Virus record (IMG/VR): IMGVR_UViG_3300045988_131209
Reading direction: 5' to 3' (one strand)
DNA: 49,086 nucleotides
From: a virus
This document shows, piece after piece, positions 1-49,086 of this stretch (the stretch's first letter is position 1; each line of letters opens with the position of its first letter). The notes below the pieces were generated by a model. The model was not told the DNA's origin and did no database searches. It worked only from the letters and a program-made list of their open reading frames with translations. The position numbers and the translations under genes are program-made.

Positions 1-119
1 TAAATTTGTATTATTCGCAAAGCCCATGATAAAGGCTCATACAACTATATCCGCCTTCCGGCTCAAACATGTCTGACATCGTATCATTACGATTTACATA
101 GTCAATGACTTCCTGCACA
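1..119. repeat. Terminal overlap, identical to 48968-49086 (circular assembly closure)
   Basis: Read directly: taaatttgtattattcgcaaagcccatgat...tcctgcaca occurs at both ends; lies inside the 3' end of the 11..901 CDS. Confidence 0.95.
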
Positions 120-901
120 GTAGGACAGCCATCGCCATACTTTTTGCAGAATCGTTCCGGGATATATCCTTTCGGAAAGAAGCCTGCATGACTCTTTTCG
201 CCCAAAGAGTCAACCTCCTTTTCTAAGGAGATAAGTCTATCTGTCATGATCTTATCTTTCGATAAAACTTTAATCTCTCCCTTACGACTCATTATGCACG
301 GGAAACATCCGACACGTGATGCTCCACGCTTGTAAAGTGGATTAGGCTGCTGTCCATTATCAAGAATATAATCAATTACCTGCTGAGCCGTCCAGTCAAA
401 TATCGGCCGGAAAACGGAAGCATCATGAGTTTTGCACCATTCTAACACTGCTGTTTTACGATATAATTTCATTCCTTTTTCAGCATTGAAATATTCTTTG
501 AAATATGAACATTCTGATTCCATCTTCGCACGAGATGCGCTTTCTTTTCCCCTAATTCCCTGAATGATGATAAAACTTTCATCTTGTGATATAACCCAAT
601 CAATCATAGGTTGTATTTTCAAAACCGATGTGCAAGCCCTGCGAGATGCAACAGGAAAGCATTTCATTCGCTTACATAGGTTCTGAAAGCTGCCTACTTT
701 TTCGTTGCGAATGATAACAAGCTTTACACCTAACTGGCTGCATACACCATGTATATGTTTATAAGTGTCGGGATGTTCCCATCCTGTATCGCAAAAAACG
801 GCTTCTATCTTATCTGCTCCGTATTGGTTTGCGGCTTGGATCAGACAAGCTTGACTATCCTTTCCACCAGAGAAACTAACTATTATCTTCATATAGCTCA
901 A
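11..901 (-). CDS. PAPS-reductase-like PP-loop ATP pyrophosphatase (DndC/CysH-like fold)
   Basis: N-terminal PP-loop SFSGGKDSQA; length about 296 aa; C-terminal Cys pair; 6 nt downstream of the methyltransferase. Confidence 0.75.
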   Translation of the reverse strand: MSYMKIIVSFSGGKDSQACLIQAANQYGADKIEAVFCDTGWEHPDTYKHIHGVCSQLGVKLVIIRNEKVGSFQNLCKRMKCFPVASRRACTSVLKIQPMIDWVISQDESFIIIQGIRGKESASRAKMESECSYFKEYFNAEKGMKLYRKTAVLEWCKTHDASVFRPIFDWTAQQVIDYILDNGQQPNPLYKRGASRVGCFPCIMSRKGEIKVLSKDKIMTDRLISLEKEVDSLGEKSHAGFFPKGYIPERFCKKYGDGCPTVQEVIDYVNRNDTMSDMFEPEGGYSCMSLYHGLCE

Positions 902-907
902 TTATTT

Positions 908-1561
908 TTAATCCTGAAATAATGTTGTTTGTATAAGCTTTTTCCCGTTTTTAAGGACTTGTTCTCCAAAGAGCTCCTCCTTAAATCGTTTCTCTTGAGC
1001 CTCGAAATAATCTTTATCTATCTCGGTTGCATAGAAGTCAAATCCCAATTTGTATGCTGCTATACGACTACTTCCACTCCCCAAATGGGTGTCCAATATC
1101 TTATCACCAGATTTTGCATAGTTTTTCAAAATCCAAGCGTACAAGGATATTGGCTTTTGAGTTGGGTGGATTCTTTTTAATTGATTAGGTGATTTTTTAA
1201 AAATCCTTGTACCTCCTGACCTACACCACGCATATTCGCATTCTGCAAAATCACGTCCATACATCGTTTCGCCTTTGTCCCATATAATAAAATATTGACT
1301 TTGCGGCAAATTGAAGTAGTTCCCTCCAAATATTATTTGATTCTTACTTACTCTAAATAACTCATCGAAATAGATTTTAGGAGGAATCGTACTATCCCAG
1401 TTTTTTGATTTATCTGGCCTTATTGTAATACGCCCCCCCATATTCATCGATGTAACATTGATTCCATATGGGGGATCAACGACGGCCAAATCGAAAAATT
1501 TGTCAGAAATATTTTTCATATATTCCATACAGTCTATATTGTACACTTCGCTTATTGGCAT
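908..1561 (-). CDS. Beta-class (CcrM-like) N6-adenine/N4-cytosine DNA methyltransferase, orphan
   Basis: Motif IV VVDPPYG near the N-terminus, then HPTQKP and motif I DTHLGSGSS (circularly permuted beta order). Confidence 0.85.
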   Translation of the reverse strand: MPISEVYNIDCMEYMKNISDKFFDLAVVDPPYGINVTSMNMGGRITIRPDKSKNWDSTIPPKIYFDELFRVSKNQIIFGGNYFNLPQSQYFIIWDKGETMYGRDFAECEYAWCRSGGTRIFKKSPNQLKRIHPTQKPISLYAWILKNYAKSGDKILDTHLGSGSSRIAAYKLGFDFYATEIDKDYFEAQEKRFKEELFGEQVLKNGKKLIQTTLFQD

Positions 1562-1574
1562 GACTCGTTATTAT

Positions 1575-1859
1575 TTAAATTATAATTGTCTTATCATAAA
1601 CTCTTGCAACCTCATACTCGGCAGTACAGCCCTTCGAACCATGCCAGCCGGGTGCAAGGTAAATAGCATCACATTCGAGTAGAGCCTTGATATCTTCACC
1701 CATATAATGAGCGTAAGACCGGTTCGGCTCATTACAAACATCAAACGGTGTAATAACTTCATAACCGTCTGCTTGTAACTCCTTCTTGTATTGTTCCGCC
1801 CGCTTCTTTACGATATTAAGCGGGAAACCGGTTATCGGTAAGCTTACATATACTTTCAT
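1575..1859 (-). CDS. DUF4406 / nucleoside 2-deoxyribosyltransferase-like small protein
   Basis: 94 aa; MKVYVSLPITG...AIYLAPGWHGSKGCTAEYEVA pattern typical of DUF4406. Confidence 0.6.
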   Translation of the reverse strand: MKVYVSLPITGFPLNIVKKRAEQYKKELQADGYEVITPFDVCNEPNRSYAHYMGEDIKALLECDAIYLAPGWHGSKGCTAEYEVARVYDKTIII

Positions 1860-2103
1860 GATCTTTTAAATTGAAACTTTTCATATACTCACAATCTCTA
1901 TCACAAGGGCAATTATCATCATAGCAACTATCGTTGTGACTGTTCCAGCAAGGGCATTGCTTATGATATGCCTCTAATTTGGCTTTATCTCGATCTGCTT
2001 TCATTTTAGCCTTAATATGATCCGGCAATGCTTCTTGTGCTACCGGATCGAAAGTGATACATTTCGTTTTATCCATAATGTTCAATTCCATTTTGTTATA
2101 CAT
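1816..2103 (-). CDS. Cys-rich hypothetical protein
   Basis: ORF with CPCWNSHNDSCYDDNCPCDRDC cluster; overlaps the downstream gene by 44 nt, start uncertain. Confidence 0.45.
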   Translation of the reverse strand: MYNKMELNIMDKTKCITFDPVAQEALPDHIKAKMKADRDKAKLEAYHKQCPCWNSHNDSCYDDNCPCDRDCEYMKSFNLKDHESICKLTDNRFPA

Positions 2104-2276
2104 ATCATTTTACTGTGAACATATCTCTTTCGGTTCTGTTCTTTTGAATTCTTTAATGCATTCGAAAAGACCCTTTAATTTGAAAAGGGGCATTCTTCTA
2201 CATTCTCCTCGCATATAGACATAAATGGTATTTTGAGCAATGCCATTTTTTTTAGTTTTTAGCTATTAATAATATG

Positions 2277-2630
2277 TCACTTTACTTCTATTACGTTTCT
2301 GTATATTCCTAAGTATGATAGTTCAACCCCACACACTCTGATCGTGTAAGTTGAATCTTTTTTCATTTTTCCAGCAAACTCAGGGTAAGCCAATAGCCCA
2401 CTGATATTGATACGGAAAGTCCCTTTATCTGAATATACAAGATAGTATATTTCTGTATTGAAACCGTCTTTATTTCCAGACATCTTTTCAATCTTATCAA
2501 CCTGATTCACTTTGATCTGTATATCCGTAGGATTATAAAAGGTCGTTAAATACAGGAAAGTCGTAACCACAATTGCGGCTGATAAATACATGAATACAGT
2601 TCTTTGTTTCATCTTTTGTATTATTTTCAT
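2277..2630 (-). CDS. Hypothetical membrane-anchored protein
   Basis: 117 aa with N-terminal hydrophobic segment VFMYLSAAIVVTTFLYL. Confidence 0.5.
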   Translation of the reverse strand: MKIIQKMKQRTVFMYLSAAIVVTTFLYLTTFYNPTDIQIKVNQVDKIEKMSGNKDGFNTEIYYLVYSDKGTFRINISGLLAYPEFAGKMKKDSTYTIRVCGVELSYLGIYRNVIEVK

Positions 2631-2654
2631 TTCCTTTTAATTATTAGTTTTTAA

Positions 2655-2975
2655 TCACCCTTTCATCCTCCCCAAAAACGACAGCCCCAACACGTCATAT
2701 TTCAAGCCGATAACAGCAAACTCTAACATTGCGTTTTCGTCTGCAAGGTCGTTAATGCGCAAAACTTGGTAACTGTTTTGAGAGGTCTCATAAAAGGCGT
2801 TCATATCGTCAATATACTCTATAACTTCCGCATAGCCTTTCCGGGCAAAGAATCCGTCCAAGCTCGCGATGATATGTCCTTCCAGGTAATCGCCACCATA
2901 AGCGGTGGCGATCTTGTCCTGTCTTCTTAATGCGTATCTCATTATTTTTCGATTTTTATAACAAGTTTGCGCCAC
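2655..2975 (-). CDS. Hypothetical protein
   Basis: 106-aa ORF on the operon strand, tightly packed. Confidence 0.5.
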   Translation of the reverse strand: MAQTCYKNRKIMRYALRRQDKIATAYGGDYLEGHIIASLDGFFARKGYAEVIEYIDDMNAFYETSQNSYQVLRINDLADENAMLEFAVIGLKYDVLGLSFLGRMKG

Positions 2976-3391
2976 CCGTATTTACCAGCCGGCGTGACCT
3001 CGTACGACCAAACATTTACGGGCAACAGTAGCCCGATCATTGAGAGATGTTCCCTCTGTGGGGGACATTCCGATTTTAAGCCGACAGATATTGTGTAGCT
3101 GTCATTTTGCTCTTGGATAACAGCATCCCTAAAGCCTACGTAACGCTCTAAAAAGTTTTTGACTTGAAAAACAAACCGTGGAAAATCGGGTAGGGGGACA
3201 AGTTCGTCCGCCTCTTCGTCCACATGGTAGCATTCCGGGCAGTAGTGCTTGCCATTGTGCTCAATCCAGTCGGATTCCATAGCGTTTTCTAAAACAGAGT
3301 CTTCATCTGTATAACCGTTGATTCCACTGGATTCAAACAGTTCTTTGCACCTGTCGCATATCAAGGTGTAGTAAATTTCAGGCTTTATCAT
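2942..3391 (-). CDS. Hypothetical zinc-ribbon protein
   Basis: CDRC...CPEC Cys pairs; ATGA-type coupling with neighbours. Confidence 0.5.
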   Translation of the reverse strand: MIKPEIYYTLICDRCKELFESSGINGYTDEDSVLENAMESDWIEHNGKHYCPECYHVDEEADELVPLPDFPRFVFQVKNFLERYVGFRDAVIQEQNDSYTISVGLKSECPPQREHLSMIGLLLPVNVWSYEVTPAGKYGWRKLVIKIEK

Positions 3392-3618
3392 ATCTTTTGG
3401 GTTTTAATCGTTAATGAGTCAGATATCAAAGTTCTGATATCCGGTTCTTTGCGCTCGTTCCAGGCCTTTTCGACATTGGTCAGAGCCTCTGTTATCATGC
3501 AAAAGAGCGTCAAAGGCATTTCACCGCAAGAGGGACAGTAAAAACATACATTCCCTTTTTTGTCTATCCGGTACTGCACTGACAGGCTTTTGACTTCGTT
3601 TGTGTTACTCTTTTCCAT
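3388..3618 (-). CDS. Hypothetical small protein (CxxC)
   Basis: 76 aa, CFYCPSCGE motif. Confidence 0.5.
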   Translation of the reverse strand: MEKSNTNEVKSLSVQYRIDKKGNVCFYCPSCGEMPLTLFCMITEALTNVEKAWNERKEPDIRTLISDSLTIKTQKI

Positions 3619-3754
3619 GCTCTATTTCCATTTCTTTCTTGATTCTATCTATCATTCTCTGAAACTTGGCTGCCACATACTCGCAATGGATAGCCAAGTT
3701 GCGATCGCGCTCCCTTTCGAGCCGCTTTAGTTCTTCTATCCTCCAGTCGTTCAT
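3605..3754 (-). CDS. Small hypothetical protein (49 aa, below ORF-track cutoff)
   Basis: ATG overlaps the stop of the upstream gene (ATGA at 3751-3754). Translates MNDWRIEELKRLERERDRNLAIHCEYVAAKFQRMIDRIKKEMEIEHGKE. Fills an otherwise empty gap. Confidence 0.4.
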   Translation of the reverse strand: MNDWRIEELKRLERERDRNLAIHCEYVAAKFQRMIDRIKKEMEIEHGKE

Positions 3755-4308
3755 TGTTTTTCTCCTGCTTTAATCTCATACTTGTCGTAATAAACCTTTT
3801 CCCGATCCGTAAACATCTTATCCCTAACGGTGTCGAGTAGGTGCATAAAGTCAATCTCATTGTTGACGAGATTGTTGTCGTCTTTAAAAAAGTGTTTTAC
3901 GAAATTCCGGTAGCCGATAACGGCTTTCCTTAATTCGCGCCTCTTCCGTTCCCATTCCGGCACAGGGACATATCCCCTGTCCTGCATGTAGGCAAAGAAC
4001 ATGTCGATATGGTAGAGCGCCATATCTGCCTCATTCAAAGAGAGTGAAAGAATCTTTCCGAACCACGACCTCAAAGACTTGTCCATGTTGCGGTTGTCTT
4101 CGTCGAATTTTACAAGCTCCATAGCGTATGACAGCTCTTCTCTCAGGTTGTCAGCCCGTTCTGCCAATATAGCTGCATCCATATAGCGGCCTTGGCGCAC
4201 GGCTTTCGCCGCCTTATCCATCGTTTCGCGGATATCGCGCTCAATGATGTATACCGGTCTCGTCTTCGTGTTCATGGCAACAATTGAGCTTCTGTGCATC
4301 TCACCCAC
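3751..4308 (-). CDS. Hypothetical protein
   Basis: 185-aa ORF on the operon strand. Confidence 0.55.
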   Translation of the reverse strand: MGEMHRSSIVAMNTKTRPVYIIERDIRETMDKAAKAVRQGRYMDAAILAERADNLREELSYAMELVKFDEDNRNMDKSLRSWFGKILSLSLNEADMALYHIDMFFAYMQDRGYVPVPEWERKRRELRKAVIGYRNFVKHFFKDDNNLVNNEIDFMHLLDTVRDKMFTDREKVYYDKYEIKAGEKQ

Positions 4309-4463
4309 TTGTAGCCGGAAAAAGAGATGCAGTTCGTGTTCCGGTCTATATCTGCTATCGTTCTAACTTTCCCCTTGTACAAGACCTTCGATCCGATCTT
4401 GCATTGGGTTCTAAAATCATTTATCTTCATGATATTAAGTCTATTTTCTTGATTCTGTAACAT
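4272..4463 (-). CDS. Hypothetical small protein
   Basis: 63-aa ORF. Confidence 0.4.
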   Translation of the reverse strand: MLQNQENRLNIMKINDFRTQCKIGSKVLYKGKVRTIADIDRNTNCISFSGYKWVRCTEAQLLP

Positions 4464-4915
4464 TCTCCGTTTATTTCTCGTATTTCAAAATCAGAAAAGG
4501 CTGCCTCTCCTTTTGATACCATCCTGCAAACCTCATTATACGAATGCAGCCTTGCTTTGCGGTCGAACCGTATGATATCCGCAACATTCAACTCCTTGTA
4601 GCCGAAGTTGTCTATCAGGTGGTTTATAGCATCTTTTAGCCGTTTTTCCGTAAACTTGTTTGCGTATATGCGTTCTGTTAGCAAGCTGAAAAACGCATCG
4701 CTCATCTTTGGAAATGCGCATTCAAGCCTCGCCATAGAACGCCCTATGCTTTCTATTGACGCGCGTTTGTCGGAATAGATGCTGATACTCTTTTCACCCG
4801 TTTCGCTCTTCGTAATCAGCACGGGCGATGCCTTCTGCAATTCCTTGGAAGAATTTTCCAAAGTCGCGACCGCTTGAGCGGTCATTTGTCCTATCGTTTC
4901 CGCTTTTGTTGTCAT
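4427..4915 (-). CDS. Hypothetical protein downstream of the replication organiser
   Basis: 162-aa ORF; 5' 120 nt overlap the upstream gene, true start may be internal. Confidence 0.5.
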   Translation of the reverse strand: MTTKAETIGQMTAQAVATLENSSKELQKASPVLITKSETGEKSISIYSDKRASIESIGRSMARLECAFPKMSDAFFSLLTERIYANKFTEKRLKDAINHLIDNFGYKELNVADIIRFDRKARLHSYNEVCRMVSKGEAAFSDFEIREINGECYRIKKIDLIS

Positions 4916-5705
4916 AATTGCCAGATATTACTTTTTCGAAATTCGTTGGTTTTATAAGCCAATCAAAAGAAGCCCGCCAGCCGTTTTTATTCTGCCCTTT
5001 AAGGAAATCGCTGTTTAACGCCTTTTGTATCATTTGGGCAAATGTTTCCTTGCCGTATGTCTTGATACGGGCATTGATCATCCCTTTCCGCTTGTCGGAT
5101 AGGGGCATTCGTATCACGCCGAATACGCCTTGCGTTTTTTCGTTAAAGAATTTTACAAGTTCGGAATAATCGATTCTTTCATCGTGCGGCTGGAAAGTCG
5201 CACATACAGGAGATTCGTTAGAATCTACTGTAATATTTTCTTTTCTTTTCTTTACTTTACTTTCCTTTGTGGTGTTTATGTCTACATTAATACCAGTTGA
5301 AGGTGTATTTATGTCTACATTAATTATCAAATAGGGGTATTCCTCCGATTTTTTTCTTCTTTTTATTGCTTCAAAATATCTTTTTTGGATTCCATGACTT
5401 GTTAAAATCTTTACCGAATCAAAAAGGTCTTTATCGAAAAAGCCCCATTTGACTAAGCGATTTGTAATTTGATCAAGTAAATCCGAACTGACACCCGGCA
5501 GATTTTTCAGTAGTTTCATTTTCAACATTTCATTCCACTCTATGAAGTATCCGTTTCGATATACCGCACAAAGCAGCTTTATTGTTGTTATTTCTCCTTT
5601 TATTCCGAATTCCCCGGATATAGCCTCTATCTTTTCATCGTTAAAGAAGTCCACATCGAAAGAAAAGTATTTCAATCCTTCTTCTTTAGGTCGTGCCATG
5701 CTCAT
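4794..5705 (-). CDS. DUF4373 / DnaD-like phage replisome organiser (replication initiation)
   Basis: N-terminus KYFSFDVDFFNDEKIEAISGEFGIKG (Lin1244/DUF4373-like); C-terminus WRASFDWLIKPTNFEKVISGNYDN (phage replication C-terminal domain pattern). Confidence 0.7.
   Translation of the reverse strand: MSMARPKEEGLKYFSFDVDFFNDEKIEAISGEFGIKGEITTIKLLCAVYRNGYFIEWNEMLKMKLLKNLPGVSSDLLDQITNRLVKWGFFDKDLFDSVKILTSHGIQKRYFEAIKRRKKSEEYPYLIINVDINTPSTGINVDINTTKESKVKKRKENITVDSNESPVCATFQPHDERIDYSELVKFFNEKTQGVFGVIRMPLSDKRKGMINARIKTYGKETFAQMIQKALNSDFLKGQNKNGWRASFDWLIKPTNFEKVISGNYDNKSGNDRTNDRSSGRDFGKFFQGIAEGIARADYEERNG
5275..5324. repeat. Two 17-bp direct repeats TTTATGTCTACATTAAT (33-bp period) inside the organiser gene; iteron/ori candidate
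   Basis: Exact copies at 5275-5291 and 5308-5324, next to a polypyrimidine (CTTTT)n tract; encode INVDINT twice. Confidence 0.4.
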
Positions 5706-5795
5706 TTCTTTTCGAGTACTCCATTTTATGTTGTATTTAATTTTTAGAGAATATTATTTAAGGGCAGACCTATTTGCTACCCTTAAAGGAATGAT

Positions 5796-6599
5796 TTATG
5801 CAAATACAGCGTGACTATTAACGTTCAGAAATTTATCTACAAAATAAATCTGACCCTTTCCTGTGACTTTTGTTGTTGTAGATACAAGTACAGATCCATC
5901 GGGCTTATTAATGGTCGTTTGCTTTATTTCAAATAGCCCTAATTCCATTGATTTTTGCGATGGCTGATTATAGTATTGCCCTTTTTGACATAGGTATCCG
6001 TTTTTACGGAGCCACTCGAATAATCTGTTTTGTCCGATCTTGATACCGTTTTGTTGTAATATCTTTGCCAACTCTGCTATCAGGCATGAGCGTCGGGATG
6101 TAGATACAGCATCGGCGAATAATACCTTGGGAGCGTCAGACTGAATCTTTTGCTCGGCCTTAATACGTTTTTGTTGTTCCTCTTTGAGGTTTGTGGCCAA
6201 TTGGATCAAGAAATCGGGTGAAGTCAAAGCCTTTTCCAATGTATTGTTTGTCATATATGCACCATGCTTGCGGATGGAAGGGAGAACCTCTCCGCATACC
6301 CAATCTTGAAATGGTTCGGCTTGTGGCTTGTCGGATCGCATGATTACTTTGTAGAGGTTTTGTTCGTTAATAAAAGTGAGCATCACTTCTTGCTCGGTAG
6401 TGACACCATACTGATTTGTTGTTTTTGAGACCCCCTTAATTAGACTAACCCCGTCTTGTTTTAATCTGTTTTTTGTCGGAGTGACTTGTAATTCCAATAC
6501 TTTACAGATGTCGGCTAAGCAGAATAAAGGGTTATCACTTGTCCCGGCTACTCTCACTTCGCCGAAACGTTCGTTCTTGAATATTTCAATTTCATTCAT
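5796..6599 (-). CDS. Antirepressor, Bro-N domain + KilA-C/ANT C-terminal domain
   Basis: N-terminus FKNERFGEVRVAGTSDNPLFCLADICKVLEL (Bro-N); C-terminus PKVLFADAVSTS...IAELAKIL...NRLFEWLRKNGYL (KilAC). Confidence 0.8.
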   Translation of the reverse strand: MNEIEIFKNERFGEVRVAGTSDNPLFCLADICKVLELQVTPTKNRLKQDGVSLIKGVSKTTNQYGVTTEQEVMLTFINEQNLYKVIMRSDKPQAEPFQDWVCGEVLPSIRKHGAYMTNNTLEKALTSPDFLIQLATNLKEEQQKRIKAEQKIQSDAPKVLFADAVSTSRRSCLIAELAKILQQNGIKIGQNRLFEWLRKNGYLCQKGQYYNQPSQKSMELGLFEIKQTTINKPDGSVLVSTTTKVTGKGQIYFVDKFLNVNSHAVFA

Positions 6600-6641
6600 G
6601 AGATATAATGTTTTATTTTTTTTGACAATATGATATACACT

Positions 6642-6659
6642 CCCCGGCCGAAACCGGGG
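6642..6659 (-). other. GC hairpin CCCCGG-N6-CCGGGG between the 6685 gene and the antirepressor gene
   Basis: Read directly; no U tract follows on the coding strand, so attenuator/processing site rather than a clear terminator. Confidence 0.3.
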
Positions 6660-6684
6660 CTGTAAATATGTGAGTAGGGTAGAC

Positions 6685-6942
6685 TTATTTAAATGTCTTT
6701 TTGATTTCGTCCAAAATCCTTTCTGTTGTCCTTCGGTTGTGCCAATTGCTCCATTCGGTGTATAAACCTTTATGGGTAAGGAAGAAGAAACAAGCGTTTT
6801 TCAGTTCTGCTTCCTGTGCAGACACGATACGAGACCATTTTAGCTGATCCCGAAGAAACTCAACTTCTTTTAAAAGATTCTCATTGGCTTTAATGAGTTT
6901 GTTAATCTTGATTGTTTGCTGACGTTGTGCAAAAGCAGTCAT
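6685..6942 (-). CDS. Hypothetical protein
   Basis: 85-aa ORF. Confidence 0.5.
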   Translation of the reverse strand: MTAFAQRQQTIKINKLIKANENLLKEVEFLRDQLKWSRIVSAQEAELKNACFFFLTHKGLYTEWSNWHNRRTTERILDEIKKTFK

Positions 6943-7199
6943 AACGCACCTCCTTTCTGTAGAAGGATTGCATCATACATCCCGGCAAGCAGGAACGCAA
7001 TGACTATTAACACTAACACCTTGGTGTAACCCTTAGCGTTTTCTATGGTTTCGCACTCGCATACGCCAAGTGGCATAGCGTTGTAGATACGGGCTACGGT
7101 AGCCCATGTGAAGAATTTAGTTTTCATCTGGCTGTGACAATTAGATGAATTAAACAAAAAAGCAGTTCTATATAATCCAAACTTGTCACAGCCACACAT
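6939..7199 (-). CDS. Hypothetical protein with C-terminal TM segment
   Basis: 86 aa, VLVLIVIAFLLAGMY hydrophobic stretch. Confidence 0.45.
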   Translation of the reverse strand: MCGCDKFGLYRTAFLFNSSNCHSQMKTKFFTWATVARIYNAMPLGVCECETIENAKGYTKVLVLIVIAFLLAGMYDAILLQKGGAL

Positions 7200-7297
7200 A
7201 TACAGAGATATATGAACGGATTATAATAGAACTGCCTATGCTTTCTATTATCTCTTAGCCTACTCGCTTGCAGTGCTTATGTATGACTGTGACACCG

Positions 7298-7305
7298 CAA
7301 AGATA
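7298..7305 (-). promoter_or_regulatory. Bacteroides-type -7 box TATCTTTG (internal early promoter)
   Basis: Plus-strand caaagata in the 145-bp intergenic gap 7200-7344. Confidence 0.4.
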
Positions 7306-7344
7306 ACCAAAATTCCGTAACGCCAAACAAAACGTAGATAAAAA

Positions 7345-7554
7345 TCACTTGCCATCCTTTACATAAACCGCCTTTGAATTGAGCGTCTTTACAACTCCTA
7401 TTTTGTCGGACTTGTAAAGGTCATTCAGTTCCGACCTTGCCGATTCAAGGACGGTGTTCATTATTTCAACTTCCGGCACATGGTCGGGTGTTATCTTATC
7501 CTTGCGCCTCTTTTCTTGCAGGCTGCGGATAAGTTTCAACATATCCATCTCCAT
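7345..7554 (-). CDS. Hypothetical small protein
   Basis: 69-aa ORF. Confidence 0.5.
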   Translation of the reverse strand: MEMDMLKLIRSLQEKRRKDKITPDHVPEVEIMNTVLESARSELNDLYKSDKIGVVKTLNSKAVYVKDGK

Positions 7555-7555
7555 A

Positions 7556-7930
7556 TCAATACCCGGTTTTATTAAGCCTTAATGATTCCTTTTCGTAACT
7601 CAACAGGCTTCGAAGCGAATCGAGTTGATGCACGCACGAAGCGTTAAGCCTGTCCAGACGGTCAACGAGATATGATTCCTCTTCCGCTATGCTGTCGAGC
7701 AGCGCGTTCTGCACCTTTGCCGACAAGCAGTTTTCTTTTGCAATGCGGATGATAGTGTTCTGTATCTCGTCAGATTTCTTCCGTCGGAGCTTTTTCTTGG
7801 CTTCTGCAAGCATCTCTCCGCTTCGCATCATGTAGACCATGATAACCGATATCCTTTCGGATATTTCCGCCGGGTTGGTCGAGCAGGTTATGTTGAGATA
7901 ATCGCTGATCTCTTTTATTTCGTCTTCCAT
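7556..7930 (-). CDS. Hypothetical protein
   Basis: 124-aa ORF. Confidence 0.5.
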   Translation of the reverse strand: MEDEIKEISDYLNITCSTNPAEISERISVIMVYMMRSGEMLAEAKKKLRRKKSDEIQNTIIRIAKENCLSAKVQNALLDSIAEEESYLVDRLDRLNASCVHQLDSLRSLLSYEKESLRLNKTGY

Positions 7931-7933
7931 ATA

Positions 7934-8341
7934 TCAAACGTCGTTTAAATATTCGTTGACCACTTTTATAAACTCCTCGATCGAGCGGATCACTACATAT
8001 TTGGCTCCGATCTTTCCAAATTCCCTTTCGTAATCCTTTTGGATTTCCTGTTGGTTGTTTTTACCGGCCTTCAGTTCGATTGCCAAAAAAGGGTGATCCT
8101 TGTTCGGAACGAGCAGGATAAGGTCGGGAAAGCCGGCACGGACACCCATCTGTTTAAACTTTGCAGCCTCTATCGGATTCCTTTTGCCGCCATTCGGGCT
8201 ATGGTGCAGAAGTAGCCGGTATTCGGGGTATTGCAAATCAAACCAACTAACACAGCTCTTTTGGAGCTGGTCTTCCAGATACCTTGGATGCCGTCTGACG
8301 TTCTGTCCGTTATATTTAGCTTTCAGTTCCTCGTATGTCAT
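7934..8341 (-). CDS. VRR-NUC domain nuclease (PD-(D/E)xK)
   Basis: GFPDLILLVP...FLAIELKAGKN motif (D...E-x-K). Confidence 0.75.
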   Translation of the reverse strand: MTYEELKAKYNGQNVRRHPRYLEDQLQKSCVSWFDLQYPEYRLLLHHSPNGGKRNPIEAAKFKQMGVRAGFPDLILLVPNKDHPFLAIELKAGKNNQQEIQKDYEREFGKIGAKYVVIRSIEEFIKVVNEYLNDV

Positions 8342-8945
8342 CTTTGTTGCTGTCTTCTTTTGGGGCCACTACCGTGTCCTTTCCTGTTTTGTCCACTATA
8401 AATGTATTTCCATCTATCGTTATTTCTGTTTTTTGCCCTTCCGGTAAGGACTGAAAAAATCTTTTAAACCCCGAATCTTCCACGGTGGGACTTTCTGTAT
8501 CTTTATCGTCCTCTCCGGCTTCGTAGGGAAAAACATCCATTAACTGTGTTTCCGTGACGGATGCAATCTCATAGTCGGCAAGCGTACCCCTCATACCTTC
8601 TTCCAGTACGGCGACGGCTTCTTTCAGGTTCGACGCTTGTGCCAGCATCTGTGCTGCGGTTTTCTTTTCGGCTCCGCTCTTTTCGTCGAGGGTGATGAAG
8701 TAAACTTTGACCTTATAGAAACGGTCACCGTTTTCGTTGAAAAACAACTCTGATATCTTTGCCCTTTTGATATCTTTTACGGTAAATTCACCGCTGATAA
8801 ACGGTGCGACCTCTTCAATAATGCGGGCTTCCGCCTCTGAGAACGAAAGCGCATCTACTAAATAGGCTTCCGTCACCGTTTTTTGTTTCCCGTCTTCCAT
8901 GATTTTCTCGAAGGAAACTTTACATTCGAAATATGTACTTGCCAT
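8316..8945 (-). CDS. DUF4494-like protein
   Basis: N-terminus YFECKVSFEKIMEDGKQKTVTEAYLVDALSFSEAEARI resembles the Bacteroidetes DUF4494 family. Confidence 0.5.
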   Translation of the reverse strand: MASTYFECKVSFEKIMEDGKQKTVTEAYLVDALSFSEAEARIIEEVAPFISGEFTVKDIKRAKISELFFNENGDRFYKVKVYFITLDEKSGAEKKTAAQMLAQASNLKEAVAVLEEGMRGTLADYEIASVTETQLMDVFPYEAGEDDKDTESPTVEDSGFKRFFQSLPEGQKTEITIDGNTFIVDKTGKDTVVAPKEDSNKDDIRGTES

Positions 8946-8971
8946 AATTATTTATTTGTTAAACACTATTG

Positions 8972-9053
8972 TGGACGGCGCCGGAATCGAACCGGCCTCT
9001 TTGCAAAAGGTGCGCACTTTGCAATGTTTCATTCCTTTGATCACTTACCGCCC
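8972..9053 (-). tRNA. tRNA-like RNA #1 (82 nt, non-canonical; anticodon not assignable by eye)
   Basis: 7-bp acceptor GGGCGGT/GCCGTCC with G3:U70, A73; T arm GCCGG-TTCGATT-CCGGC; the 50-nt interior does not give a standard D/anticodon arm. Confidence 0.55.
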
Positions 9054-9122
9054 CAAATCTCCGTATATCCTCACGGACGACGGGGAAATACTAATCTATA
9101 ATACCATGAAAAACAAAAAAAG

Positions 9123-9269
9123 TTATCCACGTTTTCTTAATTTGCCTACCATTTGCCTGCATCGCCTGGCAAGGTCAAGGTCGCGTGGCATTGAGCAGTT
9201 GGCCTCTATTACCTGTTGCGACTTGTCCAGTAATGCGATGATCGTTTTCAGGTCTGTCTTTCCTAACAT
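9123..9269 (-). CDS. Small hypothetical protein (48 aa, below track cutoff)
   Basis: ATG-initiated ORF MLGKTDLKTIIALLDKSQQVIEANCSMPRDLDLARRCRQMVGKLRKRG fills the gap between the DUF1351 gene and tRNA-like #1. Confidence 0.35.
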   Translation of the reverse strand: MLGKTDLKTIIALLDKSQQVIEANCSMPRDLDLARRCRQMVGKLRKRG

Positions 9270-9281
9270 ATCACCCTTAAT

Positions 9282-10229
9282 TCATGGGACTTCAATTTTG
9301 TCAAAGTCAATGCCCCTGTCATTCATAAAATTGCCAAGTGCAATGATGTTTTCCCGCGTTGTCGTGACCTTAAAGGCCCGTGTCAGTAGTTCGGGTTGTG
9401 CCGGTTGTGGATCCGGCTGTGGTTCGGCCGGGATAAAGGGAATGTTTCCTTGTGCTTGCATCTCCTGCCGTTTGGGCTGCTCTACCGTCTTTTGCCGTTC
9501 TTCTTCAATCCGTCTGCGCTCTTCCTCTGCCTTTATCCGTGCCTCTTCGGCTATCCGTGCCCGTTCGCGCTGCTCTTTGAGGCGGTTCGCGTACAGGATG
9601 GTCGCGGAGATGTTGAGCGTGTCCATGTAATAGGTTCGGAGCACATCGAAGTCCTCGCCGAACCCTTTGAGGGCTTCCATGTCGCTGTCGACCTTGGCAA
9701 AGATTTTCTCAATCTCCGCCTGTATGTATTTCATGCTCGCTGACTTGTTGAGCCATTCCGATTTGAAAACCTTACCAAAATCAATAAGGTTGGCATTGCC
9801 ATCGTCAAAATACGAGCGGATAACGGCTAACTTCCTATCCTTGTATTGCTGCTCGTTTTGCTTCACGACTGCATCGATTTTAGCGGAACAGTCACCGATC
9901 AACTTTACGGTTTCGGTGACAATATCCTTAAACTCGCCGAAGGGCTTCATAAACTCCTTCTCGATTTCGAGCCTTTTTTGATTCAGGGCTTTGGCCGCCT
10001 TATTAAGGGCGGCCTTGTCTTTCTTCGCCTGGTCAATGTTTTCGTCGTTATAGTTGGCGATATCGTACATTGGCAAAGCTGCTTTGACCATATCCCTAAT
10101 CTGGATAGCGTTTGTCGTAAGGCTACCCAATGTCTTTTCACTTACGATCAATTCAAGGTCGCTTTCTTTGATTGCTATAAGTTGTTGTGTTTCCATAATT
10201 TCAATTGATGATTTTGTTAATGAGTTCAT
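9282..10229 (-). CDS. DUF1351-like recombination-module protein
   Basis: 315 aa, coiled-coil, E/R-rich linker, C-terminal small domain; position next to exonuclease/annealase as in other phages. Confidence 0.5.
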   Translation of the reverse strand: MNSLTKSSIEIMETQQLIAIKESDLELIVSEKTLGSLTTNAIQIRDMVKAALPMYDIANYNDENIDQAKKDKAALNKAAKALNQKRLEIEKEFMKPFGEFKDIVTETVKLIGDCSAKIDAVVKQNEQQYKDRKLAVIRSYFDDGNANLIDFGKVFKSEWLNKSASMKYIQAEIEKIFAKVDSDMEALKGFGEDFDVLRTYYMDTLNISATILYANRLKEQRERARIAEEARIKAEEERRRIEEERQKTVEQPKRQEMQAQGNIPFIPAEPQPDPQPAQPELLTRAFKVTTTRENIIALGNFMNDRGIDFDKIEVP

Positions 10230-10866
10230 TCGCTAAACATACCCGCTTTTCCATTTCCGCAAAGACTCTTTCATCTGGGACTATGCGTACAATGTGGATC
10301 GGATCGGCCTGAAAAGGATTGTAGGCGATAAAAAATGTTTCTCTCGCCTCGGTACACATCATGTGTGCCATGCACTGATAGTAGTACTCGTACTTTACGC
10401 GTAGCAGAGATTCGTTGTCGTAAATCTCGTTTCGGTAGCGCATAAAGGTCGCCTGATTGGGACATTTTATCTCCAAGCACGACTTTATTCCGCTGCTTTC
10501 GTCGTAGCAAAACCCGTCCGGGCTGCTTGCAAAGTACGGGATGGTAGGATGCTTGCACGATCCGACCTCTACAATGTGCCGTCCGGTTATCTTTGCGAAA
10601 AGGTCACGGGCTTCTGCTTCTTGTTCGTTGCCCCATCTTATAGCCTTGCTGGTTACTTCGGTTTGCCTAATGTATTCGGCAAACAGTTCGTCGTCGGCGA
10701 TGATCACCGGATTCATTGCCCTTTCCGCTGCTACCTGATACAAGTAGCTTTTACCGGTTTCGGAAAAGGTCTCTGTGCGGCCGCTCTTCATCAGCAGTCC
10801 GACGTTACTGCCCGTTATGTGGCCACAACGGGCGCGGAACCAACCTAATGTATGTTGTGCATCCAT
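10201..10866 (-). CDS. YqaJ-like viral recombinase exonuclease (lambda Exo-type PD-(D/E)xK)
   Basis: N-terminus WFRARCGHITGSNVGLLM (YqaJ signature), 221 aa. Confidence 0.75.
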   Translation of the reverse strand: MDAQHTLGWFRARCGHITGSNVGLLMKSGRTETFSETGKSYLYQVAAERAMNPVIIADDELFAEYIRQTEVTSKAIRWGNEQEAEARDLFAKITGRHIVEVGSCKHPTIPYFASSPDGFCYDESSGIKSCLEIKCPNQATFMRYRNEIYDNESLLRVKYEYYYQCMAHMMCTEARETFFIAYNPFQADPIHIVRIVPDERVFAEMEKRVCLANELINKIIN

Positions 10867-11717
10867 TACAAAAGGGTTTTAGGTTGGGTTGGCTTCTTTT
10901 CTTTAATGGCACTCTCTTTTGCAATGTCGGCGATTTTGGTTTTTGACACTTCGCCACCCCGGAAAGGTTTCATCAAATCTTCCACGGTTGTATCGCCATC
11001 TTTTAAAGATTGTGCCATACCAAGCAACAAGGCAATCTCATTAGCCCTGATTTGATTAACAGTCTGCTTTCCACATAAGCGGATAACCTCTGCTTCCGTA
11101 ATGCCCCATTCTTCATTAAAATGGTTGATTGCGTCGATTCTCCGTTTAATCAGCTTTTCTTCGTCCGAAAGGTCTCCTGTAATAAATCTTTGTGCTGCCT
11201 TATAAACTTTGTCAACTACAGCCTTCGGAACCACCGAAAAAACAGCGTTACGGTAAGCGATTGAGTTTGCCGCATTCCCCGTAACAGTAATCATGTCGTC
11301 GGAATAACGTTTCCCTTTGCTATCCACGATGCTTCTGCGTACCTCAAATGCAGATGCCACATTTGCCTCTAAATCCCAACATGTACCACGGCTGATTATC
11401 TGCTTATCTGTGATTTGTACAACTTTCGCCTCGGTTCTCATGTTCCCCCAATTAGAGACTACTATTTTTGCCAAATGGACGGAAGGCCCTGTGATCGGTT
11501 TCCCTCCGCGGGGTAACGCATATCCGCAACTTTGTGCGGTTTCAGAGTCCATCGTAGCCATGACAATCGAATTGTCTATGCTGCGCTTTATGTTCCGGGG
11601 GTAACGCTTTGCCGTTGCCACCTGAGAGTCGACGTTTGCCCTCTCTACTGCATCAACCTGTACGACTTGTACCTCTTGTGCTTCTACAGGAAGCACTTCG
11701 TAATTTTCTAAATTCAT
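10866..11717 (-). CDS. Putative single-strand annealing protein (RecT/Redbeta-class partner of the exonuclease)
   Basis: 283 aa, start overlaps the exonuclease gene (ATGA); assignment is by synteny, no motif firmly recognised. Confidence 0.45.
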   Translation of the reverse strand: MNLENYEVLPVEAQEVQVVQVDAVERANVDSQVATAKRYPRNIKRSIDNSIVMATMDSETAQSCGYALPRGGKPITGPSVHLAKIVVSNWGNMRTEAKVVQITDKQIISRGTCWDLEANVASAFEVRRSIVDSKGKRYSDDMITVTGNAANSIAYRNAVFSVVPKAVVDKVYKAAQRFITGDLSDEEKLIKRRIDAINHFNEEWGITEAEVIRLCGKQTVNQIRANEIALLLGMAQSLKDGDTTVEDLMKPFRGGEVSKTKIADIAKESAIKEKKPTQPKTLL

Positions 11718-11741
11718 GGATAATTGATTTTAATATGTTTG

Positions 11742-11809
11742 TGGACGCCGGGGAATCGAACCCCGCCCTTTCCCTTTTGAAGAATGCTCTACCGTTGAGC
11801 TATGCGCCC
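11742..11809 (-). tRNA. tRNA-like RNA #2 (68 nt; canonical D and T arms, truncated anticodon loop)
   Basis: GGGCGC-A-TA-GCTC-AACGGTA-GAGC-A-TTCTT-CAAAA-GGGAA-AGGG-CGGGG-TTCGATT-CCCCG-GCGTCC-A; G3:U70, A73. Confidence 0.55.
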
Positions 11810-12073
11810 GTGCCGGTCTTCCCCGGCTGCCAGTATCAAAAACAAATAATAGCCTGCCTGCCTCCCGGCGGTAATATTTTAAATCTCATCCTACCGTGCT
11901 CCTGCCTACCGGACCATTGCAAACGTCAAGGTCTACCACTTTCAAGGGTTTGCGGTTGCCGGTCTGAGGCGCGGGTTACACCTTGGATGATATCTTTATC
12001 TATCGACCAAATACCTCTTTAAATTTTTTATCCAAGGCATTAAGTATTCTAATTCTTGTTGCCGGATCACAAC

Positions 12074-12439
12074 TTATATTATCAATCGAATAGATTCTAA
12101 CGAGAAGTTGTTCTCTTGAACCGCAGAAACATCCACAAGTATAAAAAGGGGCGATTTGGGGGGGTAATTGTGTTTATACCACATATGATTAGTTCCTTTT
12201 ATCGCCACATAGTTTTTAGTGACTACGAAATCGTAGGTTGTTTCTTTATAACCCGGTGTGTTAGGGTTCCCGGCTGCGCTACGGCGGACATCATAGTCGC
12301 TGTTTAAAATTTCATTCTTAGTCATCTCTATATATAATTTAGATTGAATATTAATCTTACCAATACATAGTTGTATTTTCCCATTCCCTCTGATATACAT
12401 CTTCGGGATCTTCCGTATCTTCGCATCCGTCAAAGTCAA
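12074..12439 (-). CDS. Hypothetical protein (start uncertain; ATG at 12325 gives 83 aa)
   Basis: ORF-track ORF. An alternative 39-aa acidic ORF (12357-12476) in another frame covers the 5' part. Confidence 0.4.
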   Translation of the reverse strand: MTLTDAKIRKIPKMYIRGNGKIQLCIGKINIQSKLYIEMTKNEILNSDYDVRRSAAGNPNTPGYKETTYDFVVTKNYVAIKGTNHMWYKHNYPPKSPLFILVDVSAVQENNFSLESIRLII

Positions 12440-12472
12440 TGTCGCCGTCGGGGGTGGTTATGTAGATATCTT

Positions 12473-12613
12473 TCATGCCTCAAATAATTTGAGTTTGCTC
12501 ACAGACAACCAGCATAGGCACAAGCCTATAACATTGGGTAAAAACGACTCGCTTTCCGACACTGTCAGAATAAATCCCGTGATTAGCAGGATTGCAAAAA
12601 ATACCTTTTTCAT
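12473..12613 (-). CDS. Small membrane protein (46 aa)
   Basis: MKKVFFAILLITGFILTV... hydrophobic N-terminus; its stop overlaps the next ATG (ATGA at 12473-12476). Confidence 0.35.
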   Translation of the reverse strand: MKKVFFAILLITGFILTVSESESFLPNVIGLCLCWLSVSKLKLFEA

Positions 12614-12922
12614 ATATAATGTTGATTTTAAAATTTCAAGATAAAGCCGGAGCGATCTTCACAGAGGGCTTCGGCTAACAAGTAAATGAATTGTTGTACC
12701 ATGTAATGTGGAGTGGCCATCCGGGCATTGAACCCGGTAATGCAAGCCTGTAGGGAACGTAATAAATAGAAACAACTAAATCCGGTCTCTCACCGGACGC
12801 CGTCCTTTACGGCGGAATTGGTTAATTAATAAATCATTTTTAATTGTCCCTACCTTCTTAGTTGGCCTTGCACCCTCCGGCTGATTCGATCAGCAGCATC
12901 GCGCCTTTTCAGAGGGTTTTCT

Positions 12923-12930
12923 TAACTTTG
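12923..12930 (+). promoter_or_regulatory. -7 box TAACTTTG for the lone rightward gene 12957..13160
   Basis: Exact TAnnTTTG 26 nt upstream of the ATG; the 12-mer TAACTTTGTGTC is shared with the late promoter at 20333. Confidence 0.45.
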
Positions 12931-12956
12931 TGTCGCCAAACATAAAAATTAAGAAA

Positions 12957-13160
12957 ATGAGTAATTTTATTGAAGTAATCAATTGTGGAGATGAAGAGAA
13001 AATATTAATCAATGTAGATTACATTGTTAAGATTGTACCTTATGAGGGACAATCAAGCACTATCTATTTGAACGTTAAAAGCATTAATAACTATTCTCTT
13101 CAAACAATAACAGTCAAACACTCTTATTCCGAAATTAAGAAGATGCTTGCTATTGAGTAA
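12957..13160 (+). CDS. Hypothetical small protein (67 aa), opposite strand to the surrounding operon
   Basis: ATG at 12957 within track ORF 12930..13160; own promoter box. Confidence 0.5.
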   Translation: MSNFIEVINCGDEEKILINVDYIVKIVPYEGQSSTIYLNVKSINNYSLQTITVKHSYSEIKKMLAIE

Positions 13161-13389
13161 CCCAATTGTAAAGCTGTTTGTATTTTTCAGCATTTTTGAT
13201 GCACCATATCCTGATTAGTAAATCTTCGTGGCATGGTGCATCACTCAGCCACTGAAATATCTTATTAAGACTGCTTTGAGGCAGCGTGTAACCAACAGCC
13301 TCAACAATTACCATTTTTAATTCCATGTCACTCATGTTTATTAGTATTTGATGGTTTGTGTACCCGGCAGCCGATCCGATCGACAGCAT
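13150..13389 (-). CDS. Hypothetical small protein (probable start at 13335, 61 aa)
   Basis: Track ORF; 3' end overlaps the convergent 12957..13160 gene by 11 nt. Confidence 0.45.
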   Translation of the reverse strand: MLSIGSAAGYTNHQILINMSDMELKMVIVEAVGYTLPQSSLNKIFQWLSDAPCHEDLLIRIWCIKNAEKYKQLYNWVTQ

Positions 13390-13660
13390 CGCGCCTTCGA
13401 AGCCGGGCTATATCTTGTAGCTGGATAGGTTAACCAATGTCCGAATCATAACACCTAAAGGATAGTCCAGCTTTTTTGTTATACAATGTATGTCACACAA
13501 GACTCCACGAAAAGAACGATTAAACAACATCGCGAGCGGGGAATATCTTCCCTCTTTTCATTTCACCTTGTACCGCCTTGTGATATCCCGATACCTCTTA
13601 CGTGTAACTTATGATATCGTTCAAGGACTTATATAAACCATGTCAAAGAACGCTTTTTTG

Positions 13661-13730
13661 TGGGCATCCGGGATTCGAACCCGGTCAGGAACGCTTCCCC
13701 TCACCAGCCGAACGCTTTCGGCTTATACCC
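13661..13730 (-). tRNA. tRNA-like RNA #3 (70 nt; acceptor + T arm only, body is two short hairpins)
   Basis: GGGTAT/ATGCCC acceptor (6 bp), A73; T arm CCGGG-TTCGAAT-CCCGG; interior AGCCGAA-AGCG-TTCGGCT and GGGAA-GCG-TTCCT hairpins. Confidence 0.45.
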
Positions 13731-14032
13731 TATAGATTGTTTACAGAATCAAAAGATTTGTATGCAGCTAAAGCCGCCTCGATTTCAAGCCTGGAATACA
13801 TCATGGGGGAATTTCTTCCCGTTCCATTTCTTTCCCCTTTTACATTGTGCTCCCTTTTCAACTCCTGGAGTAGCGAAGGTTTATGCCCCAGGGATTTCAG
13901 CCACCTGCAAACTTCCCGTTGGCTGATCCTATCGGAAGCCGGCGCCCGCCTCTTTTCCGCTGCTTCTGCTCCAAGCGTTGCCGCTTCGATGAGCAGGTTC
14001 TTTAGTTCAAAAAGCTCTATTTTTATCTTCAT
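13730..14032 (-). CDS. Putative excisionase-like / HTH DNA-binding protein
   Basis: 100 aa from the ATG at 14032; ISQREVCRWLKSLG...MMYSRLEIEAALA resembles HTH_17/Xis-type proteins; located in the switch-proximal early operon. Confidence 0.35.
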   Translation of the reverse strand: MKIKIELFELKNLLIEAATLGAEAAEKRRAPASDRISQREVCRWLKSLGHKPSLLQELKREHNVKGERNGTGRNSPMMYSRLEIEAALAAYKSFDSVNNL

Positions 14033-14034
14033 GG

Positions 14035-14223
14035 CTACATTGTTTTTCTCTGTATCACACATCCGTAATCTTTCAAGGCAATCTCCCGGATTAAATCGGG
14101 CTGTTCCCCTTCCGTCGCAAACCGAAGAGCGTTCCTTACGGTCTGCTCCGTTACGCCAAGTCTGGAGGCTAACTTTGTCACCATCCCTCTTTCGTACAGG
14201 ATTTTATACTTTACTATCTTCAT
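14035..14223 (-). CDS. Small HTH protein (Cro-like candidate)
   Basis: 62 aa, KLASRLGVTEQTVRNAL helix-turn-helix; second gene of the leftward operon. Confidence 0.5.
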   Translation of the reverse strand: MKIVKYKILYERGMVTKLASRLGVTEQTVRNALRFATEGEQPDLIREIALKDYGCVIQRKTM

Positions 14224-14244
14224 GTCTTTGTTTTTATATGGTTA

Positions 14245-14538
14245 TCAATCACCGTTATATCTGTTGTTTGCATAATAGTTTGTCAGCGTGTTTGCCATGA
14301 AAGCCATTGAACAAGTGCTGATGTTGCGTTTTGCATCCCGGTTTTCGCACTGCTTTTTGTTCATGTTGAAAAGCTGGTACATGCTCATTGCCTTGTTATA
14401 AGAAGTACGTTCCTCTTTCCATGCTTCTTTCATGCACTCCGCAAATGTCAACACGTGATTGCGGTACTTCTTGCCAGCTTTGAACATGTTCCAAGCTGTT
14501 TTCATGATTCTGCTTTTGTTGTACTTCGGTGCTTTCAT
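14245..14538 (-). CDS. Hypothetical protein, first gene of the leftward early operon
   Basis: 97-aa ORF divergent from the repressor gene. Confidence 0.5.
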   Translation of the reverse strand: MKAPKYNKSRIMKTAWNMFKAGKKYRNHVLTFAECMKEAWKEERTSYNKAMSMYQLFNMNKKQCENRDAKRNISTCSMAFMANTLTNYYANNRYNGD

Positions 14539-14708
14539 TTCTGTTTTTATTTTTTATATTTGCAAATCGCCGTTTTCTTTTTCGTTTGCAAAACGGATTT
14601 GCTTTTGATTACAGTGCAAATATAATATCCATATTTGGATATTTGCTATTTTTAATTGTTAAAAATAGCAATATATGGCTATTTAGAATCAGTCTAAATA
14701 ATATCAAC
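14539..14708. promoter_or_regulatory. Lysis-lysogeny switch region with palindromic operators and two TATATTTG -7 boxes
   Basis: -7 boxes at 14555-14562 (+) and 14617-14624 (-). Palindromes ATTTGCAAAT 14558-14567, TTTGCAAA 14585-14592, ATATCCA-N4-TGGATAT 14625-14642, and a 13-bp perfect IR TTGCTATTTTTAA-TTG-TTAAAAATAGCAA 14643-14671. Confidence 0.6.
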
Positions 14709-15164
14709 ATGGAAAATATTGTAAAACAGAGAATTAAAGAAGCAATTGAATTTAGAAAAACCAGTATTAACGCTATAAGTAAGGTGATAGGGGTGAAGCA
14801 AAATACCCTGTCAAGGCAAATTAATACAGATAATCCAATGCCGCTTAGCAATGTATTGCTATTGATTGATGCGTTAGAAATTGATCCGTCGTGGCTTCTT
14901 ACCGGCAAAGGCGAAATGACCAAGCAGCCCACGGACCAAGAGACACCAGTCAGTACCAATAACTCGGACATGAAATCTGCTTTTTTGAAAAAGGAAGCCT
15001 TTTATTTAAGGCAGATGAACGAACGGTTGGACGACCTCATTAAGGCTAACGAAACAATCGAAAATTTAAAGGAAGAGGTAGAATCTCTCAAAAAACAGCT
15101 GGAGTTGGCAGAACAAGATTCAAATAAAATGGCTGTAAATGTCGTAAAACATAAGTTCGCTTGA
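14709..15164 (+). CDS. cI-like repressor (XRE-family HTH + C-terminal coiled coil)
   Basis: ATG at 14709; IKEAIEFRKTSINAISKVIGVKQNTLSRQ HTH; divergent from the early operon. Confidence 0.75.
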   Translation: MENIVKQRIKEAIEFRKTSINAISKVIGVKQNTLSRQINTDNPMPLSNVLLLIDALEIDPSWLLTGKGEMTKQPTDQETPVSTNNSDMKSAFLKKEAFYLRQMNERLDDLIKANETIENLKEEVESLKKQLELAEQDSNKMAVNVVKHKFA

Positions 15165-15216
15165 AACGTTTTCCTCCCGGCCATTGTTTTATACAAACAA
15201 TGTAAACTTTATCACG

Positions 15217-15489
15217 ATGGAAGAAGAAGATAGTGAATTATTGGAAAGGCTCGTCGTAATCGAGCTTAAAATAGACGCAATCCTTAGAGAGTTAGCCTTG
15301 TCTATAAGTAAAGAAAAGAACTTGATGTCTGGGATGAATACCCTTTTGGAAGAAGCAAGGGCACGCAAAAACACGGATAATGCCGAAGGAAAGATGCTGC
15401 AAATGGAATGTAGGGTTGTTGATATGTTAAGTAAAGTTAATGGGGGGGGGGTAAACAGGCTCTTCTATAGGAGAAGCCACTATCTTTAA
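15217..15489 (+). CDS. Hypothetical coiled-coil protein containing a G10 homopolymer
   Basis: ATG at 15217; G10 run 15442-15451 encodes GGG. Confidence 0.45.
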   Translation: MEEEDSELLERLVVIELKIDAILRELALSISKEKNLMSGMNTLLEEARARKNTDNAEGKMLQMECRVVDMLSKVNGGGVNRLFYRRSHYL

Positions 15490-15726
15490 TAATGTATAAG
15501 GAGATTAAAGAAGGAAGCAAATTCAGGATACAAAATATTAAAATAATAATGATGGATGCTTTAGGATTTATATTCACGGTCGGAATAGTTGTAGTGGGTG
15601 GCATATTGATATGGACCAACACTAAGTCAGGTAAAAAATGGCTGGAGGGCCTATAGTGTTTTGCTTCGGTAAATGCAATTAGCAATTGCCAATAAAAGCC
15701 ACGAAATATGGCAAGATGGAGCAGAA

Positions 15727-15748
15727 GTTTCGCAATTGTTTCGCAAAT
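15727..15748 (+). repeat. 2 x 11-bp tandem GTTTCGCAA(T/A)T, arm-type site candidates (P arm)
   Basis: Read directly; same unit as 15950-15993. Confidence 0.6.
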
Positions 15749-15804
15749 AGGTTTTATACTGATTTGTAACATACAATATCATAGCCGATTAGGATGTTTT
15801 GGAA

Positions 15805-15852
15805 ATTAGATTCCGGTTCTGAAGGTCGTGGGTTTGAATCCCACCCTGGTCA
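15805..15852 (+). other. attP core: 3' part (anticodon arm to discriminator) of a tRNA-Arg(CCG)
   Basis: TTAGA-TTCCGGT-TCTGA anticodon arm (anticodon CCG), AGGTC variable loop, GTGGG-TTTGAAT-CCCAC T arm, CCTGGTC-A acceptor; no matching 5' acceptor strand upstream. Confidence 0.7.
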
Positions 15853-15882
15853 CAGGTTTAAAAATCAATGTTTTAGACATTT

Positions 15883-15920
15883 AAGCCGTATTTCTTTTAT
15901 AGATTTACGGCTTTTATTTT
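15883..15920 (+). terminator. Rho-independent terminator after the tRNA fragment
   Basis: AAGCCGTA-N15-TACGGCTT followed by TTATTTT. Confidence 0.55.
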
Positions 15921-15949
15921 GTTCACTTTTGCTCAAAATCGCTACATTT

Positions 15950-15993
15950 GTTTCGCAATTGTTTCGCAATTGTTTCGCAATTGTTTCGCAAAA
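15950..15993 (+). repeat. 4 x 11-bp tandem GTTTCGCAATT, arm-type sites (P' arm) / int leader operator
   Basis: Read directly; begins at the last base of a TACATTTG -7 box (15943-15950) and ends 13 nt before the int ATG. Confidence 0.65.
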
Positions 15994-16006
15994 AAAGAAT
16001 AAGGAT

Positions 16007-17233
16007 ATGGCAACATTTAAAGCAGAAGTGCAGAAGCAACGGAAAGATGGGACTTTTAATATAAAGATACTTGTCACTCATAACAGGCAGCTAAAGAGAT
16101 TGCCGACCGGCATTTACATAACCAAGGATGATATGACACGATCCGGCAAAATCAAAAACCAAAAAATACTGGATCAGATAGATGATTTAATAATGCGTTA
16201 CAGGAAGAAGACTAATGAGCTATCTGTTGCAATAAACAACATGTCTATCGATAAGCTGGCAAGATATCTATGCGAACCGGAGGTTGTCTCTATTGACTTC
16301 TTGGAAGTGTTCCGGGATTACATAGACGAAAATCCGGATAAGAAAGGGGTGAGGAATTACAAATCAGCTCTAAATTCCCTCGTCAAATTCCTTGGAAGAA
16401 ACAGTCTGGATATTTCAGAGATAACAGTTCCTTTCTTGGAAAAATATGCTGCTTCTCTTGGAAAAGGTCGTGCGGTGTCCTTGTATCTTGGCAGCATGAG
16501 GCATGTTTATTCTTATGCGAAGCAAAAATACAATGACGAAGACGCAAAAAGAATATTGATCCCTTATTCGCCATTTTCACGGTATAAAGTACCCCGTCAG
16601 AATGTAGCGGAAAAGAAGGCTATAAGTGCGGAGCTTATCCGAAAGATAATAGAACTTCCGTACGATGCCACTTCGCGCGGGAAAGATAAAGAGAATCGTT
16701 ATAATTTGGCAAAGGATTGCTTTATCCTGTCATTTAGCCTTATAGGCACTAACTCTGTTGATTTATATAATGCGGAGATTTACGAGAACGACGAAATTGT
16801 ATATTGCCGGACTAAAACGAAGGATCGCCGAAGCGATAAGGCAAGAATCCAAATAAAGGTGCACCCCCATATATTACCTATATTTAAAAAATACATGGAT
16901 AAAACAGGGAAAAGGGTTTTTCGCTTTTATCAGATGTATGCAGATCAATCGACATTTAATGCAGCTTTGAACAAAGGGTTGAAGGCTGTAGGGAAAAAGG
17001 TTGGCATTCCCGGCCTTAAATTTTATGCAGCCCGGCATTCCTGGGCCACAATAGCCAGGAACGACTTAAAGACGGACAAATCAACCATAGATGAGGCCCT
17101 GAATCATATAGATAAAAGATTGTCTGTTACAGACTTGTATATAAAAAAGGATTTTTCGATTATCAACGAGGTTAATAAATCGGTCTTGGACTATGTATTC
17201 AAATCCCGTAAACCTCGTAAATCCAAACAGTAA
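16007..17233 (+). CDS. int: Tyrosine integrase with N-terminal arm-DNA-binding domain
   Basis: ATG at 16007 (the track ORF's 5' extension covers the tRNA fragment); AARHSWAT, LNH and LYIKK catalytic-region motifs; N-terminus MATFKAEVQKQRKDGTFNIKILV arm-binding type. Confidence 0.85.
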   Translation: MATFKAEVQKQRKDGTFNIKILVTHNRQLKRLPTGIYITKDDMTRSGKIKNQKILDQIDDLIMRYRKKTNELSVAINNMSIDKLARYLCEPEVVSIDFLEVFRDYIDENPDKKGVRNYKSALNSLVKFLGRNSLDISEITVPFLEKYAASLGKGRAVSLYLGSMRHVYSYAKQKYNDEDAKRILIPYSPFSRYKVPRQNVAEKKAISAELIRKIIELPYDATSRGKDKENRYNLAKDCFILSFSLIGTNSVDLYNAEIYENDEIVYCRTKTKDRRSDKARIQIKVHPHILPIFKKYMDKTGKRVFRFYQMYADQSTFNAALNKGLKAVGKKVGIPGLKFYAARHSWATIARNDLKTDKSTIDEALNHIDKRLSVTDLYIKKDFSIINEVNKSVLDYVFKSRKPRKSKQ

Positions 17234-17376
17234 TGTGATTTTTGGCGGTCTCAAAAATGTTTATTGAGGTATTGTTTGATTCGTGATATTTTTATTTCTT
17301 TGTTCATCTGTAATCAATGGGAGGATTAAAATTTATAGTTTGGATATTGTTAAACTTATATAAATAATAAAAGTTC

Positions 17377-17817
17377 ATGTCTCTAATAGTATTAGTCGCG
17401 GTTTTTGCAATCCTGTTTTTTTCAGCCAAGGTATTGCTGTATTTAATCATTCATGATAATTCCAAGCGAAAACATAAGGCTGGATATTACAATCCATACA
17501 AGACAGTGGACGGTTACGAAAACCTTGAATTAAAAGGCATATATTACAGGAAACTGTCCAATCGCGATATGGGACTGTTTTATGGGTATGCCATGGCAGA
17601 ATCAGATAATCAATATGACAAATATGCGGTTTCTGTTTATAATGAAAGGGGTGTTCTTGTGGGATATGCTCCTGGTGGTAATTATTCGCTCCATGAATAT
17701 ATCTTGAAACATGGTGGAAGTGTGAGGGCTTTTGGTGCAATATGGAAAGATGAAGATGATGAAGATGAAGATGGCGAAGGGCGATTTAGAGGCCGCGTGA
17801 ACATACAATTTGATTAA
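17377..17817 (+). CDS. Membrane-anchored HIRAN-domain protein with acidic tail
   Basis: N-terminal TM LIVLVAVFAILFFSAKVLLYLII; HIRAN motifs LKGIYYR and AESDNQYDKYAVSVYNERGVLVGYAP; DEDDEDEDGEG tail. Confidence 0.65.
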   Translation: MSLIVLVAVFAILFFSAKVLLYLIIHDNSKRKHKAGYYNPYKTVDGYENLELKGIYYRKLSNRDMGLFYGYAMAESDNQYDKYAVSVYNERGVLVGYAPGGNYSLHEYILKHGGSVRAFGAIWKDEDDEDEDGEGRFRGRVNIQFD

Positions 17818-17854
17818 TCGTTATAGATAAAGGTAATTAAAATAATAATCAAAT

Positions 17855-18313
17855 ATGAAACGTATCAAGATTTTTACTATGCTATTAGTGTTAGTAGGTG
17901 CATGTGGGTGTTCTGCAATTAAATATCCATATATCCAAGATGCAGGGATGATCGACTATTCAAAGTATGCCGAAAAGGGATTTTTCATTACAGAATCTAA
18001 CTCTGTTAGTTTTGAATATATTCCTATCGGAAGCGTATCGGCCCGCTCCGTGAGTGGTTATGAGGCGGTTGGCATAAAAACTGGTAAAGAGTTATTAGGC
18101 GATGATATTTACCCTGTAAATCGCGACGAGAAAGCGAAAATAAAATATGGTAAGTTTATCGAAGGCACACCAGAAAGGGCGATAGAAGAGCTATATAAAA
18201 AGGCTGTAAAATGGAAGGCGAACGGAATCATCGGATTAACAATAACGCCGATAACAACCACTAATCCCGTATCAGAAGGTTTTTTTGTTACAGGCATGGC
18301 GATAAGAAAATGA
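17855..18313 (+). CDS. Lipoprotein with YbjQ/UPF0145-like C-terminal domain
   Basis: Signal peptide + lipobox LVGAC|G; C-terminus ANGIIGLTITPIT...GFFVTGMAIRK resembles UPF0145. Confidence 0.55.
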   Translation: MKRIKIFTMLLVLVGACGCSAIKYPYIQDAGMIDYSKYAEKGFFITESNSVSFEYIPIGSVSARSVSGYEAVGIKTGKELLGDDIYPVNRDEKAKIKYGKFIEGTPERAIEELYKKAVKWKANGIIGLTITPITTTNPVSEGFFVTGMAIRK

Positions 18314-18489
18314 TCATGAAAGCGTATTTTGTTATAGCGATGCTCTTTGAGCTGTTTTTGGTGTTGTACACGGGGGAGATGGTAGATAGAGGGCTTATCG
18401 GAACCGCGGTTACTACCGGATTATGCGCTATAATATTGGCGATAATTTGTGAGGCGTATATTGTGGTATGGGGACTCAAAAAGAAGTAG
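18310..18489 (+). CDS. Small two-TM membrane protein (59 aa, below track cutoff)
   Basis: ATGA overlap with the lipoprotein stop; MIMKAYFVIAMLFELFLVLY...GLCAIILAIICEAYIVVWGLKKK. Confidence 0.45.
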   Translation: MIMKAYFVIAMLFELFLVLYTGEMVDRGLIGTAVTTGLCAIILAIICEAYIVVWGLKKK

Positions 18490-18644
18490 GGGGATTATCA
18501 CCGGTACTATCACCGATATATACCCCTTTGATAAAAAATGCCCGAGCATCACTGCCCAGGCATTTTAAAAAAAATAAAAAAGTACATGAAATACATGCAC
18601 TTGGCAAATATATAAATTTATTTCGTAATTTAATATCACGAAGG

Positions 18645-18830
18645 TCATTCTTTTATGACAAGCTCTATATTGAGATATTCCAATATAGACTCAATCTTAT
18701 TTTGTCCCAGGTTCATTTTCCCGTTAAGGAATAGGGACATCGCGCTTTCCGAAAGCCCAATGTGCTCCGCAAGGTCTTTGCTTTTTACCTTGCGGAGCTT
18801 CATAGCCTCTTTTACAATATCTCTTATCAT
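18645..18830 (-). CDS. Small XRE-family HTH protein (Aca-like / antitoxin-like), cassette 1
   Basis: 61 aa, KSKDLAEHIGLSESAMSLFLNGK HTH. Confidence 0.7.
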   Translation of the reverse strand: MIRDIVKEAMKLRKVKSKDLAEHIGLSESAMSLFLNGKMNLGQNKIESILEYLNIELVIKE

Positions 18831-18832
18831 GA

Positions 18833-19117
18833 TTAAAAAACAACAATTTGGAGTTTGTAGCCGTTATTATCTGAAAATTGGTATACTTCGCAATTTTCAT
18901 TGCAATATTCGGACTCTTTTATGTCATCGCAAGCATCGACAAGCCCATCAAATGATGAGCCTTCTAATTCGGAGATAAAGTTGTTGATAATGTCATCATC
19001 TTGATTCTGCATAATATCAAGCCCGGAACCACCGTTGCCCAATGTTGCCAATACCAAAGAGTTGTTGCTTGACAATTCACTCTTTACAAATTCTATAACT
19101 TCCTTTTTTGTTCTCAT
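18833..19117 (-). CDS. Strongly acidic 94-aa protein (18 D/E vs 6 K/R), cassette 1
   Basis: Counted from the translation; no recognised domain; 2 nt upstream of the HTH gene. Confidence 0.55.
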   Translation of the reverse strand: MRTKKEVIEFVKSELSSNNSLVLATLGNGGSGLDIMQNQDDDIINNFISELEGSSFDGLVDACDDIKESEYCNENCEVYQFSDNNGYKLQIVVF

Positions 19118-19146
19118 GACTATTTATTTTTAATTGTTATTACTTG

Positions 19147-19170
19147 TTTTTGATTACACTACAAAGATAC
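19147..19170 (-). promoter_or_regulatory. Promoter copy 1: 24-bp identical block containing -7 box TATCTTTG
   Basis: TTTTTGATTACACTACAAAGATAC identical to 20071-20094. Upstream (minus sense) 2 x TTTAAGTAATACCAAA at 19177-19192 and 19210-19225. Confidence 0.55.
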
Positions 19171-19277
19171 GAAAAGTTTAAGTAATACCAAACTTTTAAA
19201 GGTGAAAAATTTAAGTAATACCAAATATTTAACATTTAGATGGTAATTCAATGTGTTAATTTCCGCCTATATCACCA

Positions 19278-19493
19278 TCAGACTAAATCGACTTTTTTTC
19301 CGAGTACGTTTGCTATGCTTTCAAGCAGGTCAAGCCGGACGGCGAATTTGCCCGCTTCGATCCGGTAAATAGTGCTTTGGGCTATGCCACAACGCGCCGC
19401 GAGATCGCGTTGTGATAAACCCGCTTGTTTTCTTAAATCTTCAATCCTTCGACCGATGCGTATTCGGTCGTTTAACTCGTAATTATCTTCCAT
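19278..19493 (-). CDS. Small XRE-family HTH protein (Aca-like), cassette 2
   Basis: 71 aa, LRKQAGLSQRDLAARCGIAQSTIYRIEAGK. Confidence 0.75.
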   Translation of the reverse strand: MEDNYELNDRIRIGRRIEDLRKQAGLSQRDLAARCGIAQSTIYRIEAGKFAVRLDLLESIANVLGKKVDLV

Positions 19494-19497
19494 ATTT

Positions 19498-20028
19498 TTA
19501 TTTATTAATTAGTTTTTCCACTGCTTTTACATAAGGAGCTGTTTTTTGTCTCTCCATGTAAGCTACATACTGTTTTGCTATATGTTCTTCCAGTCTATTG
19601 GCTTCTTGATCGGCTTCGGGGGATATTTTTCTTAATTCGGGGATATTGTATGTCATTCCGTCAATAACATACTCAAAACCGTTTAACAGGGCTGTCCATC
19701 CGTTTACCTCAAACTTAAAATCGCTGATTTTGCCCGTGTGAACAAGTTCAACAGCTTCTTCTAATGTCGGTACTGTTTCTTCTTTTTTTTCTTCTTCTTC
19801 CTGTTTTTCAGGTTCGTTCTCAACAAACTCAAAGACAACAGCTGCATTAAATTTTGATTGTCTTCTACCCGAATAGCATACGGAAGTAAAATTAGAATAA
19901 AACTCGTCAAATTCAGCCTGAGAATCGAAGTCTTTAGACCATGTTTTTGTAGACGGATCGTAAACGAATCCTTGGTTCTTCAGGCTTTCTTTTGCATTGA
20001 ATGTGTTTTTAACTGCTATTGCTTTCAT
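19498..20028 (-). CDS. Acidic 176-aa protein with poly-E linker, cassette 2
   Basis: ENEPEKQEEEEKKEETVPTLEE linker between two small domains; no recognised family. Confidence 0.55.
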   Translation of the reverse strand: MKAIAVKNTFNAKESLKNQGFVYDPSTKTWSKDFDSQAEFDEFYSNFTSVCYSGRRQSKFNAAVVFEFVENEPEKQEEEEKKEETVPTLEEAVELVHTGKISDFKFEVNGWTALLNGFEYVIDGMTYNIPELRKISPEADQEANRLEEHIAKQYVAYMERQKTAPYVKAVEKLINK

Positions 20029-20070
20029 TTTCTTACGCCGCTTATAGGTTGCCGCCCTGTTCTAATTGTT

Positions 20071-20094
20071 TTTTTGATTACACTACAAAGATAC
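20071..20094 (-). promoter_or_regulatory. Promoter copy 2 (same 24-bp block, -7 TATCTTTG) with adjacent 12-bp palindrome
   Basis: Identical to 19147-19170; TGCAAATTTGCA perfect palindrome at 20111-20122; AAATATTTAACA shared at 19223 and 20147. Confidence 0.55.
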
Positions 20095-20332
20095 AACTTT
20101 TTTATTTGAATGCAAATTTGCAGTCAAATATTTTTCGAGAAACGTAAATATTTAACACTGTTTAAATGTTTGGCGTTGCGGGGTATCCCGATTTGTAGCC
20201 CTAAGACGACAAAGGTATTTTTTCAAACAAAATGATAAGTAATGATAGGATATGATATAAAATGAAATGTTCAAAATGTATAATTAACTGTATTTTAGCA
20301 ATAAGTAATTTGTTATTTAGACTAATTCTAAA

Positions 20333-20340
20333 TAACTTTG
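20333..20340 (+). promoter_or_regulatory. -7 box TAACTTTG, candidate promoter of the rightward late operon
   Basis: Exact TAnnTTTG in the 400-bp divergent intergenic region. Confidence 0.4.
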
Positions 20341-20430
20341 TGTCAGTTTCATGGCTGCGGTATTTGTTGTTTTGATAATTTAACTATAGTTAAACGCGGA
20401 CACGAAACAAATTGTAGGATAGCGATTTAA

Positions 20431-20826
20431 TTGATTTTGCCGGACAAGAAAATGAAAAAAACGGATATATTTTCGATCAGGGTAGACTCTAACGACAGGT
20501 TAAGGATGGAAGAGTTAGCAAAGGTTTCCGGCGTGCCTGTTTCGTCCATAGTCAAGTTTGGCATATCACGGCTGCTGTCAGAAGTATATGACACCGACGG
20601 TAACCTGTTATCCCCGCTATCCGTCGGTGCAGCACGCAGGATTGACGCTAAAGATGGTTACTTTGAAATCGGCGTCATCTGTAAGACATTAGGCATTAGC
20701 AGGGATGCCATGCGAAAAATGGTTGTGCGTCGTGCTGTGCCATCTATCAGGTTGGGCAAAAAACTATATGTATCGTATAAAATAATTGAGTTATATGGCA
20801 AGGACAAACATGACGCGAGAGGGTGA
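20431..20826 (+). CDS. DNA-binding protein (RHH-like N-terminus + HTH_17-like C-terminus), first late-operon gene
   Basis: IFSIRVDSNDRLRMEELAKVSGVPVSSIVKFGISRLL and ICKTLGISRDAMRKMVVRRAVPSIRLGKKLYV; start may be the ATG at 20452. Confidence 0.5.
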   Translation: MILPDKKMKKTDIFSIRVDSNDRLRMEELAKVSGVPVSSIVKFGISRLLSEVYDTDGNLLSPLSVGAARRIDAKDGYFEIGVICKTLGISRDAMRKMVVRRAVPSIRLGKKLYVSYKIIELYGKDKHDARG

Positions 20827-21118
20827 TTGCGGTGTCCGGACAAAAGAGCTGATTGCGAGATATTACCTTACCCTTATGGGTGAGTTTAGGACGGGCAGCG
20901 GTATGTTATACCTGTCAATGGACAGCGCAGATATGTTTCACAATGCTATTACGCTGATATTGCAGGATAACGGTTTTAAAAAGCTGGTGACGGACGAAGA
21001 CATAATGAAGAAGATCAGGGCGAGGATAAGAGCTGTGATAAGCGAGATAAAACAAGATCATCACACTTTAAAACTGGAAGAGTATGCCGACAATTTACAA
21101 GCCAAAGAAGAAGAGTGA
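20786..21118 (+). CDS. Hypothetical protein
   Basis: 110-aa ORF, start uncertain. Confidence 0.45.
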   Translation: MSYMARTNMTREGDCGVRTKELIARYYLTLMGEFRTGSGMLYLSMDSADMFHNAITLILQDNGFKKLVTDEDIMKKIRARIRAVISEIKQDHHTLKLEEYADNLQAKEEE

Positions 21119-21392
21119 TAACAGCTACACCAGGAAAGAAAGGATGGCGGTGTATAATACTGCCAGGTGGAAGAGGTTAAGACTTGTCAAGCTAAGGGAC
21201 AATCCCCTGTGTGAGGTGTGCGAAAAGAAAGGGATAACAAAGATGGCTGATGACGTACACCATATCCAATCGTTTATGTCTGTGGATAATCCCGAAGCAA
21301 GAAAGGCGTTGGCCTTTGACTATGATAATTTGATGAGCTTGTGTGACGAATGCCATTCTGAGATACACAAAAGAAAGCGTTCGAGAGGTTAA
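21084..21392 (+). CDS. HNH endonuclease (packaging-associated)
   Basis: CEVCEKKG...VHHI...LMSLCDECHSEIH. Confidence 0.85.
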   Translation: MPTIYKPKKKSDNSYTRKERMAVYNTARWKRLRLVKLRDNPLCEVCEKKGITKMADDVHHIQSFMSVDNPEARKALAFDYDNLMSLCDECHSEIHKRKRSRG

Positions 21393-21533
21393 TAGGTGGA
21401 AGTTAGAGGGTTAACAGGGATACCCCCCCCCCGGCATTTTTTTAGGGCAAAGGATGCCTAAAACCACCACCGACTGAACTTCACACGCACGGCATTTTTT
21501 GAAAAAAGCCAAACATTTTAAATTTGTTAAATC
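21393..21533 (+). promoter_or_regulatory. Candidate cos/terminase-recognition region
   Basis: Between HNH and terS; C10 run 21423-21432; CGGCATTTTTT repeated at 21432-21442 and 21490-21500; small hairpins. Confidence 0.35.
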
Positions 21534-21938
21534 ATGGGCAAGTATTGTATCGTGGGCGGTAAGGCGACAATCTCCTTCCAGCTCCCCAAAACAATCAAGT
21601 ATAAGGAGACGCGCAGGGTCATTTGCAGCATTATCCGTGACCTTAGTGACAATGGCGGGTTGACTGTTGGCGATATCCCCCAATTACACCGTATGGCGAC
21701 GGCGTATGATAGCTACCTTAATTGCGTGGAGGTCATATCAGAAAAGGGAATGACAATGACCAATCTTAAAGGCGAGGTGGTGAAACGTCCGGAGGTGAAC
21801 ATCTTGAAAGAAAGTTGGTCGCAATATCTTGACATTGCAAAAGAGTACGGGTTTACGCCAAGGAGTCGGAAAATGACAAAAGGAATTGTTGAGAGCAAGG
21901 AGGAAACGGATGCGGATGATTTCTTCAACGGGAAATAA
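21534..21938 (+). CDS. terS: Terminase small subunit, P27 family
   Basis: 134 aa; ...EKGMTMTNLKGEVVKRPEVNILKESWSQYLDIAKEYGFTPRSRKM typical P27-family C-terminus. Confidence 0.8.
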   Translation: MGKYCIVGGKATISFQLPKTIKYKETRRVICSIIRDLSDNGGLTVGDIPQLHRMATAYDSYLNCVEVISEKGMTMTNLKGEVVKRPEVNILKESWSQYLDIAKEYGFTPRSRKMTKGIVESKEETDADDFFNGK

Positions 21939-23550
21939 GCCATATCTACAATACCCTGCCGATGTGCTGTCCGGCAAGGTGGTAGCCGGTGAACATATCC
22001 GCTTGGCTTGTGAGCGGTTCTTTTATTTGATGGAAGATGATCGCTATGAATTTAGGCCGGAATGCGTGGACAATGTGATAAGGCTATTTCACCATCTGAA
22101 GCATTTCAAAGGCCGGCATTCTGGCAGCCCGTTTATACTGGAACCGTGGCAAGCGTGGATCGTTGCCAGTATTTACGGCTTTTACAACCTATCCGATGGA
22201 AGCCGGCTAACGCAAACGGTCTACATAGAGGTAGCTCGAAAGAACGGAAAAACCGCACTTGCTGCCGGGATTGGATTAAACGCCTTGTTTAATGATGGGG
22301 AAGATGGCGCAGAGGTTTATTTTGCTGCCAACTCAAAGGATCAGGTAAAGATATCAGCATGGCCGCTATGCTCCAACTTTGCAAAAACGTTTGACCCGAA
22401 AGAAAAATACCTGAAGGTTTTTCGTGACACTATTAATTTTGACAAAAAATTGTCTTGGTTAAAAGTGTTGGCGGCTGACTCGACAAAGCTCGACGGCCCT
22501 AATCCGTCAACCTTTATTTTGGACGAATATCATGCAGCCAAAACCAACAGTTTGAAAGCCGTGTTGGAGTCCGGGCAGGGAACGCGTGAAAACCCGCTTG
22601 AAATAATCATTACGACTGCCGGATTCGACAAGCTAGGCCCATGTTACGAGCTTCGCACGACGGGCACGGAGATACTTAACGGATTGAAAGAGGATGATTC
22701 TTTTTTTATTGCTATTTATTCGCTTGATAAAGATGATGATTGGAAGGACGAAAAAGTTTGGATAAAGAGCAATCCCAACATGGACGTAACGGTAAAGTCC
22801 TCATACCTGAGAAAAGAAGTCCGAAAGGCCATGAACACACCCTCGGATGAGGTGAATGTAAAAACCAAGAACTTGAACCTATGGTGCGATAGCGCAGATG
22901 TGTGGATACCGGATGATTACATACTATCATGCTCCAGCCATATCGACTTTGACACTTTTACCGATCGGGATGATTGCTATGCCGGAATAGACCTTTCGGC
23001 AACGTCTGACCTTGCCTGCGTGTCCTTTATGTTTCCAAAAGAAAAATTTTACTTTAAGACGTTGTATTATTTGCCTGAAGAAGCCCTGCTTACGAAGAAA
23101 AACAAGGAACAATATAGCGAATGGGTACGTAATGGATATTTGAAGCTGACACCCGGAAATGTCGTTGACTATGATTATATCCTGGACGACCTTTTGCGGA
23201 TGGATAAACGTTTTTACCTGACGAAGGTTGGTTATGACTCCTGGAATGCCACCCAATTTGTGATCAATGCGACAGACGAAGGGTTGGCGATGGAACCGGT
23301 TAGTCAATCTATCGGCAATTTTAACCGTCCGACAAAAGAGATGGAACGAATAATACTGTCCGGCAACGCCGTGATAGACAACAATCCTATTACCCGCTTT
23401 TGCTTTAAAAATGTCGTAATGAAGATAGACAGCAACGGCAATACCAAGCCGTCCAAGGAATATAAAGATAAGAAGATCGACGGCGTTATAGCCATGATTG
23501 AGGCATTAGGCGTGTACCTGCTTACACCACAGTACAGCAACACTATTTGA
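21910..23550 (+). CDS. terL: Terminase large subunit (Terminase_1 family)
   Basis: HFKGRHSGSPFILEPWQAWIV, Walker A-like VARKNGKTALAAG, ILDEYH; start among the ATGs 21886-21916. Confidence 0.9.
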   Translation: MRMISSTGNKPYLQYPADVLSGKVVAGEHIRLACERFFYLMEDDRYEFRPECVDNVIRLFHHLKHFKGRHSGSPFILEPWQAWIVASIYGFYNLSDGSRLTQTVYIEVARKNGKTALAAGIGLNALFNDGEDGAEVYFAANSKDQVKISAWPLCSNFAKTFDPKEKYLKVFRDTINFDKKLSWLKVLAADSTKLDGPNPSTFILDEYHAAKTNSLKAVLESGQGTRENPLEIIITTAGFDKLGPCYELRTTGTEILNGLKEDDSFFIAIYSLDKDDDWKDEKVWIKSNPNMDVTVKSSYLRKEVRKAMNTPSDEVNVKTKNLNLWCDSADVWIPDDYILSCSSHIDFDTFTDRDDCYAGIDLSATSDLACVSFMFPKEKFYFKTLYYLPEEALLTKKNKEQYSEWVRNGYLKLTPGNVVDYDYILDDLLRMDKRFYLTKVGYDSWNATQFVINATDEGLAMEPVSQSIGNFNRPTKEMERIILSGNAVIDNNPITRFCFKNVVMKIDSNGNTKPSKEYKDKKIDGVIAMIEALGVYLLTPQYSNTI

Positions 23551-23553
23551 TAT

Positions 23554-23578
23554 GTGTAATACGCACCGGCGGTATATA
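23554..23578 (+). repeat. Intercistronic 25-nt element copy 1 GTGTAATACGCACCGGCGGTATATA
   Basis: Exact copies at 24801-24825 and 33983-34007. Confidence 0.9.
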
Positions 23579-23594
23579 GTAAAATATATACCGA

Positions 23595-24794
23595 ATGAAT
23601 TTATTTGGCTTTAAAATAGATATACGGAGAAAGCAGCAGAAAGAACCGGTCGAGTCGTTGATAAACGTCCGCAGGTTCGGCGGCTCGTCCAGTAAAAGCG
23701 CAATGGCGTTAGCTGCCGTCTACCGGTGTGTCAATGTCATTAGCGAAAGTGTGGCACAACTCCCAATCGAAATATTTCGAAAAGATGCAGACGGGTACAA
23801 GTCCCTGTATGTAAATCATCCTGCATTTGACCTTATCCGCGAGTTTCCAAGTCCGGATATGACACGCTTTACCTTCCTCAAAACGCTCGTTAGCTCTGTT
23901 CTGCTACAGGGCAACGGCTATGCGTACATAGACAGGGACGATTACGGAAACGCGCTGTCTATCCAATATTTACCTGCATCATTAGTAAGTATCGTTTACA
24001 TAAATGTCGAAGGTGTCCCCCGGATGCGCTACCAAGTGACAGGCTTTAAATATCTGGTGGAACCTATCGATATGATCCACGTACTTAATTTCAGCTACGA
24101 CGGCATAATTGGTATTTCAACTCTTCGGCATGCGATGAATACGATAGGCATTTCCAGCTCGGCTGAAAGCTATGCGAAAGAGTTTTTTTCCGAAGGCGGG
24201 AATGTCAGGGGTATACTGTCATTTGATACCAAGTTAAAAGAAGAACAGAAAGACCAGATAAAGAAGACTTGGGCGGATATGGTAAGCAAGGGCGGTGTAG
24301 GTGTATTGGAATCCAATAGCCACTATCAATCGATATCCATTAACCCGTCTGAGGCTCAAATGTTGGAAACAAGGGAATACAACGTAATTGATATTTGCCG
24401 CTTTTTCGGAGTTTCTCCCGTCAAAGCCTTTGACCTTAGCAAGTCCAGCTATTCGACTGTTGAAGCCACCCAACTTGCTTTTCTAACTGACACATTAGCT
24501 CCCATGTTGGAAAATATAGAGCTGGAGTTCAAACGCAAGATATTCCGACCTTCTGAACGTGCCTATATAGAGGTTAAGTTTAATACAGACAATCTGTTAC
24601 GTGCCGATAAAGCCGCACAGGCCACATGGGTTAAGACAAAAATAGAGGGTGGCCTGTCCACTATCAACGAGGCACGTCGAGAACTGGACTTACCAAAGGT
24701 GAAGAATGGTGATTATACGCTCGTAAACAATGCGATGGTCCCGTTGGAATATGTCGTAAACAAGAAGTTTGAACCATCCAAGACAACATCATGA
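23595..24794 (+). CDS. Portal protein, HK97 family
   Basis: 399 aa; position and length after terL; AVYRCVNVISESVAQLPI, GNGYAYI motifs. Confidence 0.85.
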   Translation: MNLFGFKIDIRRKQQKEPVESLINVRRFGGSSSKSAMALAAVYRCVNVISESVAQLPIEIFRKDADGYKSLYVNHPAFDLIREFPSPDMTRFTFLKTLVSSVLLQGNGYAYIDRDDYGNALSIQYLPASLVSIVYINVEGVPRMRYQVTGFKYLVEPIDMIHVLNFSYDGIIGISTLRHAMNTIGISSSAESYAKEFFSEGGNVRGILSFDTKLKEEQKDQIKKTWADMVSKGGVGVLESNSHYQSISINPSEAQMLETREYNVIDICRFFGVSPVKAFDLSKSSYSTVEATQLAFLTDTLAPMLENIELEFKRKIFRPSERAYIEVKFNTDNLLRADKAAQATWVKTKIEGGLSTINEARRELDLPKVKNGDYTLVNNAMVPLEYVVNKKFEPSKTTS

Positions 24795-24800
24795 AAAACG

Positions 24801-24825
24801 GTGTAATACGCACCGGCGGTATATA
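24801..24825 (+). repeat. Intercistronic 25-nt element copy 2
   Basis: Exact match to copy 1. Confidence 0.9.
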
Positions 24826-24844
24826 AGAAAGAAGCAATAAAGTT

Positions 24845-25444
24845 ATGAATGAAAAAAAAGAAATCAGGGGTTTTTCCTGCCGTGCTAATGTGAATGAAGA
24901 AACAAGGCACGTGGAGGGTTATGCTTTGCTTTTTAACAAGGACAGTCAGCCTATGTGGGGTGGAGATTTGATTGAGAGGATCGCACCTACAGCATTGGAC
25001 GGCGTGCTTGAAAAAAGCGATGTGCTGTGCCTCATGAACCACGATGAACGCCGGGGTGTATTGGCCCGGTATCGCATGGGTGAGGGATCATTGAAATTGG
25101 AGGTTGACGAAAAGGGACTTAGATACTCTTTTGACGCTCCTGTAACGGCTTTAGGGGATGAACTCATCGAGTCGCTGAAACGTGGTGATATCTCGGAATC
25201 ATCGTTTGCCTTTACAGTAAAAGATGAAACCTGGGACGAACGTGAAGACGGAACGTATGTCCGGACGATTTTAAAGTTTAATCGTCTCTTTGACGTAAGC
25301 CCTGTTTATTACCCCGCCTATGAAGATACAACGGTGGCTCTCCGATCAATTAATGAGCGTAAGGAAAAGGCACGCAAAGACCTTGAAGAAAGAAAAGAAA
25401 AAGAGATGAAAGAATATTTTAACAAATTACAAAACAGGTACTAA
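24845..25444 (+). CDS. Prohead maturation protease, HK97 family (S78)
   Basis: 199 aa between portal and capsid; MNHDERRGVLAR...SSFAF motifs. Confidence 0.8.
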   Translation: MNEKKEIRGFSCRANVNEETRHVEGYALLFNKDSQPMWGGDLIERIAPTALDGVLEKSDVLCLMNHDERRGVLARYRMGEGSLKLEVDEKGLRYSFDAPVTALGDELIESLKRGDISESSFAFTVKDETWDEREDGTYVRTILKFNRLFDVSPVYYPAYEDTTVALRSINERKEKARKDLEERKEKEMKEYFNKLQNRY

Positions 25445-25445
25445 C

Positions 25446-26678
25446 ATGGCAAAGAAAGAAATGACCGTTACCGAACTGAAAGACAAGCTCGGTGTATTGA
25501 GTGAAGAAAGAAAGAATATTTTCGCCGGTTTGCAGAAAGAGCAGCGCAAGGCGAGTGAGCAGGAAGAGAAGCGACTTGGGGAAATTGCTGCTGAAACTGC
25601 TGAAATCGAATATGAAATCAAGTTGGCGGAAGCGCGTAACAAGCAACGTCCGGTTATCAAAGCGCAGCAGGCGCCGAAAGGCAATCTGCTTGCACGGGCC
25701 ATTCGTGCTAAATTATCCGGCGAAGTTGACGACGAAATCGGGGCTTTGATGGAAGAAGGACGCAGAAGTATGACGGAAGCAGGGTTGAAAGCCGATTCCG
25801 GCTCTCTGATTATCCCTATGGAGTATAGAGGTGATTTTGTTTCTGCTAAAGTCACGGGCGATGGCACGGAGTTGATCACGACTGACCTGCTGGGTCTCTT
25901 GACTCCCATCAGAGACAGTCTTGTCATGGTAAAGGCTGGTGCCACATTCCTTACCGGACTTAAAGGTAATGTGGGTATTCCGTCTTATTCCGGATCAACC
26001 GTTTCGTGGAAGGGGGAAACCGCTACCGCTGCCAATGGTAAAGGTACTTTCTCGAAAGTCGAATTGTCTCCTAAGCGTTTGACCGCTTATCTCGACATTT
26101 CAAAGCAATTTTTGGCACAAGACACCATGTCTACCGATGCTATGTTAACAGCGGATTTGGCACGTGCGGTCGCTGTCAAGTTGCAATCGACAATTTTGGG
26201 TAAAGATGCCACGAGTGCTGACAAACCGGACGGATTCTTTACCGGCACGCCTACTTACGTGGTAAAAGGCGCGGCCTCTTTTGCTAACCTGATCGCCTTA
26301 GAAACAGCCGTTCCGGTTGACGAAGCATTGGTAAATAATTTGGCGTATATCACATCTGTCAAAGGTGCAGGTATCCTGAAATCAACTTTGCGTGCAGCAA
26401 ATGTAGCTGAAGGGTTTATCCTTGAAAAAGGGTTGGCAAACGGTTATCCGCTCTATGCGACTACCGGTATGGCTTCAGGATTGCAGACAGGAACCGACGA
26501 AGAGGGCATCGTCTTTGGTAACTGGGCTGACTTTGTTATCGGTCAGTGGGGTGCACTGGATATCACCGTTGATCCGTACACTAAGGCTGCTGATGGTGAG
26601 GTTCGCTTGGTAATCAATGCGTTCTTTGACGCTAAACCGCGTAGAGCAAGTTCTTTTGCTGTCGGATCACTGAAATAA
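25446..26678 (+). CDS. Major capsid protein, HK97 fold, with N-terminal coiled-coil delta domain
   Basis: 410 aa, position, K/E-rich N-terminal about 100 aa then a capsid-like body. Confidence 0.85.
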   Translation: MAKKEMTVTELKDKLGVLSEERKNIFAGLQKEQRKASEQEEKRLGEIAAETAEIEYEIKLAEARNKQRPVIKAQQAPKGNLLARAIRAKLSGEVDDEIGALMEEGRRSMTEAGLKADSGSLIIPMEYRGDFVSAKVTGDGTELITTDLLGLLTPIRDSLVMVKAGATFLTGLKGNVGIPSYSGSTVSWKGETATAANGKGTFSKVELSPKRLTAYLDISKQFLAQDTMSTDAMLTADLARAVAVKLQSTILGKDATSADKPDGFFTGTPTYVVKGAASFANLIALETAVPVDEALVNNLAYITSVKGAGILKSTLRAANVAEGFILEKGLANGYPLYATTGMASGLQTGTDEEGIVFGNWADFVIGQWGALDITVDPYTKAADGEVRLVINAFFDAKPRRASSFAVGSLK

Positions 26679-26686
26679 AAGAGGCT

Positions 26687-26992
26687 ATGATATTAACTCT
26701 TGAAGAAGCTAAAGCGCATTGCCGGGTGGATGAAGACTATACCGGCGATGACAGCTATATCGAAGGGTTAATCCCTGTTGCGGAGACGGACATTGCTAAC
26801 CGGATCAAGTACGACTCTTTGGATGAGGCTTTTCCGGACGGCAACATTCCCGCACCCGTAAAACATGCGGCAAAATTGATTTTGGCGCATTATTACGAAA
26901 ACCGGGAACCGGTTGCATTCGCTTCTTCGAGCAAGGTCGCAATGATGGTTGATAGTCTGTTGTTTCCGTATGTAAGGTACAAAAAGCCGTAA
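26687..26992 (+). CDS. Head-tail connector (gp6-like)
   Basis: LTLEEAKAHCRVDEDYTGDDSYIEGLI signature. Confidence 0.7.
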   Translation: MILTLEEAKAHCRVDEDYTGDDSYIEGLIPVAETDIANRIKYDSLDEAFPDGNIPAPVKHAAKLILAHYYENREPVAFASSSKVAMMVDSLLFPYVRYKKP

Positions 26993-26994
26993 AG

Positions 26995-27312
26995 ATGAGA
27001 GCTGGATTATTAAAAGACAGGATCACATTTCAAAAGCCGGTCAGCAATGAAACGGATTATTCCGCATCGGAACCGGCTTTTGAAAACGCTTTTTCGACCA
27101 ATGCGCGAGTCGTGCACTCGTCGGGGAGCAAGGTTATCGACGCAAACGAGGTGTTTACACAGTTTACCGTGAAGTTTGAGATCAGGAGATATCACAAAGT
27201 ATCGCCGGATATGGTTATCGTCCACGACGGAAACCGCTACCGGATATTAGATATCAACCCTGACAAAACGAGGAACGGTATAATCATAACAGCGGAGGTA
27301 ATAAATGAATGA
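26995..27312 (+). CDS. Head closure / head-tail adaptor protein
   Basis: LKDRITFQKPV... pattern, 105 aa, synteny. Confidence 0.65.
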   Translation: MRAGLLKDRITFQKPVSNETDYSASEPAFENAFSTNARVVHSSGSKVIDANEVFTQFTVKFEIRRYHKVSPDMVIVHDGNRYRILDINPDKTRNGIIITAEVINE

Positions 27313-27700
27313 TATACTTGCAATAGGCAAAGTGTTTAAGTCTCTGCTTACGGGTATCGACAAAGTGAACAAAGAGGTAAAAGGCCGTATTTTTCCGTCT
27401 CTTGCGGTGGAAAACACGCCTTTTCCATTTATCGTCTACAGAAGGACGGCAACCCAACTTGAAGGGACGAAGGACTGTTACGGACAGATTTGCGCCGCTT
27501 CGGTCGAGATAGTCGTATGTGGCAAAACTTATACGCAATCACTTGATATTGCATCCGCTATTGTTGACAATATACCTTGTGAAGACATTGGCGACGTGGA
27601 GGGCTTCGATGTTTCTTCGATTGAATTGACCGGTGCGTTTGAACAGTACAATGACGGTTCTTTCGAGCAGGTTTTATCCTATAACATAGAGCTTTATTAA
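27305..27700 (+). CDS. Neck/tail-completion protein (DUF3168-like)
   Basis: Synteny and size (131 aa). Confidence 0.45.
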   Translation: MNDILAIGKVFKSLLTGIDKVNKEVKGRIFPSLAVENTPFPFIVYRRTATQLEGTKDCYGQICAASVEIVVCGKTYTQSLDIASAIVDNIPCEDIGDVEGFDVSSIELTGAFEQYNDGSFEQVLSYNIELY

Positions 27701-27702
27701 CG

Positions 27703-28269
27703 ATGGCTAAAGGTGGAGGTTTTACAGTTGACGATAGTCAATTTATGCAGCTTGCACGAAGTTTGACGGGCCCGCAGATTAAGAGGGCTTATCGTAGGCA
27801 GCTAAAAAAGTCGGCCGAAATGCTTAAAAAGGAAACGGATCGGTTGTTTGCCGAAAATACGCATTTGAGCAAGCGTCATATCGAAGTCGTAAACCGGAAA
27901 GGAAAGGTTATCAAAGGGGTGGAAGCAGGCAAGGCGACCGTCCGTATCTATGTTGGGAAAAAGGATATGCCTCATGCCAAAGTACATATCATGGGTGACT
28001 ACATGATGAAATGGTTTGAGATGGGTACAAAGGAAAGAAAAACAAAAGGCTGGAAGATCATAGGCCAATACAAACGAAGAAAAGACGGGAAGAGGTGGTA
28101 CAATTGGCGAATCGGCAAAAGCAGAAGAACCGGTCGGATAAAACCAGAACATTTATTTGACCGTGCACAGAAGGCCACCGAAAGTGCTATTTTCCAAAGC
28201 ATGAAAGAGGGGCTAAAGCAGGAGATTATGAAAACATACAAAAGGGTAAACCGTAAAAGAAAAAAATAG
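27703..28269 (+). CDS. HK97 gp10-like tail-completion protein
   Basis: Synteny; basic C-terminus. Confidence 0.5.
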   Translation: MAKGGGFTVDDSQFMQLARSLTGPQIKRAYRRQLKKSAEMLKKETDRLFAENTHLSKRHIEVVNRKGKVIKGVEAGKATVRIYVGKKDMPHAKVHIMGDYMMKWFEMGTKERKTKGWKIIGQYKRRKDGKRWYNWRIGKSRRTGRIKPEHLFDRAQKATESAIFQSMKEGLKQEIMKTYKRVNRKRKK

Positions 28270-28281
28270 GAGGCTATAGAT

Positions 28282-28749
28282 ATGGCAGAGAAAAAAACAG
28301 TAGTAAAAGGCCGAGATTTGATGCTTTTCAAAGCATCCGGCAGTTCGCCCGATTATACATGGGCTGCATTCGGCGCCGCGCTCACGCACACATTGAATGT
28401 TAACACTGAAGAGCTGGACGTGTCGAATAAAGATACCGGCGAATGGGGTGACAGCGAAGCCGGGCTGATCACATGGGATTTGCAATGCAACTCCATGATG
28501 GTAGAGGCGGATTATGACGAGTTGCTCCAAGCACAGCTCAACAAAGAGGTATTTCACATCGCGTTTGCTCAGAAGAGCAATCCGGGTAGCACAAGCGCAG
28601 CTCCAGAAGGTGGTTGGACGATCGGAACCGGTGGATGGGAAGGTGATGTCATGATCACGTCCATTACGGCAACAGCCGCCCACAACGACAAAGCAACGTA
28701 TGACGTTACATTTAAAGGTAAAGGACCGCTCTCTAAGAGATCATCGTAA
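28282..28749 (+). CDS. Major tail protein
   Basis: 155 aa directly upstream of the chaperone pair and TMP. Confidence 0.7.
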   Translation: MAEKKTVVKGRDLMLFKASGSSPDYTWAAFGAALTHTLNVNTEELDVSNKDTGEWGDSEAGLITWDLQCNSMMVEADYDELLQAQLNKEVFHIAFAQKSNPGSTSAAPEGGWTIGTGGWEGDVMITSITATAAHNDKATYDVTFKGKGPLSKRSS

Positions 28750-29063
28750 TGGAAAAGAATGTAGTAAAAATAGGCGGGAAGAAGTACAAGATTGGCTGCA
28801 ATCTACGTACGCGGATTATGTACGAAAGGATGTGCGGTAAATTCTTCGGCGAAGATATGCACACCTTCGAGCAGGTTGTATTCTTTTTCTGTTCGCTTAT
28901 GACCTTCAATTCTGACTTTCAGATGGAATTTGAAGAGTTTATGGATATCCTCACTAAGGACGAAACCCCGCTTGGAGCGTTTTTCAAGTGGGAGGTATCC
29001 TATTTCAATCAGGTCGCATCCCTGTCAAAGGGAGCGGCCACCGACGATAAAAAAAAAGGATAA
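28749..29063 (+). CDS. Tail assembly chaperone (G-like)
   Basis: 104 aa, ends in the slippery run A9G (29049-29058). Confidence 0.75.
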   Translation: MEKNVVKIGGKKYKIGCNLRTRIMYERMCGKFFGEDMHTFEQVVFFFCSLMTFNSDFQMEFEEFMDILTKDETPLGAFFKWEVSYFNQVASLSKGAATDDKKKG

Positions 29064-29404
29064 GCGCATCTGAAACCTTTCAACTGCTCGTCATGGAGGG
29101 CGGTTTGCCCCCTGACTATGTATTAACCCAAATGCAACCTTTTGAGATCGAAATCGCTCTCGATGGGTTGCATTTGAAGCATAAGGACTTATGGGAGGCA
29201 ACGAGGATGATAATGTATGTCATTGCACAGGTAAACAGCCGAAGCCAACTTAACCCGAAAGATGTCCTATCCCTGCCGTGGGACTCTGATGCCGTGGATG
29301 AAGAGCCGGCCGGCGACAGATACGAGGAAATGAAAAAAGAAATGTCTAATCTTTTAAACAAGATGAATAATGCCAGCGGATTTAGTGACAAATCTTTGGC
29401 TTGA
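28749..29404 (+). CDS. Tail assembly chaperone G-T fusion via -1 programmed frameshift
   Basis: The -1 frame is open from 29051 and runs into ORF 29093..29404; shift on the AAAAAAAAAG run gives ...DDKKKRISASETFQLLVMEGG... Confidence 0.65.
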
Positions 29405-31859
29405 AAGCCAAGGGTTTGATAAGAATATAAATGCAAGCATGAAGCAGGTGGACAAATTTAAAAAGAAGTCTTCCGGGCTTTACTCACAAATAGCCGCTGT
29501 AAGCGGTAAGATAGATGCTCTTGGTGGCGGGGTGACTCGTTTTGCGGGTAACTTGGCAAAGATGGCCGTGGGGGCTACTGCTGCTATGGGCGTATCTACA
29601 GCCCTATCGGATGTCGTTCAAAAAAGCATGGAGTTTGAAAAATCAATGTCGTCGTTAAAGGCCCTTACAGGGGTGTCTGCTGAAGAGATGGAATACTTTC
29701 AACGGCAGGCGATAAAACTCGGTTCTACGTCGACGCAAACAGCGTCACAAGTGGTGGAGGCCTTTCAACTTATAGGATCGCAACAACCCGAACTTTTGAA
29801 AAACAAGGAGGCTTTAGCGGAAGTGACCAAACAAGCTATCATCTTGGCGGAAGCATCTGGGATGGACGTTCCGGAGGCAGCGCGCGCTCTTTCCGGCTCA
29901 ATCAATCAAATGGGAGAATCGGCTGACAAGGCGGGCGAGTATATCAACATATTGGCGGCCGCTTCACAGGCAGGTTCGGCAGATATCCCGTACCTGACAA
30001 AAGCTATTGAACGGTCGGGTGGTGCGGCAAGCTCTGTCGGGGTTAGATACAACGAGTTGGTTGCAGCTATCGAAGCCATTGCGCCAAAGGTGACGGAAGC
30101 AAGCGAGGCGGGAACCTACCTAAGAAATATATTTTTGACACTCGAAGCAAGCTCGGATCAAAAACTAAAACCGTCGGTTGTTGGGCTTACCGCCGCCTTG
30201 GAAAATTTAGCTGCAAAGAACCTTAACGCCACCCAAATGACAAAGATGTTTGGCAAAGAAAACGTAACGGCGGCACTTGCTATCGTCAACGCTAAAGATG
30301 AGTACAAAAAGTACGTAGATGCAATTACCGGAACCAATACAGCCCTTGAACAACAAAAAATCAATAATGATAATTTGGCTGGAGCTGTTAATAACGTGTC
30401 GTCCGCGTGGGAGGGTTTGATTTTAACGCTGAATAAGTCCAATGGCGCATTAAAAGACTCTGCTAACATGGCAGCAAGGCTGATCAACCAGTTTACAGAG
30501 CTTATAAAGACGGCCGAACAGAAGCAGCAGGAAATATTATCTGACTCCGTCGATAATGAAAAGAAAGGGCTTGAACGGGCTATTAAGTCGTATGAAGATT
30601 TTGGATATAGCAGGGCAGAGGCCATATCCAAAGTCATGGAGTTGCAGGAGCGCAATAATGCCGGCGGTGTCGGTTATGCGGCCCAGTTAAGAAAAGAACA
30701 GCTTACTTTGGCAGATTTGGAAGTACAGGAAAAATATTTGACAGACAAAGGAAAGGGTTACAATAGAAGAACTTATGATGAAGGTATTGAATTAGATAAT
30801 CTAAGAGAACAGATAAAGGCGCAAAAAGAAATTGTTTTTCAGGCAGAATTGAAAAACAAAGTTTATCAGGAGTCCGATAAGTACCTGAACGATGAGCTGA
30901 AAAAGGTATCCGAAATTGCGGAAAAGAATAAAGAAGCGAAAACAGGCACAGGAAATACGAGCGTTACCGACGACATGCGTAAGCAATTTAAAAAGGAGGA
31001 TTTGAAATTGAAGGCCTCTTTTGACTTTGAAAAGTCCATGAATGACGCTGGTGTATATATCCATAAGGAAATCAAAAAAATCGAGAAAGAAGCAGAAGAC
31101 GGATATGAAGTCCCTGTGCCGTTGAAGATGGTATATATGCCGGAAGTTGAGGAAGATGTCGAAACGGATTTGAAGGGCAGCATTGCCGGATACCAAAAGC
31201 AAATACAGGACTTGACGATATTGTATAACGAAGAAACGAACGAGTCGTTGAGGGCTATTTACGCGCAAAGAATTAAGGACCTTGAAAAGACGCTTGAAAA
31301 AATGACGGATGTCAATAACGGTATGGTCGAATTGTCAAGTGAAGTCCAATCACTGATCCAAAGCAGTGTAACATCCGTTTTTGAGGGGCTTGGAGATGCG
31401 TTAGCATCCGGTGATCCTTCGGAGGCTTTTAATAGCATGTTAATGAGCATGATGGACATGCTGAAACAATTCGGTTCGGCAATGGTCGCCGCCGGATTGG
31501 CTAAGATCGCGTTTGACAAATTGCTCATGAACCCCTTTGCCGCTATTGCTGCCGGTGGCGCATTGATCGTCGCTGCATCTGCTGCAAAAGCTGCACTGCA
31601 AAAATCGGTGAGCGGGAAATATGCTACCGGCGGTATCGTGCCGGGTATGAGCTATGCAGGTGACAAAGTCCCCGTTATGGCCAACTCAGGCGAAATGATA
31701 CTGAGCAGGGTACAGCAAGGCAGGTTATTTGATATACTTAATAATGGCGGTGGTGGCCGATCGTCCGATGTGCGCGTCACGGGCGAGTTGGTAGCGCGTG
31801 GGGATAATTTGGTTGCCGTAATTAGAAATAGTGAAAAACTTAACTCAAAAATGCGATGA
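29370..31859 (+). CDS. Tape measure protein
   Basis: 829 aa; TP901-type core MEFEKSMSSLKALTGVSAEEM...; coiled coils; C-terminal G-rich hydrophobic region. Confidence 0.9.
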   Translation: MPADLVTNLWLESQGFDKNINASMKQVDKFKKKSSGLYSQIAAVSGKIDALGGGVTRFAGNLAKMAVGATAAMGVSTALSDVVQKSMEFEKSMSSLKALTGVSAEEMEYFQRQAIKLGSTSTQTASQVVEAFQLIGSQQPELLKNKEALAEVTKQAIILAEASGMDVPEAARALSGSINQMGESADKAGEYINILAAASQAGSADIPYLTKAIERSGGAASSVGVRYNELVAAIEAIAPKVTEASEAGTYLRNIFLTLEASSDQKLKPSVVGLTAALENLAAKNLNATQMTKMFGKENVTAALAIVNAKDEYKKYVDAITGTNTALEQQKINNDNLAGAVNNVSSAWEGLILTLNKSNGALKDSANMAARLINQFTELIKTAEQKQQEILSDSVDNEKKGLERAIKSYEDFGYSRAEAISKVMELQERNNAGGVGYAAQLRKEQLTLADLEVQEKYLTDKGKGYNRRTYDEGIELDNLREQIKAQKEIVFQAELKNKVYQESDKYLNDELKKVSEIAEKNKEAKTGTGNTSVTDDMRKQFKKEDLKLKASFDFEKSMNDAGVYIHKEIKKIEKEAEDGYEVPVPLKMVYMPEVEEDVETDLKGSIAGYQKQIQDLTILYNEETNESLRAIYAQRIKDLEKTLEKMTDVNNGMVELSSEVQSLIQSSVTSVFEGLGDALASGDPSEAFNSMLMSMMDMLKQFGSAMVAAGLAKIAFDKLLMNPFAAIAAGGALIVAASAAKAALQKSVSGKYATGGIVPGMSYAGDKVPVMANSGEMILSRVQQGRLFDILNNGGGGRSSDVRVTGELVARGDNLVAVIRNSEKLNSKMR

Positions 31860-33979
31860 ACATAGCTTATTATTATGAATTTAGAGGGCTGGACAATGTT
31901 TTGAACCGGGTTGAAATATTGACGGCTAACAGTGTTACGCCCAAAGAGGTTACAGGCACAGGAACGCCTTTTACCTTGAAATATACCGACGTGGATAAAT
32001 TGGAACCTGTGCAGGGATCAGGCGCGACTATCGGGCTTGTGAGTCATGAAATATTTGAGTTTGTCTCACTGCATACGGATGACATGCAAGGCTACATGAT
32101 AAAGATGTATCGTTCCGGTAAGCTGTATTGGATAGGTTGGCTCGATCCGGAATTGTACGAAGAGCAGCTATCGGACTATCCCCCGTATCCTGTCGAATTT
32201 ACCGGTGCAGACTTTAACGTGTTGGAGCGGCTTAAATATAAGGATGCAAACGATAACAACTATACGGATATTGTCAGCATGATGGAGCATCTTAAAAGGT
32301 GTCTTTCCGCTTTGGCTCTTCCGTTCGGTAAGGTCTATATCGGTTGCAGTACGACGGCGGAAGGGATCACGATATCCGATGGCGAAACGGTATTGGACAA
32401 GTTATATGTGATGTCGGCGAACTTTTATGATGAGGATAACGAACCGATGTCGTGCCGGGAGGTAATAGAAAGCATATTGCAGCCGTTTGGGCTTATGATG
32501 GTGCAAAGGGATGGTAACATCTACATTTACGATTATAACACGGTTGATGGCGGGTTGTCTATGAAATGCTACAATTACGCTAATTGGACGTATGAGGGAT
32601 TGCAAACCCCCGAATATAATCATGGCGACTTGTCGAATATAGGCTTTGTGTCTACAGGGGGTAGCTATGGATTTGAGGAAATGAAAAACAATGTGACGAT
32701 TACAAGCTCTATTTACGCTCAGGTTGTACAACAAAACGCAAAAGTTGACGAAGAGTCAGTATCTGAGTTATTTACGCCAGATTTTACACCTCAATCAAGC
32801 ACAAACTATTACCAAAAGTGTAAAGGTATTGAGAATTTGCAATCGGATGGCTTTTTTGTTATTTACAACGATAGGAATCCTGCTTCATATGTTGGTAAAA
32901 TTGATTCGCTTGCTGGGATCTTTTCAGATTATACGCCAACCCCCAATTATATAAAACCGCTATTTCGGGTGAAATATCCGGCATATGTCATGGCAATTGA
33001 AAAGCCGTCGGGCAGGTCTAAATCACCATATTACATAAATCTTAAAGTCGAAGCCTATCCAAGCACTTTGGAACAACCTTTGTTAATGGATAGGGAAATT
33101 AAGGTTGATAATAGCGGTGTACTTAAAGTCTTTTGTAATTGGTATTATGTTGATGATAAAGGCAAAATCGTTGCTTACTATAACAATACAAATGAGGGGA
33201 CTTTCGGCTGGAATTATATTTCATCAAATTCGGAATTAGTGCAAGGAAGGTGTGTTTTGTGGTTTAGCACAGATAAGACAGATGAATCTATTGTTGACCA
33301 ATGGACAACAAACGCGGATATAGGGAGACCTATGGATGATTTGGAAGATCATACAAGGTTAAATTCAAAATTTGTTGGGAGTGGCTTATACCTTGAACCT
33401 GATATTTGCGGGTTCCCTATTTTTGAGATTACAAACAAAATACAACTATTAAATCCTGTTTCTAAAACATTGGCTGACGCTGAAAAAATAAAGATGGTTC
33501 TGTTTAATAATTTCAGCATCTCAATTTTGGATGTAAATCTGGAAAGCCCGTCTACCGACGATTACGAATTTAAAAGCTACGTAAACAAAAAGGTCAAGTC
33601 CGACCTTGGAGAGATCACATTAAAGTGCATATCGGCAAATGAAGAGAAAGCCCCGATCGGCAAAGCCAACATCCTGAAAAAGGTCGATAGCGGCTTTACA
33701 TTTCAACTCTCCTACACACGTTCCGGCCAAACAAACATCCTCGAACGGCTTTTGATGTGTACCATCCACTCGAACTACTCGCAAAAGCATGGGCAGTTTG
33801 GGTGCACTCTCCACCTTAAAGGCAACCCTGTTATGGGCTATGTCACTTACACCAAGTTTTTGCAGGGTAAGTATTTGGTGACGGGTGCAGAGCTTGATTT
33901 TCGCCGTGCGACAATGCAGCTCTCATGCGTGGGATTTAGTAAAGATGATGCAAAACTTAGTGATATACCGTACGAATAA
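31856..33979 (+). CDS. Distal tail / baseplate protein
   Basis: 707 aa, ATGA-coupled to the TMP; position only. Confidence 0.5.
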   Translation: MNIAYYYEFRGLDNVLNRVEILTANSVTPKEVTGTGTPFTLKYTDVDKLEPVQGSGATIGLVSHEIFEFVSLHTDDMQGYMIKMYRSGKLYWIGWLDPELYEEQLSDYPPYPVEFTGADFNVLERLKYKDANDNNYTDIVSMMEHLKRCLSALALPFGKVYIGCSTTAEGITISDGETVLDKLYVMSANFYDEDNEPMSCREVIESILQPFGLMMVQRDGNIYIYDYNTVDGGLSMKCYNYANWTYEGLQTPEYNHGDLSNIGFVSTGGSYGFEEMKNNVTITSSIYAQVVQQNAKVDEESVSELFTPDFTPQSSTNYYQKCKGIENLQSDGFFVIYNDRNPASYVGKIDSLAGIFSDYTPTPNYIKPLFRVKYPAYVMAIEKPSGRSKSPYYINLKVEAYPSTLEQPLLMDREIKVDNSGVLKVFCNWYYVDDKGKIVAYYNNTNEGTFGWNYISSNSELVQGRCVLWFSTDKTDESIVDQWTTNADIGRPMDDLEDHTRLNSKFVGSGLYLEPDICGFPIFEITNKIQLLNPVSKTLADAEKIKMVLFNNFSISILDVNLESPSTDDYEFKSYVNKKVKSDLGEITLKCISANEEKAPIGKANILKKVDSGFTFQLSYTRSGQTNILERLLMCTIHSNYSQKHGQFGCTLHLKGNPVMGYVTYTKFLQGKYLVTGAELDFRRATMQLSCVGFSKDDAKLSDIPYE

Positions 33980-33982
33980 GGT

Positions 33983-34007
33983 GTGTAATACGCACCGGCG
34001 GTATATA
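33983..34007 (+). repeat. Intercistronic 25-nt element copy 3
   Basis: Exact match to copies 1 and 2. Confidence 0.9.
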
Positions 34008-34026
34008 GTAAAGAGCGATTATTTGA

Positions 34027-36168
34027 ATGTCTATCGATATACAACATAGGAATGTCAAGAAAACAGCCTTTCCGCGCACAGGCAGGGCGTTAGACGCTGT
34101 CGGCAGTAATACGGGTGGTTCGTCCGGAGGATCAATATCCGGGGGATCATCTTTCACCGGTTACTGGACACTTGTCACAACCAATGCCGCCGGTGAAGCT
34201 CTGGAAGAAGGTAAAGAGTATATCCAATCAGACTACACTGCCGTCTCGAAAAAGGATGTTGTTGCCTATGGCGTGGGTGATGGTGAGGACTTCGGCTTTC
34301 CCGTCGCCACTGCATCCCAACTCGGCCTTGTCGGAGTAAAGTCCGGTGGCGGTGTCATAGTTGATGCCGACGGATACATAAGCATCGATCCGTCATACGC
34401 GGGCGGTGGCAGCGGGATCAGCCAGATAACATCATCCGGTACAGGTAATGCCGTAACGTCACTAACATACGACGAGAGCACAAAGACACTTACATATGTA
34501 AAAGGCAATACCTTTGCTTTAGCCTCTCAAATACCTACGTCCCTTAAAAATCCCTATGCCCTGTCCTGGAGCGGCTACAGTACCGGGACTTACGACGGCA
34601 GTGCGGCAAAAACCTTATCAATCCCGAACAACACAAACCAGCTCACCAACGGTGCGGGATTTATCAAGGACGGCAACGGCAATTTTACTACACTTACCGG
34701 ATCAGGTAGCAATACCAAGTACTTAGCCGGCAACGGGACATTTTACACCATTGCCTACAGCGAGCTTAGCGGTACGCCTGACCTCTCCATATATATGCCT
34801 AAAGCCGGAGGCACGTTTACCGGCAGCGTGAACATGAACACGGGAGGCACTTTTCCGTACTACCGCGTAACGAACTCAGTCGGTTGGGCACAATTGGCCG
34901 GAACGTCAGGCACATACCTTGGCAGTGCACTCAGCGGAATAATACAAAGCAGCTTGGCCTTTGCGATCATGGGACGCAATTCGAGTCCTAACATGGTCGT
35001 TTTCGACGGTGGCACTGTCAAAGCCTCAAAAGACGTTATAGCCTTTGCTACCTCTGATGCTGACGACCTTATAGCAATCGCCACGACCGACATGTACGGG
35101 TTAGTAAAGATTGACGGCACGACAATAAAGGTCAATTCGTCCGGTCAAATTTATTCGGCCGGTGGCGGTAGCACGGTCAGCGCATCCGCATCCTATACGA
35201 GTGGCACGAGCATAGGCGCGATAACCATAGACGGGACCAAGACGACATTTTACGTGCCTAACAAGGTCGGCACGAGTACCGTCGGTGGTACGGCCAAACC
35301 TATCTACCTGTCAAGCGGTACGCCTACGGCGTGCAGTTCGACCGTCGGTGGTACGTCAAAGCCTGTATATATGTCGTCCGGCACTGTTACGGCTTGTTCG
35401 GCCACGGTAGGATCAGCATCGCTGCCGGTGTATATGAGTAGTGGCAGCATTACCGCCTGCACCGCATCATCCCTCTTCAGCGCGTTGTCGTATAGCGGCA
35501 GCACACTAAGTATTACCGTGGCGGGGCAAACAAGGACGGCGACTATTTCGGGTGGATCGGGCAGTTGGAACGGGGGAACTATTACGAATAATCTAACTAT
35601 CAGCAAATCAAGTCCTGGTATATCTCTATCGGGTTCCAGCCCTTATATGTGGTTCGGTTCATATTGGAAAGTCACAGTCCCTTCAAACGATTTTTGTTTT
35701 TACTACAACAACGAATTAAGGGCTTACTTTTCATATGGGAGTACAGGCAATATGTGGATTAAAGGCTCATTAGTTCAAGGATCAGACATGAGGAGAAAAA
35801 ACTTATTAGGCGACCTTGATGATGTGCTTTCCGGGATGATGGTTTTATCCGTATTTCGGTATGCTTACAAAAATGATCCAGAGGCCACTGTGCGAATCGG
35901 TATGTCGGCACAGCAGGTTGTTCAATATTTCCCGGAATTTGTATTTACAGAACCGGACGGATATTATTCGATGGATTATTCAAGTATGTCAGCTTTGGCA
36001 ATAAGGGGTATTCAAGAGCTGTATCGCAAACATACAGCTCTTGACAATATCGTTCGTTCCCGGCAGCATTGGGAGCTGACGAAGGATCAGCAAATAAAGC
36101 ATCTGCAAGATACGGTGATCCGCTTGCAGAAAGAAATAGAGGATTTGAAAGGAGGGGTTGCAGCATGA
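34027..36168 (+). CDS. Tail fibre with C-terminal S74 intramolecular-chaperone (endosialidase chaperone) domain
   Basis: C-terminus SDMRRKN...FRYAYKNDPEATVRIGMSAQQV...YSMDYSSMSALAIRGIQEL; three 21-aa tandem repeats TVGGTxKPxYxSSGTxTACS (35278-35466). Confidence 0.8.
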   Translation: MSIDIQHRNVKKTAFPRTGRALDAVGSNTGGSSGGSISGGSSFTGYWTLVTTNAAGEALEEGKEYIQSDYTAVSKKDVVAYGVGDGEDFGFPVATASQLGLVGVKSGGGVIVDADGYISIDPSYAGGGSGISQITSSGTGNAVTSLTYDESTKTLTYVKGNTFALASQIPTSLKNPYALSWSGYSTGTYDGSAAKTLSIPNNTNQLTNGAGFIKDGNGNFTTLTGSGSNTKYLAGNGTFYTIAYSELSGTPDLSIYMPKAGGTFTGSVNMNTGGTFPYYRVTNSVGWAQLAGTSGTYLGSALSGIIQSSLAFAIMGRNSSPNMVVFDGGTVKASKDVIAFATSDADDLIAIATTDMYGLVKIDGTTIKVNSSGQIYSAGGGSTVSASASYTSGTSIGAITIDGTKTTFYVPNKVGTSTVGGTAKPIYLSSGTPTACSSTVGGTSKPVYMSSGTVTACSATVGSASLPVYMSSGSITACTASSLFSALSYSGSTLSITVAGQTRTATISGGSGSWNGGTITNNLTISKSSPGISLSGSSPYMWFGSYWKVTVPSNDFCFYYNNELRAYFSYGSTGNMWIKGSLVQGSDMRRKNLLGDLDDVLSGMMVLSVFRYAYKNDPEATVRIGMSAQQVVQYFPEFVFTEPDGYYSMDYSSMSALAIRGIQELYRKHTALDNIVRSRQHWELTKDQQIKHLQDTVIRLQKEIEDLKGGVAA

Positions 36169-37253
36169 TATTTCCATCGAAATCTGTAGGGCAATTTTAC
36201 CATGTAGCCCGCACATTAGGTGAGGTGGTAAACGGCAAGCTGGATACCCGGCTGTCTACGCTATGCACAAGCAGCAAGATTAACCAGTTTTCCAAGTGGA
36301 AGCCTGTTAATTACGATGGGATCGAAATTAACGCTACCATCCTGAAAAATATAAATTACGGGCTGACGATAACCTCTGCAAGCACAGTGGAGCAACTTGT
36401 AAGCCTGATTGACGAAAACGGCACGCACACTTATAACAGGCCTATCGGAGGTTTAAAGTCCCCTTATAGATTGGGTGATTTTAGAAACTACAATACGGAT
36501 GCGCCTATACCTGTCATGCCGATGGGCGTGCGTGATATCGACAACGCGGGAAATGCTACAACGATGTTGATCAACATCGAGAACCAAGGCGACGATACGA
36601 CTTTGGGCAAAAACGACCTGTACTACTTGACGGACGAAAGCGGCAACGAGGTGACTTTGTACAGAGGAATATATATGATCAACGCCAACGGTGACAAGGC
36701 TTGGTGCACGGATGAAATAGATTGGGCCAACATCCCTAAAAAAGCCTATTGGAATACCGGCGAAATCACCTGCTATGACTTTTACACCAATGTACAGAAA
36801 ACTATAGGCGGAGTCCATACGTCAAGTGCCGAAGACGTGTTTTTTGCCATTGTGTCGGACAGGTTTAACCCTAATCCGTATAAATGGTATCTGACGGGAG
36901 AAGAACCGGCCGGTAGCAAGAAGTACTTTTTTACTGTTACCGCCATACTTAACAGTGCGGGAACAAGCGTGTCGTATAAGGTCACCATGAGTTCTATCGG
37001 TGACGTGTATGTGGGTGGTTCCGCGTCAAACATAGCTATCCAATTACACACATCTTTGAATGGCACGAGCTTTATAAATGCCGTATCTCTTGACACTCAA
37101 AGGTATATCGGAGAAGAGGAAACATACAGCTGGAATGGCACGATGTCCATACCATCTGCCTATCAAGGGCGTGCGCTATTTGTACAAGTATATGCCGACA
37201 ATAAGCTGCAAGTCAAAAGCGGCGTAATGACAGATTCGGGAGGAAAAGAATAA
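36165..37253 (+). CDS. Tail/receptor-binding-module protein
   Basis: ATG at 36165 overlaps the fibre stop (ATGA); 362 aa. Confidence 0.5.
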   Translation: MIFPSKSVGQFYHVARTLGEVVNGKLDTRLSTLCTSSKINQFSKWKPVNYDGIEINATILKNINYGLTITSASTVEQLVSLIDENGTHTYNRPIGGLKSPYRLGDFRNYNTDAPIPVMPMGVRDIDNAGNATTMLINIENQGDDTTLGKNDLYYLTDESGNEVTLYRGIYMINANGDKAWCTDEIDWANIPKKAYWNTGEITCYDFYTNVQKTIGGVHTSSAEDVFFAIVSDRFNPNPYKWYLTGEEPAGSKKYFFTVTAILNSAGTSVSYKVTMSSIGDVYVGGSASNIAIQLHTSLNGTSFINAVSLDTQRYIGEEETYSWNGTMSIPSAYQGRALFVQVYADNKLQVKSGVMTDSGGKE

Positions 37254-37280
37254 GATAACAACCATAAAAAGACAAAGAAT

Positions 37281-37559
37281 ATGAAACAGATTAGCAACAA
37301 AAGGACAATAGCAGACGTGGTCTATGGAAACGAACAGATCACGCTTACCGGCCAGGTGGAAATCAACACGAACACAGGCCAAGTTATGTCTGTCAACGGT
37401 GATGCAAGACTGATTGACGGGGTGACGTATATCGGTAATTACTCCATGTTAGGAATTAACATCAATGATATCGCATATGTGCAGTACCGTACGGACATTT
37501 CGGAGTTGCTTGACGAGATGGTACAGGCAATAAACAATCAAACAATCGAGGAGGCTTGA
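37281..37559 (+). CDS. Hypothetical protein
   Basis: 92-aa ORF. Confidence 0.5.
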   Translation: MKQISNKRTIADVVYGNEQITLTGQVEINTNTGQVMSVNGDARLIDGVTYIGNYSMLGININDIAYVQYRTDISELLDEMVQAINNQTIEEA

Positions 37560-37561
37560 TC

Positions 37562-38044
37562 ATGAAAACAATCGAAGCAGTAGAACTATTTGCTGTCCTG
37601 AAGGATTTGAAGCTCTCCGGTCTGAACACAACCGACCGGCTGAAAATAATCAAGAACCTTCGCGCATTGCGGGAGGTGGCAGACAAGTATAATAACGACA
37701 TAGAGCTTGTAAAAGAACGGCTCAAACCAGACGGTTATGATGAGTTAATAATGAAAATGCTCGAAAGTAACGAGGCGGTGGCAGCCGGTGGTAACCGGAC
37801 CGTTTCAAACTTGGAACTTGCGTCATTTAATCGGATGCACGAGGGGTTTAATCGGGGTTTGAACGCCATTCAAACGGGTGTCTTTAATAAAGACAAGGAC
37901 TGTTTTGAAGGCGGTATGAATGATGAACCTGTAGAGGTAACACTCGAAACCCTCACGGAATCCGCTTTTGATAAGCTCTTAGATACTAACAAGGATGTGC
38001 CGGCCGGTGCATTGGCAGTGTTGTACGATAAAATGGTAAAGTGA
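37562..38044 (+). CDS. Hypothetical protein
   Basis: ATG at 37562 within the track ORF. Confidence 0.5.
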   Translation: MKTIEAVELFAVLKDLKLSGLNTTDRLKIIKNLRALREVADKYNNDIELVKERLKPDGYDELIMKMLESNEAVAAGGNRTVSNLELASFNRMHEGFNRGLNAIQTGVFNKDKDCFEGGMNDEPVEVTLETLTESAFDKLLDTNKDVPAGALAVLYDKMVK

Positions 38045-38045
38045 T

Positions 38046-38351
38046 ATGGAATTGCAGGATTTGACTTTTAACAAAGAAGGTGATTTGTGGGTTTGCGAGT
38101 TTGAAGCAGCAGGCCCGTTTAATATCAAAATCACACGGGCGAATGTTCCGGGCGCGTATGGTGCGTTACCCGGAACGCTCAGTATGCAGCAGTCGTTGAC
38201 AGGTGAGGACTTTGTACCCGTCCCGCTACCGCCGGCATGGCCATTGATGGCAAAACTGGACTTTGAAGTCCCAAACGTCCCTGAAGGTATGCACATTCGC
38301 ATTGAGAGCGGGGCGGAAGTTACAACCTGTAAAATCGCATATCAGTCATGA
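38046..38351 (+). CDS. Hypothetical protein
   Basis: 101-aa ORF. Confidence 0.5.
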   Translation: MELQDLTFNKEGDLWVCEFEAAGPFNIKITRANVPGAYGALPGTLSMQQSLTGEDFVPVPLPPAWPLMAKLDFEVPNVPEGMHIRIESGAEVTTCKIAYQS

Positions 38352-40315
38352 TCGGTTTGAACAAAATAGGGTTAAATCAGGTGCAGTTAAACCAATTGTA
38401 CCTAAACACCTTGTGCGCCTGTCAGAAAAGTTCTGGCGGTGACGGTTTTCCCCGTCTTCCCGGCGATGTAACGAGGTGGAGTTTTAAAGGGCTCACCAAT
38501 GAACAGATGTCCAAGAATCCAAGGTTGGAGGATGCAGACCATAAAGGGAGGTTCTTAACTTTCAAGAATTTCGCTTGGAGTGGAATGTCTGGTTGTGGTG
38601 GATATCTACCATCTAAAGAGACTTTTAGTTATACCCCTGATATTTATAGTTTCAACTTTATTGATCCAGGAAGGGGATTGAAAATATTTGATGTTTATTT
38701 TCAATTAATTGGTTTAGAAGAAAATTCGGGTGTAACTTTTAATCTTGATATCAGAGAATCTGGTACTTCAAAAAGAATAAAAAGAGAAACATATACGAAA
38801 GACGGAATTTATCATTTTGAGTACAAATCCGAAGATGATGCAACTAACTTGTATATGATTGGATATAATGGAGTTGGTGAAGGTAGAACTACTTTTACTG
38901 TCAAGATTTTACCTTATTACGCTGGTGCACTTGTCTTTGATGGTGTAGATGATTATGGTATCTGTGAAAATTTCCCTATCCTGACTAAGGAAAAGGGGTA
39001 TACGGTTGTAGCGTTGAGAAAGTGGTTGACACCAGAAAATAAAACAAACAATGAGGTTCTTGTTGCGAATTTAAAAAGTGAGAATTGGAGTGGTGTAAGT
39101 TTAGGGGCGTTGGGTTGTGAAATAAAATACAATAAATTTAATCCCAAAGAAGTAAGGTCTATGTCTTTCGGGCCGGAGTCAATTATAAATATAAATGAAA
39201 ACGATCCGTTATTTTATCAAACCTCAAATAATTACAACGGAGTTGAGATAGTAAAAGGCAACACTACAGGTGGATCCTATTTGTTTGTTGGATCAGGTGG
39301 TGCATCGTATTTTGCCAAAGCAGCCATCTGGGAACTCATCATCCTTGATCACGATGCAACCGAAGAAGAACTGACCAAGATCAAAAACTACTTTATTAAA
39401 ACCTATCCTTGGTTGTTCTTCGATCAGGCTTGGACAGTAGTTGGAAAATCCAATGAAGACACAAACAGGAATACCATTGCCAACATTACAGGTAATGGAA
39501 ATAATCTCGTTTTATCAAACTTTGGGTTTGCAGGGAATAGTGGATATGGGGAGTACCCGACAACGAAGTCTAAATATGAATTCCAGTACGAGATAATTGC
39601 CCTTCGATTTACTCCGACCGATAATATAAAAAACATAAGAATCAAATTTGTACTAACAGGTTTATCTGAAGCTAATGGTGAACAATTTGCTATGACAATA
39701 AGAAATAGTCAAGATAAGCAGATTGATAAGGAAATTTATACAAAAGATGGTACTTATGTTTTTACATATGAATATACTGGCGAAGATCAAATCTCCGTAT
39801 GGGGTTATAATTGGGTTAAAAATTCTGAAACAAACTATACCGTAGACATCGTCCCCGATCACGAAGGTTACTTAGTGACTGATGGGGTGGATGATAAGAT
39901 TACCTCGTCTAATTTCACATTGGGTAAGAAATTCACTGTTGTGGGAGAAAACAAGATATTAAGTAATACTTATGCAAATGCAGGGATTGTAAAAGTATCA
40001 TCTTTCTTTGTTTTTCCAAATAGTATTGGAGTTACCTGCTATATAAATAGACAGTCCAAAGGATTAGCGATACCAAGTAAACGACTAAAATCAATTTGTT
40101 CTGATGGTAGAATTTATTATGATGATTGGGCAGAAGAAATTGATGTTGGAGGGAATATGGAGTCGAACAATCCAACACCACTGTTTTTGGGATATCAAAA
40201 AAATGAGTTTACCCGTTTTGCTTTCAAAAACTTGGCGATATATAACAATAAGACATTGTCAAAAGAAGATGCTATCAAAGCATATATCTATTTACAAACC
40301 CTAAAAGCAAAATAA
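38348..40315 (+). CDS. Receptor-binding protein with an internally duplicated module ending in LamG-like (DGVDD) domains
   Basis: Two paralogous units: ...TKDGIYHFEYKSEDD...TFTVKILPYYAGALVFDGVDDYG and ...TKDGTYVFTYEYTGED...NYTVDIVPDHEGYLVTDGVDDKI. Confidence 0.6.
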   Translation: MIGLNKIGLNQVQLNQLYLNTLCACQKSSGGDGFPRLPGDVTRWSFKGLTNEQMSKNPRLEDADHKGRFLTFKNFAWSGMSGCGGYLPSKETFSYTPDIYSFNFIDPGRGLKIFDVYFQLIGLEENSGVTFNLDIRESGTSKRIKRETYTKDGIYHFEYKSEDDATNLYMIGYNGVGEGRTTFTVKILPYYAGALVFDGVDDYGICENFPILTKEKGYTVVALRKWLTPENKTNNEVLVANLKSENWSGVSLGALGCEIKYNKFNPKEVRSMSFGPESIININENDPLFYQTSNNYNGVEIVKGNTTGGSYLFVGSGGASYFAKAAIWELIILDHDATEEELTKIKNYFIKTYPWLFFDQAWTVVGKSNEDTNRNTIANITGNGNNLVLSNFGFAGNSGYGEYPTTKSKYEFQYEIIALRFTPTDNIKNIRIKFVLTGLSEANGEQFAMTIRNSQDKQIDKEIYTKDGTYVFTYEYTGEDQISVWGYNWVKNSETNYTVDIVPDHEGYLVTDGVDDKITSSNFTLGKKFTVVGENKILSNTYANAGIVKVSSFFVFPNSIGVTCYINRQSKGLAIPSKRLKSICSDGRIYYDDWAEEIDVGGNMESNNPTPLFLGYQKNEFTRFAFKNLAIYNNKTLSKEDAIKAYIYLQTLKAK

Positions 40316-40317
40316 TT

Positions 40318-40974
40318 ATGACATACGCAATTGTTGATTTATTATGGGCAAAGTCCCACGGTATTGAGATTTTACCCGAAATGAGAACAAGTGTAGATCA
40401 AAGCAAAGTGATCCTGCACGAAGAGATGCTGTTACCATTTAGTGACGAAGATTTTCCGAGATATTCGTTTAGTGACACAAAGTTTATTGACCTTTTATCA
40501 AGCGACGAATGGACTTATCCGGAAGGAGAAGAACCTGTAATTAACAGAGATTTTAGTCGTATACTGGCTTTAAACATCCTTGATGAAGAAGTGGCTAAGA
40601 ATATAAATACATACGAGTTAACTCCAAGTGAAGCGTTGCAGGTAAAAGATCGTTACCCAGAATGGGTTTCTGGTATTACTGTTAAAGTGGGAGAAAGGTA
40701 TTTATCTGATGATATTCTTTGGGAGTGTATCCAGGGCCACACCACGCAGGAAAACTGGCGGCCCGGAACATCAACCGCGAGTCTGTGGAAAGTGGTGGAC
40801 GAAGAGCACGCCGGCACAATAGCCGATCCAATCCCCTATGTTACGCCGATGGAGCTGTTTAATGGGAAATATTACCGGCAGGACGGTGTAACTTATAAAT
40901 GCACAAGAGATAGCGGAATCCCTCTCGTACAAGATTTGTCCGCATTAATCGGACTTTATGTTGAACTTGCATAA
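40318..40974 (+). CDS. Protein with CBM5/12-like carbohydrate-binding repeats
   Basis: GERYLSDDILWECIQGHTTQENWRPGTSTASLWKVV pattern, plus a second weaker copy. Confidence 0.5.
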   Translation: MTYAIVDLLWAKSHGIEILPEMRTSVDQSKVILHEEMLLPFSDEDFPRYSFSDTKFIDLLSSDEWTYPEGEEPVINRDFSRILALNILDEEVAKNINTYELTPSEALQVKDRYPEWVSGITVKVGERYLSDDILWECIQGHTTQENWRPGTSTASLWKVVDEEHAGTIADPIPYVTPMELFNGKYYRQDGVTYKCTRDSGIPLVQDLSALIGLYVELA

Positions 40975-41016
40975 CTATTTAGAACCTTACGGTGTACAGG
41001 CAACCGTAACTACAAA

Positions 41017-41409
41017 ATGAAAAAGATTTTATTTTACATCATGTGCATGATCACATTGGTAACAGGCAACATTTACGCACAGGGTATCGTAACCGATCCT
41101 ACGACCTCTTTTGTAATCGACTTAGGCACATTTACCGGTATTGTCGCCCTCACGTCCTCTTTGGTCACACAGATAGCAAAGCGTATCCCGGCTATCTCGT
41201 TGCACAAGCTGGCAAAGATCGGCGTATCAGTTGCCGTCGGCGTGATCGTCTGCATGGTATCATGGACGTTGCAGTTGACACCGCTGCTTGACGGTTATGT
41301 ATGGTGGCAGGTATTGATATACGGTGTAGCTGCCGGTCTGTCCGGTTGCGGATTTTACGACGTTGTTAAGGCTATCGGAGCTTTATTCAAGGCAAAAGAG
41401 ACGAATTAA
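41017..41409 (+). CDS. Multi-TM membrane protein (holin candidate)
   Basis: 130 aa; N-terminal signal-like segment plus about 3 TM segments; start of the lysis region. Confidence 0.45.
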   Translation: MKKILFYIMCMITLVTGNIYAQGIVTDPTTSFVIDLGTFTGIVALTSSLVTQIAKRIPAISLHKLAKIGVSVAVGVIVCMVSWTLQLTPLLDGYVWWQVLIYGVAAGLSGCGFYDVVKAIGALFKAKETN

Positions 41410-41475
41410 GTTTAGGTTATCAATTGAAAGAGGGGGCGGTTCCACAGCCGCCTCTTTTCAGAAAAGATTGAAGAC

Positions 41476-42081
41476 ATGGGAATAGAAGAAGCGGTAACGA
41501 CTGCAAAAGGAATTAGTGATTTTGGGATGATGGCAATTACTGCCGCCTTTTTTCTTATTTTGTCCGCCGGGCTTATGATAGCCTGCTTTAAGTGGTTTAA
41601 ATCCATCATTAACACGATCATCAAAGATAACAAAGGCACGATGCACGAACTGCTGGAGGAGACAAGGGCGCAAAACTCGATGTTGGCCTCAATGACGGAA
41701 GGATTGCGGCCGGAAACTCAACTCCGTATCAAGAACATCTCCGGGGCTTATTTTGACTTGGCAAAATACCATGTTTGCGAGATGATAAAGCGAGTCAGGA
41801 AAGAAAACCATATCATTGACCACGAAGCGACGGCAAAGAAAATCCGGGGATTATTGCATAATATTTATGAAGACCGTAACAGCCGTTTCGACAGCTTTAC
41901 ATACAGGGGCAAGAAATTGTCGACTTACACGTCCTCTGAGTGGGTGGAAAAGGTCGCTTTGGTCGTGGAGAGTGAGATATACAATGAGAGCGGCCCCAAC
42001 GACAGCCGTGCCTACACAAACGTGTCGTCGGTTTATGACGATATCAAGATTGATTTTTACCACAGGTTAAACAACGAGTAA
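41476..42081 (+). CDS. N-terminally membrane-anchored protein
   Basis: FGMMAITAAFFLILSAGLMIACF TM segment. Confidence 0.45.
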   Translation: MGIEEAVTTAKGISDFGMMAITAAFFLILSAGLMIACFKWFKSIINTIIKDNKGTMHELLEETRAQNSMLASMTEGLRPETQLRIKNISGAYFDLAKYHVCEMIKRVRKENHIIDHEATAKKIRGLLHNIYEDRNSRFDSFTYRGKKLSTYTSSEWVEKVALVVESEIYNESGPNDSRAYTNVSSVYDDIKIDFYHRLNNE

Positions 42082-42084
42082 AAT

Positions 42085-42498
42085 GTGAAGAAGAATAATA
42101 AAGAACTACCGCGTGGCCTTAGGAACAACAATCCGGGAAATATCCGGATCAACAGCGACCTGTTTCAAGGCGAAGTAAGGCCAAGCCCGGACAAAGAGTT
42201 TAAGCACTTTAAAACGATGGCTTACGGCTACCGTGCCATTTTCCGGACGCTGCTAACCTACTATCGGATTTACCGGCTGGAGACGATCCGCCAAATGATA
42301 ACCCGGTGGGCGCCGCCAAAGGAAAATAAAACTGATGCCTATATCAAAGCCGTATCGGACTATGCAGGAATCCCCGCTGATGATCACCTAATCTTTGAGC
42401 GTGAGCAGATGATCCGTATCGTTGCCGGGATGAGCAAGGTAGAGAATGGAAGAGAAGCTGATATGGCGGATGTTATTGAGGGGTGGAATTTGTTATGA
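42085..42498 (+). CDS. NNPGNIR-motif protein (family often labelled structural protein P5); possible lysin
   Basis: GTG start; LRNNNPGNIR...MAYGYRA...TRWAPPKENKTDAY; the role is inferred from position only. Confidence 0.4.
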   Translation: MKKNNKELPRGLRNNNPGNIRINSDLFQGEVRPSPDKEFKHFKTMAYGYRAIFRTLLTYYRIYRLETIRQMITRWAPPKENKTDAYIKAVSDYAGIPADDHLIFEREQMIRIVAGMSKVENGREADMADVIEGWNLL

Positions 42499-42564
42499 TA
42501 TGCGTGTTGCCTACGTATAAAAGGCAAAGAGTTCTTTGACATGGTGGGATAGTTGCTATATTGG

Positions 42565-42617
42565 TAGAAAAATAGTTATCTTTTCTTTTGCTAATGATAG
42601 AAAAATAGTTATCTTTG
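42565..42617 (+). promoter_or_regulatory. hicAB promoter: 2 x 19-bp direct repeat TAGAAAAATAGTTATCTTT, second copy forms -7 box TATCTTTG
   Basis: Copies at 42565-42583 and 42598-42616; box 42610-42617. Confidence 0.5.
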
Positions 42618-42673
42618 TGCCGTTATCCATGTAGCCAAGAGAGGCTATTTCGTTTAATTAAACTTTTTCTTGA

Positions 42674-42883
42674 ATGAAGACAGCAAAAGTAAAGGCGGTA
42701 ATATCCGTTTTAGAAGCGAAAGGGTGGATTAATGTAAGAATGCGCGGTGATCATCGGATATTCCGGAAAGATGGAGAACCCAGGCCTATTCCGGTTCCGG
42801 GAGGGTTGAATGATGACTTAGCAATCGGCACATTGAAATCAATACTAAAACAGGCCGGTATTTCGGAATCGGAATTGGATTAG
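42674..42883 (+). CDS. hicA: HicA mRNA-interferase toxin
   Basis: 69 aa; LEAKGWINVRMRGDHRIFRKDGEPRPIPVPGG...LAIGTLKSILKQAGI. Confidence 0.85.
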   Translation: MKTAKVKAVISVLEAKGWINVRMRGDHRIFRKDGEPRPIPVPGGLNDDLAIGTLKSILKQAGISESELD

Positions 42884-42987
42884 TGTTTTGATCACCCAAG
42901 AACGGCAGGGTAAGATTAGCCAACCCTGCTATTCTTTGGTGGTAAACAGAAAGAATAACGATTAACGTAATAAATAAAGAAAAACAA

Positions 42988-43392
42988 ATGAAACCAGTTG
43001 TAGTTATCATCGAGAGGGCAGAGAATAATTACTCTGCTTACTTGGAAGGAATTGATGGTATATTTGCAGTAGGGAAAAGCGTAGATGAGATAAAAAAAGG
43101 TATTATCGATTCTATAGAGGTCCTTAAAGAAGAATGCAAAGAGTTTGGAGGAGAAATACCGGAAGCCCTTAAAGGTGATTATGAGCTTATCTTTAAGATG
43201 GATGTAAGATCGGTATTGGACTTTTATTCGAACTTGTTTACAAAGTCTGGACTTGAACGTATAACCGGCATTAATCAAAAGCAATTGTGGCATTATGCAT
43301 CTGGGCTTAGAAATCCCAGGCCTGAACAATCGTTAAAGCTGGAAAAAGCGTTACATAAATTAGGAGAAGAATTATTGGCTATCAATCTATAG
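42988..43392 (+). CDS. hicB: HicB antitoxin (UPF0150 fold + C-terminal HTH)
   Basis: VVVIIERAENNYSAYLEGIDGIFAVGKSVDEIKKGI; C-terminal HTH GINQKQLWHYASG. Confidence 0.8.
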   Translation: MKPVVVIIERAENNYSAYLEGIDGIFAVGKSVDEIKKGIIDSIEVLKEECKEFGGEIPEALKGDYELIFKMDVRSVLDFYSNLFTKSGLERITGINQKQLWHYASGLRNPRPEQSLKLEKALHKLGEELLAINL

Positions 43393-43419
43393 TGTCGTTC
43401 TTTCGCTTCTGAGAACTTT

Positions 43420-43459
43420 GGCGGCTATCCCATCATTTATGGTTTGGCCGCCTTTTTTT
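43420..43459 (+). terminator. Rho-independent terminator after hicB
   Basis: GGCGGC...(CCAT/ATGG inner stem)...GCCGCC followed by T7. Confidence 0.7.
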
Positions 43460-43508
43460 ATCCGGGCGGTATCTAAATACGGATATAAAAAGAAAAAATT
43501 GCAGACAA

Positions 43509-43972
43509 TGAAATCTTGGCACGTCATATTGCTTTTAGCTCTTTGCGCCCTTTGTTTTTTCTTCGGCCGGCACACGAAGGAAACAGAGGCAGGGTTTGCC
43601 GCCAAGACTGACACGGTTATCCTACGTGATACGATCCGGGACAGCATCCCTTATCCTATCTATGAAACGGTGATCCAGGAAGTGCCGGAACTGTTCCCCG
43701 TTTATATCACCTTGGCGGGCGACACGGTCCGGGAACCCGTAATCGTCCCGATCCGGATCACGCAAAAAGAATACCAGACGGACGATTACCACGCATGGGT
43801 ATCGGGATATAACCCTGCTCTTGACAGCATCCATATTTTCCGAAAGACATTGTCCGTAACCCAAAAGCAACCGTCCCGCCGTTTTGGAATCGGCATAACC
43901 GCCGGTTACGGGATTGGCAAAAACGGGCTATCCCCGTACGTCGGGGTAGGCGGTTATTATAGGATTTGGTAG
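43509..43972 (+). CDS. Signal-anchored protein (lysis accessory / spanin-like candidate)
   Basis: ATG at 43509: MKSWHVILLLALCALCFFFG; Gly-rich C-terminus. Confidence 0.45.
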
Positions 43973-44096
43973 TAGTAAGCTATTTGTTCATAATCCGGGG
44001 CCGTCCGTGAGGATTGCTTCGAAATGGAAGGAAAAAGAAAGCCTTCCAAACCAAAATTTAAAAACGACCCTGGGAAGTAGTTTTTTAAATTGCGTT

Positions 44097-44136
44097 GCAC
44101 GGCTGGAAGGCTCTAAATCTTTCGGCCGTGCTTTTT
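44097..44136 (+). terminator. Rho-independent terminator ending the late/lysis transcription unit
   Basis: GCACGGC-N21-GCCGTGC followed by TTTTT. Confidence 0.65.
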
Positions 44137-44152
44137 ATGCCCGGCTCTCTGT

Positions 44153-44476
44153 ATGTATAACAAAGCAACAACAAAAAAGTTTATGCAACGGGTGGAAATT
44201 TATTACAAAAAAGTGGTGATGGCCGTTTGCCGGGTGATAGGGACTGATCCGGCAATGCTGCTATCGAGCAACAAGGAGAAGAACGTGGACGGCCGGGGAA
44301 TCGTCATAGCTATCTTGACAGAACACAAATACAGCGATGGAACCATAGCGATACTTACGGGGATGACGCGTCAGGCAGTTAACCGGATAAAGAACATCTA
44401 TCCCGATCGGATAAAGAGGAGCTACTATTTGCGCAGCGTGTTAAGCGGGGTGAAGGATGAGTTGGTAGAAGAGTGA
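44153..44476 (+). CDS. DnaA-domain-IV-like HTH protein (start possibly 44183)
   Basis: ...GRGIVIAILTEHKYSDGTIAILTGMTRQAVNRIKNI resembles the DnaA C-terminal DNA-binding domain. Confidence 0.4.
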   Translation: MYNKATTKKFMQRVEIYYKKVVMAVCRVIGTDPAMLLSSNKEKNVDGRGIVIAILTEHKYSDGTIAILTGMTRQAVNRIKNIYPDRIKRSYYLRSVLSGVKDELVEE

Positions 44477-44606
44477 AAAGCCTGTCAAAGAATTAGCAAC
44501 AAAGTCGCAACGACTTAGCAAACAACTATTTAATTAGCAATGCACTTATGGCGATGTTTGTGGTGTCCGGGATAACCCGGATATAACCAAAAAAAACATC
44601 AATAAT

Positions 44607-45449
44607 ATGGAAGCAGAAAAAATTATTTGTTGCGACAGAGGTGACAATGACAATGCTCTTGCTGCTGCTATTTTAGCAGGCAACAACCGTCGGGACAATG
44701 ATCCTATGGCAATGGCAGCCATGCTGAATGGCGGTATGAGCCAATGGATGAACAACCCGTTTGCCTACATGATGATCATGGCAATGATGCGTTTTATGTA
44801 CGGTGACGGATGGAACCAGGGCGGTAATTTCCAAAGTGCCGAAATACAAGGGCAATTGAACGCTCTTCGTACGCAGATGGCTGACAACCAAAACAGCAAT
44901 TTGTTAATGGATGCTGTCAAGGGCAATAACATCGCCATCGGTCAGTTGGCTAATAACCTGAATTGTGACTTCAATACGTTGCAACAGGCTATCTGTTCAG
45001 TTCGTGGTGGTATTGATTCTTTGGCCGGTCAGGTCGGATTCTCAGCAGAGCGCGTAATCAACGCCGTCAACATGGGAGACAGCAACATTATCCAGGCCCT
45101 GAAAGACTGCTGCTGCCAAACTCAGCAATCCATCCTCAGAATGAGCTACGAACAACAGCTTGCTACCTGTCAGCAGACAGGCGAACTTCGGAACGGTCAT
45201 CGCGACCTTGGTTCGATTATTACACAGGGATTTTCGTCTACAGCCTTCCAAGCACAGCAAGACAAATGCGATATCATTCGCGCCGGGCAGGACAACACGC
45301 AGCGCATCATAGATACGCTCAATAACCACTGGAATGCCGATTTGCAGCAACGCTACAATGACGCACGTCTCGAACTCAGTCAGCTTCGTCAGAACGCTAC
45401 TCTCATCGCCGCTCTTCGTACGACAACGACAACAACGGCTACCGCGTAA
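44607..45449 (+). CDS. Q/N/M-rich protein of unknown function
   Basis: 280 aa; Met-rich hydrophobic N-terminal stretch, Q/N-rich helical body, CCC motif, poly-Thr tail. Confidence 0.55.
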   Translation: MEAEKIICCDRGDNDNALAAAILAGNNRRDNDPMAMAAMLNGGMSQWMNNPFAYMMIMAMMRFMYGDGWNQGGNFQSAEIQGQLNALRTQMADNQNSNLLMDAVKGNNIAIGQLANNLNCDFNTLQQAICSVRGGIDSLAGQVGFSAERVINAVNMGDSNIIQALKDCCCQTQQSILRMSYEQQLATCQQTGELRNGHRDLGSIITQGFSSTAFQAQQDKCDIIRAGQDNTQRIIDTLNNHWNADLQQRYNDARLELSQLRQNATLIAALRTTTTTTATA

Positions 45450-45514
45450 CAGGTTATTTACCCCTAAAGAGCCGGAAGTTCACGCCTCCGGCTCGATTAT
45501 TAAAAAGATAGGTT

Positions 45515-46003
45515 ATGTTATTCAAGGATTTAAAGGCTGGTTATCCGGTCTACATATTAGTAAAAGGCAACGAACTTAAAGCGGTGCAGGGCAAGGTTAT
45601 CAACGTCTCAAAGCCCTATTTCCCGAACTTGCAGCCGGGGCAAATCCCATCCACACAGACCGCACAAATGTTGGTAGACGTAACGATTGAGGCGGAAGGC
45701 AAGAACCTAACCTATTCAATCCCGGAAACCCTGTCGGTGACGTACGCCAATAACATCGTGCTATCGACTGACCGCGACGGGATTCTTCGCGACGTCGAAG
45801 CAACAAAGACTCAAAGTATGGAAGTTTTAAGCTCCGTCGAGAAACACAAGTCCATTATGGAAGGCTGTGATAAGATACTCGAAGAATGGAATCCTGCTTT
45901 TGCTGAAAAGAAGGAACAGGACAAGCGAATTTCCGGCCTTGAATCGGAAGTGAAGGGGTTGTCTAAAATGTTGGCTGATTTTATCAACGAATTTAAAAAG
46001 TAA
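45515..46003 (+). CDS. Hypothetical protein
   Basis: 162-aa ORF with C-terminal coiled coil. Confidence 0.5.
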   Translation: MLFKDLKAGYPVYILVKGNELKAVQGKVINVSKPYFPNLQPGQIPSTQTAQMLVDVTIEAEGKNLTYSIPETLSVTYANNIVLSTDRDGILRDVEATKTQSMEVLSSVEKHKSIMEGCDKILEEWNPAFAEKKEQDKRISGLESEVKGLSKMLADFINEFKK

Positions 46004-46009
46004 AAGGTC

Positions 46010-46366
46010 ATGAAGGTTTACTGTGCATTTGTGAAGGTCAAGGAAAGGGAAGAATCCCCACTGCATTTTGACGAAGAGTCTGCTAAAAAGGCTGTGTCTC
46101 GTATCCATTATACGGACCGGGCCGGGGTGGAACATAAAGGAGCGCATTGGACACCGGAACAAATCGAAGTTGTCACGGCTTCGATGAAGTTTCCGGAAGG
46201 AACGACCAAATGGGATAAATATGTAGCATTTAATTCTCTGTATGCCGACCTGAACAAGGTTTTTGACGAAGCCGCGATAATCAAAGCTGCTCTATCATTT
46301 TATTTCGCGGACGAAGATGCCCCGATGGGCAAAATCAAAAGGTACATTGACGCAATGGACAAATGA
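46010..46366 (+). CDS. Hypothetical protein
   Basis: 118-aa ORF. Confidence 0.5.
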   Translation: MKVYCAFVKVKEREESPLHFDEESAKKAVSRIHYTDRAGVEHKGAHWTPEQIEVVTASMKFPEGTTKWDKYVAFNSLYADLNKVFDEAAIIKAALSFYFADEDAPMGKIKRYIDAMDK

Positions 46367-46588
46367 AAGACAAGAGTTACATAGACTATTTGATCGACAT
46401 GGCCGACAGCCTTCCGTACATGGATTACTGCCGGCTTGTGTCAGTTTTGTATTGGAATTTGTAGGACAACCCCGTCAGGGCAATAAAGCAAATCCCCGTA
46501 TACCCACTTCCGGGACGTGATAGCTTCATTTTCAACTTTTACGCGATCGGGCGCCAATCCTCTAAATTTAATTGTTCTTGTTTCCATA

Positions 46589-47428
46589 TCAATCTATAAA
46601 TTCTGTGTTGTCATTAACCTGATTGTCATCAGTTACTTTCACGATTGCCCCATCTGTAGGTTTCAAGATACATTCTTGTATCTCTCGCATTCCTATAATA
46701 ACACAAGAGGCACAAGAATTAGATGAGTATAGGTATTCCCCATCCCAAGACCAAATACCCCCATGAATATCGATAAATGCACCGACATACGGATTTAGGG
46801 TTTGTAGCACTGCTTTTCTTCCAACGTTCGTCATTTTGGCAAAAGCAGGGTGATCGAGGTTCAGTGCTTTCACCTTATCAAACAGAGCAGGATCAAGATC
46901 CTTTAACCACTGCAAAAACTTAGGAATTTCCTTCTCTTGATAGTCCCATATAACTACACCCATAAGAGCCCTTGGATGGAAATTAACAATCCGTTTAGAA
47001 ATAAACTCTTCATTATCAAAATCTGATCGTTTAATAATAGGAAGGTTGTTTGAGAAGAAACCTCCTCCACTCACAAACTCTATGTTCTCATTTAATCCTA
47101 AAAATGAGATTGGAATATAAACCAGGTCCATGAAATATTCCATCTTTCCAGGTTGTGTTAATTTGGCATTGCAAGCATCTTTATGCTTGTCCATAAACTC
47201 ATATATCCAAGAACTAAATTTTCTTGCCATTCTCGAATACCCTACAGTTGTATTTTTGGAACCGTAAGGACAATAATTTTTGAGCATTACACAATTACCT
47301 TTAGCGTATAGTTCGCATTTCTCCGGGCATTTACAGCTATAGATATACCCTACGGCTTTCTCTGACTTCTTTTGTTTGAAAAGTGCATTTTCTGGGTTCC
47401 ACACCCAGGCGTATATCTCTTTTTCCAT
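46589..47428 (-). CDS. Cys-rich hypothetical protein, last gene of the leftward operon
   Basis: 279 aa; CKCPEKCELYAKGNCVMLKNYCPYG cluster; no recognised family. Confidence 0.55.
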   Translation of the reverse strand: MEKEIYAWVWNPENALFKQKKSEKAVGYIYSCKCPEKCELYAKGNCVMLKNYCPYGSKNTTVGYSRMARKFSSWIYEFMDKHKDACNAKLTQPGKMEYFMDLVYIPISFLGLNENIEFVSGGGFFSNNLPIIKRSDFDNEEFISKRIVNFHPRALMGVVIWDYQEKEIPKFLQWLKDLDPALFDKVKALNLDHPAFAKMTNVGRKAVLQTLNPYVGAFIDIHGGIWSWDGEYLYSSNSCASCVIIGMREIQECILKPTDGAIVKVTDDNQVNDNTEFID

Positions 47429-47440
47429 ATTGCATGTCTT

Positions 47441-47791
47441 TTAGTTATTAATTAAAGATTTAACCACATATCCCTTTCCACGTAAACGTCCTTCATCGTC
47501 CCATATGGGCGTTACTGTGACTTCCGGGATAGATGCTACTATTTTGTATATTTTGTAGTTGCTCCAACCAAGGTATTTTCTGATCCTGCTTTTGGTGATT
47601 GGGTAGTAAATATCCCTTTCACCGGAGAGAGTATTGTAGGCGTATATGACCGCCGTCAGTAACTCTTCGTCGGATAATCCTGCTGGATTGATATATTTGA
47701 CATTCCACGTGCCTTGCACGGCGATGTCATTTAAACCGGTCCTGCTCTCTGATATCCGTCCTTTTATTTTTTCAAGGTCTATTTTGCACAT
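47441..47791 (-). CDS. Hypothetical protein
   Basis: 116-aa ORF. Confidence 0.5.
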   Translation of the reverse strand: MCKIDLEKIKGRISESRTGLNDIAVQGTWNVKYINPAGLSDEELLTAVIYAYNTLSGERDIYYPITKSRIRKYLGWSNYKIYKIVASIPEVTVTPIWDDEGRLRGKGYVVKSLINN

Positions 47792-47807
47792 GTACGCTTA
47801 TTTTTAA

Positions 47808-48109
47808 TTATCCCTCTGTATTAGGTAGTAAATCCCTGATGTATGCCCAACGAATTATATTAAGATCTCGTGCAAATTCCTCCCAATTTACCGAATCTAC
47901 AAATGAGTCAAACCCGTCATCACCAACCTGTGCAATGTACCATGTATCCCGGCGTGGTTGTTCTTTTGCATCATGCCACACGCTATTAATGCGCCATTCT
48001 GCACCAACCATAAAACCATTGGCAAATTCAAACACTTCCTCGAAATCATCACATGCCTTTTTGCCGTTTCTATCGCTGCTTTTTCAATATCTTCTATTTT
48101 CATATTCAT
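47808..48109 (-). pseudogene. Small W-rich protein split by a -1 frame change at an A5 run (programmed shift, indel or sequencing error)
   Basis: N-terminal ORF MNMKIEDIEKAAIETAK... and a C-terminal ORF lacking an ATG join as ...ETAKKACDDFEEVFEFANGFMVGAEW... if one base is slipped at 48058-48062. Confidence 0.4.
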
Positions 48110-48267
48110 TCTATTCCAAACTTTCTACAATTTCTTCAAGAGAGCCTCGTACAAAGGCTGTTGTTTCATCACTGCATCGACCTAAGAAGTTCAATAATGT
48201 ACTCTGAATATTGTACCATTCATTTAACTCCTGCTGTAAATATTCTTTTCCCATAATTTATTAATTG

Positions 48268-48582
48268 TTAATTAATTATCAAAATCTCTCTATACGAGAT
48301 GTATATCTCTCGTGATACCGTATTTTCATCATGACACCAGCATAAATACCATTTGCGATTGCCGCAAGAATTATACTGAGCCTTCCACATTTTGCCGTTA
48401 TACTTGCCGGTCGGTTCCGAACCTGTGTAATCTGGCAGCATCTCAAAATCCCGTCTATACATCACGGCATATTTGTCATCAAGCACCAGATTGTTTCTGT
48501 CCGGTTGTTTCCATGCTATCCCCCAGGGATGTGTCATAGGCGGGATAACGTTTTCATCTAATACAACTTTGCGCATTTCCAT
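48268..48582 (-). CDS. Hypothetical protein
   Basis: 104-aa ORF. Confidence 0.5.
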   Translation of the reverse strand: MEMRKVVLDENVIPPMTHPWGIAWKQPDRNNLVLDDKYAVMYRRDFEMLPDYTGSEPTGKYNGKMWKAQYNSCGNRKWYLCWCHDENTVSREIYISYREILIIN

Positions 48583-48585
48583 ATC

Positions 48586-48960
48586 TCAGTTATTTTTTAT
48601 ATTTTTAAGGGAACATGACTGGCTCAAATCAGATATAAATCCTGATTTGCCTTGAATTTTTGTGTCAAGAGTAGTTGCAACATTGGATATATTTTCTGAT
48701 CCATCGGAAATCCCTATATTGCTAACAAAAGACTTTTTTGATTCTGCGGCGAACGGTTTACTACGTAAGATCATATTATATATAGGGATTTCGTGCATTA
48801 TTTCACATAAATATTCAAACATTCGTTTGTTTCTTTTTTTGTAATACTTTTGCACTGCTTTTTCCCTCTGATGCTTAGAATACGAATAAAACCGACCATA
48901 ACCGGACGAAAAATGTAAGTAGCAGACTTTCATTATTTTTTTGGCAATTCTAATATTCAT
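48586..48960 (-). CDS. Hypothetical basic protein
   Basis: 124-aa ORF immediately downstream (across the circle junction) of the PAPS-reductase-like gene. Confidence 0.5.
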   Translation of the reverse strand: MNIRIAKKIMKVCYLHFSSGYGRFYSYSKHQREKAVQKYYKKRNKRMFEYLCEIMHEIPIYNMILRSKPFAAESKKSFVSNIGISDGSENISNVATTLDTKIQGKSGFISDLSQSCSLKNIKNN

Positions 48961-48967
48961 GTTTTTT

Positions 48968-49086
48968 TAAATTTGTATTATTCGCAAAGCCCATGATAAA
49001 GGCTCATACAACTATATCCGCCTTCCGGCTCAAACATGTCTGACATCGTATCATTACGATTTACATAGTCAATGACTTCCTGCACA
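48968..49086. repeat. Terminal overlap, identical to 1-119
   Basis: Read directly. Confidence 0.95.

Follow-up and report, generated by a model that had tools for sequence, protein, structure and literature searches.

In acr-aca operons, one or two repeats are present in the promoter, of which one lies within its core, and the HTH protein is encoded by the last gene; Acas of the HTH_3 type are 65–69 aa long (PMC9410906). Partner exchange by recombination is common among acr and aca genes, as reported with AcaFinder, the source of the short-gene-operon criteria applied below; the Bacteroidota candidates in its Table S5 are of the HTH_17 or HTH_23 types (PMC9765179). Aca proteins have also been reported to regulate a neighbouring operon in trans (PMC13551039). 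A different arrangement is found in TF-smORF modules, in which the transcription factor is an activator and the smORF under its control is transcribed divergently from it (Silpe et al. 2023, PMC10432266).

The locus described here is part of a complete temperate phage genome of 49,086 nt (IMG/VR record IMGVR_UViG_3300045988_131209; this whole stretch is referred to as the window), which has a 119-bp terminal overlap and the host group of which is gut Bacteroidales/Bacteroides. Bacteroidales dominate the human gut, and to our knowledge their phages have yielded very few anti-defence proteins and not one validated regulator of the Aca type. We read the locus as two tandem, negatively autoregulated accessory-gene cassettes, the cargo of which would serve counter-defence or host takeover. 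The probability of this reading as a whole is put at about 0.45.

Anatomy and setting of the two cassettes

All four cassette genes lie on the minus strand, exactly where the sequence-only reading had placed them. The features of the locus, in window coordinates, are the following:

18570–18602, minus strand: intrinsic terminator, 9-bp stem and U-tract (z = -3.4; 0/200 shuffles fold as well)
18645–18830, minus strand: H2, XRE HTH protein of 61 aa (HTH_26 at 3.7e-8), 2 nt after the 94-aa gene; predicted opB autorepressor
18833–19117, minus strand: cargo 1, 94 aa, compact alpha/beta fold (pLDDT 91), strongly acidic (pI 4.05)
19147–19170, minus strand: promoter core of cassette 1, with the -7 box TATCTTTG at 19162–19169 and the leader start; second copy of the 24-bp repeat
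19171–19232, minus strand: operator opB, two copies of TTTGGTATTACTTAAA (19177–19192 and 19210–19225), 33 bp apart
19223–19234, minus strand: upstream box of cassette 1, exact AAATATTTAACA, which is TGTTAAATATTT on the minus strand
19239–19279, minus strand: weak hairpin between the cassettes, no U-tract (-11.1 kcal/mol, z = -1.4)
19278–19493, minus strand: H1, XRE HTH protein of 71 aa (HTH_3 at 2.5e-16), 4 nt after the 176-aa gene; predicted opA autorepressor
19498–20028, minus strand: cargo 2, 176 aa, with N-domain aa 1–69 (nt 19822–20028), poly-E linker aa 70–86 and C-domain aa 87–176
20032–20057, minus strand: leader motif of cassette 2, GC-rich GGGCGGCAACCTATAAGCGGCGTAAG, two GCGGC(A/G) repeats at 14-nt spacing within the 5'UTR that precedes the 176-aa gene
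20071–20094, minus strand: promoter core of cassette 2, with the -7 box TATCTTTG at 20086–20093 and the beginning of the transcribed leader; one of the two 24-bp repeat copies
20103–20130, minus strand: operator opA, palindrome centred on TGCAAATTTGCA, holding the -33 TTTG (20113–20116)
20146–20157, minus strand: upstream box of cassette 2, exact AAATATTTAACA, which is TGTTAAATATTT on the minus strand; conserved GTTAAAT box

Two tandem units, each a small protein followed by a small XRE HTH in an acr-aca-like layout, had been proposed from the letters of the sequence, and this architecture is well supported by the gene spacing, the operators and the promoters of the whole family; the HTH_3 and HTH_26 matches listed above identify both downstream proteins as XRE HTHs. 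Compared with the AcaFinder criteria, the genes share one strand, the intergenic gaps are 4, 160 and 2 nt (limit 250 bp), and the encoded proteins of 176, 71, 94 and 61 aa are within the limits of 200 aa and, for the HTH, 150 aa. A gene homologous to a known or predicted Acr, at least one of which is also required, was not found with Pfam, PHROGs, PADLOC, PDB sequence and fold, or BFVD.

Each cassette promoter has the Bacteroides-type form TTTG-N19-TATCTTTG, with the operator lying over the -33 element, and to judge from these motifs both fit the sigma-ABfr consensus of TTTG near -33 and TAnnTTTG at -7 (PMC7366714). The 24-bp block GTATCTTTGTAGTGTAATCAAAAA (minus strand), previously described as identical in the two cassettes, is indeed exact at 19147–19170 and 20071–20094, with no further copy in the window even at three mismatches and a shuffle expectation of 0. 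The common element placed some 60 bp further upstream was likewise recovered, AAATATTTAACA being exact at 19223–19234 and 20146–20157. The term 'duplicated promoter' is correct as far as the two exact copies are concerned, but not as a local duplication, since the scaffold is common to the whole cassette family in related phages. The terminator at 18570–18602 is predicted to close the transcription unit, and transcription from cassette 2 through the weak hairpin into cassette 1 appears possible. The leader motif of the GGGCGGCAACCTATAAGCGGCGTAAG type was also found 28–31 nt before the ATG of at least nine unrelated first genes in related phages; RNA structure was rejected as an explanation of it (z = +0.6).

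The operators occur in the window only at their own cassette promoters. The palindrome TGCAAATTTGCA, called perfect in the sequence-only reading, is unique in the window and extends to TTGAATGCAAATTTGCAGTCAA (20106–20127; 0 expected). TTTGGTATTACTTAAA occurs twice, at the 33-bp spacing already noticed, and two matches were reached in only 1 of 100 shuffles. Each opB repeat has a GTA-N-TAC dyad core, and the proximal copy contains the -33 TTTG (19189–19192). Thus opA and the proximal opB repeat both lie inside the core promoter of their own cassette, the position characteristic of an Aca autorepressor.

The nearest solved relatives of H1 are HipB, HigA, the 434 repressor and C.AhdI. In a phmmer search of the HTHs against PDB chains, which are expected to include solved Aca proteins, no solved Aca protein was listed and the AcrIIA15 HTH was non-significant (E 0.31). 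The possibility that the two HTHs form the CI/Cro switch of the phage was rejected, given that a longer CI-like candidate is encoded at 14529–15164 and that the operators are private to each cassette; this candidate is without a recognised peptidase domain.

We infer the following mode of action. From a sigma-ABfr promoter, composed of the GTTAAAT box, the operator and TTTG-N19-TATCTTTG, the orphan cargo gene would be transcribed first and the gene of a minimal XRE HTH 2–4 nt later. Each HTH would bind the operator that covers the -33 element in the promoter of its cassette, H1 the opA palindrome and H2 the two opB repeats, and would thereby shut the cassette down. Entry into a repressor-free cell would be expected to result in a burst of cargo followed by repression, and a lysogen would contain a low, steady cargo level.

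As had been suggested, the cassettes are located between lysogeny morons and packaging genes: they are flanked by the genes of the integrase and a HIRAN-domain protein together with two small genes lacking annotation, and, at the opposite end, by HNH, terS and terL, with the HNH/terS packaging start at a distance of 1–1.5 kb. In related phages, the cassettes adjoin terS (L002–L005) or have a gene for an LPD29 polyvalent protein nearby (L001). This position and the AT-richness of the cassettes speak for our reading. The adjacency to the integrase and the moron-like genes, and in relatives to toxin-antitoxin modules, would equally suit prophage defence or conversion genes, and is evidence against it. 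The cargo might consist of morons expressed from the prophage to the benefit of the lysogen, by superinfection exclusion, defence against other phages or lysogenic conversion, with the HTH setting the level. The integrase and the moron-like genes next to the cassettes, the transcription of the cassettes opposite to the late genes, the AT-richness of the region (36.5% vs 42.5% GC), which looks acquired, and the presence of toxin-antitoxin modules (YafQ/ParE, HicAB, HigB) and Fic at the same hotspot in relatives are all in favour of this explanation. We nevertheless regard it as rather unlikely. No cargo matched a PADLOC defence family, and the small cargo proteins contain no recognised enzymatic domain. 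In defence systems, the gene of the HTH regulator usually stands first or is divergent, which also counts against it. A terminal HTH gene under a strong promoter, as observed here, is a typical feature of both acr-aca operons and toxin-first TA loci (PMC9410906).

The cassette family in related phages

From related phage contigs, 44 unique promoters of this design were assembled. In all of them TTTG precedes TAnnTTTG by 18–21 nt, and the GTTAAAT box is situated about 62±2 bp upstream of the conserved core (61–64 bp in 44/44). The HTH encoded by the last gene measures 61–73 aa, which agrees with the acr-aca layout (PMC9410906). In this set, the operator type co-varies with the subtype of the downstream HTH, in the pairs opA-H1, opB-H2, opC-H3 and opD-H4. 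Among the related promoters, opA is always accompanied by an H1-type and opB always by an H2-type HTH, the opB-like opE is paired with an H2-like HTH, and diverged H2 relatives carry correspondingly diverged repeats (GTTTGATATTAC). A third cassette, present in L001, combines an opC-type dyad with H3.

The cargo behaves differently from the operators. At least 15 orphan cargo families, unrelated and mostly small, shuffle among the regulators in related phages. The 94-aa cargo (family F4) remains 81–83% identical while its partner HTHs are only 26–33% identical. Some cargo genes in relatives have no adjacent HTH, and a second cargo gene beside an H1 cassette is placed under an opA promoter with no HTH gene behind it, a candidate case of the regulation in trans reported for Aca proteins (PMC13551039). 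The fact that the operator tracks the HTH subtype while the cargo shuffles supports autorepression and argues against a toxin-antitoxin pair. On our reading, the cassettes would constitute a recombining family of gut Bacteroidales phages, with scaffold, operator/HTH pair and cargo exchanged independently.

A toxin-first type II TA pair (HigBA-like), in which the upstream gene would encode the toxin and the HTH gene the antitoxin, had been named in the sequence-only reading as the lesser alternative. The gene order and the autoregulating XRE HTH do resemble toxin-first TA loci (PMC9410906), HipB and HigA are among the nearest solved relatives of H1, and true TA modules are found nearby in relatives. 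However, the two members of a type II pair are expected to be inherited together and to co-evolve, which is not the pattern of the F4 cargo and its HTHs, nor of the cargo genes without an adjacent HTH. Moreover, neither cargo contains a RelE, ParE, HigB, MqsR or other toxin domain or fold (Pfam, PADLOC, PDB folds), and the HTHs are bare domains of 61–71 aa with no toxin-binding extension. The earlier preference is upheld by this lack of a toxin fold and by the divergence between cargo and HTH, and its further argument, that the upstream proteins are acidic, is strongly true of the 94-aa protein only. A TA pair is therefore very improbable.

In described phages, megablast of positions 17000–24000 and tblastn of both cargo proteins gave no match (50,697 GenBank phage records in each case), and the terminase is at most 55% identical to that of any GenBank phage record. 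An Rfam search of the window returned two tRNA matches and nothing else. The 18-nt promoter core has 56 matches in 185,579 reference genomes, none of which (0) is accompanied by the upstream box or arranged like the cassettes; on its own, the core thus marks no more than a good Bacteroidota promoter or a match by chance. A cognate cassette was identified on the circular element NZ_CP103284.1 of the cultured strain B. thetaiotaomicron BFG-119, and promoter-repressor as well as defence-inhibition assays are therefore directly feasible.

Cargo proteins and their possible functions

Neither cargo protein of the window has a match in Pfam, PHROG, PADLOC, PDB or named viral families, and profile searches of both cargo families against PDB sequences gave only a spurious chitinase segment. 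The sequence-only reading had proposed a structural comparison; Foldseek searches of the PDB with the AlphaFold models of the 94-aa and the 176-aa protein returned nothing below E 0.001. More broadly, no known Acr, DNA mimic, anti-restriction or other anti-defence protein was matched by the cargo families in Pfam, PHROGs, PDB sequence and fold, or BFVD. Guilt by association, with the HTHs as bait (135 loci), retrieved more orphan cargo and no known anti-defence gene directly under these promoters. A NYN-domain protein was excluded as cassette cargo since it has its own promoter.

The 94-aa protein contains 18 D/E against 6 K/R, the same figures as those first reported, and its family has an invariant LGNGGSG hairpin. 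The resemblance of its model to TRAPP/roadblock/longin-like folds is not meaningful (E 0.05, TM 0.4), and its matches in BFVD are uncharacterised phage proteins only. A hint of a CdiI_2 immunity protein (E 0.097) was rejected, as 3 of 35 family members match it, among equally weak unrelated families.

In the case of the 176-aa protein (model pLDDT 75), the poly-E linker noticed earlier is present and disordered (pLDDT below 50), and the C-domain (aa 87–176) is modelled as alpha/beta with a long terminal helix. The description of this protein as acidic requires correction: with 32 D/E against 23 K/R and a pI of 4.9 it is only mildly so, the acidity resides mainly in the linker, and the N-domain is neutral (pI 7.8). 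The N-domain is probably a divergent DUF5710-like domain: DUF5710 (PF18974) was detected on this segment in 5 of 40 profile-detected relatives (best 8e-10), and in the window protein itself no match was obtained at E <= 1. Because this N-domain is DUF5710-like and not acidic, a DNA-mimic role is a reasonable reading for the 94-aa protein only. Strong acidity recurs in the cargo families F4, F5 and F10 (pI 4.05–4.25), and is not general, the pI of F8, F9 and F13 being above 9. The N-domain was also found fused to the 94-aa cargo (P0079, 8 contigs) and, in further relatives, to other C-domains.

It should be noted that the company kept by this domain might point to a role in DNA transactions instead. 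DUF5710 is fused to Rep_3 plasmid initiators and accompanies replication initiators and DNA-associated domains (PMC11233732), and the N-domain relatives, including those that match DUF5710, co-occur with SAP and SprT/WLM-type domains. The cargo could accordingly act in phage DNA transactions or a host takeover not directed at immunity (replication, recombination, nucleoid targeting), with the DUF5710-like domain as a DNA- or replisome-binding module. This appears improbable, more so than the moron explanation, since core replication functions are not normally swapped among at least 15 unrelated orphan families, nor normally arranged in AT-rich tandem arrays with private repressors. In addition, the 94-aa cargo has no such domain, and the 176-aa protein of the window itself falls below DUF5710 in Pfam.

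Slightly less probable again are modules for the control of induction, in which the cargo would be an antirepressor of the phage's own CI-like protein (14529–15164) or of the repressor of a competing prophage, its expression being gated by the HTH. A CI-like candidate is present in the window, and small orphan proteins beside an XRE regulator in a non-essential prophage region are the pattern described in PMC10432266. That pattern, however, involves a factor activating a divergent small ORF, whereas here the HTH gene is co-transcribed downstream, the genes are co-directional with gaps of 2–4 nt, and the operator overlaps the -33 element. One and the same cargo is also shared by phages that differ in packaging module and backbone, and several unrelated cargo genes are carried per phage, a pattern hardly expected of proteins specific for a single repressor.

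An anti-defence function of the cargo is plausible by analogy, at slightly less than even odds. On the autoregulated-cassette reading, the cargo would most probably serve, much like that of acr-aca operons, to counter host defences or to take over the host. In this scheme, the 94-aa protein with its acidity would be a stoichiometric inhibitor or mimic, and the 176-aa protein would join a variable effector domain to a DUF5710-like domain used for targeting. A wider proposal, which we make tentatively, is that the cassettes are a plug-and-play platform of gut Bacteroidales phages, in which a constant scaffold, private operator/HTH control and a cargo slot provide a reservoir of undescribed counter-defence proteins, including a DUF5710-like delivery family. 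The scaffold (GTTAAAT box, TATCTTTG core and leader) may then serve both as a strong early promoter and as homology for recombinational exchange, and the DUF5710-like domain may deliver variable inhibitor domains, the 94-aa fold among them, to a DNA-associated host target.

The locus yields a precise DNA signature, consisting of the box, the 62-bp spacing, the -33/-7 geometry and at least five operator/HTH pairs, with which at least 15 orphan cargo families are retrieved as candidates for testing. If the cargo inhibits Bacteroides immunity, it would be useful for phage and conjugation engineering in the phylum, and the orthogonal pairs of HTH and operator, combined with a shared strong promoter, would be potential regulatory parts for Bacteroides synthetic biology. 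If the cargo does something else, the cassette family still represents an unexplored class of shuffled accessory modules.

Comparison with known systems

Toxin-first TA loci (HigBA, GraTA) resemble the cassettes in having a small upstream gene followed by an autoregulating XRE HTH that acts on promoter operators, but the cassettes have no toxin fold, no toxin-binding HTH region and no co-evolution of cargo and HTH. With TF-smORF modules (PMC10432266) they share an XRE-type regulator and an orphan small protein in the accessory region of a temperate phage; TF-smORF genes are divergent and their factor activates, whereas the cassettes are operons in which the operator position implies repression.

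A likeness to the C proteins of R-M systems (C.AhdI, C.BclI) is evident from the sequence matches of H1 (PDB 5e-4 and 5e-3; PADLOC Control_protein 2e-9). These, too, are small dimeric XRE HTHs on promoter operators, which time expression after entry into a new cell. In contrast to the cassette HTH genes, C genes precede the nuclease gene and encode mainly activators that turn repressor later, and the cassette locus contains no endonuclease or methyltransferase gene. As in anti-defence islands and leading-region clusters (PMC7648647, PMC11541004), small accessory operons are clustered at a position that is likely expressed early, with the LPD29 polyvalent-protein gene near the cassettes in L001; islands are defined by known anti-defence genes, none of which is recognised at the cassettes.

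The closest counterparts are acr-aca operons (Aca1, Aca2, Aca9, Aca10). In the cassettes, by comparison, no cargo matched a known Acr and no HTH could be assigned to a described Aca family; furthermore, the cassette promoter is of the Bacteroidota sigma-ABfr type, and a constant scaffold of box and core frames interchangeable operators. Common to both are a strong promoter, small orphan genes with a 60–75 aa HTH_3-type protein last, one or two promoter repeats of which one is within the core, a regulator that may control the neighbouring operon, and free recombination of cargo and regulator (PMC9410906, PMC9765179, PMC13551039).

Promoters and gene layout of the two cassettes

The two tandem cassettes are located on the minus strand, each consisting of an upstream cargo gene followed closely by a gene encoding a small HTH protein:

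20028..19498, minus strand, cargo of cassette 2, 176-aa ORF
19493..19278, minus strand, HTH of cassette 2, 71-aa ORF, 4 nt after the 176-aa ORF
19117..18833, minus strand, cargo of cassette 1, 94-aa ORF
18830..18645, minus strand, HTH of cassette 1, 61-aa ORF, 2 nt after the 94-aa ORF

Both downstream proteins are clear members of the XRE family (HTH_3, 2.5e-16, for the 71-aa protein; HTH_26, 3.7e-8, for the 61-aa protein), and their PHROG matches are transcriptional regulators.

The repeats listed in the sequence-only reading were all recovered. The 24-bp block is present exactly at 19147-19170 and 20071-20094 and is otherwise unique in the window (0 expected), the 12-mer AAATATTTAACA occurs exactly at 19223 and 20146, the 16-mer TTTGGTATTACTTAAA is found twice with a spacing of 33 bp, and the palindrome around TGCAAATTTGCA is a unique, single-copy sequence. 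On the minus strand the 24-bp block starts with the -7 box TATCTTTG, with TTTG exactly 19 nt upstream of this box. Judging by their motifs, both cassette promoters conform to the sigma-ABfr consensus (TAnnTTTG at -7 and TTTG near -33; PMC7366714). The -33 TTTG is placed at the centre of the palindrome in cassette 2 and within the proximal direct repeat in cassette 1, where a GTA-N-TAC dyad was recognized by eye inside each 16-mer. A dimeric HTH protein bound to these operators would occlude RNA polymerase. A good intrinsic terminator (z = -3.4) is located 3' of cassette 1, and the cassettes are separated by no more than a weak hairpin that lacks a U-tract.

A GC-rich leader motif, GGCGGCAAC-N4-6-AA-N1-3-GCGGC(A/G), with two GCGGC(A/G) repeats ~14 nt apart, was observed at 20032-20057 (minus strand) and in the related loci L040, L142, L155, L156, L158 and L160-L164. 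Its distance from the ATG is 28-31 nt in at least nine unrelated first genes, which have differing promoters and HTH types. For this motif, which may serve protein binding or translation control, no RNA structure was predicted.

Operator types and their HTH partners

The identical 24-bp block also precedes other genes in contigs carrying cargo homologues, and a scan of IMG/VR with its 19-nt core identified 49 contigs. All promoter copies were catalogued by script, yielding 44 unique promoter regions (69 occurrences). These share one geometry, in which the core is preceded at 62±2 bp by a GTTAAAT box; the operator segment is variable (40-50 bp), TTTG lies 18-21 nt (mostly 19) ahead of TATCTTTG, and the leader is A-rich. 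The operator segments of the 44 promoters fall into discrete types, each paired with one HTH subtype.

Operator types and the HTH subtypes paired with them
opA (cassette 2): TGCAAATTTGCA palindrome; H1, 71 aa
opB (cassette 1): 2 x TTTGGTATTACTTAAA; H2, 61-63 aa
opC: TGACA-N10-TGTCA; H3, 64 aa
opD: TTGTGG...CCACAA; H4, 73 aa
opE: GTTTGGTAGTAC, related to opB; H2-like HTH

Subtypes H1, H3 and H4 are mutually 42-55% identical, whereas H2 shares 26-33% identity with the others. The use of the HTH proteins as search bait revealed 135 additional loci. In H2 relatives with 62-72% identity the repeats have diverged to match (GTTTGATATTACAAAAAC), as has the core (TATCTTTGTAACATC), and the third cassette of contig L001 combines an opC-type dyad with H3. 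This co-variation, the strongest evidence available short of biochemistry, suggests that each HTH protein recognizes the operator of its own promoter.

The same promoter core (18 nt) also occurs without the box in L013, L033, L052, L053, L067 and L075, with a conserved leader, CAAAGAGAGGTTACGACGGA, after it and ~240 nt up to the first ORF. Several phage and Bacteroidales contigs show this combination, which may represent an independent conserved element that is non-coding.

Cargo proteins and their exchange

Neither cargo protein of the window has a match in Pfam, PHROGs or PADLOC. Homologues of the two (38 and 39 clusters) originate exclusively from uncultured gut phage or metagenome contigs and carry no informative name, only the label 'hypothetical protein'. 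Both had been described as acidic: this holds for the 94-aa protein (18 D/E vs 6 K/R, pI 4.05), while the 176-aa protein is only mildly so (pI 4.9), with a neutral N-domain. The structural comparison proposed in the sequence-only reading gave no PDB match for either cargo. The confident model of the 94-aa protein (pLDDT 91, pTM 0.81), a compact alpha/beta fold, had no PDB hit below E 0.001, and its BFVD matches are solely uncharacterised proteins of uncultured phages (top E 3.7e-5, TM 0.76). The 176-aa model (pLDDT 75) comprises two domains separated by a disordered poly-E linker.

When 1.8 billion representative proteins were searched with a profile, the N-domain of the 176-aa protein was widespread and its C-domain narrowly distributed. 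Pfam DUF5710 was matched by 5 of 40 N-domain relatives over the same segment (best 8e-10); the window protein itself falls below this model, and the assignment is therefore transitive. The domain partners of these relatives include SAP and SprT/WLM-type peptidases, and Rep_3 plasmid initiators fused to DUF5710 have been reported (PMC11233732). The DUF5710 link leaves room for a role of the cargo in DNA transactions.

In protein P0079, present on 8 contigs and adjoining an integrase, an N-domain of the 176-aa type (47% identity, E 5e-22) is joined with the 94-aa cassette 1 fold (62% identity, E 8e-44), and a 183-aa cargo carries the same N-domain followed by an acidic linker and a further, different C-domain. 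Judging by these fusions, the N-domain behaves as a common module joined to variable C-terminal modules, and both window cargoes are members of one combinatorial repertoire. Two other forms of the 94-aa domain were noted: an in-frame fusion to an H3-type HTH in P0048 (seen on a single contig, where a stop codon may have been lost), and 158-aa proteins (P0046, P0056, P0060, P0067 and P0068; L006-L010) with a 64-aa acidic C-terminal extension, which are placed under opD with H4.

Comparison of the loci indicates shuffling of the cargo (INDEPENDENTLY). Family F4, that of the 94-aa protein, occurs with H2, H3 and H4, remaining 81-83% identical while the partner HTH drops to 26-33% identity. It is usually preceded by an acidic 101-aa protein (F5), which is missing from the window. 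A 137-aa family (F2) is found under an opA promoter without its own HTH, directly after an H1 cassette, and also under opE with its own HTH, and a three-gene set (F8-F9-F10) is located under opA or opB. Other cargo beside H2-type HTHs includes proteins of 57, 83, 104, 131, 183 and 205 aa. The opA/H1 operon of L019, which ends in the H1-type HTH, has genes for SNF2-like and PAPS-reductase/DUF3440 proteins and for a ParB-like candidate whose ParB_N match falls below the Pfam cut-off. Inspection of the sequences alone suggests similar PAPS-reductase genes ahead of related HTHs in L157 and L167 (the latter also with a ParB-like gene), and this gene set may represent an IbrA/IbrB-like module for DNA modification that is controlled by the same logic. 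Apart from the L019 operon, no scanned cargo family had a significant Pfam match, and a PHROG match, to a PHROG without known function, was obtained for one family only.

These data disfavour the interpretation of the cassettes as toxin-antitoxin pairs, since the cargo shows no toxin fold and does not co-evolve with the HTHs, the latter consist of the bare domain, and part of the cargo genes have no HTH. TF-smORF induction modules are oriented differently from the cassettes and have another direction of regulation (PMC10432266). That some of the cargo has an antirepressor role is less likely.

Genome setting, host and comparison with acr-aca operons

With its ends overlapping exactly over 119 bp (1-119 = 48968-49086), the window represents the complete genome of a phage, circular or terminally redundant, of ~48,967 bp. 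No close relative was found among GenBank phages. The cassettes (36.5% GC vs 42.5% for the window) lie on the opposite strand to a group of genes in the following order:

15787-15853, plus strand, tRNA-Arg(CCG)-like sequence (barely at the Rfam threshold), directly abutting the integrase gene; probably the attP core
16007-17233, integrase
17377-17817, plus strand, HIRAN-domain protein, 146 aa (Pfam 3.8e-6), just downstream of the integrase
next, 152-aa protein matching only phrog_19292 (function unknown)
next, 59-aa hydrophobic protein

Beyond the cassettes are genes for 131-aa and 110-aa proteins, an HNH endonuclease, and the small and large terminase subunits. The HIRAN protein, whose N-terminus looks hydrophobic by eye, is a candidate moron of an unusual kind. 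Amid the minus-strand early genes a tRNA-Phe was called (11741-11810, minus strand), oddly with the anticodon AAA. Because a longer CI-like HTH protein (211 aa) is encoded at 14529-15164, the small HTHs of the cassettes are not the obvious candidates for the lysogeny switch.

The main rival to a counter-defence role is that the cargo comprises defence or conversion genes expressed from the prophage. This is favoured by the neighbourhood of integrase and moron-like genes and by YafQ/ParE, HicAB, HigB and Fic modules nearby in relatives. In L001 (3056-4588) the cassette array is preceded by genes for an LPD29 polyvalent protein, a 278-aa tyrosine recombinase and a DUF6965 protein; LPD29 has been proposed to be anti-defence-associated (PMC13551039). 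Arrays in L135, L146, L205 and L206 resemble this by gene size alone (475-510, 278 and 71 aa).

A tblastn search of plasmids gave one match, a 61.9-kb circular, integrase-encoding element of Bacteroides thetaiotaomicron BFG-119 (NZ_CP103284.1), which looks like an excised or episomal phage. It carries, in order, a terminator hairpin, a ATGTTAAA box, two GTTTG(A/G)TATTAC repeats, TATCTTTG, the 183-aa N-domain cargo, a 57-aa protein and an H2-like HTH ORF. The latter (L254 5716-5916; NZ_CP103284.1 ~30290-30490) is absent from the gene table of the record. This cassette speaks for Bacteroides as host of the family, and the element offers an experimental system for it.

HNH proteins of HK97-type cos phages help cos cleavage (PMC9410871). 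The cassettes are located 1-1.5 kb upstream of the HNH-terS-terL block in the window, and directly beside terS in L002-L005. Should packaging proceed from terS towards and through the structural genes, the cassette region would presumably be packaged last and enter a new cell first. Such a position, itself unproven, would resemble that of plasmid leading regions, which are enriched in anti-defence genes (PMC11541004).

In acr-aca operons, repeats lie inside strong core promoters repressed by HTH_3-type Acas of 65-69 aa (PMC9410906), certain Acas also control a neighbouring operon (PMC13551039), and recombination of acr and aca genes with differing partners is common (PMC9765179). The acr-aca-like architecture suggested earlier is strongly supported by the consensus promoters, the operators over the -33 element, the HTH gene in last position (2-4 nt gap), operator/HTH co-variation and cargo exchange. 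In AcaFinder terms, the locus agrees in strand, spacing and size, but no Acr homologue was recognized in Pfam, PHROGs, PADLOC, PDB or BFVD. We infer that each HTH represses its own promoter; because of this, DNA entering a repressor-free cell would produce a burst of cargo that is then held low, the logic established for acr-aca operons. We estimate a probability of about 85% that these are autorepressed accessory cassettes. An anti-defence function is plausible, and the full statement, with counter-defence included, is tentative, at slightly under even odds. The cassettes combine an acr-aca-like design with a promoter scaffold of Bacteroidota type, exchangeable operator/regulator pairs and a dark, shuffled repertoire of cargo.
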